Below, piece by piece: positions 1 to 64,000 of a stretch of DNA of 64,000 nucleotides; the stretch's first letter is position 1; each line of letters opens with the position of its first letter. Made by a program: the position numbers and the translations under genes. The notes beneath the pieces are model-generated. The model had not been told where the DNA came from, searched no databases, and saw only the letters and a program-made list of their open reading frames with translations. The stretch covers positions 110,980,001 through 111,044,000 of the forward strand of contig OZ024743.1 of NCBI GenBank assembly GCA_964016885.1. The letters are read 5' to 3'. This stretch comes from Eledone cirrhosa. Taxonomy: Eukaryota.

Positions 1-4
1 GAGA

Positions 5-871
5 ATGATAAAGAAAGACGGGTACAGGGTCCGCCTCATCCCCCCCCCCCCCACACCTAATAAAATGGAGCATGGGCGCCTATGCAACGTATGTTACCGG
101 ACGATTAACATAAAATCGCGCCGAGTGGAACGGGCATCCGAGTCCCAAATCCCGAAAGCTTTGGGACATATGTGGGTCAAAACAACCCACATCAGACGTG
201 GGCAGAAATATGGAACCGTGGACGTGTTCTTTGGAACACCACAGGAGGCCAGAGAACACTCCATGGCCCCAGTAAGAAGTGACGACTTCACACTCATCCC
301 AAGCTATTGTGGCCAGAGACTCGTGAAAATCAGGGTGACACACGTTCCACCGGCCATCGAAATTCACTGGCTAATGGCTGTCGTCCTCGCCGGCATCGAG
401 GCCAACACTAAGATAATCTTAATAGCGAAAGAAAAGTAGGATAACTGGTCCGGATCTGCGATGGAGCTCCTGATCCAAGCGGACAGAAAAAGCATTGAGG
501 AGATCCCAGAGATAATAGACCTCACTGACGGCAGCCACCTCACCGTGATCGTCGAGGGCAGAAGGCCTAGGTGTGTCGTTTGTGGTGAAGGAAACCACCT
601 AAGGGCTTTCTGCCCCCCGGCTAAAATGTTGAGGCCACCTCCCTTAACCACCCCAGTGACTCAATCATCAACACTACCAGCAGCAGAGATGGCAGCAACA
701 AGTAATTGTAACAGCAACAACCGCAGCTACAGTTGCAAAACCAACACCACCACCACCCAACGCGCCAGTTCTAGCACCACCTCCTACACCATCCACCACG
801 CCACAACCAAAACCAACGCCCGTGGAGGATTTTCCGCTCTCCGACCTATCGCAACTGAAGACAGATTGTGA
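5..871 (+). pseudogene. Tx1-like ORF1 (gag-like, zinc knuckle), interrupted by TAG at 437-439
   Basis: Cx2Cx4Hx4C motif; homologous to the second copy at 4198-4930. Confidence 0.8.
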
Positions 872-1123
872 CTACGACACCAGCATCACAGAAAAAGACT
901 ACACAACAACCCAAAAGTTCCCACCACCTCCACACATACAAATCACTCGCATCACACAGAAAACGTACACGACACTAAAACAAAAATTACCCAAAGACAT
1001 CGGTGATTTCCGACAAGCACTCTCCGGAGGAGGCCACAAGCGGTAAAAAGGATGGAAAAACCATCCTTCCTCTACGAGAAGTAAGGTAAGTGGTCTTTCC
1101 CATCTTTTCCACTCCATTTCAAC

Positions 1124-3707
1124 ATGACCGCACTCAGAATAGGCAGCATAAATGCGCGTGGCTTGGGGTCGTCATGGAAGCAGGGCCACCTGCTCAACCA
1201 CCTCAGGTCACTAAACATAGATGTAGTGGCCTCCAGCGAGACCAGAATCTCCGAAGCACGGGCCTTCGCACCGATCTTCGGCGTCCTGGATCGGGGGGAG
1301 GAGTTGCTGTGCTTTTTCGGAGAGTTTGGATCTCGCTATACCGGCCATCTTCCTGGACCCAGAAGGTAAGTTGGTGGTGCTGGACGTGACCAGGCTAGCG
1401 GCCATCTATGCCCCGAGAGGAGCAGGTCGGCATGAAATTTTCCGGCTTCTAGAGACCTTTCTTGGAACGTCCAGCTCTTTAGTGTTAGTGGGCGACTGGA
1501 ACGGGATCTTAGATGCACGCTGGACTGTGTGGGATTAGCGGATAGGGGAGGAGGGTGCAAGAGCAACACCAACCTGCTCAGGCGTTTTGAACTGTCTGAC
1601 AGGTACCGATTGGATTTCCCGAATGACCCAATGTGGACTTGGACAAACTGCATAGGGTCACCCAGATCATATCTAGATAGAGAATGTTGTAGCGAAATAG
1701 ATAGGTCTAGCATAGGCTGTCCACAATTCAAGATAGTCAGCTACACTGACTACAAATTCGTGATTTGTGTGCTTGACTTAGATAGGCTTCATAGACGAGG
1801 ACCCTGCTACTGGAAGCTAAAGGCGTCCTTACAGTGGGAAGGCCTACAGAGACCGGATTAGCGAACTAGTTAAGCTGGCGTTGACGAGGGCCATCGTCAA
1901 CAAAAAGTGGTGGTTTTCTCTGAAAAGAGCGATTAGAATAGAGTCCATTAGGTTTAGTAAGGCTTTAACAATTGAGAAAAATAGAGCAGAAGGAGAACTA
2001 GTTAGAAAATTAGACGGGTCGCTTAGCAAAGGCATCGTGACCGACGTACTTGCGGAGAAATTGGTCCTTGACCAATTCTTCAAGCAAAGCACGAAGGCTG
2101 CGTTGTCAGAGCTAGGGTGCGTGCTCTCAGACACGAGGGGATGAAAGCGGTTCAATGGGCCCGAGTGGCGCAGGCGCGCCGTCGCAACAGAGCCACGATC
2201 CGGTCTTTGGTGGATCACGACGGACGCATGCTACTCGATCCCGGGCAAATGCGTGAAGCTTTTCAGCGACACTTCGCTCAGCTGTTCGTGGGCAGCGGCG
2301 GGCCGGATCGAGGGATGGACTTTAGTGTCGACCACGACGGTCTGCCGCTGCTCTCAGCCAATGAGGCGGAGTGTGGCGAAAATCCGATGACAGCCGCTGA
2401 AGTACAAAGACCATGACTGGCTACAGAAGGGGTAAATCGTCTGGTTTGGATGGTCTGCCCTACGAATTTTACGTACATATGTTAGACTTGTTCGGAGGCT
2501 TCCTGGCGGACGTCTACTGCAACTGGCAACAGAACGGGAGAATTCCCAGCTCTGTGAGCCGAGGAGCGGTGGCGCTGCTGAGAAAGTATCCGAACAAGGG
2601 GGATAACATAGATAATTTCTGGCCCATAACTCTGCTAAACACAGAGTTCAAGATTTTGGCCAAAGTGCTAGCAAAGAGGTTGGCGTTTGTCGTTGGTGGT
2701 CTGGTGGGAGAAGCGCAGACATGTGCCATTCCCGACAGATCCATCCACGACAACCTCCACCTCATGCGATACATCGTAGAGAGGATAGATAGGGAAGCTG
2801 GCACGGGTGGGTCCTTGATCAATTTAGATCAATCAAAAGCTTTCGATAGGGTCGACCATCGTTACATAGCGGAAAGTCCTGAGGGCGGCTGGCTTTGGGC
2901 CCGTCTTCAGAGGCTGGATCGCTGTCATGCACTGCGATATCTCCTCTGTGGTGAGAGTGAACGGTCAGCTTTCGGAACCGTTCAACATCATGCGCTCGGT
3001 CCGCCAATGATGTCCCCTCTCGTCCCTCTTGTAGGTATTGACACTAGAGCCATTGCTGCACAAACTGGAGACGTTGTAGGGGGTCCTGCGCGAACTAGGG
3101 CGCGGAAGATCCGTGTCAGCATATGCGGACGATGTCACTGTAGTGGTGTCGAACGCCAAACACATCGAGGCGATCGGCACTACACTAAAATAATACGAAG
3201 CGGTGACAGGAGCAATGATCAACCAGGAAAAGTCAGTGGGCCTGGAGCTCGGCACCTGGAGAGGGAAGTCCATTCCGTCCAACAGCGTAGTCGGGCGCTG
3301 ATTGGACGGAACGGTTAAATTGCTAGGGGTCAGGTTCGGTCCGGACCTCCAGAAGGACAAAAAGTGGGAGGTTGGCTTCTCTCACCCAGACATGGGCGGA
3401 GAAGAAGCTATCCCTGCTTGGTCGAGCGGAGGTGGCTAACGCGTACATCGCGTCCGTCATCTACTACCGCCTGACCGTCGTACCTTGTCCTAAGCCCCGC
3501 CTGACTGCGCTGGAACTTTTCACCTTTCGCTTTTTGTGGAAGGGACGCGCTCCGCTGGTCAGGCGGTCCATCTGCTGTCAACACCCGCTACGTGGAGGGC
3601 TGGAAATGCCGTGGCTGATGATGCGCAGACACGCGCTCAGGCTACGGCATCTCCACCTCTTCCTGACGTTTGAAAGGGCTGAAGACGAGCAGTTACCTCT
3701 TCGGTGA
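1124..3707 (+). pseudogene. Tx1-like ORF2 (AP endonuclease + reverse transcriptase), frameshifted
   Basis: Motifs spread over ORFs 1124-1369, 1326-1538, 1529-1861, 2413-3318 and 3372-3707. Confidence 0.88.
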
Positions 3708-4099
3708 TGCCCTGATTAACTTTTTTCAAGTTTTTTTTTCAACAGTTTACCTCGTTTTCAACAGTTCGAAACCTTTTTATTCAAGTTTTAAACTTGAGAA
3801 AAGTTTAGAAGAAGTGACCCCCCTAATACAGCGGTTCACTCGTAAATAATACGGCACACCTTTACGGGGTGTCGTATTATGTAAAAATATTATTTGAAAA
3901 AAAAAAATTGTTTCAACATGGATAACACAAGAAAGAGAGAGAGCGCTGTCAGACAACACAGAGAGAGGGCGACTTTGTAAATATACCAACAAGACAGCGT
4001 TTTAGAGAAGGTAAATATAAAAGCAAATATTACGAAGGAAAAGAGGAACAATATCATTTTTAATGCTATTGTTACAGATTTAAAATTACCAAATATTTC

Positions 4100-4929
4100 T
4101 AACACAAACAACAGCAACAATAACACCGACAACAACACCATCAATAGCAACAGCAACAACAAAAATAACAGCGTTAAGGTCGAGAACGACAATAACAATG
4201 ATAATAACAACAGCCACAACAACAATAATAGTAGAAACAGTATCAACAAAAACAACAATATACAGTAACAACAGCAACAGTATCAACGAAAATAACAACA
4301 GCAACAACAGTACCAACAAAAACATCAACAATGACTTCGATACCTGTAACAGAGATCTCAGCACCACCAGCAAGACCAGCAGCGACAGCAATAGTGGTGC
4401 TGCTGAAAAAGGGGCCACTTCTTTTGCAGGTGACGCCCGAAATATCAAAACAGTGTTAGACTCAGAGGAAGACAAGGCAGTCGCAAGGGCCATGGTGAAA
4501 AGAAACGCCAATAGAATTTCCCTGAAACCTCCACCCGAATGTTTCAATAACCAGCAGCTACGGACGGTGACTTACCGCACCGTAAGCAAAATGTCACATC
4601 GAGTGGAGAGAGCCACGGAGGCTCAAATCCAAAAGACCTTGGGTTGCGTCTGGGGGCGCAAAACCCACATCACCCGAGGCAGAAAGTACGCCACAGTAGA
4701 CGTACTTTTCGCCACTCCCGAAGAAGCTAAGTATCACACTTTGGAAACCCTAAAGTGTGAGGAGATAGTCTTGGTGCCCTCCTAATGCGGGCAGAAAATT
4801 GTGAGGGTCAACGTGACCCAGGTCCCACCCGGCGTGCGAACTGACCAGGAGTGTATCGACGCTATCACCGATATCATAGACCTCGAGAAAGGACTCCAAC
4901 GCCCTATAAGCGTGGAAGGAAGACTCCGA

Positions 4930-4930
<1 letters not shown>
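4100..4930 (+). mobile_element. Second Tx1-like ORF1 fragment with Asn/Thr-rich (AAC)n-derived N-terminus
   Basis: RVERATEAQIQKTLGCVWGRKTHITRGRKYATVDVLFATPEEA aligns with RVERASESQIPKALGHMWVKTTHIRRGQKYGTVDVFFGTPQEA of the first copy; ends at a (TC)n tract. Confidence 0.8.
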
Positions 4931-4970
<40 letters not shown>

Positions 4971-5054
4971 ATCACTGTCTCTCTCTCTCTCTCTCTTTCT
5001 CTCTGTCTCTCTCTCTCTTTCTCTCTCTCTCTCGCTATCTCTATCTCTCTCTTT

Positions 5055-5095
<41 letters not shown>

Positions 5096-5881
5096 TGTAT
5101 GCATAATATTAGAAGATGTACATAGGGAGGCGGTGCAAGAAATAAAACGACATATATAGGAGACATGGATCGTAGCATAAGAGGGAGGTTAATGGATTAC
5201 TGGTGAGGTCTTATGTGGAAAACATTTCTTCAATGATACACAATACGCTAAACTGGAACACGATGTCTCAACAGTAGACAAGGAAATAAAGATCCCCAAA
5301 TATAATTGACGCAACACAGACAGAAATTACGGAAGCCATGCATATAATAAAATAAAGACTTAACCTGTACAATGTCGAATAAAAACAGCTTGCAACTTAA
5401 CGACTGAGGATATAACAGGGAGGAAAAGATATAATAGGCGAAAAATGCAAAAGCACACACGCACATGAAACACATGGACATTGCAAATCTAAGGATACGC
5501 AGATACATGCGAATGAGACAAGAATCACAAAAAATACACCTAAAAACATAAGACAAGATGGAGTAAAAAAGAAGGGACAACAGAGAACAGCTAGTCATTT
5601 TGGATGCCACAGATTGTTTGACGATAAAACGTCAATGAACGAATGTATAACGAGCAATAAACATATGGCGTGTATGTTTGTTCGTTTTTTATTGGTAATA
5701 TTGGCAATATGGCCATCCCTAAATATAACAATATCGGTTTCAACACACATACAAGAATCAAGAATCTTGCAGAACATATCAATATGTGCAAACACACATA
5801 CACACACACACGCACTCACACCCACACGCACAACCACAAACTCACACACAATCACACAAACGCACACACTCATCCCCCCCC

Positions 5882-5917
<36 letters not shown>

Positions 5918-6485
5918 GAATGCTTAGTAAAATCGAAGCTTTGGCGGTGTGCAAGCAAATTCGACCTACTATATGAATGAGTTAGCAAAGTACTCGACAA
6001 GGTAGGTCCTTAGAGTAATAACATACATTTAAATAGCTTGACAAATTGAATATTGTGGTAGGCAAAATCTAACTCACAATACCAAAGTAACGAAAGAACT
6101 AACAGGTTGAGAAAAAATACACCTGGACAAATCAAACGTTATACGTTTAAAGTGTTTCTATGAATCCTAAATCAAATATCAGGCTTATGTAACTGGCAAG
6201 CTCGTGTTATTCATGATCGAACAGAGGATTCAATTCATCAACAGATTTTCGTTCTACCAAAGAACGGGCCGAGATGCTAAATGTTGCCGCCAGCAGCAGC
6301 GAACCGTAATTTAGTAGTCACGTGTTATTTCCAGCAAGGGAAATAACCCCCGGTTTTGTGCGGGTCATTCAAGATGTTAGAGAAACGAAATACTATAGTT
6401 TCCGCTAACTTTCAGAATAAGCTATCGACCAGATGTTATTAATCAAACACAAATAATTAACCAATCAGCAGAATTGTCTAATTAA

Positions 6486-6581
<96 letters not shown>

Positions 6582-6794
6582 GGAGAGAGAGAGAGAGAGA
6601 GAGACAGACTGCTGCACTGGGAGACCAATAATCACGAGAGGACACGATGCCTGAGAAGATGCAGAATAAGTATAGGGGTATGTAATATCCCGAACGGCGC
6701 CACAAGCGTTTTCGACTTTGGAATTCAGCAAGCCTGAAATGTTTTGATGAGCACACAAGCCGAAACTTCTGTGAACCGCGGTCGGGATTTTAGG

Positions 6795-6867
<73 letters not shown>

Positions 6868-7304
6868 ATCACTCTCTCTCTCTCGCTCTCTCCCTCTTTC
6901 TCTCTCTGTATATATATATATGTGTGTGTGTGTGAGACCATGTGTGATTGCCTGATTACATATATACATGTAAATATACATATTTGTTCATATAATATAC
7001 GAATAGACATACCCACAAACGCTTGGTATGCGTGTGTATCTGTACGCATGCGTGCGGGGGTGTAAGCACTTGTGAAAATGTGTTCATAAGTGATTGAAAA
7101 GTGACACTTTTGTTATTTGATATTTCTGTTGCTTAATCTATTTAATACATGTTATTTGACATTAACCACATTATACATTCGAATGGTGATCTCACTGCTA
7201 AAACTTATAAGTGCAGCAATGATAAAATTCAATTTGTATTTTTTTCTCAGCATAATAATTCTCACTTTCTCATAATTATATTTTCCAACGAATGATACTT
7301 TACA

Positions 7305-7377
<73 letters not shown>

Positions 7378-7556
7378 GGTGTGTGTGTATGTGTGTGTGC
7401 TTTTGTGTGTATATGTATGTGTGGGCGTGTGTGTGTGTGTATGTGTGTGTGTGTATGTGTGTGTGTGTGTATGTATGTATATATACATATATATGCAGGA
7501 ATTCGTTTTCAAATATATTAACTGGAAATGTCTGTATGTATATTGTGGAATGTTTC

Positions 7557-7614
<58 letters not shown>

Positions 7615-8668
7615 CTTGGGTGGCTACTTAAATTATATTTCTCTACTCCATTTATTGCCTTTCTACTTCTATCTTTCTTTGGCTATATATCTATCTATCT
7701 CTCTCTCTATCTATCTATCTATCTGCCTATCTGCTTGTTTAACCCCACCTCTCTCTATCTCTCTCTCTATCTATCTATCTATCTGCCTATCTGCTTGTTT
7801 AACCCCACCTCTCTCTTTCTCTCCCTCCCTCTTTCAGTGATTGTTTTATACAGTAACTCGTTTATTCGTTTATTGAGTTCGAGAAAGGATTTCATGTCCA
7901 CATTAATATATAAATAATCATAATTCATTAAATCTAAATTTGAAATCGATATCTTGACAATTCGTTTATGTCCCGTCATCGTTTATGAGATAAATGCTTA
8001 AATAAATGTCTCATGTTTTGTCAATAATATTCCTGCCTAATATTTCTGAAGAGACCAACTAGTCATTGTGAGTGGAGAAAGTGTGTTTACCTATGTGAAT
8101 GTTCTTTAAGTATTTTGTATATGGTATACCCAAACTCGCAAAGATTCCAAAACGAACTAATTCATCATTTTTGTTTAAGTGTCATATGGGTGGTAGGCTC
8201 TGGATTTGTTCAGGGCCTATAGTACATGTTGAGGAAGGGCGCTATTTATCCTCATCTCGTTAAGGCATCGAAAAGCCACATGCTGCTCGTGAACCATACG
8301 ATAGATTAATTATAGCACCCAATCATCTATATCGATCTTTGAATTTTATGAAGCCTGTTGAATTGTGGAACATCTGATCTTCAATGAAGTGATTTAAAAA
8401 ATGTAGAAGAAAATGAAAACAAAATCAATATGCAATTACTGCAAGAGGAAACTGTAACCAAGCGGTTAAATGTCATTTCCGGCAACGTTATAACTTGTCT
8501 AAATTTTATGGCAAATACCAATGGTATCATAAATGTCAGTTCGTTGTACATTTGAAACGATTGACGCTAAAACTAGCAGTGATCTAAGCTCATATCTATT
8601 TATTTATATTTATATTATATATTTATATTTATTATATTTATAAAAATACATGTTTTTGTGTCATTATT

Positions 8669-8860
8669 GGAAGGGTGGATTGGCAGTATCGGTAGAGGGT
8701 CGGACGCCATGCTTTCCAGCATAGTTACGTCCCTTTACGATCTGAGTTCAAATCCCGCCGAGGTTGACTTTGCCTTTCATCCTTACGGGGTCGATAAAAT
8801 AAAGTACCAGTAATGAACTGGGTATTTGCTGGCCTTGTGCCTAAAGTAGAAACAATTATT
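8669..8860 (+). mobile_element. tRNA-derived SINE (family 1)
   Basis: A-box-like TGGCAGTATCGG, B-box GAGTTCAAATCCC, ending AAACAATTATT; five more copies in the window. Confidence 0.85.
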
Positions 8861-8944
8861 GGAAGATTTGGTTATGGAGCCTTATTTGTTTCATTTCTAT
8901 TTTCTTTCACCGCCCAAATACAAACATACATACATACATACATA

Positions 8945-8986
<42 letters not shown>

Positions 8987-9633
8987 CATTCGTATGTGTT
9001 TCAGTGTGTGTGTCTCGGTATATGTATATATATATATATATGCATGCATGTATGTATGCGAGTGTGATCACAACCGAGTCCTTATCTGCATATTCAGCAG
9101 GCAGGTTTATCGATAATTTTATATGGTCCCATTTTCTATATACGTAATCTTTAGTCGATGATACAGACATGAAATTTTGAGCTCACCTTATTACGAATGT
9201 AGATTTTAGAATATAAGGCTACATGCAACACTATAATTGTAAATATTATGGTCTCATATAATTAAAGCTGGCATTTGAAGGATCTCCGTCAGTTTTCTTG
9301 ATAGTTATTCAATGATTCGTTTGAGGGAACAGCTTCTAAGACAAAAAAGATGCAAGTGGATCAACATTACACATACGCATATAAACTTTTAAATATTTTC
9401 AAAAAGATGATTAAGCGTGACGCAGTAAATGATAGGAGTCTTTTGAATTACAGATAGCATACATATGACGTGATTTCCATCTTTTACGTCAAAACATTCT
9501 CTTTCAAAAGCCATAGATCGAAGTTGTGGTAAATGCCAGGGGGTTGGATCCAACTAGTAACTAGTACTATTGCAAAGTGAACCTCTTCACCATTCGAATA
9601 TCCTGCGACTACATACATTAATGCATACCTATA

Positions 9634-9753
9634 TCTATATATATTGGTTGGTCCGAAGCTACTTAATTTATAATGTTCCAAGATGTCACACTGGAACTAA
9701 TGACGTCAAGGAAAACAAATTAATCATTTAACCGTCAACCCAGTGCATGCTAG
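9634..9753 (+). mobile_element. Possible miniature non-autonomous Helitron
   Basis: Starts TCTATATATA after an A and ends CTAG before a T; the subterminal hairpin is degenerate. Confidence 0.3.
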
Positions 9754-10311
9754 TTAATGCCGCGTCTGATTGGAGCACAGTACGTAAAAAAGCTTAAAGG
9801 AAGGCGGCATGCTCAACATGCCAACGCTAATCTAATAAGTGCACAATCTCTTAAAAAAATCAATCATCTCATATCTAACATTTAGTTTTTCTCATTCATA
9901 TTTTAGACTCAGTGTTTTTGAACTGGATGCTGCCACAATTCAACTGCAACAACGATATACAGTATGATTGATGATATAAAATACCCCAGAAGAACCTCAA
10001 GACAAAGAGACTCAGATCCACAGAGACACTGAGCGAATTGGCTGGTTTTAACCGGCACAAAAAAATGTGAGGGCAATAAAATAAAGACACTGGCCATTTT
10101 CATTATGAATTTTATGACATCCGTAACTATGTATGTAATTTGTTTTAATTTTTAATTTCGTCTAATAGTCCATGGAAAATATTTAAATATTTTGTCGGCC
10201 GCTGCGATCCTGGTTGAACTAGAAGTACAGTCAGCTGTGACTGATTTGGCGTACACCCATTGCAACGATCTATGTGTATGGAATCTTTATTACTTTTAGA
10301 AATGCTATTGC

Positions 10312-10427
<116 letters not shown>

Positions 10428-11749
10428 TGGCAATACAATAAGATTGCTTAAATTCATTAAAATTTGGTATCAAATAAAGAAGATCAGTAATATTTTTGAC
10501 CAATGTTACAAACGAACATATGTTATTAGATTATTCATTTTAATAAGTAAATGGATTGATTAAAGATAAAATGTTTATATCAAAGTTTACGCTGTTGTAT
10601 AACTGTCTCTCAAAATGGTTACTAAACTTCAACTCTTTCACTGATATTACGCACTGGTATCTGCTCGGTTTGCTCTATAACCATTAAGGCCTTCCAATGC
10701 ACATCCTCTCCCTGTTGGTCGCATTCACCAATGTTACATGCATATTAAGTCTGTATGTGTGTGCGTGCAATATGATACTGTATGTGCCTATGATATAAAT
10801 ATATATATACATGTATGGGTGTGGGCGTGAGCGTATTGATATAAAAGGAGAAATAAAATGTGTATTAAGTGATATTTATTTCAGTGAGATTCATTTAAGG
10901 TGCGTTAAGGTGTACAGGCAGAAATAGACACAATTGATTATAAAGAAAAGGAAGAATGTGTTGATGATGATGATGATGATAAAAACAGAGATTAGTTTAG
11001 AATGTGGAATGTCATTTTATAGAAGTTTATATTGAGAAGCGAAAGTGCCACTATTTTGGATATGAATGATATTAATGGTCTGTCAACAACACAAATAATT
11101 CTTATATAGAGCTTCCCATAATTATCACAAACATTCTTTACATACCTAGATGCCTTCATCCTACAAGACATTCCTTTGCGTAAATTGAATATCACGGAAG
11201 CGTTTGTTCTTTGCAACTTGTTTTCTTTATCGTCGCTGATCGCTTTTAGTCATTATTTTATTTTAGTTAAATTTTGCTTTCATTTTTTTAATGCATTTTC
11301 CATTCTCTAATTCTATGTCGTTAGCTTAACGCCATTATCATCTATTTATTGCCTTTAAACTAGGGAAATACATTCTTCTTTGTCGATTTTGAATTCTCAT
11401 CTCGTATTTTGAGCTATTTTTTTCTATTTTCAGGTTGTATTCATTTTCGTCCTCACCTCCTACTCTACTGTCTTCTCATGCTCTTTCGCATCATTTTTCT
11501 ATTATTACACCTTATGTCACTCCTCCTTTTCCTTCACTTCCACATCTTCCTCCTTTGTCTCCTAAATTTCTCTTCCTCATTCTCCTCACCATCATAATCA
11601 ATAAGATAATCATTATTATGACATTCATCAATATCAAATTTGTCAAGGTTGTCGTCGTAATCGTCATCGTTGTCATCAGCAGCAACATTACATCCATAGA
11701 CATGATCGGCAACATCATAATACTAATCACTAAAGGACGATGACGACAA

Positions 11750-11931
11750 AGAAGAAGAAGAAGAATAAGAAGAAGAAGAAGAAGAAGAAGAAGCGAACGA
11801 AGAAGAAAAAGAAAAATAAGGACGAGTATGAGGAGGAGCGGGAGAATAAGGAGGAGGAGGAGGAGGAGGAGGAGGAGGAGGAGGAGGAGGAGAAGAAGAA
11901 GAAGAAGAAGAAGAAGAAGAAGAAGAAGAAG
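11750..11931. repeat. Compound (AAG)n/(GAG)n trinucleotide repeat
   Basis: Directly visible. Confidence 0.95.
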
Positions 11932-11949
11932 CTTCCATCGTCTTCTCCC

Positions 11950-12650
11950 ACACAATCCGAACATGCATCTGATGCCGATCCATTCCCGCTCTAGACGGAA
12001 AGGCCTAGAGGTTTCTTGAAAGGCTTATAGAAACCTGAGAAATTCGGCTACCCCGTACTGATTGGTACTCAGACGGCCATCTATCTAAAGACAACACCTT
12101 CGCTTTTGCTTAGGTCCAAGACCACCAACTTATCGTACGTGACCAGGAAGATCCTCCGTACCAGAGATCGAGGTCTTTACTAAAACGCACTGCCAAATCG
12201 CTTCTTATTCCAGGCCAACTAAGAGATGCACAAAACTCATAGTCGTCAAGAATGGACGCATGTGCGCGTCAGACGGAAGTCCTAATTTTGCTGAGTATTG
12301 GCACATTCGGGATATCCAGTAAACAGCTGTCAGACAATTGGACATATCTGAACAGTTGTGCTATGCTTTAACACCGTAGTATCCTATCTGCTAAACCTAC
12401 ACTATCCCAAATTGCGTCTAAGATACCGTCCTATTCGCTAACTTACATAAGTGAGTGGGCGTTTGGTGATGCATACACATCGTAGACGCCGAAAATGATC
12501 TCGATGATTCGTGGTTCGGAACTTTCTGTCTTGCTGATGGCCACCGCATCGATATTTAGTGAGCTGAGGTCATTGAACAGATAGCCTTGCTTCCAACACG
12601 ACTCCAGGCCACGTGCATATATTCTGACTATTCTTAGTAGACATGTTGGA
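11950..12650 (-). mobile_element. Decayed Tx1-like APE fragment
   Basis: Reverse complement of 12540-12630 matches the ORF2 start at 1140-1260 (ARGL.S.WKQG.L.N.L.SLNID.VA.S.T). Confidence 0.7.
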
Positions 12651-13706
12651 TAAAGGGTAGGAAAAGAAATAAGAAATAATTACTTGCCTTGTTCGTGTGT
12701 AGGGAGGGATAATAAGGCTTTCCACCGACTTTACGAGCGCACCTTCACAAGGATATCGGTGAATCTCCATTTCGGTAGTGTGACCACGAATTTCCCAATT
12801 GCATTGGAGAATTTTTCTTTTAACTTTTTCTTGGGAATGACGTAATCAGTTTCTGCCAGAGTACTGCTGTGTTTTATGACATGCATCAGTTTCTCGTTGT
12901 TTATATTTATGGCTATGTAACGTGTGGAGTGTTGGTTATTTTGCCGGGCTTGTGTTGGGTGTTGCAGATAAAGGTTTGGTTTTGTTTGGAATATTGTTGC
13001 TGTCGTATGTTGCGGTGTCGATGATGTTTCTGGCGGTGGGCTTGGTGGTGATGTTTTTTTTGTTGGTGGTGATAATGATCATGGTGTATGTTGGCGTTAT
13101 GTGGCTCATTAAATTAAGTTGTTGTTTTTTTATTTACTTTTAACTTATATTTTCTATATTTTAAAGCAGCTAGGAGGTGTGCATTTGATCGAACTATCTT
13201 CAACTACCTTCTAAATTGAAACAAATATCTTTCGTGTGAAATTGACGTATTCCACATGCCAAGGGAGCATATGTTATAATTGTTACTATGCCTAGGAACA
13301 ATTATCAGAATAAACTGCTGTATTCTAATGCGACTGATGCACAATTATATGGTTACAAACAGTGTAGCTTTGCATTTAAATGAACCACTCAATCCGGGCA
13401 ACAAGGTAATTTGTAATCATCAAGATCTATTTGGCTTCTGTATGTTTACTGTGTCACTATAATTATATGAACCTCGTACATTTTATCGTACATGCTATGT
13501 TATTTATCCAAATAAACACAACTTTAATTTGCTGGAATAATTGAGTTGGAAGCAGATGTAAGATGGTTGCGTACATTAAGGAACGGAATGACTTAACATT
13601 AGTTGAGTACACGAAATCGACTAGAGGTTGTTTGCTGAAGTGGAATGAATGAAAAATGTATTATCGAACATCTTCAAAATCTAATCTAAAAATGAAAGTG
13701 TATCTA

Positions 13707-13899
<193 letters not shown>

Positions 13900-14038
13900 T
13901 TATTAAAATAACAGATTTAAAGGTTAAGCAAATAATCGATGCTTTCACCCTCAACGGGATCTTCTGAAACTAAATAAATATATATATATATATATGTTTA
14001 TTTCTCTCTATATTTTTTTCTGTCAGCCCATTTATTTC

Positions 14039-14113
<75 letters not shown>

Positions 14114-14155
14114 TCTTTCTTTCTTTCTCTCTGTATATATATATATATGTATAGA

Positions 14156-15386
<1,231 letters not shown>

Positions 15387-15519
15387 GTGAGAGAAATTAT
15401 ATACACAATTACATACATACATGTACGTACTTATATATATATTATATACATATATGTATATAACGGCGATGAATTAGTTTTGCTAGGTCTTTGATATGAA
15501 ATCGTGTGCCGAAACAAAT

Positions 15520-15631
15520 ATTATTATACTTGGGGAGGGTCATATGTGTGTAATAATATTGCCAGGATTAATAATTTGATTAATCCTGGCAATATTATTA
15601 CACAAATATGACCCACCCCAAGTATAACAAT
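15520..15631. repeat. Short fold-back element (arms ~50 bp); related single arms at 16618-16665, 49698-49738, 54609-54640
   Basis: ttatacttggggagggtcatat...aatattgccaggattaat followed by its reverse complement. Confidence 0.75.
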
Positions 15632-15647
15632 ATATATATATATATTT

Positions 15648-15735
<88 letters not shown>

Positions 15736-15779
15736 CACACACACATGTATACATACATATGTACTTACATATATACATG

Positions 15780-15837
<58 letters not shown>

Positions 15838-45479: not shown

Positions 45480-47400
45480 CACCAGAGTATGAAAACAGGA
45501 GATAGGAACACCAAGATATATCATAAATATTTGGAATTAAAGAAAGGTATATATGTTATTATTTATGATTGGATATTTTGGAACAGTGTCAAGAACTCTT
45601 GAAGGATGGTTAGACAATATAGAGGCGAAAGAAGAACTTAAGAGTAGCCAAACGGCATGTCTGTTGGGCACAGCACGGTTTATGAGATATGTGTTGAAAA
45701 CGTAAGGTCAATTAAGTTTGACTTGGTATTTGAGAAATATTCCACATTGACATTTACACTGTGATAGCAAAATACATTTTGGCGAGGGACTTGGTGGCAG
45801 GATTTTGAACATAATAGTTGCGCAGTGTGGATTCATAGTAATAGAAAAGAGATTAAAGTACACACTCACAAAAAACCCGATTTGATTATTTCGGTTGATA
45901 CCCTTAAAACGCAGACCAATAAATTAACGAACTGAAATTAGCAATGCCCGAATGGTGTGCAAGGATATTTATTAGACTAAGAATATAACGTCTCTCCACG
46001 TGATACAGGCGACCATGTTCAAATGACGGTTTGATGTTGGGTAAAATGTTGTGATGGTTGACATACTTACCAATGTTCTAATAATGAAAGGCGAAGATAA
46101 CGAAAATGGCATTACAAACTATAGGTCTACCACACGTTTGACCTTCATGCGGGAATTGCTAAAAATCCTTATGTGTGAGGAAATCTACCACCATCTCAAC
46201 ATGATCAGTGTACTGCCACGGGATGTGGTACAAACCACATCCCGTAGCAGTACAACCACCAGTTACTTATTGACAAAATGATATGGTCAGGGAGCGATCC
46301 ATTGGTTTTATTATGAGATGGATAGGCTACAGGAAGGCATTCGGTATGGGTTATCTATTCTTGAATAACCAAGAACCTAGAGATCATCAGACTGCAATTA
46401 AATAATTGTTTCTACTTTAGGCACAAGGCCAGCAATTATCCAGTGCATTACTGGTACTTTATTTTATCGACCCCGTAAGGATGAAAGGCAAAATAAACCT
46501 CGGCGGGATTTGAACTCAGATCGTAAAGGGACGTAACTATGCTGGAAAGCATGGCGTCCGACCCTCTACCGATACTACGGACAGGGAAGTGAAGAGCTTA
46601 CCATCAACCGCCTCCTCTCAGGGAACAACCTAAAGGTCTTTGGGAAGAACGAGAATGATTTGGATATAGTTGATAATACTGTTCCTATTTTCACCAATGA
46701 GAATTGTATAGGTAAGGATGTAAAAAAATCATATCTGGCAAAAGTGCTAAATATGCAAGAACTTGTCTATTATTAGGTACAGTTAAATGGAATGTAAATG
46801 AAATGTAAACGAATAAAGGACTGGATAGAAAGTCAAAGAAATTAATTACTACATTAAATGGATGATGTTGATAGACCGTACCAAAGGAGAGATCAAGGTG
46901 GAAGAGTTCTTATAAGCTTGAAGGACTGTGTTCAGATGGAGAAGAGTTGTTTATATAAATAAGTGTATGAGAGTAATTAAGAAAGCACCAGGCCCAATGT
47001 TATTTTGAAGGAGGCGATATTAGACAAAAGTTTGTCCAAGAATGCCAAAGAAAAAGAACCTGAATGAAAAAGCTCTTCATAGTATCTTTTTGAAGAAAAC
47101 AGAATTCAGAAATCCGCAAACATGGGAATAGTTAAAGAAGGGGGGTTTTAAGAAACATGCTATAAGGAATATTACCGGCTGCACAAGAACAAAGTGTATG
47201 AGACTTCATATTGAAAGGAGGAGGATAGCCGAGACAGTAAGATCTGTGGCTCACATCGTATCCCTGTATAAACACATTGCCCAGACTTATTATGAAGGAT
47301 GGAGGCATATCATAGGAAACGTGGTCCGCTGGCTTTTATGCAAACTGAATGATTTACCCAAAAGACCTTTAGCGTGACCACCATATTCCGATATACACTG
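45480..47400 (+). mobile_element. Highly decayed R4/Dong-like LINE remnants with an inserted SINE
   Basis: Remnants CLLGTAR, TNYR, MRWIGYRKAF, INRLL...LKVFGK and DVDR...RDQGGRVL. Confidence 0.55.
46401..46577 (-). mobile_element. tRNA-derived SINE (family 1) inserted in the LINE
   Basis: Near-identical reverse complement of the 8669 SINE. Confidence 0.88.
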
Positions 47401-47739
47401 AACATTTGAGGCTGCAGATAGCGGCTTGATGTTAATTTAGACCAGCTTCGCTGGAAATAACATCATTTACTGAGATATCACTTTCAAAATAATAATTATT
47501 ATTATTGGTCGTCGACAAGAGAAGGTGTTGTTTTTTTTTAGTCACCCTGAGTTTGTAAGCTTGAAATGTTCTTTTTCGAATTGTATTTGACTTGTCCTGC
47601 AAAAGATTCATAGGAGTTTAGGAGTTTAGTCTATGCCCTGTGAAATGGAGACTTTATAATATTTGGGATTTTTGGACAAAATATTTGAGGTTTTAACGTA
47701 TTTTACTCATCTTTTTTTTTAATGGACGAAACCCCACCC

Positions 47740-48170
47740 CAACATTAAGTCTGTCGTCTCGGGTCAACGACTTAAAAGTTGTGAGGAGGGAAAAAATACA
47801 CAACGACAAGCACAATTGTGGAGAAAGAAAAAATTGGTGTTAAAAAATGAACTACACAAATATAATCATAGCGTGACAGTTGAAGTAGCAAGAGAACGAT
47901 GGTGGCGTTGGTTAAAACAATCGCGCAGGACGAAGAAATTCAGCGTACGATCCTTGAAAGGCAGGTTAAATCACAGGCCACAAACTGCCGCGTTCGCCAA
48001 GTTAATAAACAACTATTTCCTTTGTCCAGAGTGTGCAATGAATGCAACAAAACAATATTACATGCTGTTTATGAATGTTCTAAACTAAATAAAACTAGTT
48101 TAAAATAAACAAGCAATATTATATGAAAGATATTGAGAGAATGTACTTCTACGCCATAAATATAACTCAT
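47740..48170 (+). mobile_element. Decayed L1/Tx1 C-terminal zinc-finger region
   Basis: CPEC and TILHAVYEC remnants in adjacent frames. Confidence 0.4.
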
Positions 48171-48456
48171 AAACACGGATGACTTAAATCGATTATTTTT
48201 CTATAATCATAATAATATTCCAATCACAATAAGTGTTCTACATGTTAGAGAATTTTTTTCCTTCTCTTTATTGAGGTAGATTATTTTTTTTTTTTTTTCA
48301 ATTTGATATCGATATCAATCATATTTTCAACCAGTTTGTCACAGCATTGAAATGGGGTTAAACCATTAAATGTTCTTTTAGACCCACACCAAGACACATA
48401 TCCTTATATACATATATTCATAAAATTTGGATTCGTTTATTATAAATTATAGATAT

Positions 48457-48511
48457 ACTGCTATATATATTTAGGTGACAGCCATCATTGGCTGTCACGT
48501 CTTCAGACAGT
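48457..48511 (-). ncRNA. Degenerate type I hammerhead (G12>U)
   Basis: Minus strand: actgt-CTGAAGA-c gtgacagcca atga tggctgtcac c-TAAA-tatata-TA-gcagt. Confidence 0.5.
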
Positions 48512-48627
48512 CCGAATTGGTGTGTAAAATACAGGTACACTTGTTGTTGAAGTGTGGTTTACTCCGTCAATACATCGATATGTCCAGCTCCTGGTTGTGT
48601 TGTTACTCCTCTGAGGAACTGGAGTCA

Positions 48628-48660
<33 letters not shown>

Positions 48661-49320
48661 GAGTGTTTGTGTGAGTGTGTGTGTGTGTGTGTGTATGTGT
48701 GTAAAAGGTAAACAGAAATAACAACACAATCGGTACACTATATGGAAGGGATATATTAGGTTAATGCTTGATATAACTTAATGAGGGTTTTAACGTTTCA
48801 GAGGCTAGTCCTTCACCAGAAGAAAGAATGAGAAATATGATAGATTGAGGCGACGGGCGTGTTGGATTAGGAAAAAAATGTCTTTAGATAAAAATAACAG
48901 GTCCATTCATGTTGACATCTTTGAAGTGATTGTTAAAATTAATCTGTATGATTGTGTAACCGAGACTGCACCAAATATTATAAACATATATAATGTTGTC
49001 ATCAACTTTATGACAACAGCACCGGCCGACAGTACTCCATATGCTCTTGTCATTATTTGTAATGACAACAACGTTGTCGTTTCTTTTCTTCTTCATTATC
49101 TGATCACTCTTTCAAATCGAAAAGTAAGAACGTCAAGAAAACATGTCTGTTAAGGTGAATAAAAATATTGATTATTAAAGATGAACTAGATGACGGACAA
49201 TACTCATGATGTCGCTTGTACACTTTCAATATGACGTCATTTCAACATTGTGTTAGTGGCAGGTCAACGATATAAACAATACGGCTAAATGGAGTAAATA
49301 TAGCGTAGAAAAAATAGTTG

Positions 49321-49322
<2 letters not shown>

Positions 49323-49372
<50 letters not shown>

Positions 49373-49392
49373 GAGCAGCAGCAGCAGCAGCA
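49323..49392. repeat. (TAG)n/(CAG)n trinucleotide repeat
   Basis: Directly visible. Confidence 0.95.
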
Positions 49393-49640
49393 TCATTTGT
49401 ATTAGTAATAGTAGAAGTAATGGAATTAGTAGCAATAATCGTAGTAGGCAAAATTAATTAGAAGCCTGAAATTGATTGGTTATGACAGTAACAAGAAGCG
49501 GGTGGCGGGGAGGAGCGAAAACATGATATGTAGTTGATATCTCGAATGAATTATCAAAAGAATTCGTAACACGTATAACGTTTCTAGAAATACATGTTTC
49601 ATTCAATGTTATATATATGCATATACATATATATAAAATT

Positions 49641-49685
<45 letters not shown>

Positions 49686-49732
49686 CATATTCATTCTTGC
49701 AATATTAAACAAATATGACCCTCCCCAAGTAT

Positions 49733-49770
<38 letters not shown>

Positions 49771-49775
<5 letters not shown>

Positions 49776-49886
49776 AACCAGTAAGACCCCGACAGCTGAG
49801 CTCAAGCCGTTTCGACGGCTAATTCTGGACTGAATTAGCCGTCGAAACGGCTTGAGCTCAGCTGTCGGGGTCTTACTGGTTCCTAT
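49771..49886. repeat. Perfect 55-bp-arm palindrome containing a hammerhead 3' half, between (TA)n tracts
   Basis: Arms 49771-49825 and 49832-49886; gtc-GAAA-cggcttgagctcagctg-TC-gggg. Confidence 0.85.
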
Positions 49887-49962
49887 TACCCACTCTACTA
49901 CCTCAAGTATTGAGTACTTTGGTGCGTTATGGTCCACCTGGTTCCTTACCACATTTCCTTCG

Positions 49963-50056
<94 letters not shown>

Positions 50057-50069
50057 GTATATATATATA

Positions 50070-51792
50070 CTAGCAGATTTACCCGGCGTTGCTCGGAGTT
50101 TGAAATTATGCTAAGTATATACAGCTAGGAAGTAAAAGAAGAACATTATTTGTCGCCCACCTGTCAAAATAAGCAGAAGTCTTCAATAATTAATGCAAAC
50201 GAATATTTAGTGCAATCTTTGTACACATAAAACTATGCTGATAATGAAGGATAACTCTGATCAGGATGTAGTTATACAAATGATTAAAGACAATACACGT
50301 TACAAATCTGTAAAAAAAACAGGCAGTTTCGCTAAAGTACAAAAAGTTGTAATGAAAGCAGAGTTGTATACAAACAAAGAAACAATGAGAGTAGAATAAG
50401 AGAAAATCTATTCTTTGAGAGCATCCTTTGCTGTGTATGGTTAAATTGTTAACTTATACTCCAAAACATCCTGCATGACATATTCATTGGTATGTTTTGT
50501 AATGAGTAAGATGAAGTCAAGGCAGAGCTGTAACAAGTTTCTTTGTTAACACTAAAGCACTTTAGGATAGACGATATTCTTTGTTTTTCTTTTCGGAACA
50601 AACGCGAATAGATTATCTAGTCTGCCAACTCGTGAGCAGGCAACGTAGAATTGTCCGTGCGAAAAGCAAGGTTCATCCAAGTGAATTCCAACGACGGACA
50701 GAGTTTGATCTTGCGACTTGTTTATGGACAACGCAAAGGCAAGGCGAAGGGGAAATTGGGTTCGGCGAAAGGAGAAGTGAGTATCCACGCCTGATGTAGT
50801 CAGGCTAATTTTTGTTATTATCACATCCTCGCCTTTTCCACATCCGGATAGAATGGTAGCGTCAATACTAAGTGGAGACAGTTTTTTAACCACAATGCGA
50901 GTACCATTGCATAGTTTTGGAGGAGTGATATTTCACAGCAAAATAATTGGTGTTCCCTCTTTCAGAACCAATGTATTAGGAGGTAAACCAGGATGATTTA
51001 AAGAATTTAGAAATGCAACTGGATAATTGACCGCATCGTATGGATCACATATAGTATCAATAGATTTATATATCCGTGGACATCCAGGAAGAAGCTGAAG
51101 AAGCTGATCGTTAATACAGCTAACCGTGATATATTTGGGTTCAATAATGGCTCTTTCCCATAGTCAATCAAGATTCGTATAGTTATCACGCAAGTTCGGG
51201 AATACACTGGCCTTGAGATCATCGACAGTTTCAATTGCATTGCAAACGTGATCAATTGCTATGTGTCCACCTGTATCCGGAGGTAGGTTACCATCTCCTA
51301 TTGTAAGAATGTCTCCAGAAAATGTTGATGACAGAGGTCCTCATGCAACCAACCACGAATGTTGGTAGTTAGTCTTAATGATGTCACTTGTCGCCACAAT
51401 GGTGAAGACTTAAGACATGCATTTACCGCATCTGCTCTTGTTCCTTTCGGTATTATAGGAAGATTCTGTCTGAAGTCTCCTGATAGTAGAAGGGTGACAC
51501 CCCCGTAACATCACTGAAATCCGGTAATCTTACAAAGGTTATCTCCCTTTTTTACAAGGATTGTCAATAAAGTTTGTTATCTCCCTTACATCAATTTTTC
51601 TACCGATAATTTTGATATCGATTTTTTATTGCTCAACCTGCATCGATTTGCAATATGTTTGTGATGTGACAATCTTAGCGATCTGTGCAATGTGCACAGA
51701 AAATTTGGTCAAATTCAGTTGGTAATTGTAAAAGCCTTAAGTATGCAAAGTTGTACACAGACACACACACATCCTCGATTTTATATATATAA
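50070..51792 (-). mobile_element. Helitron (internally deleted) with PIF1-like helicase remnant
   Basis: 3' end ccgagcaacgccggg...CTAG|T at 50070; ORF 50552-50893 QFPLRLAFALSINKSQ.QTL...FSHGQFYVACSRV; upstream GDFRQ remnant; 5' end T.TATATATATAAAATCGAGG. Confidence 0.88.
50552..51500 (-). pseudogene. Helitron PIF1-family helicase, C-terminal part, disrupted
   Basis: SF1B helicase C-terminal motifs (INKSQ.QT, HGQ.YVA.SRV) and LCNGTRIVV. Confidence 0.85.
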
Positions 51793-51803
51793 ATATATAT
51801 ATA

Positions 51804-54319
51804 CTAGCAGAAGTACCCGGCGTTACCCGGGTGTAAGTCGACCTTTGGTCTGTTAGAATGTGTGAAAGTTACTTCCCGCGCATCACAGGTTCAAAACTTC
51901 GAACTTCAATGGAAAAAAATAGGTTAGTAGACACAGGTGTGTAATTTATTAATTGTAGTTACAAAGTGTATGGTTTTAATTGTTCTCTGCACGACTGACG
52001 GAAGTCAAAATCGCTTGATATTGAATGTTCAGTTAATTTAAATCAGGGTGAAAATGTTGGTTACTTTCAGGGTTTTTTTTTGTTTTACAATGTTTGCGCT
52101 CACATGTGCAGAAGAAGAATTAAAAGGGCCTTTATCTTAACCGCGGCATAATGGCGAGTCTTTTGTGACAGTTTTCAAGAATATAGGACGTTCCTGTAAA
52201 AAGTTTTGCCATGTGTAACTTTGCCTTGTTTTTTTGCGCAAAGTCGAGCCCCGCTTCAGTTTTATTGATTTTTTACATCAATGCCTGATCTCTGAAGTAG
52301 ATTTGAGTAGCTAAAAACCTGTCCCGGTAAATTTGCTATAGGTGAAAACAAGTTGATCAAAATTGTATCGAGGGTTATTGCCCTTTGCCACAGCCTCAAG
52401 CCTCGTCTGACGGGATGTTGGTAATTCCTCCGTCAGCGCTTGTTGGCGACGAAGGCGAACATCAGCAAGCCTTGTCGTACGTGATGTTGGTGACTCAACC
52501 AGCCGAGAAAGACGTCTATCAGCGAGTCGAGATTCGCGCTCAGCAGGTGTTTCCTAGAGAAAATTAATTAATTCTACTGGTTAGCTAAGCCAATGGCAGT
52601 GTCAATAGTAAATGAGAAAAGTCTAACATGAACAAAAGGGAATCAAGGTAAGACAATCAATTTAATATAACTACGATTAGAATGTTGTAGTTGCTTAAAA
52701 GTGGTGACAGTTAGGATAAACGCAGTACTTGCTAACATTAAGGGAGAATATTGCATAAAGGATTAATCAATTGTGAATGAACTCATACCTGAGAACGCCT
52801 AATTCGTTGTCTCAAAGCAATAGCTGTACCTTTTTTGGAGGTAAGTCTTGAACGTTTCCGTGTGGGCATAACGACGTGTAACGAAGCTGTTAGGTTAGAG
52901 AGAGGTGATTAAATACAGAGAGAGATGACACCAGATTCGTTAGCATGGTTACTGGTGAATGGGAAGGTTTGGAAATATGATTACAATAACTTACCGAATT
53001 TTCCCGTCTGTAAATTGCACTTAAAATAATTAAATTTAATCAAAAAACAGCTCTGCGCTTTATACTCCGGTGAGCCTTATGTATAAATAATACAATGGTA
53101 ATCAATCAAGGCTCTAACAGAAGTAATAGATCTAGACTAAAAGTAAAGAAGATAGCATTTTCCTGGTTGGCCTTACACGCCGTTGCGCGTACCTGATTTT
53201 AAATGATACGCCTTATATCCTGGTGAGCCTTATAGAGCGGAAAATATCTATTGGAAAAGAATACGAATTCATGACTAAGGTGTGACAAAATAGGCGTCTA
53301 TACAGCGCCTGAAACAAACTTGTCCAAAACCCTAGGATTTTTCTCGTTAAGTATCCCCCCAAAAAGGAACCGTTTTTTAGTTACAAAAAATAACCAAAGT
53401 GTATAGTAGCTATATTTCTGACATATCATGCCAAAAAGAACAATATATTCAAAAAATGTTCTAAAGTACATTCAATCTCTCTTTTTGACCGATATCTTAA
53501 TAAGCAAGTTATCGATGTTTTATTGGCTGTCAGTGTCTATCTGCATGCAGGTGTGCACGTGTGCGCAATTAATTGCAATACGCTCATAACATTTAGTCGT
53601 AAGCAGAACAAAAAATACCATTAGAGGTGGGCTAATAATGAAGACACAAACCCTGGTGAACTTACGCTTAAACACCCGAAAAGTTACTCACTTCCTGTGC
53701 AAAAGACTGTATTATAAATTAAGTAATTTTTTAGAATCTTTTGTTTAAAAAAGGAAAACATTGGTACGACGTAAATTTTTTTACTTGTATTGTATGTGTA
53801 CAATACAACTTGGTCAACGTATTATTTAGTAATTTTTTTTTCAAAAAGCATGATTATTTAAGACTGTTTGAAAATTTACTCACAGCTTTTAGGTTAAAAA
53901 AAGACACCATTAAATTTGGTTCCCTTTCCAGATAGGGATAATACTGTATTTCCACTTGAATAAGGTGGAATATGAAAAGATAAACTTTTTAATGGTCGGT
54001 CGTTTACTGAGACAACTGGAAAGACATGCAGCTGGCCTTCCAATCAATAACGCACGTCCTTATATGGGCATATGCAATTTATTTTTATTGCGCCAGATGT
54101 AAACTAAGAGTTCTTGTGTTCGAATTCACATAAAATTTCATTGGAATCGAAAAACCTTCTGTCATAGGGCCCGATTATCGATTTTTCGAAAATTTCAAGT
54201 AGCCTATTCCACTCTACGCGTTGAGTTTTATATATGTGTGAGGTTTCATGAAAATTGGATGAACGGTGTAGCATGCAAGTTCGGTACACTAAACAATGTC
54301 CATCCTTTATATATATAGA
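51804..54319 (-). mobile_element. Non-autonomous Helitron
   Basis: 5' A|TCTATATATATAAAGG at 54319; 3' hairpin cccgggtaacgccggg then CTAG|T at 51804. Confidence 0.78.
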
Positions 54320-54537
54320 TATAACAAATTATCGTTATAGGTAATTCAGTTAGAGGTTGTGAATACTCCGTATTGTGAAAAGTTTTAGCTTACGGCGTTG
54401 TTTGATACAAGAGGTTTCCTTAGGTAGCGAGTTTGGGAGCTCTCGGAAATTCCTATGCAGGTTAATCTTGTAGTAATAATACTGAGAGCGTGAAGAATAA
54501 CATGCTCAACAGTACAAAAAGGATTTTATTTACACTC

Positions 54538-54614
<77 letters not shown>

Positions 54615-54903
54615 ATACTTTGCGAGGGTCATGCTGCCAATAAAATCACATGCATCTGGTTTTTCACTTCAATTCATACATTTCCGGTTGGTCGTTGGGT
54701 GGGTTCGATAAACAGAACGTTTTTTATATATTTTTTACATATGTTATTCTTTTATTAATGAATGTAGCCTGTGATATATTGTGGTATGGCTAATAATTTG
54801 TTATCAGACACACACTCCCCCCCTCTCTCTCACTCTTTCTTTCTCTATGTACACACACACACACACACACACATACACACACACACACACACAGAGACAC
54901 ACA

Positions 54904-54961
<58 letters not shown>

Positions 54962-55643
54962 CAACGGAGAAAGCTTTTTAGCTATACTCCGGCCAAATTC
55001 CAATTCACTCAACAAACATTAGGAAATAAGTGATTATATTCACAATTATGCGTTCGGGGTGTTAACTAAAAGTATTGCGTGGAGAATTGGATGTATTATT
55101 TCATATGAGACATATCTAATATATCTCTTCCCAGACGGACGTCTCGTTTCATTATAGGATTCCTACAATGTGGGTGAAATTATACCAATCTATGTAGGAG
55201 CTTGTATACCATCAATAGATATATATTGAAGTGGGCTCCTATAATTCATCAGTGGGTGCCCCATTAATACTAATATTGATAATCTAACCAACATCAGCAT
55301 TTAGCGATAATCACTTTCTGTGCCTGAGGTATCTGTCAGGTTGTCAGTCCAGCGGTTCTACAGAAGTGCTCAAACTAATTCAAAAAATGAGGAAGTGAAT
55401 TACCGCCCAAAAAAAACAATACATGCGCGTGACAATGAATTCTGAAAGGAATTCAGGCCACGTGCTAAGAACTCAATTGGAAATTGAAAAAATATCTATG
55501 TGTGTACAACATTTGATGACACACACAGATATTTTCTCGGGCAAAATAAAAGAATGAGATATAAGGAACAATCAATATTCATATAGAAAAAAATAAACAA
55601 AGAAATGCTACCTTATACCAGGAATTTTTTCAAATCTGCTGCG

Positions 55644-55741
<98 letters not shown>

Positions 55742-55774
55742 TAGATACATACAAAAGTATGAAATACATTGATC

Positions 55775-55842
<68 letters not shown>

Positions 55843-55846
<4 letters not shown>

Positions 55847-55958
55847 TTGTAATAAAATGAAAACGAAATTTCATTTCTCACTCTTAGTACGGCACTTACT
55901 TAAATGTAAGTATGTATGTATACGTACATACATATATGTATACAGACGTACAGTAGCA

Positions 55959-56032
<74 letters not shown>

Positions 56033-56705
56033 CAGGTACACATACATATATGCACGTATCAGTTTAGCGGACGCTTATTATAACGCCCGCTTTGTTCGTT
56101 TGTAAACAAACTGAACAGCGTGAATTTATGCCGTACGGTGTTAAGGCAACCACGTCACCTTTTCGTTCAACACTGACACAGGAACGATGTACTAGTTTCA
56201 AGCTTGTTAGCTATCATCAGCACCGTATACCCTTCTGCCAGATGGTTGAACGTTCGAAAGTATATACTTTCCTTATGAAAATTAACGGCTGAGCAGCCTA
56301 ATTTGCATATCGAGAGAGTTACATTTAAGTAAGTGCCGTACTAAGAGTGAGAAATGAAATTTCGTTTTCATTTTATTACAACTTATCGTTTTCGGTACGC
56401 CTGGCCGTCTGAACTCACTCGATATGCAAATTAGGCTGCTCAGCCGTTAATTTTCATAAGGAAAGTATATACTTTCGAACGTTCAACCATCTGGCAGAAG
56501 GGTACACGGTGCTGATGATAGATAACAAGCTTGAAACTATTACATCGTTCCTGTGTCAGTGTTGAACGTAAAGGTGACGTGGTTGCCTTAACACCGTACG
56601 GTATAAATTCAGGCTGTTCAGTTTGTTTACAAACGAACAAAGCGGGCGTTATAATAAGCGTCCGCTAAACTGATACTTGCATATATGTATGTGTACCTGT
56701 ATGTA
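55843..56705. mobile_element. Second locus of family B (direct + inverted copy); hammerheads at 56184-56226 (-) and 56506-56548 (+, mutated)
   Basis: Highly similar to 16767-17260; inversion junction at ~56320; flanked by (TA)n. Confidence 0.88.
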
Positions 56706-56999
56706 TATATATATATATATATATATTTGTGTGTGTGAGAGAGAGAGAGAGAGTGTGTGTGTGTACATGTGTGTCTGTTTCTGTGTCTGTGTCTATGTAT
56801 GTGTGAGTATGGATTTCTTATATGTAAAGACATACGGTATATTTAATAAATAAACATTTTGAAAGCCCAGATATAAATATTAATAGGCTGACGGCCAGCG
56901 GATCTCACCACACTCAGCGAGGAAAAACTGTCCATGCACGTTTTGAGCTACTACTTCTCTTCAGCTCAGGGCTTCCTTGCTCTGTGCTGGAACTCGAAA

Positions 57000-58260
57000 A
57001 CAGGAGTTAATAGTTCCAGCAGTGAGCCGGAGAGTGCTGTCAAGTCTCGACATAGAGAAGGGAGATTTGTATGAACGTGGCATAGGCCTATCGGGGATCA
57101 ACTCCAGCAAGCTGTAAAGTGTGAAGAGAGGCAACAATCTCTACCACTATTTGACTTGTAAACAAATGTTCTATTGGTTCATCATCGTCCTGGATGTTTA
57201 GATACTGAGACTTATTGAAGGAGTCCCAATATTTCTGTAAGTTTTTGAACATTGAGCACATGTGGTCAAAATGTTTCAGAAAAGAATCGGTGGACATATT
57301 TTACGGGCAAAACATAACGGCAGTTGTTCCAGGTGTAGACCCTGAGCAAGATGTTTAGATGACCTTGGCTGGTCACACTTAGACATTCAGTCAGATCTAT
57401 TGGAGACGGTTACTTCTGACAGCATCCGCTGGAAGGAATGTTTAAGGTGTCTGACCCCTGCGGCCCTCTCAAGAAGAAGAAGAAGAAGAAGAAGGAGAAG
57501 GCTGAGGAGGAGGAGGATACCGGGATGATCTGTGTGAAAATTGGCGGTCGGTTAAAACCTAATATATAGTTATATTCCTCTCTTTGCATTGGTCTGTGAC
57601 GTAAGTGGGAAGGATCTGTTTAGGTACCCATCTCCCACTAATGGAAAGCTGGACATTCCGTCCGGCGTTTATCATTTTCACGCTCGAGACAAGCTGGATC
57701 CAGTTGTGTCAGGAAGCCGGCAACGTCGAGGTTTCTTCTGATGATAATATTTTGAGCGGTGTGTCTGGGAAACCGACCTCTTCTTATGAAGGCATGATAG
57801 TGGGTGCAGACCGAAAATATCAACAAGTTGAAATTTTCCATAATTGCATTTGTGTGGGTCACACTCGCGGACAACGAAACTTTGATCCACTCTGATGCAA
57901 TAAATGTATCGGTTGATGAGGATGATCACAGAATTGTGCCAAATGCAGTTGCTAAGGTCGTGGTACCAACTAAGGCGAGACGATGTTGGTGACTGGAAGA
58001 TCAGTGTAGACCAGCATTTGATATCATCCCAGTTATGTTTGATAACAATGAAGTGAGTGAAGTTAAATGTTAAAACTTTGATGAGAGCAAGACTGCGAAT
58101 TACATCATTGTGTTAGATTGGCTACATTAGAGTGGATGAGGTGATTAACCTTCTCCGGTCAATAGTCTGGATTGAAGCCAGGAGGTGTGTCCTCCAATTT
58201 CCGCCCAGCTGAAGCGATCGTAAAGCAGTGAACTAATACACGCACTTGTTTGAATTAATA
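57000..58260 (-). mobile_element. Very decayed LINE-like remnant (possibly CR1/L2 endonuclease region)
   Basis: Higher GC content and weak motif remnants only. Confidence 0.25.
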
Positions 58261-58367
58261 CTCATGCATGTTTGCCTGTTCTTCTGGTGTCTATAGTACA
58301 ACAAACAAACACGCACCCACACCCACACACACACACACATAGACACACACACTCACACACACACATT

Positions 58368-58445
<78 letters not shown>

Positions 58446-58616
58446 GCGAGAGAGAGAGTGAGAAAAGTAGAGAAAGAGAGAGAAAAAGATGGAGATAGAG
58501 ATAGGTATGTACATGTATGTGAGTATTCATATTAAATTACCTATTGCCATACTGATGTTCACATTTAATATGAAAGTGCGCTGTTATTTCAAATAATTAA
58601 ATATATATATATATAT

Positions 58617-59942
58617 ATCAAAATAAGGACCCGAAGGCATGGTATAAATTTCCAATCATTTTAATCACGACACATGTTTCAATATGAGATAGATCGATCG
58701 TGTAGCCATGATCGATTATCACTGAACTCGTCAGGTGAAAATGAATTGTGTTCAATTCCTTGATATGAGGGAGAAAATTAACGGTGTTCACTCACAGAGT
58801 TTAGTCCCTCATATGAAGATCAAACAGTCAAATCACGCCGACTGCTATCGTCCTCAGTTAGGGTAACAAACTATCAAGTCTCTATCTCCCAATAGCTGTA
58901 AAAGACGCGGGATATCAATCAAATCTGTAGAATTACAGTCGGTCACAGTCAATGTGAGTGGGTACACACTCACTCACACACACACGACGCGTGGTCAATG
59001 AAAAAAAAATATATATACATATACCAACATAGTATAACTCTGTAGAACTAAATACGGTCTCAGTTAGTATGAGTACAACCACACTCACATACACCGTCAC
59101 GAAAGAAAAAATATAAATATACCAACTTAGTATTGAACGAAAGTTAGTTTACAAAACAACAAATGTTATATTGGTCAAATCACAATTTGAGGATGTAAAT
59201 CGGAAACATTTGGTCAACCGCAACCCTATACACACGCAAGTAAGTTCAGTTAAATGTTCTGCTATACTTGTATAGATTGAATTGTAACATCCGTATCTCC
59301 AAATAGTGTATGTTATGGTACATACACATCCGCATCGTCCAAAAAAGTGTGTTTAGGTATATACATATCCATGTGAAGAGCAAGTAGTCACCTCATATCG
59401 AACTCAGTATGTGCCGTTGTCGCATTGTGAATCTGACTCCCCAAATATGTGCGTGCAAGCAAGCGCTATGTAGGCCACCAAGGGGCCAACCCTACACACA
59501 GCGTCTATAGTTCTCCAGAGTTGATGCTATGTTGGTATATGTATATATATTGTTTTTCTTTGACCTCGCGTAGTGTGTGTGTGAGTGAGTGTGTACCTAC
59601 TCACATTAACTGTGACCGACTGTAATTCTACAGATTTGATTGATGTCCAGCGTCCTTTACATCTATTAGGAGATAGAGACTTGATAGTTTTATGACCCCA
59701 ACTGAGCACGATATCAGTCGCCGTGTTTTGACTGCTTGATTTTCATATGAGGGACTAAACTCTGTGAGTGAACACCGTTAATTTTCTCCCTCATATCAAG
59801 GATTTGAAAAAAATTCATTTTCACCTGTCGAGGTCAGTGATAATCGATCATGGCTACACGATCGATCTATCTCTTATTGAAATATGTCTCGTGATTAAAA
59901 TGATTGGGAATTTATACCATGCCTTTGGATCTTTATTTTGAT
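58617..59942. mobile_element. Family F: ~410-bp inverted arms (58617-59030 / 59525-59942) around a ~500-bp spacer
   Basis: Arms are diverged reverse complements; starts at (TA)n. Confidence 0.85.
58657..58743 (-). ncRNA. Type I hammerhead ribozyme with extended stem II (family F); partner 59816-59902 is mutated
   Basis: Minus strand: tcac-CTGACGA-gttcagtgata atcgatc atggctacac gatcgat ctatctcatatt-GAAA-catgtg-TC-gtga. Confidence 0.68.
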
Positions 59943-60069
59943 ACAAATACTCCGTTTTACATCATCTAGCTGTTCCCATAAATGGAATTGGAGATATACA
60001 AAAGCGTGGAGAAGTTGATATTGCTAACAAACATTTATTGGACCGTTTGACACAACCAATAATACAACT

Positions 60070-60128
<59 letters not shown>

Positions 60129-60132
<4 letters not shown>

Positions 60133-60885
60133 TGTATATATAATGTATTTTGCAATACACTTTATGCTTAATTAAAAGCATTTCGAAGACCGTCTGCTAT
60201 TGTTTTAGAGTAGTGACAAACTCACTTACTTTAATCTCAGCAAACAAGGGGAGATAAACCGACAAGGCCTTGTTTCGCATTTATTGATGCTTATCAAGGC
60301 TAACTACTCCCTCCTGTCTACTGAGATCACTGATGTTATATTCTTATAGAATTCTAGTAAATAATCAGGAACTGATTATACAGAGCGATTGCCGGTCAGG
60401 CAGAAATTAAAAATTAGAATTGGAGCTCTGAAATAGCAATATATATATGAATGTATATATATAATGTATTTTGCAATACACTTTATGCTTAATTAAAAGC
60501 ATTTTGAAGACCGTCTGCTATTGTTTTAGAGTAGTGACAAACTCACTTATTTTAATCTCAGCAAACAAGGGGAGATAAGCGGACAAGGCCTTGTTTCGCA
60601 TTTATTGATGCTTATCAAGGCTAACAACTCCCTCCTGTCTGCTGAGATCACTGATGTTATATTCTTAGACAGGTGGGAGTAGTTAGCCTTGATAAGCATC
60701 AATAAATGCGAAACAAGGCCTTGTCGGCTTATCTCCCCTTGTTTGCTGAGATTAAAGTAAGTGAGTTTGTCACTACTCTAAAACAATAGCATACTTTCTT
60801 GAAAATGCTTTTAATTAAGCATAAAGTGTATTGCAAAATACATTATATATACATTCATATATATATTGCTATTTCAGAGCTCCAA

Positions 60886-60891
<6 letters not shown>
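60129..60891. mobile_element. Family D hammerhead-bearing repeat: ~321-bp unit, partial direct copy, inverted copy, in (TA)n
   Basis: Motifs at 60249 and 60570 (321-bp spacing); inversion at ~60668. Confidence 0.88.
60675..60737 (+). ncRNA. Type I hammerhead ribozyme with U3-A8 core (family D); minus copies 60249-60311 and 60570-60632
   Basis: gggag tagtt agcc-TTGATAA-gcat caataa atgc-GAAA-caaggccttg-TC-ggct tat ctccc; predicted cleavage after C60725. Confidence 0.85.
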
Positions 60892-60966
<75 letters not shown>

Positions 60967-61217
60967 ATCTGTTATATATATATATATATGTACATTTATT
61001 TATTAATATAACAGATTAAAGTTTAAGCAAAGAATCGGTGCTTTCACCCTTAACGAGAGTTTCAGAAGATCCAGTTAAGGGTGAGAGCAGCGATTATTTG
61101 CTTAAACTTAAATCTGTTATTTTAATAAATACTTGCTCTAGGGTTCTTATATATTTGATATATATTTATCCTTATCGAGCACTCTTCCGATGTTATTCTT
61201 CACATCTATTATTATTA

Positions 61218-61352
<135 letters not shown>

Positions 61353-61424
61353 GAGGTTATATTTAATTTGTTGGGATACAAACAGAAAAATATTTTTGTA
61401 AAGCACTCAACAAATTATTGGAGT

Positions 61425-61690
61425 AAATATACAATATATTAACAAATGGAAACTATATTTATAAAACCATATTTATTTCATTATACATATTTGAAGGGCC
61501 ACCAGGAGATTCCAACTAGAATGGTTGCATGTTTTCATGGTATGTCAATATTTATTTATAAAACTAACCTATATTATATTTTATCTGATGAAAGCGCACT
61601 ATAGTTTGACTTGGTGGCCCTTGAAATATGTATAATGAAATAAATATGGTTCTATAAATATAGTTTCCATTAGTTAACATATTGTATATA
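61425..61690. mobile_element. Fold-back remnant homologous to the 3' end of the Penelope element at 22085-22185
   Basis: Shares aaatggaaactatatttat and attttatCTGATGA; inverted arms 61427-61504 / 61611-61690. Confidence 0.65.
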
Positions 61691-61706
61691 TATATATATA
61701 TATATG

Positions 61707-61818
<112 letters not shown>

Positions 61819-62754
61819 ATTGTATATATATATATATATATATATGTATTTCTACCCTAAATGAATCTGATCTCGAAAAATGCGCATTATGTCTGTCAGT
61901 ATATATTTTATTTCACTATAATATTATAAAGAGGCGGGATCCCGCCTACATTAAGCTATAAATTACTTCAAAATAGTGTAAGTTGTAATAAACCTGATAT
62001 TTTGAGAGCTTCGTACTACTCCTAAATCTATAAACAGGAAATCTCACCGGATGTTAGATGATACGTCTTGTAATTGTAATATTATTGGTAAGGCTTACCG
62101 CTGGTACTAATAGGTTTCATATACATTTTATTAATCATTACTTCGTTGGTGTGTATGCTGGAGGTATTTACAAATGGAGGTAATTTCGGAATATTAGTAT
62201 TAATCTTCTTACTAATATAGTTAGGAGAGTTGTAGAAGTAGATTCCTATATAATTAATTGCATCACCATACGAAATATACATGAGTTAACATAAATTCTG
62301 GTGGTAATTTCATTTTGGTGATTAAACACCTCATTTCAATTATTTATGTAAATCTACATTTATATAGTTACTCAATTATTGTATAAAATGCAACATATGG
62401 CAGTATTTAAATCTGTGTATTTAAATATCATGTTATGTATACATGTCTTTGGTTAGGTTTGAAGTGACGAGGCAGTTCAACATCCGTTAAATATAGGATT
62501 TGACTTTAAACGCAAGCAACATCAACAATCATAAGCACGTATCCATGAGTTTGTACATACACAGCCAGTCAAACGTTTATAATAATCCTCTAAAATTTCC
62601 CTAAAATCTACAAGCTTAAAAAGTGTAAGATACGCAAATTATCAGAGTTCTACTTAAGGCACTGTATCAGCAGTTTGCTTGAAAGGAAACGCCATTGAAT
62701 CGATCCTGGTACGTGTCTCGTATTTTTAATTGTCCATCCTAAAATAATTGATTT

Positions 62755-62922
62755 TACATTTGGCACAAGGCCAGCAAATACCCAGTACATTACTGGTACT
62801 TTATTTTATCGACCCTGTAAGGATGAAAGGCAAAGTTGAACTCGGCAGGATTTGAACTCAGAATGGAAAGGGCGGTAACTCTATGCGTCAAAGCATGGTA
62901 TATGACCCTCTACCGATACTGC
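62755..62922 (-). mobile_element. tRNA-derived SINE (family 1)
   Basis: Reverse complement of the 8669 SINE. Confidence 0.82.
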
Positions 62923-64000
62923 CACATTGATCGTCGGGTGAGTTGAACACAGACAACTGAAAAAAATTGTGTAACATATTTTATCCTACATCAAAACTAT
63001 TCTGCAAATCCAGCAATGTTTCTTTTTACCGGTAGTATGATTAGTAGTGGAGTAAGACTTTGTATCGTAGAAATCTCTCTTGGCTAACGCAGTGCTGCAG
63101 TAAGCTGCCGATCTGTCAAAAACAGCCTTATATAAAGAATGATTAGAAATCCTAGTTCTGATTCGGATATATAATCTCCCGCATTTTACAATATATATAT
63201 GTATGTGTGTGTATATATATATAATTCTTTATAAAATATGGTGTAGTTTCAGCGAGAAAACTCATAAACTAAACTATAATAAAAGAAGGTTTGCGGGATG
63301 CATACGGTTTATTTCTTTTAACCAGTTAGTAAAATAAGTTGAATTACTTTGAATGAATAAGGAAAGAATATTACCTACTTAATGTACTAAATGTCGTAAA
63401 CATAAATAATTTCATAAAAATAAATAATTTAAAATTGATTTCTTTTCAAAGTTGCACTTCCGTTATATCGTTGCCACCACCACCACTTCAACTAACATAT
63501 AGAAAGCGAGTATGTGTGATGAGAGAGTTTGAGAGATTATGATTTTCTACACGCTGCGCGTATGAGGGTGCACATACATACATCTATATGTATGAGTATA
63601 TAACTATAATTGTGCAAACACAAACATATAAAAATACACCCTCACGGACATAATTCACAGAAATACACATACATTCACACATACATTTACACAAACACAC
63701 ACATAGCAGCGTACAGTGAAATTGGAAATGGGGGGGGGGGGGGTAAAACAAGTATAACGTTTTATTTATTTATTAACTCTTTTTTTTAAAATCATTTAAT
63801 ATAATGTTTACAGAATCAAAACACAAACAAATATAATATATACAAAGGAAAGGGAAAGTATACAAATAAAGAGTAAAAATACACAAGCAGGTAATACACA
63901 CATCTTAGGCCACAGAACAATATGCAGGCGAAAGAGTAGTAAAAGAGCCGCTACCAGAGCAAAATATACCAATATAACAAGGAGCACTGGGACACCTATC

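Follow-up and report, generated by a model that had tools for sequence, protein, structure and literature searches.

The locus at 60120–60892 of the analysed stretch of Eledone cirrhosa DNA (64,000 nt of contig OZ024743.1, here called the window) is best read as an insertion of a young 319-bp repeat with a U3-A8 hammerhead core. It is likely a retrozyme copied by Penelope-type enzymes, and its ribozyme is predicted to be off as a single motif and on as a tandem double hammerhead. We assign this reading as a whole a probability of roughly 0.6. The element class and the U3-A8 pair are already known; what appears to be new is the switch from C3-G8 to U3-A8 traced here and the predicted off-alone, on-in-pairs design. 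The preliminary description of this DNA does not mention that the locus is one Penelope-type insertion out of a large, mobile family.

The three U3-A8 type I hammerheads at the locus are real. Copies 1 (minus strand, 60244–60316; U3 at 60297, C17 at 60261) and 2 (minus strand, 60565–60637; U3 at 60618, C17 at 60582) form a tandem, while copy 3 (plus strand, 60670–60742; U3 at 60689, A8 at 60694, G12 at 60710, C17 at 60725) lies on an inverted arm and lacks a same-strand tandem partner. The three copies reported earlier were thus all confirmed, but only two of them are in tandem. The UUGAUAA core, the perfect 12-nt palindrome as stem III and the GUC site claimed for these copies were seen in all three, together with a 4-bp stem II with loop CAAUAA followed by GAAA. 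Every helix is intact in copy 3. The stem I pairing agcc/ggct holds for this plus-strand copy only: copy 1 has one G.U wobble in stem I, and the first stem I pair of copy 2 is a C.C mismatch. The segment gggag/ctccc, given as the outer part of stem I, is not its limit, and pairing extends far past it. Cut to cut, the monomer (60261–60581, minus strand) has 321 nt. This agrees with the unit length reported for the locus but not with that of the family, which is 319 nt in most copies (7 of 9 tandem spacings of the subfamily); the local spacing results from a 2-nt slip within a TA run.

A strict hammerhead descriptor requiring at least 4 bp in each of stems I, II and III and a paired 3-8 position matched twice within the window but never in any of 20 dinucleotide shuffles. 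The Rfam scan of the window yielded no match at the gathering score. Hammerhead_HH9 (RF02275) reached 22.6 and 19.5 bits, below its gathering cut-off of 52 bits, and the motif of this family (family D) is not filed under that entry. The core signature of type I hammerheads was found (C3/U3-UGA-N-G8/A8-A, GAAA, A15.1-U16.1, H17, with 3 and 8 paired), and the three covariation-supported helices leave stem I open, as is a feature of this type. The unit at this locus contains no ORF of 150 aa. With a GC content of 0.33–0.35 and a unit of 315–324 nt in most tandem pairs, the family lies within the limits for retrozymes (170–400 nt, GC <45%).

The insertion consists of two arms joined head-to-head at their 5' ends, and the 3' ends of both pass into (TA)n. 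Numbered from the base following C17, the long arm (60120–60667, minus strand; 548 nt or 1.7 units) extends from +234 at its 5' end to +141 at its 3' end, and the inverted short arm (60666–60892, plus strand; 227 nt) from +260 to +167. The (TA)n target runs flank the arms on the left (60073–60119) and on the right (60893–60965). A 26-nt tail (60867–60892, plus strand) was found at just one of the insertion's two ends.

We mapped 147 distinct arms in 90 fetched loci, some of which overlap. The 3' ends fell near +141 (68 arms) or near +167 (61 arms) and elsewhere in 18 arms, so that 129 of 147 belong to two fixed classes. One end of each class was paired in 38 of 52 two-armed insertions, and at least 8 nt of TA adjoined 92 of the 129 fixed-class ends. 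The 5' ends were scattered, and the longest arm had 816 nt. They did not accumulate at the cut site (2 of 147 arms start there), which fits a circular template and also an uncut precursor. Rare variants were shared by 10.9% within an arm, 6.0% between arms and 1.5% between loci. These values would fit one template per insertion, be it a circle or a tandem precursor.

The marks described for Penelope-like elements comprise tandems that are partial, an inverted copy truncated at its 5' end, a tail on one side only and targets in microsatellites (Craig et al. 2021, PMC8557442). The inverted 5'-truncated arm, the one-sided tail and the microsatellite target were all found here. Family D shares these marks, partial tandems included, with the Penelope-like insertions described in the accessible text of that paper and of Li et al. 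2026 (10.64898/2026.07.22.740005). It differs from them in lacking an RT/endonuclease ORF: neither the locus nor the arms mapped contain the RT and GIY-YIG ORF of an autonomous Penelope-like element. The tail is also shorter, 26 nt compared to 30–40 nt (PMC8557442). Among 50 and 30 fetched loci of two Penelope-like families, no terminal homology to an autonomous pLTR was found.

In one chimeric insertion (L136/L201), a 3-nt microhomology joins pieces of the family, in sense orientation, to a Penelope-like element truncated at its 5' end, and TA flanks the whole on either side. Copies of this Penelope-like element are 96–98% alike and about as old as the subfamily concerned. This one case in 150 loci suggests a helper element, and the Penelope-like family of L201 is a candidate for it. 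The stretch L201:942-2865 comprises D3 pieces and the young Penelope-like element, whose 3' region carries a minimal C3-G8 hammerhead candidate.

The window itself harbors a two-armed Penelope-like remnant (31334–36241) with a GIY-YIG-type frame at 34286–35191. A first look at the genome gave 67,328 candidates for its family, with near-intact frames of 790–812 aa (L061–L063). The 3' regions of its copies showed no clear hammerhead. As a helper it was rejected because the unit had no match in these 3' regions (50 loci), barring one nearby older unit. Pfam searches with the Penelope-like proteins returned no family, and we presume that these proteins are Penelope-like from GIY-YIG-like and cysteine motifs described in the literature. 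Further inverted-repeat insertions, at 58610–59949, 23502–24255 and 60997–61131 of the window, carry no recognised ribozyme.

Family D is a young non-coding 319-bp repeat in a genome of 3.0 Gb that is rich in AT and microsatellites. A 26-nt core stretch had 527 exact matches genome-wide and 539 when positions 3 and 8 were left free, and at least 630 intact cores were found genome-wide across three subfamilies. Divergence from the subfamily majority was 1.1% for D1, 2.8% for D2 and 3.1% for D3 among sampled copies, which are biased to the best matches. U3-A8 was present in 59 of 60 D1 cores, 32 of 36 D2 cores and 39 of 43 D3 cores, part of which had been found by the core pattern. Relatives with C3-G8 are about 75–80% identical along the unit, and a pattern for their 3' half gave 1834 matches. 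They have other stem II sequences; C3-G8 combined with family D's own stem II had 0 matches. Two loci (L179, L185) combine the D3 palindrome with the stem I spacing of these sisters and may represent an intermediate subfamily near the core switch. A lower rate of variants in the core (0.75% compared to 1.85%) was disregarded, since the core pattern itself had served to find many of the loci. Matches to miRNAs were dismissed because they stem from the inverted arms and the TA runs.

For a tree we used 150 of 181 copies; 31 were left out as truncated or with flanks too changed, and copies with other core bases were never collected. In this unrooted tree, for which the bootstrap had not settled, 104 U-A copies were separated by a 100/100 branch from 44 C-G and 2 C-A copies, and no U-G copy was present. 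Since C3-G8 is the general state and diversity is deeper on the C3-G8 side, we infer that U3-A8 is derived. Among U3-A8 copies (32 hand-picked rows of 146 cores), 4 of 14 stem pairs had changed on both sides. When the C3-G8 sisters were added (19 rows), this was the case for 7 of 15 pairs including the 3-8 pair, which was U-A in 11 and C-G in 6 rows. In these hand-picked rows of related sequences, 97–98% of the helix cells were paired compared to 20–48% in slid controls. The covariation of stems I–III argues that the ribozyme fold was kept by selection. Together with the tree of copies it supports the earlier assignment as a type I hammerhead of full architecture whose U3-A8 pair is compensatory.

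U3-A8 had also been called a known but uncommon natural variant, and this is borne out by natural covariation and by activity in vitro (Perreault et al. 2011, PMC3088659). About 1,300 minimal U3-A8 motifs are described from Schistosoma (PMC4209133). Family D has the compensatory core pair in common with these motifs of the Cercyon PLE and with the variants in PMC3088659. The Schistosoma motifs are minimal and mostly single, while family D shows the full architecture in a tandem unit, and its C3-G8 sister subfamilies show the switch in one genome. The accessible text of PMC3884650, PMC7151607, PMC7373991, PMC6962438 and PMC13282606 holds nothing on a rate cost of U3-A8. In literature searches that covered few subscription journals, full-text searches returned no paper on U3-A8 in a full-architecture tandem retrozyme, and no paper on cephalopod retrozymes was found.

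The extended stem I had been suggested to contact loop II as in fast natural hammerheads, which implies a fast lone motif. Folding did not support the latter. For 60670–60742, the hammerhead fold was predicted to lie 3.1–7.2 kcal above the ensemble in 12 of 12 parameter/temperature settings from four parameter sets. Lone U3-A8 copies gave a median P(hammerhead) of 4e-6 to 5e-3, depending on the variant. In the predicted blocking helix (60686–60719, plus strand), the 5' strand of stem I and U3-U4-G5 (60686–60691) pair with the 5' half of the palindrome (60714–60719). The helix is predicted to persist in every subfamily, with 6–7 bp in the U3-A8 group and 4–5 bp in the C3-G8 sisters, and position 3 and its partner in this helix are C-G, U.G or U-A across the subfamilies. 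One mismatch occurs in the subfamily of the locus (7 of 29 rows). Every change in this helix has a further explanation in stem I or stem III. The natural palindromes ranked among the most strongly blocking ones at equal GC content, with all but 5/320, 8/320, 20/160 and 13/320 of the alternatives blocking no better, in a test on related subfamilies that was chosen after the fold had been seen. With a tighter palindrome null, two of the four subfamilies were unremarkable (11/64, 41/128). U3 was rejected as the cause of the block, since an in silico swap to C3-G8 weakened it in some subfamilies and strengthened it in others.

Folded as circles, the units showed the blocking helix less clearly than the short fragments (P 0.02–0.41), and the predicted P of the hammerhead fold was at most 0.008. 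The monomer is strongly self-paired (z -7.3). The folding models are without tertiary contacts, Mg2+ and proteins, and such factors could open a block of 3–5 kcal. The other hammerheads of the window were unsuitable as folding controls because their stem III is minimal. An unpaired U 7 bases past the cut and a loop II ending in A would fit the published stem I-loop II contact, though two of the three U3-A8 subfamilies have an extra U there. U1.7 and the terminal A of loop II are present in the subfamily of the locus and in the C3-G8 sisters.

The palindrome of stem III (60713–60724 in copy 3) forms no stable hairpin alone, and a 12-bp duplex of -19.5 kcal is predicted between copies. Three different perfect palindromes occur among the U3-A8 subfamilies, and both of the changes between them kept the palindrome perfect. 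The central palindrome pair, which would close a 2-nt loop in the monomer, is G-C in 14, A-U in 11, G.U in 3 and unpaired in 1 case; from its position, this covarying pair should be able to form only between two copies. The palindrome self-duplexes have predicted energies of -19.5 to -24.3 kcal compared to -6.9 to -13.6 kcal in the C3-G8 sisters. The commonest C3-G8 sister (L143, L146 and L152 among the sisters) has an imperfect palindrome, so that the dimer helix would have tandem G.A pairs at its centre. Given the predicted block of the lone motif and the covariation between copies, a failure of 60670–60742 to cleave alone would not refute activity.

In 20 of 24 tandem pairs, the predicted P of the double hammerhead exceeded that of the single fold, and the direction was the same under four parameter sets. 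The double hammerhead was the minimum-energy fold of one natural tandem pair (L003). Only 11 of the 24 tandem pairs are intact, and at this locus one stem I pair of copy 2 is broken. The 11 intact pairs gave a median P of 0.26 for the double hammerhead, with P >0.05 in 7 and P <0.05 in 4 of them. A long local stem I would form first during transcription and could hold the RNA in the off state. Dimeric hammerheads of newt and axolotl (PMC7229834; dimer model in PMC4209133 and PMC3088659) are likewise weak alone and double-active via a palindromic stem III; for family D this behavior is a prediction. While the newt and axolotl monomers are weak because their stem III has 1–2 bp (PMC7229834), stem III of family D could form 4 bp, and a competing helix into which core bases are drawn is predicted to keep its monomer inactive.

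From these predictions we propose the following life cycle. In a lone unit or circle, the stem I 5' strand and U3-U4-G5 would pair with the 5' half of stem III and block the core. In a tandem transcript, two palindromes would form the 12-bp duplex, each core would be paired to its partner's cut site, and the two sites would both assemble. Double cleavage would release a 319-nt monomer, which a host ligase may close into a circle (by analogy to PMC7229834), and the blocked circle would persist. A Penelope-type RT/endonuclease may then copy the circle (again following PMC7229834) from priming points at +141 and +167, with copying primed at both sides of one cut in (TA)n. This circle, but also an uncut precursor, would fit the arms in which the cut site is read through and rare variants are shared above background. 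The locus analysed here is probably not a source copy, since damage affects one of the two tandem sites and read-through RNA from it would form a long hairpin. Because of the C.C mismatch, cleavage after 60582 is expected to be impaired, and copy 3 has no partner. We suggest more tentatively, and with some doubt, that the family carries a built-in copy-number sensor. The core-recruiting helix would keep monomers and circles uncut, the palindrome would override it in tandems, and stepwise changes after the core swap would have re-tuned both helices.

The hammerhead of the same retrozyme might instead cleave efficiently as a monomer, with tertiary contacts outweighing the predicted blocking helix, as the preliminary description had assumed. 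We consider this unlikely: besides the predicted block of 3.1–7.2 kcal, the blocking strand is transcribed ahead of the competing strand, the central palindrome pair covaries, and two subfamilies have the extra U at the contact site. Its support comes from the 4-bp stem III, the unpaired U1.7 and the loop II ending in A, and from the efficient monomer cleavage of most invertebrate retrozyme hammerheads (PMC7229834). Moreover, 1 of 9 tested Xenopus dimers cleaved (10.64898/2026.07.22.740005), so that predictions often fail either way.

Two other explanations appear improbable. If the units were pseudo-LTR fragments of an autonomous Penelope-like element and not an independent small RNA, the end structure, which matches that of Penelope-like elements (PMC8557442), would be explained; U3-A8 was in fact first described in Penelope-like terminal repeats (PMC4209133), and retrozymes are reported to derive from pLTRs (10.64898/2026.07.22.740005). 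However, the arms run from unit into unit up to 816 nt without a common upstream coding sequence, a nearby Penelope protein match was found in 15 of 150 family loci but at varied positions, and no match was seen between the unit and the 3' ends of the fetched Penelope-like copies. The probability is similarly low for a dead relic ribozyme, in which AT-ward mutation produced U3-A8 and uncut transcripts spread the repeat. C>T and G>A are indeed the commonest changes (225 of 690 rare variants), and the 5' ends of the arms disregard the cut site. Against a relic speak the joint change of both partners with 0 U-G intermediates in 150 copies, the later helix changes within the U3-A8 branch, which all preserve pairing, and the conserved core, into which 0 of the 29 listed subfamily differences fall.

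On the favored reading, family D works like a metazoan non-LTR retrozyme that a Penelope-like element mobilises, and it shows those features of such a retrozyme that could be tested. As in the retrozymes described by Cervera and de la Pena 2020 (PMC7229834), the units are non-coding tandems of ~300 bp with low GC content, each with one type I hammerhead and a strongly self-paired monomer. Family D differs from the elements in the accessible text of that paper by its U3-A8 core and by an invertebrate-type long stem III that is nevertheless predicted to be dimer-dependent. It further differs by a predicted block of the core through self-pairing, described in that paper as absent from most metazoan retrozyme circles, and by its dispersed insertions, which are two-armed and do not exceed 2.5 units in the loci seen. 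PMC7229834 leaves open by what means the circles of animal retrozymes evade their own hammerhead, since most are predicted to fold it freely. Family D offers a sequence-encoded answer to this question; if the prediction is true, it would be a natural RNA switch by which an animal retrozyme circle avoids linearising itself. In addition, one genome provides a natural before-and-after series of a core base-pair swap, so that the cost of U3-A8 is measurable in matched backgrounds, and a pair-gated ribozyme could help to make stable RNA circles.

U3-A8 had been noted in a second, dissimilar family of the window, and this was confirmed: cores at 14508 and 15101 (minus strand) lie 593 bp apart, and in 20 fetched loci, part of which overlap, UUGAUAA was present in 42 of 48 matches. 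The window self-comparison showed no match between this family and family D, and we infer that it is the family C of the preliminary description. Its insertion at 14193–15275 consists of a 593-bp tandem and an inverted arm, and its U3-A8 hammerhead combines a stem II region of 59 nt with a palindrome of 10 nt. The genome holds at least 40 close copies, and a core-blocking helix of the family D type was not seen in this family. A 553-bp tandem family at 20717–22002 contains a U3-A8 hammerhead candidate with cores at 21499 and 20942 (minus strand) and long stems II and III. The 465-bp two-armed array at 17408–19330 has a minimal C3-G8 hammerhead with 4 cores, one of them with a damaged GAAA. A dispersed minimal C3-G8 family with an extra U flanking stem II on both sides occurs at 16965–17330, 19450–19856, 20179–20562 and 56006–56726, and also in L061 and L079. 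Two more unrelated minimal U3-A8 hammerhead candidates were found in L056 (minus strand, 3465) and L070 (minus strand, 5283), which suggests that the U3-A8 swap is recurrent in this genome.
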